NCBI RefSeq assembly: GCF_004010195.1 | Contig: NC_057717.1 | Coordinates: 104,722,937 to 104,786,936, forward strand | Source: Chiloscyllium plagiosum | Lineage: Eukaryota | Reading direction: 5' to 3' | Length of the DNA: 64,000 nucleotides | In this document: positions 1 through 64,000 of the stretch, in pieces | How the letters are laid out: every line of letters begins with the position of its first letter | Position numbering within the stretch: the first letter of the stretch is position 1 | Position numbers and translations under genes: made by a program | Notes under the pieces: generated by a model | Seen by the model: the letters and a program-made list of their open reading frames with translations, nothing else | Database searches by the model: none | Told to the model about the DNA's origin: nothing

Positions 1-29
1 GAATGCACTGCTTGAGAATTGGTGGAACA

Positions 30-590
30 TAGGGACATAACAACATAGGAATTAGGAGTGGGAGTAGGCAATTCAGCTCTTCGAGCTCACTCCACCATTT
101 AACATGATTGTGGTTGAGTTTATCCTGGTCTCAACTCCAGTTTCCTGCCTGCTCCACGTAGCCTTTTATCCCACTTTTCATCAGAAACCTAAATAGTATT
201 TTTCTTGAATTTGTTGATTGATTCTGCCTCCACTACACTCTGGGGTAGAGTTCCATAGATTCACAACCCTCTGAAAGAAGTATTTTCTCCTCATCTTAGT
301 TCTGAACTTACTTCCTCTCACTCTATATCTATGACCTCTTGTTTGAGAGTGTCCCACAAGGGAGAATATCTGTTCAATGTTCACTTTATCAAACCCCTTT
401 AGCATTTTATATACCTCAAAAAATTCCTCCCTCATTCTTCTGAACTCCAGTGGGTACAAGTCCAAGCTATTCAACCACTCCTTTTATGGCAGCCCTTTCA
501 TCCCTTGAATCAATCTGGTGAACTTCCTCCAAACTGCCTCCAATGTCACCACATCCTTCCTCAAGTTAAGAAGATCAAAACTGGACAAGG
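30..590 (-). mobile_element. CR1-type LINE 3' fragment
   Basis: ORF 181-474 LEFRRMR...EVYKMLKGFD...TRGH...FFQRVVNLWNS is the CR1 ORF2 C-terminus. Confidence 0.85.
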
Positions 591-707
591 GTACTGGATA
601 AAAATGTTCAAGGCTTCAGGAAACTGTGGAGTGCGGGTCTGGCTGAGTTAATCTTGCAGAGAGCTGACACAGACATGCACCAACTGATCTTCTGGGTGCT
701 TCCATGT

Positions 708-920
708 ATCCAAAGTCCAAAGATGTACAGGTTAGATGGATTGGTCATGCTAAATTGCCCATAGTGTCCAGGGATGTGCAGACTGGGTGGATTAACCATG
801 GGAAATTCAGGGTTACAGGGCTAGGGTAGGGGTTCGGTCGAGGTGGGATGCTCTTCAGAGGGTTAATGTGGACTAGATGGGCTGAATCATCTGCTTCCAC
901 ACAGTAAGGTATTCTTTGAT
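708..920 (+). mobile_element. HE1-like SINE, 5'-truncated
   Basis: tccaaagatgtacaggttag...attggtcatgctaaattgccc core and a CR1-like tail; homologous to the copies at 17824-18130 and 28596-28926. Confidence 0.7.
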
Positions 921-1636
921 TTAAGATTCTGTACATAATTGTGTATTCTGACTGACAGAACATCAGGCATGCCATTTCAAGCTCATCACAGTGTAACTTA
1001 AGACTACTATCAATGTCTAGTTGTGAGCATATTGCTTGGGACCATAATCTCCAACATACTCCACTGCCCATCTTTCATAGTGTATTGTACATTACTATCT
1101 GTTCCTTGGTCTGTCACTCTATCCAACCCCTGTTTTCCCACAGAACATTCTTTCTGCAGTCCCACAGACTGAGACAGACCACTCCATCACTATCCATTTG
1201 AATCTCATTTCTAGTTTGTATCTTACCCTCAGTATCAAGACCATCTGTTTAAAGTCGCCAATAATATCTTTAATACTCTTAATCTCTCCATAGATTTTGA
1301 TACAACGAAACCTCTATTCTCAGTCTCAAAATACTTCTCTTGTACTTGCATTATCACATTCATTTTTAGCTCCCCTTCAATTTCTGGTTTATATACTGCT
1401 GGTGACCAGATCCATTGCTCACCTTATCTGTATGTTCACTTATCCAGCTATACTTTTTTTTGCAACTGCGCTTTCTATCCAGCTGTTTCAAGAAGAAATT
1501 TGAGGATGTTCCACAACTTTCTCTGGATTAATAACAGCAAGATTAAATCTGCTCCATTAGAAACTGGTCACTGTTGCAAACTCAACCCTACCCACCCACC
1601 CTACTGCCAGTTGGTCCTGAGGCTAAACCCAAAAAT

Positions 1637-1868
1637 AGATTAAAGCGGTACTGGAAAAGCACAGCAGGTCAGGCAGCATCGGAGGAGCAGGAAAATCGAT
1701 GTTTCAGGCAAAAGCCCTTCATCAGGAATGAGGCCTCATTGCTGAAGAAGGACTTTTGCCCGAAATGTCGATTTTCCTGCTCCTCGGATGCTGCCTGCTC
1801 TGCTGTGCTTTTCCAGCACCACTCTAAACTTGACTCTAATCTCCAGCATCTGCAGTACCCACTTTTGC
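1637..1868. mobile_element. Penelope-derived fold-back (pLTR/hammerhead) element with 14-bp TSD
   Basis: Palindromic arms centred near 1733. TSD ctaaacccaaaaat at 1623-1636 and 1869-1882. Decayed ctgaNga-a-gggc-loop-gccc-gaaa cores on both strands. Confidence 0.8.
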
Positions 1869-4800
1869 CTAAACCCAAAAATGCACATCCTCAATATCCC
1901 AAATTAGCCCAAACTGAGCTTTGCACTCCACCTGGTTTTACTGCCATATGTTATCTCCTGTGCAATTGCTCATGTCCCTCTCTACTTCACCTTCCCTGCT
2001 TAGGAAACTCTTCATTCTGAACTTCTCCAAAGAAAGACATTATTCATTCTGGATTATTAGAACAACCCTCTGTAAAAATACACTTGGCCTGGGTTTTGTT
2101 ATGATACCCTCATTCAAAGAGCTGTTTATAAATAAGTAAGATGCAATTCATATTGTAATTAAGTCAGTCATATTAGAAAGTCAGCAAATATATCCTTTGA
2201 GAAGTCTATTCTTCTAAGATTCATGGATATTCAATTTAAATTTATTTAGGTTCTCCTTTTAGAAAGCTGAACTGTATTAACTCAAATACTATGACCCTAT
2301 ACTTCTGAGTAGGGGTAGGCTCAGGGTGACATTTTGTGAATCATAGGATTAATTTGTTCAAGAAAAGTGCAGGGTATTGACATTGTCACCTCATCATCAA
2401 TTGCAGCACTGAGTTAGTTCACTGACATGACTTGTAGAAATGTGCTCAGCTTTCAAACTTGTGACAAAATCAATGCCCAGTATTCTTGGTGTTGAGTGCT
2501 GAAATCATTAGTGGCAGTGGTTAGCCGGGGAATGAAGGATCCATAGGAATGGAAGGTAAAGCTATAGGATAGTATTTGCCTTTGTCAATGCTCTTTCCAT
2601 TGACATATGAATCCAAGTTGAAAACATTCAATGGTCTTCATATCTTCACCAACAAAAAAAGAAGTAGCTGTGGATTCCAACTCTGGTGATGTCCCAAAGC
2701 AGAGCAGGCCAGAGGCCTAGAAAACATGGAGCAAGACGGGAGTGCCATGTGTGACAGGATCTGGGGCTGCAAGCAGCTATAATGACTATTAATACCACAA
2801 ATGAAGCATCTGTATCTTATTTTACTTGGTTTGTAGGAAAATATATAGATTTTAAATTGTAATATTGATTTTCACATCCATTCTTTGTTGTCTGTTAACT
2901 GAGCATGTATGTCACCTTGAGGTGAGAATTGGGCAAAAAATGTTGAAACAGGGGCAAGAATAGGAAAACAGAAAAGAGAGATTATCCATGGGCTGGAAAG
3001 AAAGGTTATGCATAGGCTGGAAAAAGGAAGTTGCATGTAAACTGGATTATATGGAGGGGAGGGGGGGAGGGGGGGGGGGGCGGTGGAACCATGCCTCAGA
3101 TGGGTGCACTGATCTGCCAACATTTCAACTTTTAACAAGGATTTCTGTTCTTCTCTGTGGGAAACACCCTGCCACAACCAAGCATGGGACAGAATAGTTC
3201 CCAACATCACAACATAGATACTTTATTGTTTTGCAAGTAAAATATAATTGAAGTCAATCGTAGCACTAAATATGATACAACATAATATTTTTCTGGGAAG
3301 CCTCATTTAAAACCACAAAACAAATTTGGTGAAGACAGTGCAGTTCAATGTTGGATTATCTCAAGGGCCCACATTTTGCTCACTTTCTGGTGATTTTCCA
3401 TTAATGTTGGCACATCTTTACATTGCAGCATGCATAATAGTGAGGGAAGAGAAAGAGGAAGAGAGAATAAACACAAATGATTAACCAGGTGTATTATGTA
3501 GGAATAAGGGACCAATACAGGTTAGAACTGCATTGACAGGAAAAAAATAGGTAAAAGGTGGAAAAGTTAGTAACAGTTAAACGGTCAGAGGTGAATGTAA
3601 AAATCAGAACTATTTAATGCTTGAAAATTCTATTCTTCAACCTGAATACCTGAAGAGAAATTGAATTTGCCGTTTCTGAAACACAGAATAATCATGCAAC
3701 CCACAGGAAGGGGAGTGTGCTTGTTGTAAAACAACTTTTCTACATTGAAATTTTAAAAAAAATTTATTGAAGTCAATCAAAATACCATGTTTGATCTGAT
3801 TCCGGTTTCACTATGCTAAAGAGGGCTGGATTTAAATTCTGTTTTGCATTCAAAATACAAAAACATCAGCAGTAAGGTGGGTGATAGTTTGATGATGCAT
3901 TTCTGTCCAACACTCAGACCTCACAGCTTCTCAGGATCTCACTTCTCCTAACTCTCTCCAGGAGGGTTCCTCAGGCCATCAGTTGTGGAAACTCTCCAAA
4001 TGCATGTAAGGCTTCTCTCATCACTAGTGAGATTTGATCACATTCTAAATGAAGATTCACTGTTGGGGAAATTTGCCATGCACACTAATCAGAAGAATTT
4101 AAGTACCTGTGCTTTTTGTTGTGATTCTATATGAAGCAAAAACAGAGTAATCTGTTTCAGGGAATTTTGATTGGTAACTTGAATATCAACTAGCTGAAAA
4201 GGACAATGTTCACGTTCCGTAAAGACCCAACAAGTAAATGCACAAGCTGTTATAATAATGAATCGCAAAGACCAGCAAGGTCTCAGGTTCTAGCTATAGT
4301 TTCTCAGACAGGATGGTGGTTAAATTCAGTATCCTTGATCTCCATTCAATGATGAGTGTTGAACTATACATGTGTGAATATCAGCTGATGACAGGGTCAG
4401 ATGGCAATGGAATCTCTCACCACCTCATGAGTCAAATAGCTTGGCAATGTTTATTATTTAGCTTTACCTACAAAAATTACAAACCATTGGAGTGATAAGA
4501 GTTATTGTATTTGTGAAACCCATATTTAAGTATTAGTGCTGCAAAGAGAGATGAGAAATTTGAAGTAAGGGAATAAAGGACCTACATTCATTGTAATTAA
4601 TTGCTGAAGTAGGATAAGTTGATTTTGAATAAAGCTAATTTGAGAGGTTACAGAATGGAATATCTTGTTGGGGGTGAGAAGTGGGGATTACACATTTTAG
4701 TTTCTTCCTTAGACGTAAATTCACTTCAAGGCCTATGTCTAAATTCATTTATTAGAATAGATGTGGATGGATGTGAATAAATTGAGGTCCAGTATGGACA

Positions 4801-5404
4801 AACAAATCTCAGACAAAGTGATACCTTCCTCCTTTTCTCTTCCATGCAAATCCACACACCAGGTAATCAAAAAGGAAGACTGGCAGATTTGCCATAGGAG
4901 CCTATGCATTGTTTGTTAGTTATCCTGATGCAGCAGTGAACATCTGAAGGGAATGGAAGATGCAAACTATGAATAAAATCAAGAAAAAGAATTCAAGAGG
5001 GTCTGGTCCAGTGAAGTGTAGTGAATCTTTTTCTGATAGCATTATCTGTAAATTCTAAAGGCAGATGAAGGGATTAAATGTAGCCTAATATCACAACTAA
5101 AAGCAAGTTGTTTGCTCAATTTTAAAAATCATTTGTTGGATCAAACACTGCAAGGAGGCAGAAAAATAAATTTGCCACAATGGTTTTCAATTAAGAGAAA
5201 GTAATTGATTTAAAATAAATCCTCCTAAATGAAAGTAATGTCTGCTTTTTAGATAAATATTTCATCCACTAATAGGTAGATCGTATTTATTGTCAACCCT
5301 CTCAGACTCCTCCCACTTCTTTTGGACTGCACGATCCCTGAACCTAACAGTTCAAAGGTCACAGATTTTCTCCAACACACTGAACACTAAGGACACATTT
5401 CTAC

Positions 5405-5501
5405 CTTATAAGCAACTCGCGCAGGGCATTTCTTCCCCAGGCCTAAGGGCGGAGACATGTGTCTCAACATCTCATACATATCAGTGTAACTGATGCGGCC
5501 A
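5405..5501 (-). CDS. CACNA1A: Mutually exclusive exon 37b (EFb)
   Basis: 97 nt, ctgctacaaag|T GGC...AAG|gtagaa. Encodes [32 protein letters not shown], with the same length and phases as 37a. Confidence 0.96.
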
Positions 5502-5941
5502 CTTTGTAGCAGAAATGAGGCAAAAAGATGTATCCAAGACGAACGAAAACAAAAATGGAAGGAAACAAACAAAACAAAAAAAATTACAAGGTTATTCTTT
5601 ATGGGTCTGTCAATTGCAGAAATTCACCCAATATCTATGCAATGTTTAAATATTGCATAGAAATACAGAGAACATTTTCTTTCCTCTGCCTGTTTTGAGG
5701 AGATGCCAGTCTTTGTCAATGCAGTTTCTGTCCCTAAAGTAATGAATACTAGTATACCCAAGATGCCGAGTGGTATTGATTACGACAAGCAGCAATGGCT
5801 GAGGTTGAGGTTGATCAGTGCATTTCCATGCTATTTTCTCTAGGTGACTGCATTTTCCTGCACATTCTACTTCAAGAAATGCAAAAAAAGAGAAAGCACA
5901 CTCATTCATTGATGCTTAGGTTGGTAGGTTAGTGGAAGTCA

Positions 5942-6058
<117 letters not shown>

Positions 6059-6726
6059 TCAGTTAGTGAAAACAAGGCTTGAAGGTCAAAACACAGCAGA
6101 ACTTCACAAATTAACATGTAGGAACTTAATTTAAAACTGTACAAAACACAGCATGTCAAAAGCACTCAGAATCTAATCAGCTGGTTTGTCATTGTTTAAT
6201 GATCGTGTCAACACACATGTAAAATCCATCTTAAAAAGAGTTCTATCATTTCAGTTCATAGCCAGAATATAGATCAAGAATATAAACACTTATGCAATCC
6301 TGGTTTCCTCTGATGTCAAGGTATTTATTAAGAGGTTTTTCAATGAATGTTTGTTAGCAGTTAAGCAACCCTCAGGATTAAAGGGCGGGATTTTCAGAGT
6401 AAGTCCAATAATGGGACAGTTTCCAAGATTGAAGCCTACAGTTCTTTCAGCAATTGGGCAGCTTATTGGCTGTCAGCAGGATTTCTGATGGAGTTAGGAA
6501 CCCTGGAGCTCCTGGCAAATTTAGTTAGTGCAAATTAAATTCCTCAATTGGCAGCAGGACGGTAAGGTCAAACTTGAGCCTTCCCACCTTAATTTGGACA
6601 AGGTTGGGAAAGTGACTGGGTACTAGTCTGTTACCACCCTACCTATGAAGTTTACTGGCTGTCTCCAGGCCCACCACCTCCAGGCTGGGAAGATCGTGCT
6701 CAAAGTTTTGACCCCATTTCTTGCTG

Positions 6727-7669
6727 GAAGAAAGTGAGGACTACAGATGCTGGAGATCAGAGCTGAAAATGTGTTACTGGAAAAGCACAGCAGGTCAGGC
6801 AGCATCCAAGAAGCAGGAGAATCGACGTTTCGGGCATGAGCCCTTCTTCAGGAATGAGGAGAGTGTGCCAAGCAGGCTAAGATAAAAGGTAGGGAGGAGG
6901 GACTTGGGGGAGGGGCGTTGGAAATGTGATAGGTGGAAGGACGCTAAGTGAGGGTGATAGGCCAGAGTGGAGGTGGGGGCGGAGAGGTCAGGAAGAAAAT
7001 TGCAGGTTAGGAAGGCGGTGCTGAGTTCGAGGATTGGGACTGAGACATGGTGGGGGGAGGGGAAATGAGGAAACTCATTTACTGCATCTGCTGCACCCGA
7101 TGTGGCCTCTTCTACATTGGGGAGACAGGCCGCCTAATTGTGGAACGTTTCAGAGAACACCTCTGGGACACCCGGACCAACCAACCCAACCACCCCGTGG
7201 CTCAACACTTCAACTCCCCCTCCCACTCCACCAAGGACATGCAGGTCCTTGGACTCCTCCATCGCCAGACCATAGCAACACGACGGCTGGAGGAAGAGCG
7301 CCTCATCTTCCACCTAGGAACCCTCCAACCACAAGGGATGAACTCAGATTTCTCCAGTTTCCTCATTTACCCTCCCTCCACCTTGTCTCAGTCCCAACCC
7401 TCGAACTCAGCACCACCTTTCTAACCTGCAATTTTCTTCCTGACCTCTCCACCCCCACCCCCACTCCGGCCTATCACCCTCACCTTAACCTCCTTCCACC
7501 TATCGCATTTCCAACGCCCCTCCCTCAAGTCCCTCCTCCCTACCTTTTATCTTAGCCTGCTTGGCACACTCTCCTCATTCCTGAAGAAGGGCTCATGCCC
7601 GAAACATCGATTCTCCTGCTTCTTGGATGTTGCCTGACCTGCTGTTCTTTTCCAGCAACACATTTTCAG
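6727..7669 (+). mobile_element. 5'-truncated Penelope-like element: inverted pLTR + GIY-YIG remnant + pLTR, 14-bp TSD
   Basis: ORF 7047-7424 LIYCICCTRCGLFYIGETGR...RFREH is a GIY-YIG endonuclease. Arms 6762-7075 and 7356-7670 are inverted copies. TSD cccatttcttgctg at 6713-6726 and 7670-7683. Confidence 0.9.
6820..6855 (-). ncRNA. Minimal type-I hammerhead ribozyme motif (Penelope pLTR), sense in CACNA1A pre-mRNA
   Basis: auuc CUGAAGA a gggc ucau gccc GAAA CG UC gauu. Core intact; helix III reduced to the ACGU palindrome. Confidence 0.65.
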
Positions 7670-8046
7670 CCCATTTCTTGCTGCCTTTGTCCGGTTTCAT
7701 ATTTTGGATTAGATTGCAAAGCAAACTAAATGCAAGTACAAATGACCCTGATGGGGTATAACATACAGTTTCTATAAAGGAAAACTATATAGAGTTGTAA
7801 AGCATGGAAACAGACCCTTCAGCCCAAATCATCCATGCTGACCAAGTTTCCCAAACTAAACTCGTCCCATTTGTCTGTGTTTGGTCCATTTGGCTCTAAA
7901 ACCTTCCTATACATGTTCTTATCCAAATGTCTTTTAAATGTTGTAAAAAGAGGTAGGTTTTAAGGAGCTTCTTAAAAGGAGTGAGAAGTAGAGGGGATGA
8001 AGGGTTCTAGAGGAAATTCCAGAGATTAGGGCATAATTACCCATGC

Positions 8047-8257
8047 TTAAAAATGTGTTGCTGGAAAAGCGCAGCAGGTCAGGCAGCATCAAAGGAACAG
8101 GAGAATCGATGTTTCGGGCATAAGCCCTTCTTCAGGAAGGACTTATGCCCGAAACGTCGATTCTCCTGTTCCTTTGATGCTGCCTGACCTGCTGCGCTTT
8201 TCCAGCAACACATTTTCAAGCTCTGATCTCCAGCATCTGCAGTCCTCACTTTCTCAA
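8047..8257. mobile_element. Penelope-derived fold-back element with 12-bp TSD
   Basis: Same family as 1637 and 6727. TSD aattacccatgc at 8035-8046 and 8258-8269. Intact gcccgaaacgtcgatt on the + strand. Confidence 0.8.
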
Positions 8258-8269
8258 AATTACCCATGC

Positions 8270-8750
8270 ACAAAGCCATGTTGACTATCCCTAATCAGTC
8301 CTTGCCTTTCCTTGTATGTAAATCCTATCCCTCAGAATCCCCTTCAATAACTTACCCACCTGACATCAGATTCACCAGTCTATAGTTCCCTGATTTTTCT
8401 TTGCCACCATTTTTAAAACATGGTAACTCACCCATGGCTATCAATGATACAAATATCTGAGTAACAAACTCAGCAATCGCTTCCCTAGCTTCCCACAAAG
8501 TTCTAGGATACCCCGGATCAGTTTGCGGGGATTTACCCCCCTTTATGCATTTTCAGACATCCAGCATCACAGCCTCTGTAATATGGAGACTTTTAAAAAT
8601 ATCACTACTGGTTTCTCCAAGTTCTCTAGCTTCCAAGTCCTTCTCCACAGTAAATAATGACTCAAAGTACTTATTTAGTGCCCCCCCCCCCCCAATCCTG
8701 CGGTTCTGCACATAGCCTTGTTGATCTTTAAAGGGCCCTATTCTCTCCCT
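8270..8750 (-). mobile_element. CR1 ORF2 fragment (decayed)
   Basis: Homologous to the CR1 at 38100-38600 (RPISLT / EQIF region). Confidence 0.6.
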
Positions 8751-8751
8751 A

Positions 8752-9880
8752 GTGATCTATTTGGATTTCCAAAAGGCCTTTCACAAGGCGCTACACAGGA
8801 AGCTGCTAAATAAGATGAGAGCCCATGGTCCTAAGGGCAAGGTACTGGCATGGATAGAGGATTGGCTGACTGACAGAAGGCAGAGAGTAAGGATAAAGGA
8901 TAGTGGCCAGTGACTAATGGAGTTCTGCAGGGATCTGTGTTGGGACCACAACTATTCACATTATACATTTAAGGTCTGGAAGAAGGCACTGAGGACATTG
9001 TTGCTAGGTTTGCAGATTACCCAAGATAGCTAGAGGGACAGATAGTGTTAACTAAGTGGGGAGGCTGCTGAAGGACTTGGAAATGCTAGGCAACTGACAA
9101 AGAAGTGGCAGACAGAATACAATGTGGGAAAGTGTGAGATTGTGCACTTTTGTAGGAAGAATAGAGGCTAGACTATTTTCTAACAGGGAAAGACTTTGGA
9201 AATCTGAAGCACAAAGGGACTTGGGCATCCCAGTTCAGAATTCTCTTAAGGTTAACATGCAGGTTCAGTTGTGGTTAGAAAGCAAAACAATGTCAGCAAT
9301 GATTTTAAGAGGGCTAGAATACAACAGCAGAGATGTACTATTGAGACTGTACAAGGCTCTGGTCAGACTGCATTTGGAATATTGTGAGCAGTTTTGGACC
9401 CTGTATCTAAGGAAGATGTTGGAGGGGACCCAGAGGAGATCCACAAGAATGATCCTGGGAACGAAGGCTTGTCATATGAGAAACAGTGGAGGACTATGGG
9501 TCAGTACTCAATGGAGTTTAGAAGGAAGAGGGGTATCTGATTAAATGTTACAGAATACTACTGAAGCCCTGATAAAGTGGACATGGAGATGTTTCCACAA
9601 ATAGGAGAGCCTACGACCCTAGGGTCCGGGTGAAGGGATGAAGCTCTAGAATTGAGATGAGGAGGAATTTCTTCAGCCAGAGGGTGGTGAATCTGTGGAA
9701 CTCATTGCAGCAAAGGGCTGTGGAAGCCTCGTCATTGAATGTATTTAAGACAGAGATAGATAGGTTTTTGATTAGTCAGGGGATCAATGGGAAGAGGGCA
9801 GGAGAATGGGGTTGAGAAATGTATCGGCAGAACAGACCTGATGGGCTGAATGGGCTAACTTCCTCCTACAGTTATGGCCT
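8752..9880 (+). mobile_element. CR1 LINE, RT C-terminal half and 3' end
   Basis: YLDFQKAF, GVLQGSVLGP, RDLG, LYKALVRLHLEYC motifs with frameshifts, followed by a CR1 tail (gatgggctgaatgg). Confidence 0.88.
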
Positions 9881-10399
9881 TATCATCTGCTGCTTTGCCA
9901 CAGCACCTCTGGAACTTTGCTCCCATGTACTACGAGGTTCTCTCTTGTTGGGGGTAGAGAAAATCGTGACTATAGCTATTGTGCCTCATAAATGAATTGC
10001 AATTTTGGAAAATGAATCAGGATTCCAGCATGGCAAAACTCTATCCTAAACAGGAGAATCTTGGAGTTAGTTTTAGTCAAGTGTTGGAATCAAAAGCTGG
10101 ATGTTGCTTTATTAGCAACTGTGTTCACAGATTTTCTGGAGAAATCAAATACCAAGCCAAACTAATCTGTTAGTCAAAAATAATGTGGTAATAGTTTAAT
10201 ATTTAATAATCATTTTGTTTGAAGAAGAACATAGCTGCCTTTTAAAATCTTAGATGAGCAATACAATCTGGTGATTTCCACCTAATCATAAATCTGTAGA
10301 AATTCTGATACTCTACCTCACACTGCTAGAAAAATAGTCTCAGAGCAGCTATTTTGTTTGGTACTGCTTCTGCTGTTAGAACAGAAAGCTTTTCTTCCA

Positions 10400-12630
10400 T
10401 GACCAGGTAACACCAGCCACTAATCACTGCCCTGTCCAGAACATAATGGAATCCATGCTTTATGATATTACACTCAAAGATCCATACAAAATTATTCACC
10501 TCCGTTGGAGTTTCTTAACTGCATGTAATGCTATTTGTACACATAGACAGCCCAAAGATCATGAAGTGTGGATTCTTTGTTCCACTGGCATCAGGTCATT
10601 ACAAACAGAAATGGAAATTAAGGATGGATAGGAAACGATTTACACTGTGCCCATAGAATGATTGTGTGGGTTATATTATGCTGAGGAATTCCTTTGTCTG
10701 TTGGCTCCGCCTTCCCATCAGCCCACTCTCCTCCAATGAGAGTTCATTCGACTGCTCCAGCTTCCCTCCATCATTATTGCCACCTCCTGGTGGAGATCCT
10801 GAAGAACTGCTCTTTCACATGAGGAATATGGGGGAGGAATACAGATTTTATTATTCTCAGATTACACTTCATTATAAAGACTTCTGTAGGGAATTTTGGA
10901 CTTCCTCCTGGTGATGGAGTAGGCTCTGGCGGTGAGGAATCTTCATTGCTGTCATTTTTTAGTCACAAACCTGTGGCTCACCAGGATGCGATGCCCAATG
11001 TCATCATCATCTTTACTGAAAGTTGTCAAATACTTGGTGAGAGCAGAGACAAGTTCCGTACTTTGGGTCTCCTCTAACTTGCCAAAGTCCATCTTTGAAA
11101 TGAGTTTAGAGATGTCTCTTCCAGTCAATCCACTGTCCATGACAATCACTGGTTAAGGATACCTACAGGCATCCTTGTTTGGAGATAAACCTCTTTAACC
11201 ATAAGACCACACAATGTAGGAGCAGAATTAGTCAATCAGCCCATCAAGTCTGCTCTGCCATTTGATCATTACTGTTATGTTTTTCAATCCCATTCTCCTG
11301 CCTTCATCTCATCATGTTTGATCCTCGTACTGATTAAGGACCTATCTATCTCTGTCTTAAATTAACTAACTGACTTGGCTTCCAGATTCACCACCCTCTG
11401 GCTGAATAAGTTCCTCCTCATCTCAGTTCTAAAGAGTCATCTCTTCACTCTGAAGTTGATCTCAGGTCCTAGTCTCTTCTCCATGTAAACTCTATCCAGG
11501 CCTCTCAGTATCCTGTAAGTTTCAATGAGATTCTCCCTCATTCTTCTAAACTTCGAGTACAGACCCAGAATCCTCAACCACTCCTCATATGTCAAGCCCC
11601 TCATTCCCGGGATCATTTTGTAGCTGAAACTGGCAATCTACATGGGTACCCACCCCTTTCTCCCACAGTGACAAGGACGCCTCTCAGGGTTATGCCAAGA
11701 ACTGACATGAGTTGGCATTTCTACTATATGTGACATATGATACTCTAGCAAGGCCTGATATTGAGCAGTTAGAGCTGGCTGGAATGAGCCCTCAAGAAGT
11801 GATGGTATGGACAGGAAAAAGGACAGTCCAATTCCTTCCACTCAGTTCTAGGTTTCTGTACAGATCGATGCACCTTGAGCACATGGAACACAGTCAAAGT
11901 CTCCTGTGCACCATTGACTGATATTGTAATGTGTTGCTAATAGCCGATACAATACTTGCTTTCCAAAGACACTCAGCTGTATCAAACTATATTTGACCCC
12001 AACGTTATGGTTATTCTCACATTCTTGCCTTCCAAATATGCATCAATGGAGTTATGACCTACTAGAAACCAAAAGCTAGGAAAAGTGGGAATGAGTCCAG
12101 ATAGGGAAAGCTTGATGTAACCAAGACAGGAGATATCTGACCCCTGTGAAGCAGAGACCTGGATGAGTAAAGAGAAGTCAATCAGCTCATGCTCCTTAGC
12201 CAGATGCTCATGCAAAAACTGGCGAATATTGGGTGACATCTCCTCTCCTGCTTCAATGAGGCACAAAACTTCTACCTTGCCAAATTGTATGCTCATTGTA
12301 AGGCACATTCATATCGCTCTACATCAGAGTGAACGTCTTTCTGAAGGAACCTCATGCTCCCACTTGGCTATTGTTGGGAGGCCCAACCAGTTTACTGCTT
12401 GGGGAGAAAGAAAGGCTGTCACACAGGATGGAAGTTCTGTGCCTGATGACAAAAATGGCTGTGGTTATTAATGGTAGTGCCATTCGAAGTGCTATTATAA
12501 GTCATAATTCCAACACCTCATTGGAACATCCTGAGGGCAATATCAACCACAAGGTTTACCATGCAGATAGAACAGCCAGGACTGCATCTGTTTCCCCCTG
12601 CCACTTCAGCTTGAGGTCTACATTCTGTTG
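10400..12630 (-). mobile_element. Decayed Ty3/Gypsy LTR-retrotransposon protease-RT fragment (interrupted by CR1)
   Basis: ORF 11982-12308 VEVLCLIEAGEEMS...ASQGSDISCLGYIKL resembles an aspartic protease with DTG decayed. ORF 10952-11149 FSKDDDDIG...VSH followed by EEVQ...YSSPIFLM resembles the Gypsy RT N-terminus. Confidence 0.6.
11200..11620 (-). mobile_element. CR1 3' fragment nested in the Gypsy remnant
   Basis: Reverse complement of CR1 C-terminus and tail, homologous to 60720-61500. Confidence 0.8.
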
Positions 12631-12714
12631 ACTGTGCCAGATATATAACTTGTGATTTAAATAGAGGGATGGTCTAAAGATCACGAAGCAGGGATCTTTA
12701 TTCCACTGGAATCA

Positions 12715-14735
12715 GTTTTTTTGATTCATGAATGGAATGTGGGCATTACTGACTGGGCCAGCATTTATTGCTCATTCCTCAATGACCTTGAGAAGATGGT
12801 AGGTGAGCTGCCTTCTTGAATTGCAGCAGTCCATTTGGTATAGGTAGACAAACAATGGTGCTAGGAAGAGAGTTTCAGGATTTTGATCCAGCAAAACTGA
12901 AGGAACAGTGGTATATGCCCAAGTCAGGTTGATGAGTGGTTTGGAGTGGAAATTGCAGGTGGTGGTGTTCCAATATATCTGCTGCCCTTGTCCTTCCAGA
13001 TAGTAGCATTGCTGAGTTTGGAAGGAGCCTTGGTGGATTTTGGCACTAAGCATTGTGGTGGAGGGAGTGGATGTTTGTGGAGATGGCATCAATCAAGTGG
13101 ATTATTTTGTCCTAAACGGTGTCAAGCTTCTCGTTTGGAGTACATTCAACTAGGCAAGTGGGAAGTATTCCATCACACTCCTGACTTGTGCTTTGTAGGT
13201 GGTGGACAGGCCTTTCCGAGTGAGCAAGTGAGATTCTCGCAAAATTCATAGCATCTGACCTGCTCTTGTCACCACAATACTTATACTGGTCCAGTTCAGT
13301 TGTCTAATCCTGATGAAGGGCTTTTGCCCGAAACATCGATTTTCATGCTCCTCGGATGCTGCCTGCACCATTCTGATCTAAACTTTGGTTTCCAGCATCT
13401 GCAGTCCTCACTTTTGCCTGGTCCAGTTCAGTGCCTAGTCAGTGTAAACCCCAGGATGTTGATAGTGGGCGATTCAGTGATAGCCACAGAATGTCAAGGG
13501 ACGAGGGTTGGATTTTCTCTTTTTGAAGAAGGGCATTGCTTGGCATTTGTGTAGCTTGACTGTTACTTTCCACTTGTCAGCCTAAATCTAAATATTATTC
13601 CAGGTCGCACTGCATTTAGGCATGGGCTGCTTCTGTATTTGAAGATTTGTGAAAGATGCTGAACATTGTACAGTCATCAGTGAACATTCTCACTTCTGAT
13701 CTTATGATGGAGGGAAGGTCATTAATGAAGCAGCTGAAATTGGTTGGATCAAGATCACTTCCCTGGGGAACTCCTACAGAGATGTTCTAGAGCTGAGCAT
13801 ACTGATCTCCAAAAGCCACAACTATTTTCCTATGTGTTAGGTGTGACTCCAGTTAGTGAATTATGACATCTTCCAACACTTTACTGATGATTGAGAATAG
13901 ACTGATGGAATGGTAATTGGCTTTGGTTTTCTTTGAACATGAAATACCAGAACAATATTCCATATAGTTGGGTAGATGCCAGTGTTGTAGCTGTACTGGT
14001 TTAGCATGGCTAGGGATGTGGCAAGCTCTTTATCACAAGTCTTCAGTATTACTACTGAAATTTTGACAGGGCATAAAGCCCTTGCAATATCCACTGCCTT
14101 CCTCTTTTTGATGTCACATGGAGTGAATTGAATGGGCTAAAGACTGGCATCTGTGATGCTGGGGAGGCTGAGGTGGATCATCCACTTGGCACTTCTGGCA
14201 GAAGGTTATTGCGAATGCTTCAGTCTTATCTTTTGGTTCCCTCATTATTGAGGATGGGGATGTTCATGGAGACTCTTTCTCTAGTGTGTTGTGTAATTGT
14301 CCATCACCATTCATGGAGATTGCCAGGACTGCAGAGCTTAGATCTGATCCGTTAGTTGTGAGATTGCTTAGTTCTGTCTATCACATGCTACTTATGATGT
14401 TGCACTGTTTTATAGCTTCATTTGGGTGACAACTCATTTTTAGAAATGCCTGGTGCAGCTCCTGGCATGTCTTCTTGCACTCTTCATTGAGCTAGGGTTG
14501 ATCCCCTGGCTTGTTGGTAATGGTCAAATGTAGGATATGCCAGGCCATTAAGTTGCAGATTGTGTTGGAATATAAGTTGGCTGCTGCTGATAGCCCTTAG
14601 CACTTCTTGTATAGCCAGCCTAGATGTATTCAAAGTCTACTTCATTTAGCATGGTGATACAACACATTGGAAGATATTCTCAATATTCTCAATGTGAAAA
14701 TGGATTTCATCTCCACAGGTAATGTGTGGTGATCA
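12715..14735 (-). mobile_element. CR1/L2-group LINE (second family), ORF2 3' part
   Basis: ORF 13861-14094 LKTCDKELATSLAMLNQYSYNTGIYP and a GVPQGS-type motif; tail aataaatgctggccc. Homologous to 19870-21590 and 50960-52620. Confidence 0.8.
13301..13417 (+). mobile_element. Penelope pLTR fragment with hammerhead motif and 15-bp TSD
   Basis: TSD ctggtccagttcagt at 13286-13300 and 13418-13432. Motif aatc CTGATGA a gggc tttt gccc GAAA CA TC gatt at 13306-13341, with perfect helix I and II and CpG decay in helix III. Confidence 0.8.
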
Positions 14736-14896
14736 CTCTTAAAGAAACCCTCATAATTTTTCTTTTATTTTTCTCTTTTTTTGGTTTGGAACTGAGAGTT
14801 GAAGTTAACAGTTGAATGTTGAGCAGCAGTTTGCTTCAAAAGGAGAAGAAAACAAGGTCAGATGTTTACTGTTGGGAACTAGTTTTGTAGATAATG

Positions 14897-15024
14897 CATA
14901 AAAACTGAAAGAACTGCAGATGCTCAGTTCTGAGGAAGCGTCAGTGGACCTGAAATGTTAACTTTGATTTCTGTCCACAGATGCTGCCAGACCTGCTAAT
15001 CTTTTCCAACAATTTCTGTTTTTA
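14897..15024 (+). mobile_element. Penelope-derived short element, family 2, with hammerhead motif and 12-bp TSD
   Basis: TSD ttgtagataatg at 14885-14896 and 15025-15036. Motif agtt CTGAGGA a gcgtc agtg gacct GAAA tg TT aact at 14926-14963. Confidence 0.7.
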
Positions 15025-17384
15025 TTGTAGATAATGGGACCTAATTGCTGCGCTAAGGACACTGTAGATAAATCATCACCAAGAGCTTGCTATGCTCAAT
15101 GGGCTGGCAGCTCGTTGGATATTGAATTGTCAATTAAGGGGGGACTGGTACTAACCAACCAAACACAGAAAATATTGATTAGAAAGAGAAAAAAAAAAGA
15201 TTCTGACTAGGTTCTAACTGGAGCAGCATGATTTTTGGAGGCTCTGGAGACTGCTATTTTCTGCTATGTCTTTCTAGTTTTCTATTGCGTTATCAAATAG
15301 TTGAATGTTATCAGAAAAGAATCACAGTCTGTCGGAAATAGGTGAATATTTTTCAACTGAAGCTGCTTGCATTCATCAGTGAGATTGAATTCAACCAAGA
15401 TACATAGTTCTATTTCCCAGGCATTGTTCACCAATTTCATGAAATCTGATATTTGTAGTGATTGGAACGAAGTCAGCCAGGTGGACCTCACAGAACATTG
15501 GGGCTGCTAACCTGGTCCAATCTTGGAGTTCTGGCTGACAGATATAAACAGGAGTGTCAGGGCTTCTGTTCATTTTAAGAGCCAGCTCTGAACTAGCAGG
15601 GTCAGTATCATGTACTATGCATGTGTAAACCGTCAGGAAAATATAAATGCCAGATACATCAGTCGCACCCACAAGGTAGAGCAAAACATCACCGAATCAC
15701 AACGTACTACCATCCATGTTCTCAGAACCAATCACAACATTGTCATCAAACCAGCAGATAAAGGAGGAGCCATCGTCATTCAGAATAAAACAGATTACTG
15801 CTAGGAAGCGTACTGACAACTGAACAACCAGGAATACTGCAGGCAACTACCGGCCAATCCGAACAAACAGCACACTCATGAACTGAACACATTGATCAGG
15901 ACTTTGGATCCAGTGCTTGAGAGTTCCCTACGCGCTCTCATCCCACATACTTCTCATGTAGGCGACTTCTACTGCCTTCCAAAGATACACAAAGCCAACA
16001 CACTAGGATGTCCCATTGTATTAGGCAATGGGACCCTGTGTGAGAACCTCTCAGGCTATGTCAAAAGGCATCTTGAAACCCATTGTACAGGGGACCCCCA
16101 GCTTCTGTCGCAACACTACAGATTTCCTGGAGAAACTCAGCACTCACGGACCAGTTGAACTGGGAATATTCCTCATCACAATGCACTCTACACCAGCATC
16201 CCCCACAATGATGGCATCGCGGCAATAGCCTCAGTATTCAACACCAACAACTGCCAATCTCTGAGCACCGTCCTACACCATCCACTTTTTCCTGACCTCA
16301 ACATTTTCACCTTTAACAAACAGTTCTTCATCCAGACACACGGAACAGCCATGGGGACCAAATGTGCACCCCAATATACCAGCATTTTCATGCACAGGTT
16401 CGAACAAGACTTCTTTTCTACACATGACCTCCAATCAACATTATACACCAGGTACATTGACAACATTTTCTTCCTCTGGACCTATGGCGAGGGGTCACTG
16501 AAAAAACTACGCAGTGATATCAATGAGTTTCATCCCACGATCAAAGTCACCATGGACTACTCTCAACTATCTGTCTCATTCTTGGACACATGTATTTCAA
16601 TCAAGGATGGACACCGCAGCACCTCACTCTACCACAAACCCACAGATAACCTCACAATGCTACACTTCTCCAGCTTCCACTCGAAACATATTAAAACAGC
16701 CATCCACAATGGATAAGCCCTACGCAGACACAAGATCTGTTCAGATGAGGAGGAACGTGCTGCAACTGACAGGGTATCCTTCCCAGTAGCTGAAAAACTA
16801 TGCCATGTTCTTTGTAGCCTGTAACACATTATCAATGAGGATGAGCACCTCGCCAAGGCCTTCCCCACGCCTCCACTTCTCGCCTTTAAACAACCACCAA
16901 ACCTTAAACAGATCATTGGTCGTAGCAAACTGTCTGGCTTTCAAGACAACACCATATAACCTTGTCACAGTAGATGCTGCAAGATGTGTCAGAGTATCAA
17001 CATGGATATTACCATTATGTGTGGGGATACCTCCCACCATGTACGTGGCAGGTACTCATGCGACTCAGCCATCTGATATGCTGCAGGCAAGGATGCCCTA
17101 AGGCATGGTACATTGGCGAGACCGAGCAGAGGCTACAGCAATGGATGAATGGATTCCGCACAACAATCAACAGACAGGATTTTTCCCACCTGGTCGGAGA
17201 ACACTTCAGCGGTCTGGGACATTCGACCTCGGACCTTCGGGTGACCGTCCTCCAAGGCAGACTTCGGGACAGGCAACAACACAAAGTGGCCAAACAGAGG
17301 CTGATAGCCAAGTTCGGTACTCACGGGGATGGCCTCAAATGGGATCTTGGGTTCATGTCACACTACAGGTGACCCTACTGCACT

Positions 17385-17640
17385 ACACAAATACACAGAC
17401 AGACACACACATACACATTCACTCCTACATACATACACTCACACTCCTACAGACCCATACACTCATGCAGACCCTCTCTCATACACTCACATGTACACTC
17501 ATATATACACTCCCACATACTTACGTACACTCGCACCTTCTCACAAACTTATACCCCTTTACACTCACACTCACATACATACACACACTCTCTCACAGAC
17601 ACTCATAATGTCCCTCCCACACATCCCCACAAGCACATAC
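17385..17640. repeat. Imperfect (CA)n-rich low-complexity tract within the Penelope 3' region
   Basis: Direct inspection (acacacatacacattcactc...). Confidence 0.85.
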
Positions 17641-17823
17641 ACATTTGTGGGGTGAATTTGTACTTGCAGAATTACATTTGATTTTGCTCAAAAACTGCAT
17701 GTAAGATTCTGTAAATCTATTTTTTTGATTAGAATCAGTTTGAATATTGTGGCACAGAGAGCCTCACATAGGGCACCTCACACCTTCAATACATTATCTT
17801 GGCCGACATGACATCAATTTAGC

Positions 17824-18130
17824 TTAGATTAGTTACGGTGTGGAAACAGGCCCTTCAGCCCAACAAGTCCACACCGACCTGCCAAAGTGCAACCACCCAG
17901 ACCCATTCTCCTTCATTTACCCCTTCACCTAACACTACGGGCAATTTAGCATGGCCAATTCACCTGACCTGCACATTTGTGGACTGTGGGAGTAAACCGG
18001 AGCACGCGGAGGAAACCCACACAGACACGGGGAGAACTTGCAAACTCCACACAGTTGCCTGAGGTGGGAATTGAACCCGTGTCTAGCGCTGTGAGGCAGC
18101 AGTGCTAACCACTGTGCCACCGTGCTGCCC
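17824..18130 (-). mobile_element. HE1-like tRNA-derived SINE, near full length, nested in the Penelope element
   Basis: Head gggcagcacggtggcacagtggttagcactgctgcctcacag...ggttcaattcc contains A and B boxes; CR1-like tail. Confidence 0.85.
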
Positions 18131-18868
18131 ATAAAGTTCACTTGAGAATGTAACTTTAAAAAAAGCTCTGCGATTTACATATGAAAGAACTGAAACCAAC
18201 TTGGTCATTCTAAAAGATGACAGATTTAACAAACAATCCGGGTCTTTTTCAATTTATAATATCAGTTACATCACACTGTAAACTTTAGCTATAAATTCTG
18301 TAGATATTAATTAGATTACCTTATTGTTTAACTGCGTTCTGTTAAAATTACACTATTTAATAAAAAATTGTTAATTTTTGTTTATGTTATAAACGTAGTA
18401 TCTAAGATCTGCATTCGTAAAGTCTGGTTAGGAACAACTGGACAATTTTGTGGGACATTGAATGTTTTAATGTCACTGTGTTGTGAGGCTGATTGGTTGG
18501 CTTGTTATCCCTGTGTCTTAACACTGTTACTGATACTGCCAATGGACACATGCATCTGTGAGGCTGATCGACCAGGACAAGACCAAGTTTGTTTTTCCTT
18601 CTTGTCAGTTCCTTCACTACCTGCTAAAGACTCAGCATCGCAACTATATCCCGTAGGAGTCAACCAGCTTGGCCAGTAGCGATACTGTTGAGCCATTCTT
18701 GGTGGTGGATACTCTGAGTAGAGTACACTTGGTGCCCTTGCCACCCTCATGCCTTCCTCTAACAGGTGATCACTCATGGAGGAGGTCTGACTCTTCAGCC
18801 GAGAATGGGGCAGTATGTGGTAATCTGCAAGAGGTTTCCTTTCCTATGTGTGACCTGATGCCACAAGG

Positions 18869-18957
18869 TCAAAAATCAAATGACATCAGATTATAGTCCA
18901 ACAGGTTTATTTGAACCTGCAAGTTTTCAGAGTGCTGCTCCTTCGTCAGGTGTGGTA
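18869..18957 (-). mobile_element. Penelope pLTR fragment, family 3, with hammerhead motif
   Basis: Reverse strand cac CTGACGA a ggagc agc actct GAAA ac TT gca...ttcaaataaacctgttggactata; same family as 41231-41442. Confidence 0.65.
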
Positions 18958-19389
18958 TGATGCCATGAGATTTCATGGGGTCCACAGTCAATGTCTAGGT
19001 TTCCAAGGGCAGCTCCCTTCCAACTGTAAACCAGTGCACTGTCACCTCTGCTCAGTCTGTCTTAATGGTAGGACAGGACATATCCAGGTACAGTGATGGT
19101 GTTATCAAGGATGTTGCCTGTAAAGTATGATTCCCTGAATATATGCTCATGTGCTTTGTGAAACAGCTCTCCCAATTTTGCCACTGGCGCCCAGATGTTA
19201 GTGAGGAGGAATTTACAGTTTTGTTAGGGTTACGTTTGCCATTGTTGCTTACTATTCCTTATTCAATGCTATGTGGTCCATTTGGTTTAATTCATTTCTT
19301 CCTTTCTAGTGGCTGACAAAGCTGAATGGCTTACTAGGCCAGTGTAGAGGTCAGTTAAGAATCAACCCACATGGCTGTAGGTCTGCCAA

Positions 19390-19770
19390 CAGTCATATAG
19401 CATGGAAACAGACCCTTTTGGTGTAATCAGTCCACGCCGACCACATTACCAAACCAAACTAGTCCCACCTGCCTGCATTTGTTGATATCCTTCCAAAGAT
19501 TTCCTATTCATGAACTTATCCAAATGTCTTTTAAATGTTCTAACAGTATCTGCATCCACCACCTTCTCTTGTAGTTCATTCTGCACACAAACCACGCTGT
19601 GTAAAGGAGTTGCTCCTCTTGTCCTTTTTAAATCTTTCTGCTCTCACCTTAAAAGTCTGCCCTCTAGTTTTGAACTTCCCCATTCTAGGGAAAAGATGCT
19701 TGCCATTCACTTTACGTATGCCCCTCGTGATTTTATAATCCTCAATAAGGTGACCACTCAACCTCAGGTA
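19390..19770 (-). mobile_element. CR1 3' fragment
   Basis: ORF 19576-19800 GHLIEDYKITRG...TRGQTFKVR. Confidence 0.8.
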
Positions 19771-19869
19771 AAAATGGCAGTTTCCTTCCCTAAAGGACAT
19801 CAGTGAACTAAGTTTTTATGACAACCAACATTGGTTTTATGGTCATCTTTAGACAACCAACAGTTCAAC

Positions 19870-21590
19870 CTAAACTGTGTAGTCCTGCCACATTCAGGCA
19901 TGAATGTGGATGGACAATTAAATAACTCACTGGCTCCACAAATCACCCCATCTTTAATGATGGAAGAGCCCAATCTTCAGCCATAAGCATGGATTGGACG
20001 ATCCATCTCAGTCTCTTTCCGTGATCCCCAGCATTACAAGTATCAGTTTTCAACCAATATGATTCACTGTATATCAAGGAACACTGGATACCACATAGGC
20101 TATGGACCTTTACAACATTCCGGCCATAGTACTGAAAACTTGTGCCCCAAAACTTCCTAATGCCCAAGCCAAGCTGTTCCAGTACAGTTACCACACTGGC
20201 ATTTACCTAACAATGTGAAAAAGTGCATAAGTATTTCCTGTACACTAAAAGCAAGAGAAATCCAACCTGGCCAATTATCTACTTTTAGTCATGAATAAAG
20301 TGGTGGAAGGTGTCATCAGTACTGCTATCAAGCACCTACTCAGCAATAATTTTCACAGTGATGTCCAGTTTAGGTTCTGCCAGGTCTACTCAGCTCTTGA
20401 TCTCATGACGGTCTTGGTTCAAACATGGACAGAAGAGCTGAATTCCAGACGTGAGATGAGAATGACACCCCTTGACACCAAGGCTGCATTCGACTGACTG
20501 TAGCATTAAGAAGCCCTAGCAAAATTAGAATCAATGAGAATCAGCACAAACTCTCCACTGGTTGCAGTCAGACTTGAATCATAAGAAGATTGTTGTGGTT
20601 GCTGGAAGTTGGTCATCCCAACTCCATCTCTGCAGGAGTTCCTCATGGTAGGGTCATGGTAGAGTCAACTACTTCACCAATGACCTTCCCTCCTTTGTAA
20701 GGTCAGAAGTGGGGATGTTTTGTGATGATTACACAATGTTCAGCACCGTTTATGACTCCTCAGATACTGAAGCAGTCCATGTTCAAATGTAACAAGACCT
20801 GGATAGTATCCAGGCTTAGCCTGACAAATTGCAAGTAACATTTGCACCACACAGATGCCAGGCAATGATCATCTCCGATAAGAGACAATCAAACTACCAC
20901 CCCTTGACCTTGACTGGTATTAACATCACTGAATCTCCCATTATCAACATCTTGGGGGTTATCGTTGACCAGAAACTCAATTGGATTCACCACATAAACA
21001 TAGTGGCTACAAGGGCAGGTCACAGGGGAGGAATACTCTGGTGAATAACTCACCTCTTGACTCCCCAAGGCCTGTCCGTCATCTACATGGCACAAGTTAG
21101 AAGTGTGATGAAATATTCACCACTTGCCTATATGGGTGCAGCTACAACAATATTCAAGAAGCTTGATACATTACAGGATAAAGCAGCTCACTTGATTGGC
21201 AACAATAGCATCCACTCCCTCCACCAGTGATTCTCAGTGGCAGCAGTGCGCACCATCTATCAGATGCATTCAGAAATTCACCAAACCTCCTTAGACAGCA
21301 CCTTCCAAATGCATGACTACCTCCATCTATAAGAACTAGGGCAACAGATACACGACAACACCACCATCTGCACCACTCAACATCCTGACTGAGAAATATA
21401 TCACTAATTCTTCACTGTTGCTGGGTCAAAATCCTGGAATTTCATCCCTATGAACATTGTGGATCAACCTACAGCACATGGACTACAGGGGTTTCTGGAG
21501 GCAGCTCACCACCACCTTCTCAAGGGGCAATCACAGATGGTTAATAAATGCTAGCTGGTTTGCAATGCTCGCATTACACGAGTAAAAATA
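19870..21590 (+). mobile_element. CR1/L2-group LINE (second family), RT region to 3' end
   Basis: HLLSNN...QFRF...LDTKAAFD, GVPHG, FCDD, INILGVIVDQKLNW motifs. Confidence 0.85.
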
Positions 21591-21599
21591 AAAATATGC

Positions 21600-21720
21600 T
21601 CTAGAATTCAAATTCCACAATCTGCTGTGGTGGGATTTGAATCCAGCTCTCCTGAACGTTGTCTGGGTGTCTAGATTACTAGTCCAATGGATAATACCAC
21701 TAGACAATCAACTTCCCCCT
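21600..21720 (-). mobile_element. tRNA-derived SINE head fragment
   Basis: Reverse strand ...tagtggtattatccattggactagtaatc...ggattcaaatcccacc with B-box-like motif; related pieces near 51160 and 57770. Confidence 0.5.
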
Positions 21721-24700
21721 TGCCATTATTACAAACAGGAAAGGAAATTGAGGATGAACAAGGAACAATATACATTATGCTCACAGAACGATCATGTGGT
21801 ACTTGTATTGTTGGACAGATCTCAGGAAGGCACTAAGACATCACAACATATAATGCTCCAGTATAAAATATCTCCATCTTATTCTCTGTGTGGTCAATGA
21901 GTCGATATGTGACAGCCAGTCAACATTGTAATATAAGCATGTAACCCACACTGTATGCAAGTCTGAAATGTCACATCAGTGTACACAGTTAACTGTTAAT
22001 GAACTTCCATATGTGTGTCTCAATTTCAAACCTAAGTCTCCGTGCAGCATAGGCCACATATGTAAAGCCTTATCTTATTAATACAGAAATGCAAGATTGA
22101 GCAAATAGGGGAACAGCTCCTTTCAAAGTTACATGTAAAACAGGACAACAAAAAAGTCATTGAAAAAAATGCAGCCATCAGACACCAGAATTACCTAACT
22201 CACTGTCAGAGGAAATAATGGGGCAATTCAATCTTTTGTTCCATAAATTTATAATGCTTTGGACATATGGATCAGAGTTCAGGATCCAGACTCAGCTGTT
22301 CTTTCCTCTTTTATTGTCAAAATCAGTGGGTGTAGTCAGCTCCTGGCAGGTTTCCCAAAGAGGGAAGCTTTATCCTGGCTGATGGATAGAGAGTGATAAA
22401 TAGAAGCTGATGAATAAGCTTGTGAGCTCCTGAGGAGTCCACAGATGTATTCACAACAGTCACTGATGTTCCTGGAAGAAATGTGGCAGTTGAAGTGCTC
22501 AACATATCATTTGAGGACAGGTAACAAAATCCAAATACTTTCCTACTAACTTTGATAGACTTTTAATTGTTGCCCTGAAACCTATCTGACCTCACAAAAG
22601 CCCTATAATTTCCAACAGTTCAATGATTGAAAAGGAAGAGATTAATTCTACAGCCATATTATCCTTAAAATGTTAATGCAGGTGATATGTCATATAGCAA
22701 ATGATGCTCTTTTAGTTACTCAAAATGCTCTTTTTTAAGGTAAGCCGAGTTTCCCTTAGGAAAATACCTCTGCCTCATGCTAATAATGGTGTAGCATCTC
22801 ATCTGTGTGACTACTAACAGAATATTGTTTTATCATGTCAAAAGAAGTGTGTATTTCAGAAATTAGGTAGTCGTAGACTTTGGAAAGAGACTAATTTTGA
22901 AGGTTTATATTGACCATTGGAATCTACCTAATCAATAACATCATCAGTTGCCATGTCCACAGAAATTCAAAAAGGCAACATTATATATCACTGACTGAAC
23001 AGTCAAGGCCTCATCTTGTTTCAAAGTTTGGTTCATGTCATAATACAGGTATAAGATAAGGTAAATTGAATTCCATTAAAGTTCAGCAATAGATGGATTG
23101 TACAGAGTTTTTTTTCTAGAGAGAAGCAAACAAACCAGCCAATCAGATATTTAAAGTTGCAGAGTATGGTAAAGCCAAGATTCAACTTGCAGAACTGACT
23201 GAAACTGTTACTAATACTGTAGTTCCTTGACAAATGCGCCTGACAATATGCCAACAGAAAGGAAGTCTGCTTCATACTCACTTATCATTGCTATAAATAG
23301 ACTGTTAATGAATTTGTAGGTGGGATGGGAGGGTTAATGATTTTTGCAGGTATGAATATACTGTGGGGCAATGTGTTTGAAGGGTTTATGACACTTTCTC
23401 ACTTCAATTTTTACTTGTTTCTATGGATGTTCTTTCTACTTAGTTTAATTTCTTTATTTGTAGGCAACCTCCCTTCCTGATGTAACTCTTGCAAATGACT
23501 CTTTCAAAGAACCTAAGTAAAGCAAGTGTTACTGCTGCTACAGATAGGTAGGGATTTTATGAAGGACAGGCAACATAGCCACAAGCTGAAAAGTTGAATA
23601 TAAACTGAATTTGGCCATTTTTAGAGCCCTGATTTGGATTTTAAGTCCATAGACATTTAAATATCTGGTGTCAGACTTTCTGTTCCTTTAAAAGTTAAAA
23701 TCTCAATCCCCAAGAGCTACCAGTCAATGAGAGGATCTTAGGTTCCAGTAGCACTATCTGGAATGACAGTTAGGCTGGCAATAACCTGGCCTGGAGCAGC
23801 ATCATGGACCCTGCTGTGAATCCAAGGTTAGAGGGGTTGGAGTTGCCAGAGTCAATCATACAGACTCTGAGTGAGAGTGGGATTGTATTGTGAAGGTTTG
23901 TGAAGGTGGGATTGTATTGCTATGGGACGATCCTTGTCACTGAGGTAGAGGGGGCTGGGGGGTGGGGGAGCAAGTCCTTCATGAACCAAAAGTTGCACAA
24001 TCAGAAGGGCACACAACTGCTGAACTTACAAGGACATTGGTGTATGGCTGGTGGTCTCCCACATGGTGTAAGACCCACCTTCTGTTGCAAAAATACAAGC
24101 AAAAATGGCAGAAAGAAGCCCTTAATGGCCACTTAAGGGCCTCTGTTAGCCCCTGGGCAGTAGGGCTGTCCACTCATTATTTCCTCCACTGTTGATAAAA
24201 GGTAGTGGGAAAGCAAGAGGCACCTCAGTTCCGAATCTGATAGCTTGGCTCTACATTACCCTCCCAGTATGCTTAAAGTCCTAGTCATGACCTAACAGCT
24301 TCATTCCTTGCACTACCGAAGATAGAAAGGAACGATACAAAAGAAAGATTGGCTTTGGCACATAAGTCATCTTTGCTGAGGTGAAATCCAGAAATACTGA
24401 ATGTCCCTATAACATTCCTTGGTTTGGTCCTTCCTCATGTATATCGAGGTAGTGAGTACAAACAGAAAAAAGTGATATATATTATGACTGAACCTATTGC
24501 TATGTAAATTTTCTATCCAGGCTCCCATTGCCAACTTGACGAAAGTTCAGGACAGAACCATAATTGAGTTTAGTCCCTTTCTTAAAAACAAATTAATTAG
24601 ATAATTTTATAATATCTTGGAACCGGGTCAGACTTAACAATACAATGCAACTTTAAATTTTGCAGAATGAAGTTGAGATCAGGCATGTATTTTCATTACA

Positions 24701-26799
24701 AAACTTGTTCTAAACATTTTTTAAGATGTCACAATTTTATACAACAACCACTTTACTGAACAATAATTGCATCACGGCTGACAAAACTAATAGGATTCAC
24801 ACATAACATCAGATACTGGTGGGACAAGGCTATGATATTCACGAGGACATCATTACTTCAAGCAGCACAAAAAAAGTTGAGGATGTTGGAAATTATTTTT
24901 ATACAGTTTTGTGACTAGTGGCAAAGGTGGCGGGGAGGGCTATTATATATCTGAGGCAGTGTGGAAAAAAAAAGACATTTCGTAACATTGATTAAAATGA
25001 TTCATGTAGTGTTCAATGTCTTTTCTCATCAACTCACATACTAGTAATTCAAAGTATTCCAATATATTCAAGGACCAACTCCTTCCTATTCCCTTAGTGC
25101 TTAGCTTCGACCTAGAGAGAGACTTCTTCCACAAGAAGGAGATTAACTAAATAACATTTTCTAAGAGGAGTTACTGTGAGAAGCTGATCAGAATCCAATC
25201 CATGTCAGGGTAAGATAGAAGTGGCCATGGTAACCTAGATTTCACTTTATAAGCCAGGAAATTAGATAAATAAGGACAGGGAACTAAATGGTTCCAAAAT
25301 ACATACATGAAAAGACATTGCTGCAGAGCCACTAACAGAAAACTAATCTCAAAATTGGAGGATTTCTAATCAGCCTATTTTTGTTCAGATGTTTCTGGAA
25401 TACTATATTTTGTAAAATGACCAGCTTTACAGTATTCCCTGATTGAAAGGAAGGACTATCATAGTCCTTCCTTTCAATCAGGAAGACAATGAGGTGACTT
25501 CCTGCACAACACCATTAGTTACTGTCGAGACAGATGCTGTTTTGGTGCTAGCAATTATGGTAATCAGTTACACAGAATTTCATTCAGGACTTCAGCAACA
25601 AGTCCTAGACACTCACTCAAAGAAAACAAACGGCGATGATTGATCTAAGATGTTCTGGGATACTGCTTCTCTCATTTATCTTGTTGCAAGTGAATGCTGA
25701 CAGGTGAAAAGTCTTTAGAAAATTTATAAAATGTTAGCTAAGTAGCTTGCAGTTCATTCCTTTGAACTTGTCACAGAATAAATACCCTCTTTACTCACAC
25801 ATCATAAATGGAGCTAGTAAGAGCTCCAAAAGTCATTGTAAAAGGATTGTTAGATTTTATTGACCAACAATACCAACTATAACTCATTGTCTTGTCCATA
25901 TCTTGTCCATATTTTGACCTCTGGGTATTTTTATTCTTGTTATAATGCTGTGACTACTTGGAATTAATCTGCCCGTGAGGATCTGTATACTTGCTAGGAA
26001 TATACAATTCGTGACAGAAATTACACCATTTCTGTTAATAATCATTTTTCATATATACTGAAAATTTAATCAAATACATATTACCTATGTTAAAGGCATG
26101 AAGGTGGATGAACTGGAATTGCAAATAATGATTGAAAAAGGAGGAAAACTTTAGTAACATTATTGATGTCCACTCATTATGATGCAGTGGCATTCAAACA
26201 AGTGCCTGATAAAATGGGGCCCAGACAGTTGTCAGTTTAAAAGTCTAATAAAACACTTGAAACTTTTTGAAACCAATTTAGTGCCTCCCTATAGCTGAGT
26301 AAATAGGGAAGGATTATTTTAAATATAATTTCAAAATGATTACAGATTCTTCGAAGCCCAGTGGGAAGTATATGATTGCACCCTGCTGCACAGTGCATGC
26401 AGACACCTGTATGGGGAACTTGGGTTTGGAAGCCAGAAATTCTCATTCAGATTGAGTGGTCATTGTAAAGGTTCTCGATAGATGGTGAAGATGTGTCTAC
26501 AAATTTTAAATGAATGACCTCTAGATGGGGCTATACGATGGTATGACCATTTGTTGGCATCTTGCTTAAGCCACTCATCCAGTTCTTCTCCACTGGATTT
26601 GAACTTGGATACTTGGCTGACTCATACAAACCTGTCATTAACCATCTGAGCAAAATGTAACGAACTGAAAATGAACACTTTAACTGTAATTTTAATCTTA
26701 GCATTAAGTACATAGTTAAGTTCTCATTTCTAATTCCCTCAGATTTCACACTGTTGTCCAGAACTTTAATGAGGAAAGCTTGATAGGGGTAGGTGCTTA

Positions 26800-26931
<132 letters not shown>

Positions 26932-28595
26932 TTATATAAAAAGGAAAAAAGCATAAACCCAATATGCTGTATTAAGTAACTATGAATTTAAATCATATAA
27001 CAGATAATTGGAAGAGTTAAGGCCCCAGTTCTGTGACACAAAGGTAGAATACAGAATATAGAATTCACCAAGTACTAAATGAGCAATCACATCAGAACAT
27101 GATAGTATAATCATAATTTAAGGCAGCAGAAAATGCACATGAAGTATCATTGAATCCTATTTCTTGTTTTGGTCATCTATAATTTACTCCAATTTACTAC
27201 AGTTTACCTTGGATACTGCACCTATTAAATTTCCCAAGGGAAGCGGAATATTTTCTTATTCCCAGTGATATGAAGCAACTCCAGAATATTCATCCATCCT
27301 CATTTCACAATATTACAGTCACACAGAATGGCCACGATATAGAAAGAGATCATTTGGCCTGTCTTATCTGTGCTAGCTCTACATAAGAACAGTTTGCTTC
27401 GTGCCACTCTCCTGCACTTTCTTATAGCTCTACACATTCTTCCTTCTCAGATAGTTATATTTATTACCCAACTAACTAATGACTAAGCACGAATTGTGTC
27501 AGTAGGGGAAGGAAGAGAAAAAAATATACATAGAAAATTTTGGTAATGCATGTTAGGATCAGAGGTATCAAAAAGGAACAAGTATAAAAATCTATTACAC
27601 GCTTCTTTCCAATATTAAAACTTTCTAAACTGATTTCAAGTGCAATACTTGAAACCTGCAGAAAAAAAATAGAATTCAATGCTACAACCAACAGCTAGTG
27701 TTTAGCTCAGGTCCAAGGAATAAAAGGGCTGCATGCATGCCCCAAGCTACACCAGCAGTGACAAATATGAAACTTATTAGGAACCATGGAAAACATTTTA
27801 GAAAATCAGTACTGACATAAATTTTAATCATAAAAAGCACACTTTGGCAAACAAAGGATTAATAATAAAACAACTAGGAATATATAATATCCTGTTAAAG
27901 ATACTAATTAGTCTCTTACGCTTAATGATTCTAAATCAAAACACAGAGGCTGAAATCATCCAACCAGCATTGAAAACACCATGTTCAAAGGGGATCAAAT
28001 AATTGCGCATTTTCCTGGTTATGTCTAAAAGGAGATCACTTCCAATGAAGCAGCATCCTGATGAACTTGTTCAATACAGAAACCCATACATAGAGCACAA
28101 ACTGCCATTTAGTAAGTTTAAATGTCCAGAGGGAATGTATGTGCATGTTAATGAATGAATGAATGTTAGTGGATGGGTGGGTTTGTGAACTAAGTGGGTG
28201 GGTTGGGAGGTGAGTAGGATGACAGTTGGTGAGGTAGTAGGTGGGTGAGTTGGGACGGGCATTAGCCTGGTCAGTTCCGGAAGATGTGAGTGCAGCTAAT
28301 CAGAGTCTGCATCTCACCATGTGGTAGGTTTGTTGTCACTGTTCTCTACAGACATTTACAGGGCATGCTTGATCTAGTATGGTAGAGAACAGACACTGGT
28401 CTCACTTGAAGATGCTCTTGTACAGAATAAGTAGGAGTTTATTTCATGTTAGCAATTATTTGAAGTTACAATGATGTGAGAGACACTATTAGAGAGATTA
28501 TGAGGACATGGATAAATCCCAATCACCAAGGTATATCCTCCGCAAGTCCATATGACATCATCATAGTGAATAATGCTTATAGCAATCCTTAATTC

Positions 28596-28926
28596 ATAGA
28601 ATGAAACAGGCCATTCAGCCCAAGTCCACACTGACTCTCCGAAGTCCAGCCCACCCAGACCCGCCTCCTATCCTATCTGTGTAGCTCTGCATTTTCCATG
28701 GCTAATCCACCTTACCGACATATCCTTGGACACTATAGGAAATTTAACATGGTCAATCTACTTAACCGACACATCTATGGACTGTGGGAGGAAACCAAAG
28801 CATCTGGAAGAAACCCACGCAGACATGGGGAGAATGTGCAAACTCCACAGTCTGAGGCTGGAATTGAACCCAAGTCCCATGTGCTGTGAGGTGGTAACGC
28901 TAATCACTGAACCACCATGCCACCCC
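28596..28926 (-). mobile_element. HE1-like SINE
   Basis: Head with ggttcaattcc B box and body homologous to 17824-18130. Confidence 0.82.
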
Positions 28927-30030
28927 AAATAACGTTAACTCTTTAAGACATTTCTTCAAAGCTTTTTCTCATTATTATTATAACTTTGTGCTTATAATTA
29001 AATTTACCATTCCTGATATTCACCAAGTCTCTGACTTTACAAATCCAGGCAACTTGAAGGTTCCACTATTCTCCTGGAATGTGTTCTCTCTGGATTTGGA
29101 AGACTTGTTGTTTGTGAGGCAAAATCCTGGTGTCTTTTATGCTATTCCTGGCAGTCTGAGACCTTTTATACTGCATGAACTTTAAACTCTTGGGACTTCC
29201 TTCACAGATAACATTGTCCCTACTGAAATAGTCAATTGCTTCTTTACAGAATGCTGAATCTCTGAAGTAGGTAATTTCTTCCTTACATTTTCTTGAATCA
29301 TTAGACATCGGTCATTCTCTTCTCAGTGATGGTTTCTAGAGAGTTCCATGCATCACATTTTCAATCTCTGTCACAGATTTTTATTCTCAATCTACCTGTG
29401 CATCTTTGATGAACTAAATGGACTCTTTACTTCAATCTTTTGATTCATTTGGATATTCTCATTTGTTGCTGAAACCAGTTATGTTCCTTTCTCAGTTTCG
29501 CTGTTTGAGGTTTGATTCTTGCTTGACAATGATTGCTGTCACTGTGACTGAAGATTCTTCCCGGAAAGATAAGGTAGTCAAATGTTCTGTTTGGACTTGT
29601 CACTTCTGAGCAACCCAGGTAGCTAACATCTGACTTAAATCTTTCATAACTACTTGTTTACCAAATGGTGTTGCATACTGAATAATATCAGTTCAGATTG
29701 TCAATTGGCTTAAGTGAGGTATACTGCTCATTGACTATCACATTGCTTGTCTGAATTCTTTTCAGTTTTGACAGCAGTGGAAAACATTTAAGTGAAACCA
29801 GTATAGTCCCATCTCATTAACAGCATATTTTTTTTAATCCTAACAAAGTTACTCTCAATTGTTTCTATTTTCAGTTTGGATTCTGCCGTGAGTACAGAGA
29901 ATCCGATGAAATATTCGACCAATCACTTCTTGACCAGTTATTCTTTGACTTTAGCTTGGTAAACCTTTTCCAGAATTTGAAGATAACAGAGGTCCAGGTA
30001 TGCCTTTATTCTCAAGTAAGTGAGAATTCT

Positions 30031-30950
30031 TGAATTGAATTGAATTTAATTGGATTTATTATTACGTGTACCATGGCACAGTGAGAAGCTTTGGCTTGCG
30101 AGCGATACAGGCAGATCACATGATTAAATAGCATAGATAAGTTAATAATAGGTAAACAGCAGCGAACCAAAAACACAGGTACAGGCGATTGCTAAGAGCT
30201 TGTGAGTCCATTCAGTATTCTAACAACAGTAGGGTAGAAACTGTTTTGAAACCAGCTGGTGCGTGTGTTCAGGCGTCAGTACCTTCTGCCCAATGATAAA
30301 GGTCGTAGAAGAACATTGCCAGGGTGGGATGGATCTTTGAGAATGCGGGCCTGGTAGATGGATTCTATAGCTGGGAGATTGGCCTTTGTAATTGTCTGGG
30401 CCGCGTTTACCACTCTCCGAGTATGCACCTATAAAAGTTGGCAAGGGTATTCGCCATCATGCTAAACTTCCTCAACTGCCTGAGGAAGAAGAGACGTATT
30501 GGGCCTTTGTAACCAGTGCATCCACATGAAGAGTCCAAGAAAGCTTGTTGTGGATGACCATTCCCAGGAGCTTGACACTCCCCGCTCATTCCACCTCTGT
30601 GCTGTTAATGTGTAGGGGGGCATGAGTAACATCTCACCGAAAGTCAATAATGAGTTCCTTGGTTTTGCCGGCATTGAGAGCTAGGTTATTCTCGGTGCAT
30701 GACTTTTACAGGTCTTCCACCTCCCATCTGTAGTCTGTTTCGTTGTCATCTGAGATTTGACCAGCTGTGGTGGTGTCATCAGCGAGCTTGTAAATGGCAT
30801 TAGTTTGGTATTTGGCGATGCTGTCATGGGTATACAGCGAGTACAGTATGGGGCTGAGTACGCACCCTTGCGGGGCTCCAGTGTTAAGTGTTAGTGAGGA
30901 TGAAATATTGTCCCGAATCTTCTCTGATTGTGGCCTGTGGGTCAGAATGT
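30031..30950 (-). mobile_element. Rex1/Babar-type LINE, RT 3' part with (ATTCA)n-like tail
   Basis: SSSLTLNTGAPQGCVLSPILYSLYTHD...YKLADDTT and RLFFLRQLRKF...LANFYRC are characteristic Rex1 motifs. Confidence 0.85.
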
Positions 30951-33036
30951 GAAGTAAATGCAGGTTTTCTGCTATTTGGCATCTTCTACTTTGGAGAGCT
31001 GCTTGTAGCATATTAAACCAGTTTATTAACTTGTTTAGCTTATGGTTTGATCTCTAGCTTGGAAGCTGTTCTGTATGTTAAGAATTGTTTTCTTCAAGAT
31101 AACCAATTCTAAATTTCCAGTTAGATTTAATTTCAGATATGGACTTTCTGGAAATATGAAGGCTTGTCTTCTGAATGTGATTATTTATTTTCCTTGCTTA
31201 AAAGGTTTTTTATTTTGCAGTAGCAGCAAAGCTGCTGTTCTTTGCTGCTATTCTGAAGGGCTTTCCTGTGCATTGTGGCTAAAATGGAAGATTCCCACCT
31301 TCTCGTAAAATGGACTTCTACTTTCTTGTGGCTTGACTGGATAAATACTACTATTCATAGCCTTAATAAATTAATTCCTGTTTCCTTAATGGCTTTGCTG
31401 AATGAATTCTGCTTCCTGTGGCATTCATAAGTGATGCCGACTTTAGCTTCTGCTAGTTGAAGCTTTAAGAGATGAAACTTGCTTCTTTAATAGTTTTTTT
31501 CTGGATGATTCCTGCTTTTTGCATGTTCAATACTGATTCCCATTTTTTTCTGGTTGGTTTTGCTCCCCACAGTTTAAATAGATGTTTCCTGCTTTCAAAA
31601 TGTTTTAATTAAAGGATTGTCTACCTTTTCTGTAATCTTAATAAAGTCTCCTATCTTTATTCTTTCATTAGGCCAGGGATGCTTAGGTTTCTAATCTGTC
31701 CCTTTGTTATTTTAATTTTGGCTTTGTGATGTTGCCAGGTTTGCAGTATCAGTTTAAACTGCTTTTGTGGCCCTTGATTTCCTTCACCACAGCCATGCCT
31801 TGGAGCATCCACTTGCTATCGCAGTGGCGCTCGATCAATGTAACATTTCCTTACATTTGGCTTTTCTGAACTACAAGACTCACTGTTTTTAGAAGCTTAC
31901 TGTTGTCCACCAGATTTTAACTTTACTCAAAGAGCCTCTGATGTCCATTCATTCTTCAGCTGAAACCTGATTCAAGACTGCTCCTATAAACAACTGCCAT
32001 GCTACTCACTCTCTATCTACTTTTGGAGTAATTGATCCTCCTTCTCTATGAAGTGCCTAACACTCCTGCTGAAGACTCTCTCTTACCAGAAATATCAAAA
32101 TATTTTTACCATTAGTATGGATTCTTCCTTGCTGAATTTAACCACGATTCTTCTGTAAGGTTCTAAAATGTTCAGCTCTTTCCTCCTGCTCACTTTCTGC
32201 GTGAGGAGGTGACTTAAAGTAGAACCTGAAGATGCTGAAAATTTCAGACTCCACTACTGCCAGCATGTTGTATACACAGCTAATCCAAGATTGCATGTCA
32301 ACACATTGAAGAGTAGTTGCCACCATCCTCTTTGTGTGTAGGGATCTACAAGGTCTCCTTGCGTGAGCATGGTAGACGAAAAACACTTCCAGTCTAACCA
32401 GAAGAGGCTCTTATATTGAACAAGTAGCAAAATTGTTACATTGATGTGATAGACTAATTCCAGACACAATGAGAAGGCTCTTAATGATAAGATCTTAAAG
32501 GCCTAAGGTGTTGCTCTTACAAGTCTACTTGACATCATCATAATGGATGATGCCAATGGCACTCCTCAGTATTAACTGTTTTCAGAGTCATATGTAACTA
32601 AAGGGAAATCAGGTTGGGTTGGGAAGGTACTCAAGTGATTGGGACTCATATGGTCAGAAAGAGCAGTTGAGACAGTTCAGGGCGGCAGTTGTGAAGTTTG
32701 AGTGGGAAGACGGGTCAGAGCTGAAAGGGAGTTAGACTAGCATTTTTCTGACTAACATTTCCTGGATAACTATTCAGGCAGGTACCGCACAGCAAAGTTT
32801 CTGACTCAGAGTCGACACTATTATGGAGGGCCCCAGAGAATGGAAGAATTGCCTCTTGGATGTTCAAACTTCCTGGGCATTCCATAGAGATAAGCAAACC
32901 AGTACTACTGCAAGTTGTAGAGGTTTGTGTTCAGTCTCTGATGGTCCAAAGACTGGATTCTATAAATATCCAACATTTTATTTCTTCTTTTATTAAACAA
33001 TGGGCTGTCAAGAAACAGGATGCATTCAAGACTTAC

Positions 33037-33187
33037 CAGAAAGGAACAGAGGAAAATAAAGGAGACAAAGTAGAAATAGGCAATCTCATTGCCACACTCA
33101 TTTCCACTGATGCCAGATCGTTGATCACAAGGTTTGCCGCCCAAGCATGATAACATGATACTATGCCACGCTTCCCCTGTTGCACTC
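33037..33187 (-). CDS. CACNA1A: Cav2.1 exon 35 equivalent: domain IV pore (TGEAW) and IVS6
   Basis: 151 nt, tgtatttcag|G AGT...CTG|gtaagt. Encodes [50 protein letters not shown] with the selectivity-filter Glu intact. Confidence 0.97.
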
Positions 33188-33703
33188 CTGAAATACAGAG
33201 TCTTGTTAAGGATTGATTGCAGTCCAGAAAGATGGATGAAACTTAATTTGGAATTCACAATCTTTCCTTAGTAACCTATCTGAAAGACTTCAAGTTTATA
33301 AAAGCACCAGCACAGATAATTCCCGATGCTACAACAAAACTGACAAGGTAAAATTCAAAGCCTGTTCTAGACCTCATTGCATCAGAGATTCCTCTCTTCA
33401 AATGTATGCTAGAAATGACCAGTGGATTTACAAACCCACTCTGAGTCCATCTTTGTGATGGTTCAGTAGATCAGTGCAATGTAACCTTACTATTGTTAAG
33501 CAGGACAGCACGAAGGGGTACGAGAGATAATGGAAGTCTCATTGTCTAAGAGCATGGGAAAGAAACACTGGATTTGCCAATATTCCATCTCCTGATCACT
33601 ATTAATTGATTCTTACTGAAAAGTTTGTGTCTACATGGCAGGTGAAGACAAAGTTGGAGTTGGCTGTGGTATCTTCTATACTATGATAGGCTCCTGTCAA
33701 TCA

Positions 33704-33834
33704 CTGATGAAGGGCTCCTGCCTGAAACATCGATTTGCCTGCTGCTTGGATGCTGCCTAACTTGCTGTGTTTTTCTAGCACCACTCTAATCTTGACTCTA
33801 ATCTCCAGCATCTGCAGTCCTTACTTTCGCCCTG
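33704..33834 (+). mobile_element. Penelope pLTR fragment with hammerhead motif, ~125 nt from the exon 34 donor
   Basis: ctgatgaagggctcctgcctgaaacatcgatt; near-perfect duplication tcctgtcaatcactg / tcctatcaatcactg on the flanks. Confidence 0.75.
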
Positions 33835-33958
33835 TCCTATCAATCACTGCCTGGGTTGGGTAAAGAGAGGTACTGGAGAAGTGCTTGGTACCTTTGGAAA
33901 CTGTACTCCAGCAAACATCAGGAGCAAGTAAGAGACAAATAAAGTTGACATTATTTAC

Positions 33959-34056
33959 CGGAAAAGAAGCATCAGAGCTTGGAAGAATGTTCTGAAGTTG
34001 TTGTGGTGATTAATTTCACTATCTTCATCATCATCAACTGCTATATTTCCAAATAC
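33959..34056 (-). CDS. CACNA1A: Cav2.1 exon 34 equivalent: IVS5-P extracellular loop
   Basis: 98 nt, gattttccag|GTA...TTC CG|gtaaat. Encodes [32 protein letters not shown](R) and ends in phase 2, matching the next exon. Confidence 0.95.
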
Positions 34057-34159
34057 CTGGAAAATCAAACAAGGCTGAGAGAGGCACTTTGGAAATCCAA
34101 GTACACCGCATCTATAGGTTCCCCATTTATCTTTTAATAAACCATGACAATTCTACTTG

Positions 34160-34670
34160 AGTGCATCATGATATTCTAATGAATGTTGTTAAAGTGGAAA
34201 GGGTGCACAAAAGATCTACAAGGATGTTACGGAGGCTGGATGGTTTGATTTATAAGGACAGGCTGGATAGGCTGGGACTTCTTTCCCTGGAGTGTAGGAG
34301 ACTGATGGATGACCTTATAGAGGTTTATAAAATCGTGATGGGCATAGATAGGATGAATAGCCAAGATCTTTTCCCCAGGATAGGGAGTACAAAATGAGAG
34401 AGCATAGGGTGACAGGGAAAAACTTTACAAGGGCCCTGAAGGGCAACGTTTTCACACACATAGTGGTGAGTATATGGAATGAGCTGTCAGAGGAGGTGGT
34501 AGAGGTGAATACAATTACAACTTTAAAAGACATTTAGACAGCTACATGATTAGGAGAGGTTTAGAGGGATATGGGCCAAATGTATGCAAATTGAACTAGT
34601 TCAGTTTAGGAAACATGGTTGGCATGGATGGGTAGGCCGAAGGGTCTGTTTCCGTACTGACTCTATAACT
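34160..34670 (+). mobile_element. CR1 3' fragment
   Basis: VERVHKRSTRML...RLGLLSLECRRLMDDLIEVYKI. Confidence 0.85.
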
Positions 34671-34689
34671 TTATATCCTCCTTACAAGT

Positions 34690-36890
34690 AGGTTATAGCA
34701 TTTTCTTTATGGCAGATGTTAGACTAACTGGCCTATAGTTTCTGTCTGTTTTCCTCTTTTCTTGAACAGAGAAGTTATGTTTGTTATTTTCTAATCTCTT
34801 AGGACCTCACAAGAACCTAGGAAATGTTGGAAAATTGTAATCAATGCATTTGATATCTCTGCAGCCACTTGTTTTAAGATCACCAGAAAAATGTCTATTA
34901 GGTCCTGGGAATTTATCAGCCTTTAGTTCTAATACTTTTTTTCAGCACCTTTTCTCTGGTGATTGCAATTGTTTTCAATTCACCCTGTTCTTTTCACTTC
35001 TTGATTGCAAGTATTTTTGAAATGTTATTCAGAGCTTCTACAGTAAGGGAGACACAAGATATCTGTTCAAAGCCTCTGTTATTTCCTTATGGTCCATTAT
35101 TCAGTCCCCAGGCCTACTCTAGAGAGGACTAATATTCAGTTTAGTTTCCTTTTTCCTTTTTAAATAGTTATAGAAACTCTACTATCTATTTTTGTATGTC
35201 TAGCTAAGTTCTCCATAGTCAAATTTCACCCTCTTTTTTCATTAATCTTTGCCATTTTTATACATCTGTTCAATCTTCTGACCTACCACTAAAATTCACA
35301 GAAGTGCACATTTTGCCTTTCAATCTGATACCATCTTTAACTTTCTCAGTTAGCCACAGATGGCATATCCTTCTCCTAGAGTCTTGCTTTCTCACCAGTG
35401 TGCAGCTTTGCCGGGGGTAATGCAATATCTCCTTAGACATCTGCCAATGCATCCTATTACTTTAGCCAGCTCTTTCTTCATTATCTTGTAATTATTATTT
35501 AAGTATAAAACACTGGTCTTAGCCACACTTTTCTCTTCCATAAACTGAAATTCAATCATGTTAGGATCACTGTTACCTGAAGGTTCCTTTGCTATGAGGT
35601 TTTTAATTAATCCTGTCTCACTGCAAATTTTTAGATCTAGAATAGCTGACTCTTTGGTTGACTTGAAGATGTGCTGCTCTACGAAACTGTCTCAAAAGCT
35701 GTCAATGAGCTCAACTCAATTTGATTCACCCAAACAATATGTAGAATGAATTATCTGTACACCTTTCTTACAAGTCTGTTATTTCTTCCTGGTACTTTGT
35801 ATAAATTACTTCTGCATATGACTTTTTATCTTTGCTACTTTTTATCTCTACCCAAATTGATTCTGATCTTGATCTTTAGAACAAAGATAAATCTCTCATT
35901 ATTGTACCAATATCATCCTTAATTAACAGATCTACCCAACCACTTCTTCTAGTTTCCTGTCCTTCTAAATTGTCAGGTATGTTTCAATATTAAGATCCCA
36001 GCTTTGGACATCTTGTAGCTAATCTTAGTAATGGCTATCATATCTATTTCTATTGAAGTGCATATGCATTCAAATGCAGAGTCTTTAGTTCTGCAGTGTT
36101 ACTATCTTTGAAAACTCTGGCTTTATTTGCTGGTGTACTCTTACGTTTGTATGCTCCTTTCCCTCCATGGTCTCATTGTCACTCCCCTTAATGTTAACTC
36201 GATCTCTTGGTTTATCCTTTCTCTTCATTTCCCATGAATTCTTTTAAGTGATCCCCTACCTTCACTATTCAATTTAAAGTCTTCTCTATCAACCTACTTA
36301 CATGATTCATCAGAACACTGTTCCCAGCATAGCTCAGGTAAAGAACAGCCCAATAGTATAACTCTCAGTTAGCCCAGTACCGGTACCTGTGCTTTTTTAA
36401 TCTACACTAATTTTTCTCACATTAATCTTTAAGCCATACATTTAACTCCCTAGTCTTATTTATCTTATGTCAATTTGTTCATGATTCAAAGGTTCTACTT
36501 TATAAGTAGAGGTTCTACTTTATAAGTTAGCTCTGAGATGCACATACAGCCTCTATGAATGGGAGAAAGGATGTAAGAACTGTGAAGTCTTGGACAATTG
36601 CAAAGGTTGAGGTACATTCACTCCTCACTTTCAATCCTCAGATCTATCTTGCAGTCACATTGTACAATGCCCAATTATGGATCAAATCAGAAGACCCTAG
36701 CCTAAATGTGTGCCTTACCATGGGACAAAGTGTCCTTGTGACTTCCCTCTTCCCTGATACATTGCAATGGTTGAAGCTCACACTCCAGCTCATTAACTCA
36801 GAGTTGAAGGTCTCCAGCTGTAATCACTGCAGATGTGCTTTGAATCATACTGGCATTCACAACAGCACCCACACGCTGGGCCATCTTTAA
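34690..36890 (-). mobile_element. Old decayed CR1 (endonuclease to RT start, possibly ORF1)
   Basis: Patchy similarity to 37980-39980 (SAILDLKI, GNSDPNMIEF, NYRPVSLT-like pieces). Confidence 0.5.
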
Positions 36891-37974
36891 TGCATTTTAA
36901 GTACCTAATTTCTTTTAGCTTATCTCATTACTCTAGCCCATATCTGGGTTCTAGTTCATCCCTATAGATGAACTCGTCACTGTTGGCTTGCTCTTTGTTC
37001 CTGATCAGCCATCTTGGTAGATAAGCCCATCCTGATAGACTAGCCCATCTGTACTGTCTCGACCGAACATATTAAAGGCCTTAATGACTGTTCATCATCA
37101 TTGGAAGCAGGAGATGAGAAACTAGGAGTCTGTTTAGTGCAAAGTTTCATGTCTGCTTCAGTAGCTGTGCAATGCCTATTTCATTTGGAAAAAAGGAGTT
37201 CAAGTAAGTCTGATTTGTTCAGCTATATATATATATATCTCCATGTAGCCACTTGATGAAGCAGTGCATTGTATGTCAGTCCACAGTTACTTCTACAAAA
37301 TTAGGTAGACCTGCTCAATGTTACTTTTTGGTTACTCAAAATCACCAAAAGTAGCTGCTCAACATGGTTTTGGTTTTGGCACAATTTCTTTAATCCATTT
37401 TTATTTATTCATAATCATTTGCTTGCAGTTTATCCTATGATACAAGGAGATGTAACATCTCAGAGGAACCTACTGAAAATATGAAAACTCTAAATAAGTT
37501 ATTCTAAGTCAAACATCATTCTTAATTTTTTTTATTTCTAAATATGTTAGCCTGTAGGGCATACTGGATGGGTAATTGAATTAATGCTATATATGTTGAT
37601 GATGCAGCCCTCCAACCCCTCCACTTAACTCTTCCTAAGATAAATGCATTTTGCTCTGTTAAACTGAATTCAGTTTTGCAAATGTATAAATTAGGAACAG
37701 ATAGCGGCTAGTAGGCTCCTAAAATCCGGTCTGCCATTCAATAAGGACATGGCTGATCTGAATGTGTCCTCAACTCTACATTCCTGTCAACTCCTGGACT
37801 TTTCTTACATCTAACGTGCCATTTTCTTCAGCTCACTGTCATAAATCTCATTCCTAGAAATTGCTGTATAATGGTACATAAAACTCAAAAGCGATAGAAC
37901 AATTAATTAACGTTTTGGTCAGAATTCTTTGGTGTATTTTATTAGAAACATTCAAGAAATACTGAAGCAAAGTA

Positions 37975-39985
37975 TTTATTATCAAATGCCTTGCTAAAAT
38001 CCATGTACACCACATCCACTGCTCTGCCTTCATCAACATGTTTTGTCACATCCTCAAATAATTTAATAAGGTTTGTTAGGCATGACCTGCCCCTCATAAA
38101 ACCATACTGACTAACTCTAATCAAATTATGGTTTTCCAAGTAATCAAAAATCTGTCTCTCAGAATCCTCTCCAATACTTTGCATATCACAGCCGTAAGAC
38201 TGATTGGTCTGTAATTCCCAAGATTATCCCTATTCCCTTTCTTGAACAAGTGAATAACATTTACCACCTTCCAATCACCTGGCACTACTCCAGTGGACAG
38301 TGAGGATGCAAAGCTGCTGCACCTTTGGTGATGAATCTCTTCCCTCACTTCCTGTAGTAACCTCGGGTATATCCCATTTGGCCAAGGGGGATTTATCTAT
38401 CCTTATGTTTTCAAAATTTTCAATACATCCTCCTTCCTAACACCAACCTGTTCTAGCATATCAGTCTGTTTCATGCTGTCCTCACAAACAACAAGGTCCC
38501 TCTCACTAGTGAATACTGAAGCAAAGTATTCATTAAGGTCCTCCCCTACTTCCTCCATGTGCAAGTTCCCTCCACTATCCCTGATTGGCCCTACCCTCAT
38601 TCTGGCCATCCTCTTGTTCCTCACATAAGTGTAGAATGCCTTAGGGTTTTCCTTAATCCTACTTGCTAAAGATTTTTTATGTCCGCTTCTAGCTCTCCTA
38701 AGTCCATTCTTCAGTTCCTTCCTGGCTACCTTGTAACCCTCTGAAGCCCTGTCTGATCCTTGCCTCCTTAACCTTAAGTCAGCTTCCTTCTCCCTATTGA
38801 CTAGATGTTCCACATCGCTTGTCACCCAAGATTCTTTCAACCTACCTCCCTTCCTTGCCTCAGTGGGACAAACCTATCCAGCACTATCAGCAGATGCTTT
38901 CTAAACAACCTCCACATTTCTGTTGTACATTTCTCTGAGAACATCTGTTCCCAATCTAGGCGCCCAAGTTCTTGCCTAATAGTATTCCAATTCCCTCTCC
39001 CCCAATTAAATACTTTCCCATATCTTCTGCCCCTATCCCTCTCCATGAGTATAGTAATGGTCAGGGGGTTATGATCACTATCACCGAAATGATCTCCCAC
39101 CGAGAGATCTGACACCTGGCATGGTTTGTTGTCAAGCACCAAATCCAATATAGCCACCCGTTTACTCAACCTATCTACATATTGCATCAGGAACTCTTCC
39201 TGGACACACCTGACAAAAAACTGATCCATTCAAACTACTTGAACTAAGGATGTTCTAATCAATATTAGGGAAGTTATAGTTACCCATGACAACAGCCCTG
39301 TTACTTCTGCACATTTCCAAAATCTGCCTCCCAGTCTGCTCCTGCATGTCTCTGTTGCTACTGGGGGGATCTGTAGAAACCTCCCAATAAAGTGACTGCT
39401 CCTTTCCTGTTTCTGACTTCCACCCATACTGACTCTGTAGACAAACCCTACTCGACAATCTCCCTTTCTGCAGCTGTGACTAGCAATGCCATTCCTTTAC
39501 CTCTTTTACCTTCCACACATTCCTTTTGAAACATCTAAACCCTGGAACATCCAACAACCATTCCTGCATCTGTGATATCCAAGTCTCCATAATAACCACA
39601 ACATCAGAGTTCCAAGTACTCTTCCATGCTCTGAGTTTGTCACCCTTATTCTTGATACTTCTTGCATTAAAATAGACATACTTAAACCCAACACACTGAC
39701 TGCATCTTTTCTGTATTAAGTGCCTATCCCACCTCACAGACTCTCTGCACACTGTATCGGGCTGTTCACTACTTACTCTATCATCTGAGTTGTAGCTCAG
39801 GTTCCCACTCCTGTGCCAATCTAGTTTAAACCCTCCTGAAGAGCTCTAGCAAACCTCCCCCCCAAGATATTGGTGCTCCTCCAGTTTAGGTGCAACCTGT
39901 CCTTCTTGTACATGTCCCACCTTCCCCAGAAGGTATCCCAATGATCCACATATCTGAAGCCCTCCCTCCTACACCAGCCCTGCTG
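37975..39985 (-). mobile_element. CR1 LINE: ORF1 esterase end, APE endonuclease, RT N-terminal part
   Basis: YFNARSI...METW, VMGNYNFP, ILDLVL...GDSDH, KKGNRDNLGNYRPISLT, YMDFSKAFD. Confidence 0.92.
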
Positions 39986-39989
39986 CTTA

Positions 39990-42900
39990 AAGTAGTTGGC
40001 ACCTTGGCAGATGCTTATTCCCCAGTTTGTACATTCTATGGTGAATGATTCACATGTTGCATTTGTTTAGGAAGGCTTTCAGGGTATTCTTGTAGCAATC
40101 CCTGACCATTGCAGAGTCAGAGTGGAGCACTTGATTAGGGAGTCTTGTGTTGGGCATATGGACAATGTGGCTTGGCCATTGCAGCAGGTTGTGTGTGACC
40201 AGTGTCTTGATACTGGGGATATTGGCCTAGGGGAGGATACTTATGCTAGTCCACCTATTTTGCCAGTGGATTTACAGGAATTCACAAAAGCAGCACTGGG
40301 GATACCTCTCGAGGGATTTGAGGGTCTGCTGTACATAGTTCATGTTTTTGGAAGGTCGGCAGCACAGCTGATCAGCAGACCATGAGCTTGATACTAAGGT
40401 TTCAAGTCTTTGTTTCTCAGGTGCCCAAAGGATACACTCACATTGGAGCCAATGTTGCATTTCATTGTCAATGTCTGCTCACACTGATAGGAGGCTCCTG
40501 AGGTTTGGAAAATGATCCACATTGTCCAAAGGCTCACCGTGGAATTTTATAGCCTGGGGTGGTGTTGTGTGGCAGAAATAGTTTGGGAATGCACCTTTCT
40601 TTTCCGGATCTGAGGCCAATTTCTTCATATGTTTCAGTAAAAGTTTCAACAATGGCTTGTAGCTCAGCCTCTGAGTGTGTGCACACGTAGGCATCATCTG
40701 TGTACTGCAGCTCGATGATGTGTTGGGATTCTGGCCTGTAGGGTGTTGAAGATTGAACAGCTTCCCAACCTCTCTGTGGGTTAGCTCCACTGCACATGGA
40801 GCTTCATGAAGGTGTGGTGCAGTGCCTCAGTATTGAGGAAGATGGAGAACAGCAGTGGTGCAATGACAGAGCAACTGCTTGACCCCAGTCTATTGTGTCT
40901 GTGGTGGATCCACTGGTGAGGATCACAGTTTGCATTTCATTGTGAAGCAGGTGGAGAATGGTGAACAATTTCTGTAGGCAGCTGAATTTAAGGAGGATAT
41001 TCCATAATCCCTCACAATTGACAGAATTGAAAGCCTTTGTGAGGTCAAAGGCCATGTAGTAGAAGTTGGTCCTGTTCTCTGAATATGTCTTGATTTGTCA
41101 CACATTGTAAATCTTGATGGATGTGCCTCCTCACAGGCAGAGCCATGTTGAGACTCAATAAGGAGCTTTTAAGACATTGGGAGGAGGTGGTTGAGGAGCA
41201 TTCTCACAATGACTGTTCTCATGATAGACAAAGTCAGAAGTCACATGTCACCAGAGTATAATCCAACAAGTATACTTGAAATCACAAACTTTAGGAGCAT
41301 TGCTCCTTTCTTAAATGAAGAGTCCATCAGAAGAAGGAGCAGTGTTTGAAACCTTGTGATTTCAAATAAACCTGTTGGACTATAACCTGGTGTTATATGA
41401 CTTTATCCACCAGGTCAACACCGGCATCTCCACATCATGGTTTTCTCATGGTGGACATTAGGGAAATCCCTCTGTAATTTTCACAGTCAGACCTATCTCC
41501 TTTCTTGAAGGCAGTCCCAATTACACAACTGTTTCCTTCCAGTCAAGGGGGATGAAGTTGTGGATTCATGTCAAGAGTGCCTGTCTGCCGTATTTTAGTA
41601 CTTCAGCAGGGAATCCAGAGGCCTTGTTGTTTCTCAATTGTTGGGTGGTTTCTTTAACCTCACAGTGGGTTGGAGGTGCACGGAGCTGGTGATGGGCAGT
41701 GTGCTATGGGATGAGGTTGAAAACACTTGTACTGAAGGCTCATTTAGGTTGAGGGGTCCTCAAAGTGGTGTCAAATAGGCATTGATGAAGAACTCCCTGT
41801 TTTTGGCTCTTTCCAGAGTAGGTCTCTGGATACTCAGACCATCAATGGCTTTGATTGTGCTGAAGAAGCCACACACATATCATGGTTGTCATTGAGTTGC
41901 TGAGTCGCATTTGCTCTTTCCACCACCATCTATTCTCTAGGTCACCCTTGTTTGTTGCATCTCGGCGTTCAATTGCCTGTAGGCTTGTTTCCTCTTGGTC
42001 CAGTTTTGGTGGAGCTACCATTTCAGGAATGCCTTTCATGTGTGATCTAGGAGATCCTGGATTACCTGATTGTTCTCGTGGAACCAGTCTTGGTGCTTCC
42101 TGGTCAAGGGGCCAAGCATCTCTATGAAGGTGTTGACTATGACAGCTTTTAGGGTGGACCAGGCACTATGAGCACTCTGAGGCTCAATGTTGGTCATTGC
42201 TAGATTAGCTGTGAGGCACTGCTTGAGTACGTCTTTTCTCGCAGGGTCTTTTAATCTAACATTGAGTCTCCTGTGGCACAGATTTGACTTCCACTCTCAG
42301 GCTAGGTTGATGGAAATGGTAGATTCGAATAGTTGCTGATTGGTCCAGCAGTTGTCAACTCTGCTGGTGACACAGACCATTGCAATTCCTTGCTTGAATG
42401 ATGATGTCGTTTATTAGGTGTTAATGTTTGGAACAGGAATGTTGCCATGATATCTTCTGCTTGTCCTTCTGGTGGAACAGAATGTTTGTTATGATGAGGT
42501 TACGTTTTAGGCATTTGGCCAGGATGTGGACTCTGTTGGAGCTTGTTTTTCTTACAACTATCTTGCCAAAAATGCCTTTCCAAAGGTTTGTGTCCCTCCC
42601 GACTCTTACATTGAAGGTGCTCAGGAGAATCAACTTGTCTCCCTTCGTCATGCAAGATAGTAATTGGTCAAAGATGGTGTGGAATGCCTTTTGTGCCTCG
42701 TCCATTGCATCTAGGGCCAGGATTAGGCACAGATGACTGTGACATATTGCTTTTCACTGATCACAGTGAGCCATAGGGTCACGAGACGTTCATGTACCCC
42801 ACAGGGAAATTCAGTGAAGCATGTGACCATTTTAATTCTTATGATGAAGCTGATCTCATAGAGATGGTGTTCTTCTTCTGGGGGGGTTTGCTATTCTCGA

Positions 42901-43230
42901 AGAAGGTGTAACCATCTCCTTGTTCCTTAAGCTGGTCTTCTCCTGTTAGTCACGTCTCGTCCAGGCCAACGATACCAATATAGCAGTGCCAGAGTTCCTG
43001 AGCTATGTTAGCAGTGCGATGTTTAGGTTGGGGTTGTCCATAAGGGTCCTGACATTGCAAGTCCTAAACTTCATTTGGGTGGGGTTGGTGAAAGGAGGTG
43101 AAAGAAGATGATTCTTTCAATGTGGGGTGGTTGTTACTGACCAATAACCACAATCCAAGCAGAGTGTGGTCTTAACAGAATGGCAGGGAAAATCTGCAAT
43201 GACTGGAGACCTGGCTCTGCAATAAGGTGA
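39990..43230 (-). mobile_element. RTE-clade (RTE-1/BovB-like) LINE, decayed, near full ORF
   Basis: CNVRTLMD APE start, GDKLILLSTFNVRVGRD, FDLTKAFNSV, IIELQYTDD, GEPLDNVDHFPNL. Confidence 0.82.
41231..41442. mobile_element. Penelope-derived fold-back element, family 3, nested in the RTE
   Basis: Inverted arms (ttgaaatcacaaac...ggagcattgctcct / gaaggagcagtgtttgaaaccttgtgatttcaa). Degenerate TSD ttctcatgatagaca / ttctcatggtggaca. Confidence 0.7.
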
Positions 43231-43729
43231 TGGGGTGTGTGCGCTAATGAACATTTATCTTCCACTAATTACCAAACGCCACCATAGTGGAGTAGGAGGC
43301 AAAGACCATGACTGTGGCGACATGACAACGATTTTGTGTCGGACAGCTATCTGAACCAGAGGTCAGGGCACAGTCCCGGGCTGCTCACCAGCCTGAAATC
43401 CTGTGGCAACAGATTAAGGATCAAGTCAAAATGGTGCAAAATGAGCTGGGAAAGCCTGGCCTGGTGGAGGTCAGAGGTGTGTTGCTGGGGATTTGCCTTG
43501 AGCCAACCTTGGCTGACCCGATTGGATTTTAAAGTCGTTTTTTGAATATATCTGAGATGGATAGATTCTTTAAACTAGTAACATTAAGGTTACAGATCAG
43601 ACATTACCTCATTGAATGGCAGAATGGGCTAAAGGGACTTGAGGAGTAATAGGGTACTGTTTAAAAATTTCTGTTCATAAGTACAGTGTGATATTGCTGT
43701 TAAGATAGCAGCAAAGTAGGATGCTCCTC

Positions 43730-44180
43730 AGCTCCACCTATTCTCTTCTTTTTTCTCTTTTTTTGAGTGTTTTTTTTTTAAATTTAACTTGGAGGGGAAT
43801 GGAGGAGGTGACTCCTGGACCAGAGGCTGAGGTGGGAGGTGAATCCCGGACTGAAGGTTGTCACAGGGAGGCAAGGCCCTTGCAACCGGAGGTGAGGTCT
43901 CAGGTTTTGAAGCCCAGTGTGGTGCGGAGATTTGGCCTGGTGTAGTCTGGAGGCTAGATACCAGCATGGATTGGGGCAAAAGGGCTGTAAATAGGGTACA
44001 TTGTTTTCTCTTTATCCTTATGCTGGAATTTTATTTATTATTCTTTCAATTGTATCAAATACTTTAAGTATTTGTGCCTAGGTATCTTGTACCTAAGATG
44101 GCGCCATAAGCGGTGACATTGCAAACTTTTTGCTGCACTCATTCGAGTACACGCAACAATAAAGCTAATTCAATTGAACT
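43730..44180 (+). mobile_element. Short non-autonomous retroelement with Rex1-like 3' tail
   Basis: Ends gtacacgcaacaataaagctaattcaattgaa, similar to the Rex1 tail at 30031-30080 (gtacacgtaataataaa...aattcaattcaa). Confidence 0.45.
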
Positions 44181-44489
44181 GATATTCTTCTAAATTTAAG
44201 AATTGTTGATCTGAAAAGAAATATGCCTTGTTGGAATTTCCAGTCTCTATGTGCCACTGCTGTAAGCTCACTGACAGGCAGCAACGTAAACTGGTGCTAC
44301 AGTTTGCAGCAACACTGACCCTTGGGTGCTCCTGCTCAATTTCATAAAATATCTTTCATTTGAACTGCAGAGGTAGAGGTAGGACTTATTTTAGAGTTAT
44401 TTAATCTTGTGCACCAATCAGAAAATTTTAGAAAGATTTCTGAAGGTTTTGGACATTTAATTACAATGAGAAAATAAATTCTCTCTCAC

Positions 44490-44555
44490 CTGCATGCCAA
44501 TTATGGCGTAAATGAAGAACAGCATTGCGATCAGGAGACAGACATAAGGTAATGC
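44490..44555 (-). CDS. CACNA1A: Cav2.1 exon 33 equivalent: IVS5
   Basis: 66 nt, tatttttcag|GCA...CAG|gtgaga. Encodes [22 protein letters not shown]. Confidence 0.97.
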
Positions 44556-45439
44556 CTGAAAAATAGAATCAATTACCCATTCTATTCAATTCTCTAAATA
44601 TCTCAAAAATCAAAGATTATCCATCACATTAACAAAATATTTGAAGTTTCACAAACATGCTGACTAATTTGTTTCCATCCTGATACTGAAAACTATCAGG
44701 TGAAATCACATGCTAATATTCTGGTATTGGGAATGGAACACCTTTAATACTGGCCACATATTTACTATGTTGTGCCTTTTGGGTGGGGTTCTTGACATTT
44801 CCAAGATAAAGGCTGGCTTGATAGGCAGCGAGCCTGATAAATGGGAAAACCTGTGGAAGAGATGGCTAGAGGATCACAAGGAGAAGTGATCATGGGGTGG
44901 CCTGTTGGTGTAGTTAGGAGATCATGCTGGAAATTGTGGGTACAGACTTTTGGAGTGTCGTTGGTGGAAGAGATCACAAGGAGGATTGAGGATTATGGAG
45001 GTACGAATTAGAAGAGGGAGTTCACAAGATAACTTGTTAGGCTTGGAGAAAATGCTCCTTCAGGGCTGCAAATGGACTTACTTGATGGATTCAGCCCTTC
45101 ATACCTTATCTTTTACCCGTTCAGTTTCCAGAGGCAAGGGAACCTGACAGACAATAGTTAAGAATAGATAGAAGTTCTGCTAAAGTGGATATAACTTGCC
45201 TCCTGGGTGCAGGTTGGTCACCTACCACCTTTTCCTCCTTTAAAACCCAAAGTGGCTGATTTGAGCTGGTTTGGGTTTGAATTGAGATTCCTTTTAAAGA
45301 AAATTGTATCATTTATTTTCCCATCCAACTCATACTCGCCCATTTTAGAATTTAAAATTACCCTGCGACGTTAGGGCCTAGTTTTTCCAAATAAGATGCA
45401 ATGATTGTGTACAGAGTTAAGGTCATTCTACTCCAACGC

Positions 45440-45873
<434 letters not shown>

Positions 45874-47548
45874 CTACAAAAGTGAGATCAATGAACAAAT
45901 AGGATAGTTAAAGATGAACGCCTGCTCCTTTCTTCGTTGCATTTGACAAAAATGGCACTTAAAAAGATTCCCAAAAAACAAGTCTGGCCATCATCCAATC
46001 ATGGAAGAGAATGGGTTTATTTGTCAAAATATATATAAACTATATGTATATATATTTATAACACAACCAAATGCACTGTTCTTGGACACTAGCAAGCCAT
46101 AATGCGGAGTCTACTTGCACGTAAATGCATGACATATTCAGAGTTTGCGAATATGCACAGTTACAGAACACTCTGCAGAGATGAAACAATTCCTTTTAAA
46201 ATGATGATTTACATGTGTAGACTCCATTAAGCATGCACAGGCACCAACTGCAAAAAGCAAAAAATGTAGTTGTAGTCCTTGGTAAGAACTGTGGGACAAT
46301 AATTGTAGCTCTTGAAACACATGCAGCAAATGTACATTTCATTAGTGCAAGAGCTTGACTTCATCAATGGTATGAAACCAGTTATCAAATACCCACAGAA
46401 TGACAAAGTCAAACAAAAGATGGGAACACGTAAAATATATATGATCAAAATAAAGCCTTCAATCTTTGTTTACATGTCTTTCTTTTTGTGTTTTTTAAAA
46501 TTTTGGTCTTACCTAGGATCGTGAATATGTTATTACCTGGCCATTATACTGTTTCTTTGTGGAGATTGTCTCGTCAAACCCTTTAGCAAACAGTAAAGAA
46601 AGGAAAAAGCAGCGAGACTACAATTCTTGGGCAGAAACACTCTCGTGGTCTGGTCAACAGGATATATAGTGTTAAAGGATGATGCAATAACTTATTGGCC
46701 AGGACCCACTCCACTGTTGTGACAGAGTTTGTAACCAAGGAAAGGATTTCACACTGGGCAGATGATAACATCATTTAGTATGGATTTCTTATGAGAGAGA
46801 TCTTCAACATCATTATGGATCAGATTCAACTCAAGTCTTAAAAGATTAAAATATTAATCAATTACTCAAGTTACCCATTGTACCTGTGAAATTTTGTGGT
46901 GCATTTTCAGTACCCACGGCCAAGTCCTTTTGGTTATAATGTAAGTCTATTGCTTTTCGTGACCTGATTATTGAAAGAAGGACTTGGTGATAGGGGAGAT
47001 GGCATTGACATTGAAAGGTAAGTTTGAGAGATGAAAAGTGGATTTAGAAAGGAGGAGCTGACATTTGAGAATCGAAAACGTGATTGAGAAGCATCCTATA
47101 GAGCATGATGATCCCTGAAGGACTACAACCACGTTGTTGAGTAAAATATTTTAAAAAGGTATTTAATGGATGATATAAAAATATATATTCTGGAGCTTTA
47201 TTGATTGTTTTTGAGGACAAAGTGAAATGTTGCTGAAACTTCCTCTGTAAATTTAATAAGCTTTAATGAGACTTCACTATGCAGAAGATAAAACAAAAAA
47301 GCCACAACCTTGTTGCACTAAATGAACTTTTCATCATTACTAAGTAAATAATTAAGGGAGCAAATTTTTGAGGTTTTGCAAGGGGAGCATTGAGGTAAAT
47401 GAAGAGGAGGCTGGAGGGCACAACAAAATCCGAAGCCATGCCAAAAATCACAGAGCAAGAACGCAACAGCAATTCGCAATTCAGTGCTATACATGCAAAG
47501 GGTACTTAGTTTGTGTATGCATTAGGCTCAAAAAAATTACAAACCAAC

Positions 47549-47554
47549 CGTGGT
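47549..47554 (-). CDS. CACNA1A: Candidate 6-nt microexon ACCACG (Thr-Thr) in the IVS3-S4 linker (e31a-like)
   Basis: ctacatatag|ACCACG|gttggt, phase 0/0. About 240 nt upstream without AG, 7 upstream YCAY motifs, and TGCATG about 50 nt downstream. Confidence 0.6.
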
Positions 47555-47975
47555 CTATATGTAGATGTTGTTGATGGATGATTGTAATTGGATTGCATTG
47601 GGATTGAATTGCAACCAGTTTTAAAATTAGTTGGCATGGACACACAGACGGATACATGGATGGACACATGAATTTCATAGTGCATTTTGATTGGATGAAT
47701 TATTTCAGAAGGCGTTGTGCCAAAAAAGCACAGATTAAAGACAGCATGTGAAAAGACAAAACAAGAAATACATCAATCATTATTGGCAGTATTTTTTCTT
47801 TTAACGGCAATGATCTATGTCAAAATACAATAGTGATAGACTGGTTCAGCCAGGAATGGTGCACTCTAGCTGTACATTCCAATCAGGAAAGTGCAATGAA
47901 TATATAAGTGAATATACACAACTTATGGTTTGCACCTTGCTTCTTTGTTTTTGCATTTTTCATCACTATTTTCAC

Positions 47976-47981
47976 CGGATG
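47976..47981 (-). CDS. CACNA1A: Candidate 6-nt microexon CATCCG (His-Pro) in the IVS3-S4 linker
   Basis: ttacattgcaag|CATCCG|gtgaaa, phase 0/0. One base from the mammalian Cav2.1 Asn-Pro microexon (AATCCG), with UGC just upstream of the acceptor. Confidence 0.5.
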
Positions 47982-50959
47982 CTTGCAATGTAATTATACA
48001 AAAATTGCCCATTTGTAGTGATGTTAAAGATTTTCTTAATTCTCGTTATAATTTGGATTAGAAAAATGGGCTGGATTTTACAAGGAGTAGCAATCTCACA
48101 CAGAATGCCACTCCACCTTTTCTTTTTTAATGAACAGAAGACTCCAATTAGGGCTTCTTCAGAAACCTGGAGCTGTAATTCCATTCTGACGGTTCTGTTA
48201 CAGTGCAGAAATACTGGGGAAAGGCAAACTATATCCTCTTTTCATAGCAGTCAGCTATCATACTCTGAAATGTAAAGGTCCAGAATCACAAGCAATCACT
48301 TTGACAGCTGCTGTCAAATCCTAAATACGTAATGCAAGTGTCAGATTAGGGTCCTAGGAGGGTAGGGTGCTAAATGGATCAAGCTGCTAGGGTGTTAGGT
48401 AGGGATAGGATGCAAGGTCGGTAGGAGGTATGATTTTGGGGGCAGGATGCAATGCATGTAGAATGCCAACTCGGCTGGGATTGGAGTGCCAGGTGGGATA
48501 CAGGCAGGTGGGTAAGGGGTAGATTATCAGGAGGGTAGCATGCCGAATTAATGGGGTGCCAGGGTGCAAGGTAGAAAGGTAGCCAGGCAGGTGATGTAAT
48601 GTTTGGGGTAGGTTGATGTGGGTTGGAGAGGGAGGGGGAGAGTGGATGTCAGTCTGGCAGCAGGGGACCTGAACGGGAAGAGGTTGGTAGCAGATTGGGT
48701 CTGGAGCGGGTCCAGAGTGGAGGAAAGGGCCATTGGGTCCATGTGGGATGCAAAAGGTGTCAGGTTGTGTGGACAGGGGAGAGAGGGCAGTGTTAGGTCC
48801 GAGTCTGAGGTCAGTGCCTGGGGTAGATGTAGGTTTTTTTTATTATTCATTCATGAGATGAGAGCATCGCTGGCTAGGCCAGAATTTATTGTCCATTCCT
48901 AAATTAAATGTTGGTGATATATGTGCTAAGTACAGGGTCAGTTGAATACTTACTCAGTAATTAGACTATCTATTTTATAGTCTAACTTTTTCTGAATAAC
49001 TACTATATTCTATGGACCCCTCTGAAATTTCTGATTTAAATGGAGATTTTCAGAGGGTTCCAAGTACAGGGGTATTGCATGGCAGTACTTTAAATTTCCT
49101 GAACAATTTTTCAGAGTCTGCTACAATGGGGATTCCACAGGGTCCTCATTTTCAACTCCCGTATATGCTGGAATAACAACTGTTTGGCCATCAAAAAGTC
49201 CCAGGCCAGTAGGTAAGCAAATTTCAACTTAAAGGAGTGAAACAAAAAGGGCTCAAAAATGATGTTAAGAGGGTACTGGCAACATTTCAAGGGAGGTGAT
49301 TGTTTTGGAGGTCCAGCATACTACAGATAGTACTCTGATAATATAGAGATCGTTAATAAACATTTGGTTTAGGTCCTAACACCCACTATTATAGCAAACT
49401 AATTCCCGTTGTAGTTCCTGGTTTCTGCACAACACTCAAGTGGTTGAACCAATCTTTCACTATTCAACAACAAGCAGGCATCCAGCAAAATGTCCAAATT
49501 GGATTTTTTCCATCCACCACTTTTATGTGCAGAACAGTAATAATTGAACAGAAGTTTGGCAAACACCCTCTTTGTATCTACAAACCAAAGATAAAAACAC
49601 CACAAGGCTATTTAAACACAATCTCATTCTTAGACAATTATTATATGGTTCTTCACTCTCCCAAATATTTTTCCATTAAAGCACTAACTCTTTATGTTTA
49701 AGTCTTTCACCTGTAAGCTATAAGAATACTTATGATGGAAAGAAAATGAGAATATCTAAAGTGTTTTGATCTAGAACAGTACATAACAGCGCTCTGTTTC
49801 TGCCATTCTCCTATGTTAAACAGAACCAGGCAAGTTTACTTCTTCCTCTTATAAAATACATTATTTTTCAAAGTTCGATATGTTAAATAATGTCTGTGGA
49901 ATCAATAATTAGCTTTAGGAATGCTTGGAAAAAAGCATGCATCAATTGAAAGAGATCAATTGTACTTTTCTTAGATAATAAAAAATACTAGTCCATGTGA
50001 TCTAGTGACATTTGATCTTGAAACAGTACCAACAGAAAGAAAGCGAAGCTATTGACATTAAGTTGCTAGACATAAAGGACAGCTGCAGGCATGAATGAAA
50101 ACTACAAGAAGAAGAGTTGGAAGGTTAAGATGACCAGCACACAGATGCTGGCAAAAAAGAACACAGAGACACAACACCAAGCAGAATGGAGATTTCTTCT
50201 GTGGAGATGTAGTAAATCACTCACAGGAAAACATTTGGCTTAGCAGAAAAGGAGGCAGAAGTTCTTCTCAAGTGAGCTAAAGAGTTCTAAATCATGAAAA
50301 GCTGCGTAAATAATCTGGTGATACCTATTTCTCTCAGAGGTGGGCAAACCGTGAACCACATAATCAGCTGTGCAATACATTGCATTGTATAGCCACATTT
50401 CATTTCCATTGCTCACACCAGCATACCACAGCGTTTTTCTCAGGAAATGTTTTGCCAATTTGTTCTGATTGGTTTGTGCTGGACTGTCATAATAAAGAGA
50501 AAAAAAACCTGAATGATCTACATTCAAAACTGTGAAGGATAAAGTTGGATTTAATTGTACGGTTCTGTGCATTTCTATCTGGTCTCTGACCACATTTCAA
50601 TCCCTTTAAATGAAACAGCTACAAAAACTTGCTGGGTGCATCCTTTCCTATACCAAGTCCTGTACATCCATCATTTCTATCAGTGCTAACCTGAATAAAG
50701 CCTTAGTCCTCTAATGCCTCCAACTCAAGATACTTGATTTTGTGTTTAATTTCTTCTGTGGTCTCTCTTCTCCCTGTATCTCCTCTATTGCAACGCCAAC
50801 TCATCAAATTTTGTGGTTTTAATTCTGGTCTCTAGCTCATTCCCATTGTCCTTTTGCCTACCACCCCTTGCCTTACAGTACCTCAATTCTACATTCTGTG
50901 ACTTTCTTCGTAAAATATGGAATTGATTGCAAAGAATTATCAATTTTATCCTGCATCAC

Positions 50960-52620
50960 TGCTCTCTCCCCATAACCCTAGCTGTTGGGAAGGGAGTTCC
51001 AGGATTTTTACCCAGTAACAGTGAAGGATTATAAATATAGTACCAAGTCAGGATGGTGTGTCGCTTAGAGGGAAATTTGCAGGTTGTGATGTTTGTAATT
51101 GTCTGTGAGGTGCTCAAGGTCATCTTTTTGGAAGGTGTTGTTAAAGGAGCCTTAGTCTGGGGACATGAATTCAAATCCCACATGGCAGTTGATTGGAATT
51201 TTAAATCAATTAATAAATGTGGAATTGAAACTTAATCATGGTCAGTAATGGTGACTTCCCTATTGGCCCTCACAAGGGTATCATAGTAATTATATGATAA
51301 TAAACAACAGAAATGGAGAATTCAGCGATGATAATGCCATCATATATCAAAAGGAGATGGTTGGATTCTTTCTTGTGGAAGATGGTTGTTGCCTGGCACT
51401 TGGGTAGGATAAACATTACCTATCAATTATTAGCTGAAGCTTGAATATGTTCAGGTTTAACCACATATAGAGTTGGAATGCTACAGTTTCTGAGGACTAA
51501 CAAATGTTGCTGAACATTAATCTTCCCATTTACAATCTTATTACTGAAGGAAGGTCATTGATAAAGCAGCCAAAGATTATTGGGTCTAGATGCTACCCTG
51601 AGGAACTCCTGCAATGAAGTCCTCGGACTGAGATGATGTCCCTCAACAACTTTAACCACCTTCCTCTGTGCCGGATAGTACTCTAATCAGTGATGATGTT
51701 CCCTCTTCATTTCTATTTATGTTAGTTTTATTGGTGTTCCTTAATGCCACACTATTTCAAATGCTACCTGGATATCCAGGGCAGTCACTTTCACCTCATG
51801 ACTTCAGTGCTTGTTAATGTTTGGGCCAAGGCTGTAATGAAGTGAATAGCTGAGTGGTCCTGGTGGTACCCAAACTGAGCTTCAGTGAGCAGATTATTGC
51901 TGAGTACATGCCACTTAATAACACTGTCATTGACCTCTTCAATCACTTTGCAAATAGTCAAGAATAGAGTGATGTGGCAGAAATTGACTGGATTGGACTT
52001 GTTGTCAACAAGATACATTTGGGCAATTTTCCATATTGCCAGACACATGCCAATGAAATGGCTTGGCTAGTGACATGCCTAATTCTGGACCATATGTCTT
52101 TAGTAAATATGCCAGAATGTTTTCACGACCCATAGCCTTTGCAGAATCTAATGCCTTCAACTGTTTCTGGACATCATTTGGCATGAATTAAATTGGTTTA
52201 AAACTGGCATCTGCGATGCCAGGCACATCATTAGAAGATTGACAGAAATTATCCACTTGGCACTTCTGGCTTAAGATGTTTGCCAATGCTTCAGCCTTGT
52301 CTTTTGCACTGATGTGCTGGACTCCTTCATCATTTAGGATGGGGATATTTGTGAATCCTCCTCCATTGATAGTAGTTTAAATGTCCACCACCATTTAAGA
52401 CTGAATGTGACAAGACTGCAGAGCTTAGATCAGATTCTGCTTGTTGTGGCATTCCTTAGCTTTGTCTATTGCAGCTGTTTCCATAGTTTGACATGCACGT
52501 ATTTCTGTGTTTTAGCTTCATTATATTGATTTCTCATTTTTACGTATGCTTAGTACAAGTCCTAGAATGTCTTATTGTACTCTTCATCGTACTAGGGTTG
52601 ATCCCCAGCTTGATTGCAAT
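50960..52620 (-). mobile_element. CR1/L2-group LINE (second family), decayed
   Basis: ORF 51791-52048 WKIAQ...KSNPVNF...HVLSNNLLTEAQFGY; homologous to 19870-21590. Confidence 0.8.
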
Positions 52621-53302
52621 GCGAAACCCTCTATTTCTCATTTTTGTGATTAAATTCTGAGCCTCAGTCAAAAACAGAAATAGAGATACATGGCAAATGG
52701 GGCTGTAAGGATTGATGTTATGAGGTTGGGACAAGATATATTAAATGTAGAGAAAAAGCATCTGACTGCACTGTACCTGATCAGGATATAATTGATACTG
52801 ACACAGCGTACTTGAGTTACATTTTTCCTTCCTCAGAGCTAATATACTTCACTTCATCAACCTTATGATATCACCAAAAAAAATCATTTCACTCTGTTTT
52901 AGATATTTGTTTTCTTTAAAAGTGTTTTTGCTGCTAATGTATAGTTTTGAAAAAATGTTAAGTAAGATGTAGTCACAAATAAAATAAAATAGAAATGATT
53001 ACAAAATTCTGATGTGGAATCAAGCCCTTTCCTGTCAGAATGATCAAGCCATGGAACCCTCTTCTGACAGATAAGACAGGTTGATCTCTGAAACATTTTA
53101 AAAATGCGATTATGTGCCATGATGTGACCAGAACTACACAATGGGAACAGATGGAATTGCTTCAGGAAGACCTCAGGAATTATAACAACATTAGTATGTC
53201 AGAAACAATCTGTCTCTTTCTTATCAAGACAGAAATTAAATTATTATTTATTAACTGCCACATCTAGGATGTTTAACGTGAACATTTTAAATATATACTT
53301 AC

Positions 53303-53386
53303 CCAAAATTCTGTCACTAATATATCAGTGACACTGCCCAGGACCGTGACAAAATCAAATACATTCCAAGCATCCTGAAAATAGTT
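53303..53386 (-). CDS. CACNA1A: Cav2.1 exon 31 equivalent: IVS3
   Basis: 84 nt, tttgctttccag|AAC...TGG|gtaagt. Encodes [28 protein letters not shown]. Confidence 0.96.
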
Positions 53387-53544
53387 CTGGAAAGCAAAAG
53401 GCGACACCATTAAAAATGTTAAATTCTGAAGTGATTTTCTCCCTCTTCCTGAGTGTGCCACCTTATATTGAATTTTTGGTAACGCTAGTCCACCTGTGTC
53501 TTCCATACTAATTCTTTATGTGTTAGCTCAGCATCAATTAGTCA

Positions 53545-54015
53545 CACAATCATAGTCATAGAGCTGTACAGCACAGAAACAGACCCTTCAGTCCAACTCG
53601 TTCATGCTGACCAGATATCCTAAACTAATCTAGTCCCATTTGTCAGCATTTGGCCCATATCCTTCTAAACCCTTCCTATGCATATACCCATCCAAATGCC
53701 TTTTAAATGATGTAATTGTACTAGCATCCACCACTTTCTCTGGCAGCTCATTCCATACACCACCCTCTGCATGAAACGTTGCCCCTTAGGTCCTTTTAAA
53801 TTTTTCTCCTCTCACCCTAAACCTATGTCCTGTGGTTCTGGACTCCCCCAACCTAGGGAAAGGACCTTATTCATATCCCTCATGATTTTATAAACCTTTA
53901 CAAGATCACCCCTCAGCCTCCAATGCTCCAAGGAAAACAGCCCGAGCCTATTCAGCCTCACTCAAATCCTCCAAAGCCTGGCAACATCCTTGTAAATCTT
54001 TTCTGAACTCTCCCA
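53545..54015 (-). mobile_element. CR1 3' fragment
   Basis: Reverse complement of CR1 C-terminus and tail, homologous to 34160-34670. Confidence 0.82.
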
Positions 54016-54537
54016 ATTACTGCAAAATTATTGGGACTATAAGTAATTGTAGCAAAGCTAGATTTATCTCCAAGCAGACATCAATAAGCACACTTTACAT
54101 CATAAATCACTGATCAGGAATGACAGTCTTGAATGATTTTTCTCTCCACCTTGATGGCCACTGTTGCTGCAGCCAAATGAAGTACATCAAGTGCTACCTT
54201 GAGTCAACTCACAGGAGGAATGCTACAATGGCTGCAATTTTCTTGAGCTGGGTAGGAATACAAGAAATTAATTGCTTTTCCATTCGCAGTCACTATCCAG
54301 TATTAATAGCTGGAAAGTGCATGCATTTAGACATTGAGGACAAGGTTGTGTCCACACACTTGAAAGTTCTTCTAACACTTATGTCTACTCACATATCAAG
54401 AATAGCCACTTAGTTAAGCAGTGGAAGGTATCCTGCACCTGTGGAACTGTAACCTGCAAGAGTCAATGCTTTCAGAAAGAGAGGGAGCTGGAAAAAATTC
54501 AGGGGAAAAATGTATAATATTAAGCCCATATACTCAC

Positions 54538-54648
54538 CAAAATTCCAAAGGCAATAATTTTCAGGATACATTCGCATGAGAATAAAATGGTGAACACCAT
54601 ATTGAGATACTTTAGAACATCGTCATAAGATTGTGGCTGATCAGAAAA
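54538..54648 (-). CDS. CACNA1A: Cav2.1 exon 30 equivalent: IVS2
   Basis: 111 nt, ttcttggtttag|TTT...TTG|gtgagt. Encodes [37 protein letters not shown]. Not in the ORF track; read manually. Confidence 0.94.
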
Positions 54649-54681
54649 CTAAACCAAGAAAAAGAAAATTTACTTATTAAC

Positions 54682-54904
54682 AAAAGCAAAATACGGTGGA
54701 TGCTGGAAATTTGAAATAAAAGAAAGAAATACTGGAGAAGTTCAGCAAGTTTGTCAGCATCTATGGATCGAGAAACAGAGTTAAAGTTTCAAGTCTGATA
54801 TTACTTTTCTTCAGAACTGGAGGTTGGATCAGATTTGAAATATCAGCTGTTTCTCTCCACAGTTGCTGCCAGATTTGCTGAGATTCCCCAGCATTTTTTC
54901 TTTT
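54682..54904. mobile_element. Penelope-derived fold-back element (family 2-like) with 15-bp TSD, next to the exon 30 acceptor
   Basis: TSD aatttacttattaac at 54667-54681 and 54905-54919. Inverted arms homologous to 14897-15024. Confidence 0.72.
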
Positions 54905-55339
54905 AATTTACTTATTAACGTTGTGCTTCTACAATATTGGCAATGGAGGCAAGAGAGAAAGATCATTAAGGAACGTTAATTGGAAGACCATGGTATAAGT
55001 GAACTTATTCCATTTTTCAGGTTATCACTGCCGAATCAACTGGTAATTAAAGCATTCACAATAAACATTTACAGCACAAAGGAAGCCATTAAATTCATTG
55101 CGTCAGTACTCATTCTTCACTTGGACAATGAATCCAAGTGACCTGTATCTTTCTGAGTGTTGTATTTTTTTCCAATACGAATATTTATCCACATTGTCTT
55201 AAAAATGCTTTGTATTGTTCTTAAATCTCTACATTATGATAAAACATTTCATGCTCAGGCAATTCTGTAGAAATCAAACACTTTCTGACCTTGCCTCTCA
55301 CATAGTTTTGAACTTTTAATTAGTGACTTCTCAGCAATA

Positions 55340-57195
55340 AAAATAGAACACAGAACATACAACATTACAGTACAGGTCCTTCAGCCCTCAGTGTTGCACC
55401 AACCTGTGAAACCAATCTGAAGCTCATCTAACCTACATTATCAGCCAAATGCTTATCCAATGACCATTTAAATGCCCTTAAAGTTGGCGAGTCTACTACT
55501 TTTGCAGGCAGGGCATTCCATACCCTTACTATTCTCTGAGTAAAGAAACTACCTTTGACATCTGTCCTATATCTATTACCCCTCAATTTAAAGCCCATGT
55601 TGCCTCATGTTAGCCATCACCATCTGAGGAAAAAGGCACTCACTGTCCACCCTCTCTAACCCTTTGATTATCTTGTATGTCTCTATTAAGTCACCTCTTA
55701 TCTTTCTTCTCTCTAATGAAAACAGCCTCAATTCCCTCAGCCTTTCATCATAAGACCTTTCCTCCATAGCAGGCAACATCATGGTAAATCTCCTCTGTAC
55801 CCTTTCCAATGCTTCCATATCCTTCCACTTCAGAGTTGTGTACAGCTACAGCATGACCTGAAGCCTCCAAAACTCAATCCCTCTACCAATAAAACCTAAC
55901 ACACCACACACCTTCTTACCAACCTTATCAACCTGGTAGGCAAATTTCAGGGATCTATACACATGGTAACCAAGATCTCTCTGTTGATCCACACTACCAA
56001 CAATCTTACCATTAGCCCAGTACTCTGTATTCCTGTTACTCCTTCCAAAGTCAATCACCTCACATTTTTCCACATTAAACTCCATCTTGCACCTCTCAGC
56101 CCAGCTTTGCAGCTTATTTATGTCCCTCTATAACCTGCAACATCAGCACTATCCACAACTCCACCGACTTTAGTGTCATCCTCAAATTAACTAATCCATC
56201 CTTCTATACCCTTATCCAGGTCATTTACAAAAATGACAAACCCAAAACAAATCCTTGCGGTACACCACTAGTAACTGAACTCGAGGATGAACATATCCCA
56301 TCAACCACCACCCTTTGTCTTCTTTCAGTTATCCAATTTCTGACCCAAACCGCTAAATCACCCTCAATCCCTTGCCTCTGTATTTTCTGCAATAGCCTAC
56401 TGTNNNNNNNNNNNNNNNNNNNNNNNNNNNNNNNNNNNNNNNNNNNNNNNNNNNNNNNNNNNNNNNNNNNNNNNNNNNNNNNNNNNNNNNNNNNNNNNNN
56501 NNNNNNNNNNNNNNNNNNNNNNNNNNNNNNNNNNNNNNNNNNNNNNNNNNNNNNNNNNNNNNNNNNNNNNNNNNNNNNNNNNNNNNNNNNNNNNNNNNNN
56601 NNNNNNNNNNNNNNNNNNNNNNNNNNNNNNNNNNNNNNNNNNNNNNNNNNNNNNNNNNNNNNNNNNNNNNNNNNNNNNNNNNNNNNNNNNNNNNNNNNNN
56701 NNNNNNNNNNNNNNNNNNNNNNNNNNNNNNNNNNNNNNNNNNNNNNNNNNNNNNNNNNNNNNNNNNNNNNNNNNNNNNNNNNNNNNNNNNNNNNNNNNNN
56801 NNNNNNNNNNNNNNNNNNNNNNNNNNNNNNNNNNNNNNNNNNNNNNNNNNNNNNNNNNNNNNNNNNNNNNNNNNNNNNNNNNNNNNNNNNNNNNNNNNNN
56901 NNNAGGTTTTTGAGGCATGACCTACCCTTCACAAAACCATGTTGTCTATACCTAAATCAACTTATTCCTTTCTAGATGATTATAAATCCTATCTCTTATA
57001 ACTCTTTCCAACACTTTACCCACAACCAAAGTAAGGCTCTCTGGTCTACAATTACCAGCGTTGTCTCGACTCCGCTTCTTGAACAAGGGGACAATATTTG
57101 CTATCCTCCAGTTTTCTGGCACTGTTCCTGTAGATGGTGATTACATAAAGATCAAAGCCAAAGGCTTTACAATCTCCTCCTTAGCTTCCCAGAGA
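55340..57195 (-). mobile_element. CR1 LINE RT region spanning the assembly gap
   Basis: KGRSCLKNL [gap] SRLLQK...RRQRVVVDG...SGVPQG, MEFNVEKCEV, LERVQRRFT. Confidence 0.9.
56404..56903. other. Assembly gap (500 N)
   Basis: Run of N in the sequence. Confidence 1.
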
Positions 57196-57514
57196 TAGTC
57201 TTTTCTTAGAGATATTTCTTTTCTAGTGCAAACAGGGAATTGATTAGCAACCAAGCGAATTCTCTGTATAAAGACATCTCTATTGAACACAGTCCTATTA
57301 ACTACTGGAATCTATAATCTGTAACATTATTTGTAAACCTGTGCAGATCTACTGAGAGGGGAAGATAGAGAAAGTGTGTGTGTGTGTACGTGGGCCTGTG
57401 CTTGTGTGTGAGCAAGTCTGTAAAATGTTGGGAGACCTCATACGGAGAGTCAAAAGTGTGGAGGATGCTCAGTCTTTACCCAAGTTAAAGAGAAAGACAC
57501 AGATAGGCAAAGTG

Positions 57515-57765
57515 ACACAGTCATACAGCTGTACAGCACGGAAACACACCTTTTGGTCAAACTCATCCATATTCAAAATTAATCAAGTCTTGTTTGACAG
57601 CATTTGACCAATATTTCTCTAAACCCTTCCTCTTCATATACCCATCCAGATGTCTTTTAAATGCTGTAATTGTACCAGCTGCTACCACTTTCTCTTGCAG
57701 CTCATTCTGTACATGCATCATTCTCTGCATGAAAAAGTTGCCCCTTAGGTCCCTTTTAAATCCTG
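57515..57765 (-). mobile_element. CR1 3' end fragment
   Basis: FKRDLRGNFFMQR...FKRHLDGYM. Confidence 0.8.
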
Positions 57766-57973
57766 TGGTTCTGGATTTCAAGTCTACTAACATTACCACT
57801 ATGCCACTGCCTCCCCATAGCTGAGAGGGTATAGGGGAGATCAATTACACCCCGTTTAGAGGTGACATTCTTTAGTATTGATAGTTGGTTGGAGAAGTGT
57901 GGCAGTAACACAGCAAGGGGCAATAATGCCAAAACACAAATGGTTAAAAGCTGAATGGAGAGACAGAAAATCA

Positions 57974-58177
<204 letters not shown>

Positions 58178-58399
58178 TTATAAAGGTCAATTCAACAAAA
58201 CAAACTCAAAATTGAATACATAAAAACAAAATACTTATTTTCTCTCTGAGCCATTATTCTCATCAACCATACAGATTAGTTGCTATCCCCACTGCAATCT
58301 CTACTGTGCTCTCTATGAACAATTCTGTACATTTTTTCTGCTAACAAGGATCTGAATTGGGATTGTCCTAAATTTATCAAAGTAAGAACTTTACATGAG

Positions 58400-59690
58400 C
58401 AACATACATACAATCATACAAATTAGGAGCATAAATACTCCATTCAGCCCCATAAGCATGCATCACCATTCAACAAAGTCACGGCTGACCCGCTTATGTT
58501 TTGACTTCCATATTCCCAGCTATCACACTCCTATTCTCATCTTTAAATCATTGTTTAGCAATAATCTACCTCTGCTGCAGAAATTATCAATGACTCCTCC
58601 CCAAATGCCTTCTGATAGAGATTTCCAAAGTCATACAATTCTCTGAAAGAAACAAATTCTCTTCATCTCTAACCTAAAAGGATGACTCAGAATTTTTAAA
58701 GTGCCCCAAGTTCTTGTCTCACCCACAAGACGAAGCATCATTTTTACATTCACCTTGACAAGATTTTTCAGGATCTTATACTCTTAAATCAAGTCACTCC
58801 TCATTCTTCTAAACTCCAGTGAAAACAAGTCTAATCTAACTTTTCCTCAAAAAATAACTTGCTTATTCCAGGCAACAATCTAGTAAACTTCTTCTGAACT
58901 ACCTGCAATGCATTTACATCTTTCCAAACTGCACAAGTTATTTGAGACCTTTTCTGACCAATGCCCTACAGAACTGAAGCAAATCATTCTTATTTTTAAG
59001 TTCAATTCTTTCATAATAATAGTGAGCATTCCATTAGGCCTCTGAATTATTTGTGTGCATGCATACCAACTTTTAGTGATTCATGCAGTTGAACACTTAG
59101 GTCTCTTTGCATTTTGGAATTCTCCAGTCTTTCTTCATTCAAGAAATACTCTATTTTTTATTCTTCCTGCCAAAGTGAACAACTTCATATTTTCCCATGT
59201 TATCCTCCATCTGCCACATTGTTGTCCATTCATTCAATCTACTTTTATTGTTTTGCAACTTCCTTATGTACTCAACAACAGAACTATCTATCTTTGTGCC
59301 ATCTGAAAATTTAGTCACAATGTCCTTGCTCCCCCTTAACTAAGTTATTGATATAAAATGTATAAAAAGAAGGCACCAGACTCCCACAGGACTCTTCTTG
59401 TCACAACCAATCAATTAGAGAAAAGTTCACTTAAGTATAATCTATATTTTTAACAGTCAACTAACCTTTTACCTATGTTAGTATGTTACCTACCCACTGC
59501 ACCATAAGCTCCAATGTAGTGCAATATGTGGCATATTCTAAAATGCCTTCTGGAAATCCAAATTTAGTATGTATACAAGCATCCCATTATCGACAGCCCA
59601 TGTTATTCTTTCAAGAACTCAAATACATTTGTCAGGCGTGATGACCCTTTCACAAAACCATGCTGACTCTTCCCGATTATCTAAATGCAA
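58400..59690 (-). mobile_element. Old decayed CR1
   Basis: Degenerate similarity to other CR1 copies (QHGFVKG, LDFQKAF, tail). Confidence 0.6.
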
Positions 59691-60579
59691 CAAATCAGCT
59701 ACTTGGAATCAACTAAGACTACATATATCTTTGTAACACATGCTACCAAAAACAATAGCAACGTAATCTGATATTTATTAGAAGTCACATTTATCTGTGT
59801 TACCCATCTTCCATTTCATTGACATTTTAAAGAATATGAAGGGAACTGACAAGCTTGGCATGGAACAACTTGTTAATTGTGGTGAGGAGTTCAAATATCA
59901 GAGTACACAATGTAAAGATCGGGAAATTTACTTGCATTAACATTCCTCCATTTGATAAACAAAAACAATTAATCTGAAACAAAAGGTGCTTCATGTTTTA
60001 CAGAAGGACATAGGGACATGGAATACACAACTAAATAAATTATTGAAACTGAAGTATACTGGAAATTAAGAAATGGTGTCCATGAAAAATAGTAAGGAAC
60101 AGCACAAATGGAATTGCAATTTATTAAGTGGAGCAGGCTGATTGAACCCCAATGACCAACTCCTAATTCAAAACTATCTTATGTGCATTACATACAAATT
60201 TAACTCCAAGAGGCACAAGAACAGTTCTGATGTAAAACAGCAGCCAGCAACTTAACCCAACTTCAATAATTAACACAAACATTACTGTGTCTACAATCAA
60301 GGGCTGGCTGAGATGCTGTGGAGAAAGTCAATCTCAGGCTTCAGATTGAATTGAATCCTTTAATATCATCTGTATTTCATACACAAAACATAGACCAAAA
60401 TAAAAGTTGCCACTTCAAATGAAATTCCATTATCTCTCACATAATCTTCAACTACATTCCAATATTTTAGCATATTTCCTTGTGGAGGTTGGGGGGGTGG
60501 GGGTGGGGAGGAGAAAGAGTAAGTTTACATTGAGCAAATGTTTGAGTTTAGTGCAGTGCCCCAATGTCACAATCACCTT

Positions 60580-60722
60580 CTACCTTTGCCCACCAATCGG
60601 CATCCCACCTACCTTTCCCCTAGCCCCACACCCCTCACCCTATTTATTTCTCAGCCCCCTTCCCCCTCCCAAGTCCTGATGATGGGTTATGCCCAAAATG
60701 CTGACTCTCTTGCTCCTCAGAT
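60580..60722 (+). mobile_element. Decayed Penelope pLTR fragment
   Basis: C-rich segment like 7430-7560 followed by agtc CTGATGA tgggttatgccc aaaa tgctgact, a decayed hammerhead. Confidence 0.55.
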
Positions 60723-61500
60723 TATTTTGAGAGTACTTGAGTATAAAAGCAGGGACAAAATTCTGAGGCTCTATTAGGCTCTGGTCAGACCACATTTGGA
60801 ATATTGTGCGCAGATTTGGGCCCCATACCTCAGGAAGGATGTACTAGCCCTGGACCATGTTCAGAGAAGGTTCATGAGACTAGTCCCAGGAATGAAAAGC
60901 TTAATATATGAGGTATGTTTGAGGATTCTGGCTTTATACTTTAGAAGGATGAGGGGGATCTAATTGAAACTTACAGAATATTGAATGACATGGACAGAGT
61001 AGATGTAGGGAAGATGTTTCCATTGGTAGGAGAGACTAGGATCTGAGGGCATAGCCTGACAGTAAAGGGAAGACCTTTTAGAATGGAGATAAGGAGAAAC
61101 CTCTTCAGCCAGAGAATGGTGAACCTATGGAATTCATTGCCACATAAGGCTGTGAAGGCCAAGCCATTGAGTATATTTAGGACTGAGATTGATAGGTTCT
61201 TGATTATCAAAGGGAATCAAAGGTTATAGGGAGAAAGTGGGAGAATGGGGTTGAGAAACTTATCAGAGCTGAAAATGTGTTGCTGGAAAAGTGCAGCAGG
61301 TCAGACAGCATCCAAGGAGCAGGAGAATCGACGTTTCGGGAATGAGCCCTTCTTCAGGAATGAGGAAAGTACTTTGATCTGATCTCCAGCATCTGCAGTC
61401 CTCACTTTCTCCTCCTTGAGAAACTTATCAGCCATGATTGAATGGCGAAGCAGACTTGATGGGCTGAATGGTATAATTTCTGCTCCTATGTCTTATGGTT
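60723..61500 (+). mobile_element. CR1 3' part, interrupted by a Penelope-derived insertion
   Basis: LEYKSRD...ALVRPHLEYC...RMRGDLIETYRIL and tail. Confidence 0.88.
61267..61415 (-). mobile_element. Penelope-derived element with intact hammerhead core and 16-bp TSD
   Basis: TSD ttgagaaacttatcag at 61251-61266 and 61416-61431. Reverse strand attc CTGAAGA a gggc tcat tccc GAAA CG TC gatt at 61326-61361. Confidence 0.8.
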
Positions 61501-61706
61501 AGCAGCAAGAATTTCCAAATTAGGAACTGAGTATGTTCGGTGCAAATTAAAGATCCTTTCACCATACCCCAATAATGACAGCAGAAGCTGTACTACTCAG
61601 TTTGGGATTTCTTTCTTTCTCTGTTACAATGTCCACCATTTGTAAGGGAACATTAGTCATTTTTTGTCTCACATAATTAATTCCTGACCACGCATTAGTT
61701 GGCTTA

Positions 61707-62000
<294 letters not shown>

Positions 62001-62089
62001 TTATATAATCATGCACTGTCCTGAGATTAACTGAGGAAGTTGTAACCTACTACTTCAATATGGAACATTCCATTGAACTGTAGAAAGTG

Positions 62090-62445
62090 ATTTGGATTAG
62101 ACTTTCTCAGAGCTGGATAGAGAAGATAGAGAGAAACTGTTCCCACTCATAAAAGGAACAAGAACGAGAGGACATAGATTTAAAGAGATCTGCAAAACAA
62201 GCAAGGGTAAAGTGAGGGAAAAGCTATTTATGCAATGAGTACTTTGGGTATGGAATGCACTGCCCGGAAATGTGGAGGAGACAGGTTCAATTGAAACACT
62301 CCTGAGGGCATTCGATAATTATTTAGATAAAATAATGTATAAGGGTCTGTGGAAAAAGCAGGAGATTTGCACTAGGTAGTGATGCTCTTTTAACAAGTTG
62401 GTGCAAGCACAATGGGCCAAACGGCCTTCTTCTGTGATGTAACAA
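62090..62445 (+). mobile_element. CR1 3' fragment
   Basis: EKLFPL...TRGHRFK...WNALP and CR1 tail. Confidence 0.75.
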
Positions 62446-62449
62446 CTCT

Positions 62450-62690
62450 GGGTGTACTTTTGCTCGCTGAGCTGGAAGGTTCATTTTCAGATATTTCACC
62501 ACCATACTAGGTAACATCATCAGTGTGCCTCTGGTTGAATCAGTGGTGGCATGGCTGGCTTTCTATTTATGCATTTAGGTTTCTTTGGGCTGGTGATGTC
62601 ATTTCTTGTGGTGGCATCATTTCCTGCAGTGATGTCATTTCCTGTTCTTGGAATTACATCACCAACCCAAAGAAACCTAAACACATAACA
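62450..62690 (-). mobile_element. Penelope pLTR fragment, family 4, with decayed hammerhead
   Basis: Reverse strand ca CTGATGA t gttacc tagtat ggtggt GAAA ta TC tg at 62488-62525, short tandem ggaaatgacatcac units and an inverted end. Confidence 0.6.
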
Positions 62691-63831
62691 CAAAAAAAAT
62701 CTAATAATCAACAAGATAATTAAATCCTAACTTTAAAACAGTCCACCCATGTATCTATGGTTACATTTCTTTTATTAGTTACACTTTTAGTATTGTCAAG
62801 TGGATTGCCAAGTTCAATTACCGATCTCCTGAGACTATCTGAAGCTGCATCTTGCCCCATTTGAACAACTTCTTTAAAAAAAAACCCTCCTGTTATGCAG
62901 TTCTAGTGCCAACAATATTAACATGGGAGATAAGTAAGATGAGCACCGCATTTAAAAGTTGTCCTATACCCTCATTCACAAAATAGTTCTAAAGATATCA
63001 CTTTGTTATCAGGTAATTGGTGCCTTTCTCAGGCCACTGATTTGAACTCTACCAGTTTTGTATAAACATAAAGATGAGAAAACATCCAGAATTACTAGTA
63101 AGACTGATTTGTACCAATAGAAGGTCCTAAATAGATATTTCGGCCTTCAGAACCAGTTGGTTGACTGGGTCATTTTGGGCTACCCGACATTAGAGAATAC
63201 TATCATATACTCTGTACATTTCTCTTTTAAGGTCTAACAATAGATTTTAAAATCCAACCTGCAGGAATGTAGTAACTTGTAGCTAAAGGTTCCGTTAAAG
63301 TCTCAAGCTGAAATCACATTACTGCTACCATGGCACACCAGAGTGCTGCTATTGAACTATGTTTCCCAGTTAGTTTTCTTTCACCCATGAAACCATTGTT
63401 ATTTTGTTTGTCTGTGTCTGTGTATGTAGAGGTTTAACAGTCAGGTAAATTCTGGACTTTGTGTGTTTTGATTAAATCATTAATTTTTGTAGCAACTCCA
63501 GGAGTAGTGAGTTGTGACACAGTTTGGATAAATGTCCACATGCGCATTTCTGCACTACAAATGTCTACTGTTATTCACTAATCAAGGCAATAGTAAAATA
63601 CTTAGTGAGTAAACAACTCTGCTTTCTATTTCATCATTTTACCAAACAAATGCACAGTCAGGTCACAAGTGTACGCTGTTCACATGTGTATTACCTGTTC
63701 AATGATGGCCCATATTCAGATTCATATATAATGCATAACGTACTAGACAATTTTGATGTAGACAATATGTAGGTTGGTTATTTGATTATATGGAACATCA
63801 TATTCGATCCTAATACCTTTTTCCTCTCTCA

Positions 63832-63999
<168 letters not shown>

Positions 64000-64000
64000 A

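Follow-up and report, generated by a model that had tools for sequence, protein, structure and literature searches.

In mammals, the 6-nt cassette exon e31a adds the dipeptide Asn-Pro (NP) to the Cav2.1 channel and Glu-Thr (ET) to Cav2.2; it is repressed by NOVA, and its inclusion alters gating and the sensitivity to omega-agatoxin IVA. The NP insert of Cav2.1 and its pharmacology are reportedly the subject of the 1999 work of Bourinet, and Allen et al. 2010 is said to be the original study of the regulation of e31a by Nova. Neural microexons of the nSR100/SRRM4 type are characterized by a UGC element near the 3' splice site, while RBFOX sites located 3' of an exon usually enhance its inclusion. 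According to the respective papers, e31a has been placed in both Cav2.1 and Cav2.2 (PMC5633781, PMC10657410), the mouse exon comprises 6 nt between an AG and a GT (PMC5008151), and Nova2 promotes the exclusion of e31a in Cacna1b (PMC5633781). Another cassette has been described, e24a, in the IIIS3-S4 linker, which encodes SSTR in Cav2.1 and SFMG in Cav2.2 (PMC10657410, PMC5633781, PMC11580629); unlike e31a, it is located in domain III, comprises 12 nt, and has its inclusion promoted by Nova2, not repressed. In CaV1 channels, too, alternative splicing yields IVS3-S4 linkers of different length (PMC5279877), and an alternative exon of Drosophila Cav2 has been reported at the same linker site (PMC10657410). 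Our literature search retrieved no paper on a shark CACNA1A microexon, and none of the titles listed dealt with e31a in non-mammalian animals.

On the minus strand of the window, i.e. the whole 64-kb stretch of shark DNA that was analysed, stop-to-stop frames reveal a voltage-gated calcium channel gene, whose recognizable exons start with the pore loop of domain III and continue beyond IVS6. In comparison with the solved human chains, the exon at 57992-58159 scored 117.5 bits with alpha-1A, 99.9 bits with alpha-1B and 100.3 bits with alpha-1E, and the IVS5-S6 exon at 32989-33141 scored 51.8, 33 and 26 bits, respectively; since alpha-1A is the best match for both exons scored, the gene is an orthologue of Cav2.1. 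Exons 31 and 32, both of which match the human chains in the alignment, are separated by an intron of 7,429 nt, and the candidate hexamer lies within it, 5,748 nt past exon 31 and 1,675 nt ahead of exon 32 (Table 1). In protein searches, the KNIIN start of the shark exon 32 was absent among the 120 proteins listed, most of which are genomic read-through ORFs; exon 31 matched bullfrog and sturgeon fragments alone, and among the 150 proteins retrieved with exon 29 in a representative search there are nine which reach IVS4 and none of which is informative on sharks.

Table 1. Exons, splice sites and candidate control elements at the shark Cav2.1 locus (positions in the window; a slash marks an exon boundary)
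Feature	Position	Strand	Description
Exon 31, upstream constitutive exon, end of IVS3	53303-53386	-	28 codons, ..VTEFW/gtaagt
AG exclusion zone, 241 nt	47557-47797	-	AG-free run ending at the candidate 3' splice site
Full extent of the block aligned to the Cav2.2 intron	47541-47784	-	local alignment, 160/266 columns identical
Putative region of a distal branch point, consisting of TTGAT(G) (47771-47776) and a pyrimidine-rich tract of 51 nt (47720-47770)	47720-47776	-	5' end of the AG-free zone
Conserved sub-block	47673-47697	-	20/25 bases, within the Cav2.2 alignment
Conserved sub-block	47641-47660	-	17/20 bases, within the Cav2.2 alignment
3' splice site AG and 30-nt conserved block upstream, with two YCAY (starts 47581 and 47577)	47555-47584 (AG 47555-47556)	-	27/30 match to the Cav2.2 paralogue
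Candidate 6-nt cassette exon ACCACG (Thr-Thr)	47549-47554	-	tag/ACCACG/gttggt, between ..VTEFW and KNIINLSF..
5' splice site region G/GTTGGTTT	47541-47549	-	9/9 match to the Cav2.2 paralogue
TGCATG, RBFOX-type word	47492-47497	-	+52 nt from the exon
Second GCATG	47437-47441	-	downstream of the exon
Exon 32, downstream constitutive exon, IVS4	45757-45873	-	39 codons, tag/AAAAAT.., KNIINLSF..

The sequence-only reading had singled out this hexamer as a frame-preserving microexon, and both the six letters and their AG and GT flanks are indeed present on the minus strand at the place it gave. Because exon 31 ends and exon 32 starts on whole codons, insertion of the hexamer preserves the reading frame; it reads Thr-Thr (TT) and introduces no stop. 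The AG-N6-GT form by itself is at chance level, since the same intron contains 26 such units, 24 of them stop-free. The GTTGGT donor and the purine-rich last 25 nt ahead of the AG are weak with respect to the usual consensus, and of the 40 nt that precede the AG only 55% are pyrimidines. Upstream of the AG, the stretch of about 240 nt that had been described as AG-free was measured at 241 nt, which makes it the longest AG-free run on either strand of the window apart from those that span the 500-N gap; the next longest on the gene strand comprises 177 nt. For a stretch of this base composition 8.6 AG dinucleotides are expected, and none of 20,000 mononucleotide shuffles was AG-less. The CT dinucleotide, which reads as AG on the opposite strand, is present there 14 times, hence the avoidance is strand-specific. 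From the data of the window alone, the microexon reading would be undecided.

A second copy of the unit was found by searching the same 3.56-Gb assembly with exons 31 and 32, which led to contig C30. The equivalent intron of this contig is 10,910 nt long and contains tag/CAACGG/gttggttt at the end of a 213-nt AG-free run; CAACGG, also a hexamer in frame and without a stop, encodes Gln-Arg (QR) and occupies the aligned place. Among the 40 AG-N6-GT candidates of this intron, the 213-nt run is the longest, followed by one of 136 nt; AG-less sequences were obtained in 23 of 20,000 shuffles, and the avoidance is strand-specific there as well. The flanks read tcatccatGaacaacatcAacatGtag in C30 versus tcatccatCaacaacatcTacatAtag in the window, the identity being the highest before the AG and at the donor (Table 1). 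When the two introns were compared by blastn, positions 47753-47541 of the window aligned with positions 18716068-18715859 of C30 (58.3 bits, E-value 2.3e-10), and this block containing the hexamer is the sole significant match, all others scoring at most 31.1 bits. For comparison, the best scores obtained with 100 dinucleotide-shuffled versions of the C30 intron had a mean of 30.6 bits (SD 2.0, maximum 35.4). Between the tightly conserved sub-blocks the alignment of the two genes contains many indels. In exon 31, 62 of 84 nucleotides are identical in the two paralogues, and the duplication that separated Cav2.1 from Cav2.2 must be old, since only 12 of the 28 third codon positions agree.

The assignment of the gene on C30 was also based on comparison with the solved human chains. 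Its exon before IVS6 scored 47.7 bits with alpha-1B, 34.8 bits with alpha-1E and 25.1 bits with alpha-1A, and its exon 29 scored 108.4, 104.4 and 106.2 bits, respectively; to the contrary, its IVS5-S6 exon scored higher with alpha-1A (48.4 bits) than with alpha-1B (37.1 bits). On balance, the gene appears to be Cav2.2, alpha-1B being the best match in two of the three exons tested, i.e. not unanimously, and its hexamer unit would correspond to the e31a exon of that gene. Another contig of the assembly, only 2 kb in length, carries a Cav2.3-like exon. A P-loop-like exon is present on contig C11, and none of exons 29-33 was found in the 60 kb upstream of it.

The block shared by the two introns is not a repeat, because a 34-place pattern derived from it (25 fixed bases, at most two mismatches) occurs in the 3.56-Gb genome at exactly two sites, the Cav2.1 and the Cav2.2 unit, in both cases in the orientation of the gene; with the pattern reversed as a control, there were no hits. 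In a DNA search, the 351-nt region around the block matched nothing in the genome but itself. When the window was compared with the C30 locus over 81.2 kb of the latter, 215 matches were obtained, 12 of which are single-copy on both sides: nine coding exons and the hexamer block, all colinear, and two weak matches that are out of order, which leaves the hexamer block as the sole colinear single-copy match besides the coding exons. Two pattern scans of metagenome contigs returned 0 and 2 matches, respectively; the two matches represent one sequence in two records, fit the 29-nt pattern alone, and were discarded as chance similarities.

We regard the paralogous unit as strong, independent and indeed decisive support for the microexon reading, and we consider it likely that ACCACG is a genuine e31a-type cassette microexon of shark Cav2.1. 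Its proposed orthology with the mammalian e31a is supported by its position and by the Cav2.2 paralogue. The earlier proposal of a shark e31a in the IVS3-S4 loop of Cav2.1, with TT instead of NP, has thus gained support from a homologous unit found at the same place of a sister gene. At the junction of exons 31 and 32, the solved human N-type chain has two residues beyond the direct exon join, exactly at the junction, whereas the P/Q-type chain has no extra residues and the R-type chain has three.

It could be argued that the block is a conserved intronic element with a different role, such as a transcriptional enhancer, an element that regulates the exons on either side, a site of recursive splicing or an as yet unrecognized RNA, and that the AG-6 nt-GT unit is never spliced in. 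Conservation alone is no proof of exon use, conservation within the block is lowest in the hexamer (TT versus QR), and the splice sites are weak. However, conservation peaks right at the AG and the GT, 6 nt apart, in both genes, and AG is avoided on the gene strand alone, over 241 and 213 nt, which suits the choice of a 3' splice site and not an enhancer. Moreover, neither hexamer contains an in-frame stop, and the human N-type chain gains two residues at precisely this site. Introns of 7-11 kb are short for recursive splicing. The block has no match to any Rfam family, the sole row (E-value 0.56) falling elsewhere in locus L034. Altogether, we find this explanation unlikely.

It is very improbable, on the other hand, that the hexamer is a functionless chance occurrence of AG-N6-GT. 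The 26 units of the intron, 24 of them without a stop, would make such an occurrence easy, and any long AG-free run has to end at some AG; against this, the conservation between the paralogues is far above that of the shuffles, the 34-place pattern has no third site in the genome, and in each of the two introns no AG-free run exceeds the one ahead of the unit. The block is not an ordinary longer exon either: an 88-codon open frame extends over it in the window, but in C30 a stop and indels of lengths not divisible by three interrupt this frame, and the longer coding exon was rejected. Finally, it is hardly credible that the true counterpart of e31a is cattgcaag/CATCCG/gtgaaa at 47976-47981, even though its His-Pro resembles the mammalian Asn-Pro, a TGC adjoins its AG, and its AG-free run of 51 nt ranks second in length among those of the 26 candidates, because a single near match among 26 is unremarkable, the conserved block begins about 190 nt downstream (at 47784 at most), and nothing around 47976 matches the Cav2.2 paralogue; CATCCG was rejected as not conserved.

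If the microexon reading is adopted, the sequences around the hexamer can be considered as its control elements. The sequence-only reading had nominated ACTAAT as the branch point; the word is present at 47626-47631 of the minus strand, but the surrounding stretch is not conserved in the Cav2.2 paralogue, and this candidate was rejected. A TTGAT word, situated where the AG-free zone has its 5' end, is aligned to TTGAT in the paralogue, and so is the pyrimidine tract that follows it (Table 1); in the paralogue, pyrimidines make up 75% of the first 75 nt of the zone. The TTGAT word together with the tract is our candidate for a distal branch point. Both genes show the features of distal-branch-point exons: a long AG-free stretch extends as far as the 3' splice site, and it starts with a word resembling a branch point and a pyrimidine tract.

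The count of YCAY motifs, the presumed targets of NOVA-type proteins, was reproduced, with seven in the 150 nt upstream of the hexamer and one more in the exon itself (start 47553). The enrichment is modest, since 4.2% of the 150-nt windows on the gene strand contain at least seven; in the 240 nt upstream there are eight, a number reached by 11.7% of windows. Four YCAY positions are common to the Cav2.1 and Cav2.2 units, 27, 23, about 110 and about 143 nt upstream. Downstream of the hexamer, a TGCATG had been noted at a distance of about 50 nt and is located 52 nt past it; the paralogue has a TGCATG 77 nt downstream of its own hexamer, and the background of GCATG is about 0.8-1.3 per kb. Both genes appear to display the RBFOX-type arrangement, with (U)GCAUG within a few hundred nucleotides downstream of the exon. 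The last 30 nt before the AG contain no TGC, the nearest one being about 40 nt upstream in both genes. RNAalifold suggested that AAUCAUCC (47576-47583) can form a helix of seven pairs with the donor in both genes; this helix is weak (-2.45 kcal/mol), and no covariation was seen in it between the two genes. The conserved complementarity between AAUCAUCC and the donor might provide the two-residue switch with a further, structural level of control.

The candidate resembles the mammalian CACNA1A e31a in that it resides in the orthologous gene and in the same intron, between IVS3 and IVS4, comprises 6 nt, and inserts two residues in frame, but it codes for Thr-Thr rather than Asn-Pro. Likeness to the mammalian CACNA1B e31a consists in the homologous unit of the shark Cav2.2, again 6 nt with AG and GT flanks, whose hexamer codes for Gln-Arg rather than Glu-Thr; the YCAY motifs upstream, modestly enriched, would be consistent with the Nova repression of CACNA1B e31a that is reported in PMC5633781. 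With the CaV2 e24a described above, the unit shares the character of a short, frame-preserving cassette of an S3-S4 linker that is found in both paralogues with differing residues, e24a being Nova-regulated; the e24a region is outside the 64-kb window. Like the nSR100/SRRM4-dependent neural microexons, it is a very short frame-preserving cassette that affects a surface loop, but the lack of TGC in the last 30 nt may distinguish it from them, and the long AG-free zone with its YCAY motifs would point to a different mode of control. The CaV1 linkers and the Drosophila Cav2 exon concern the same linker, but their exons and sizes differ from the shark hexamer.

The following course of events can be envisaged. 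A distal branch point with its pyrimidine tract would be located about 170-220 nt upstream of the hexamer, and the long AG-free spacer would let the spliceosome reach a far AG, the first one after the spacer. Binding of a NOVA-type protein to the YCAY motifs of the spacer would block the use of the exon, as predicted from the known RNA map; such a hindrance is compatible with the exclusion of e31a promoted by Nova2 according to PMC5633781. The donor G/GTTGGTTT, weak and yet strictly conserved, may be helped by an RBFOX-type protein bound to the downstream UGCAUG, which would favour inclusion. With the hexamer included, the voltage sensor of domain IV would have an extracellular IVS3-S4 linker that is two residues longer, the addition being Thr-Thr.

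The e31a cassette has been already known in mammals; what the present analysis may add is an exon and an intronic code that are common to two ancient paralogues. The unit would have existed before Cav2.1 and Cav2.2 diverged, with the two-residue length and the flanking code preserved and the dipeptide itself not preserved. It is our slightly favoured view, held with considerable reservation, that e31a and its whole control unit (the distal branch point, the AG-free YCAY spacer of about 210-240 nt, the weak donor G/GUUGGUUU and the downstream UGCAUG) existed in a single ancestral vertebrate Cav2 and have been preserved in both copies while the residues drifted (TT, QR, NP, ET), selection having acted on a two-residue length switch of the domain IV linker and not on the residues. 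The differences between these four dipeptides suggest that length is what counts.

If transcripts confirm the exon, the two-residue switch in the IVS3-S4 linker of presynaptic calcium channels would be as old as jawed vertebrates and would predate the separation of the P/Q-type and N-type genes. Confirmation would also make it a rare example of a 6-nt exon that is recognizable from DNA alone, by means of the paralogous introns of one genome, and the same comparison of paralogous introns could reveal other microexons that have been overlooked by gene annotation. The conserved flanks provide a short list of candidate control elements of the exon, and the TT/QR pair of the shark, set against the NP/ET pair of mammals, argues that the length of the linker is more important than the identity of its residues.

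The 6-nt candidate microexon ACCACG (Thr-Thr), between exons 31 and 32 of the Cav2.1 gene, could be looped out if the upstream element AAUCAUCC were to pair with the donor, its 5' splice site GGUUGGUU(U), as the two arms can do. The predicted energy of this helix is only -2.45 kcal/mol, and it shows no covariation, because the paralogue, the Cav2.2 gene of the same genome, has the same sequence in both arms.

The same intron contains a second in-frame hexamer candidate, CATCCG, which is preceded by an AG-free run of 51 nt and by a TGC adjoining its AG, and whose conservation was sought in the paralogue and not found. A low-complexity open frame in this intron, which is without match in the intron of the paralogue, contains the AG-free runs that rank second and third in length there, at 177 and 102 nt. 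The retroelement-like frames and repeats of the window match several sites in the Cav2.2 locus on contig C30 and account for most of the 215 blastn hits between the two.

Features in and around the exon 31-32 intron of Cav2.1, and possible exons of a third Cav2 gene elsewhere in the same assembly (G000)
Feature	Position	Strand	Remarks
Helix arms AAUCAUCC and donor GGUUGGUU(U)	47576-47583 with 47541-47549	minus	predicted pairing
AG-N6-GT unit cattgcaag-CATCCG-gtgaaa	47976-47981	minus	in frame, His-Pro; second such candidate
Low-complexity open frame	48379-48850	minus	Pro/Ser/Thr-rich, 150 codons
Final codon of exon 31, TGG	53303-53305	minus	Trp (..VTEFW)
Retroelement-like open frames and repeats	37900-43000, 53550-54020, 55300-57800, elsewhere in window		many; reverse-transcriptase motifs
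500-N gap	56401-56900		intronic; reverse-transcriptase-like open frames on flanks
Cav2.3-like exon 29	C92261:333-521 (locus L028)		contig only 2 kb
P-loop-like exon	C11:93960220-93960315 (locus L018)		best score alpha-1B, slightly

A third Cav2 gene seems to be poorly assembled in this genome; exons 29-33 were sought in the 60 kb upstream of the P-loop-like exon on contig C11 (3,154 N included) and none was found.

At the end of exon 31, the alignment of the human alpha-1A chain stops at the Phe preceding the terminal Trp. The ending VTEFW is also present in the bullfrog genomic ORF P0121, ahead of its read-through; bird fragments found in the protein search have VTEFG. In P0205, an unnamed representative of 1,670 aa, the junction of exons 31-32 reads ..VTEIAVSTDNFINLS.., three residues longer than the usual ..VTEIANNFINLS.. 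form, as in protein P0195; these extra residues may reflect a model error or may constitute another variant of the IVS3-S4 linker.
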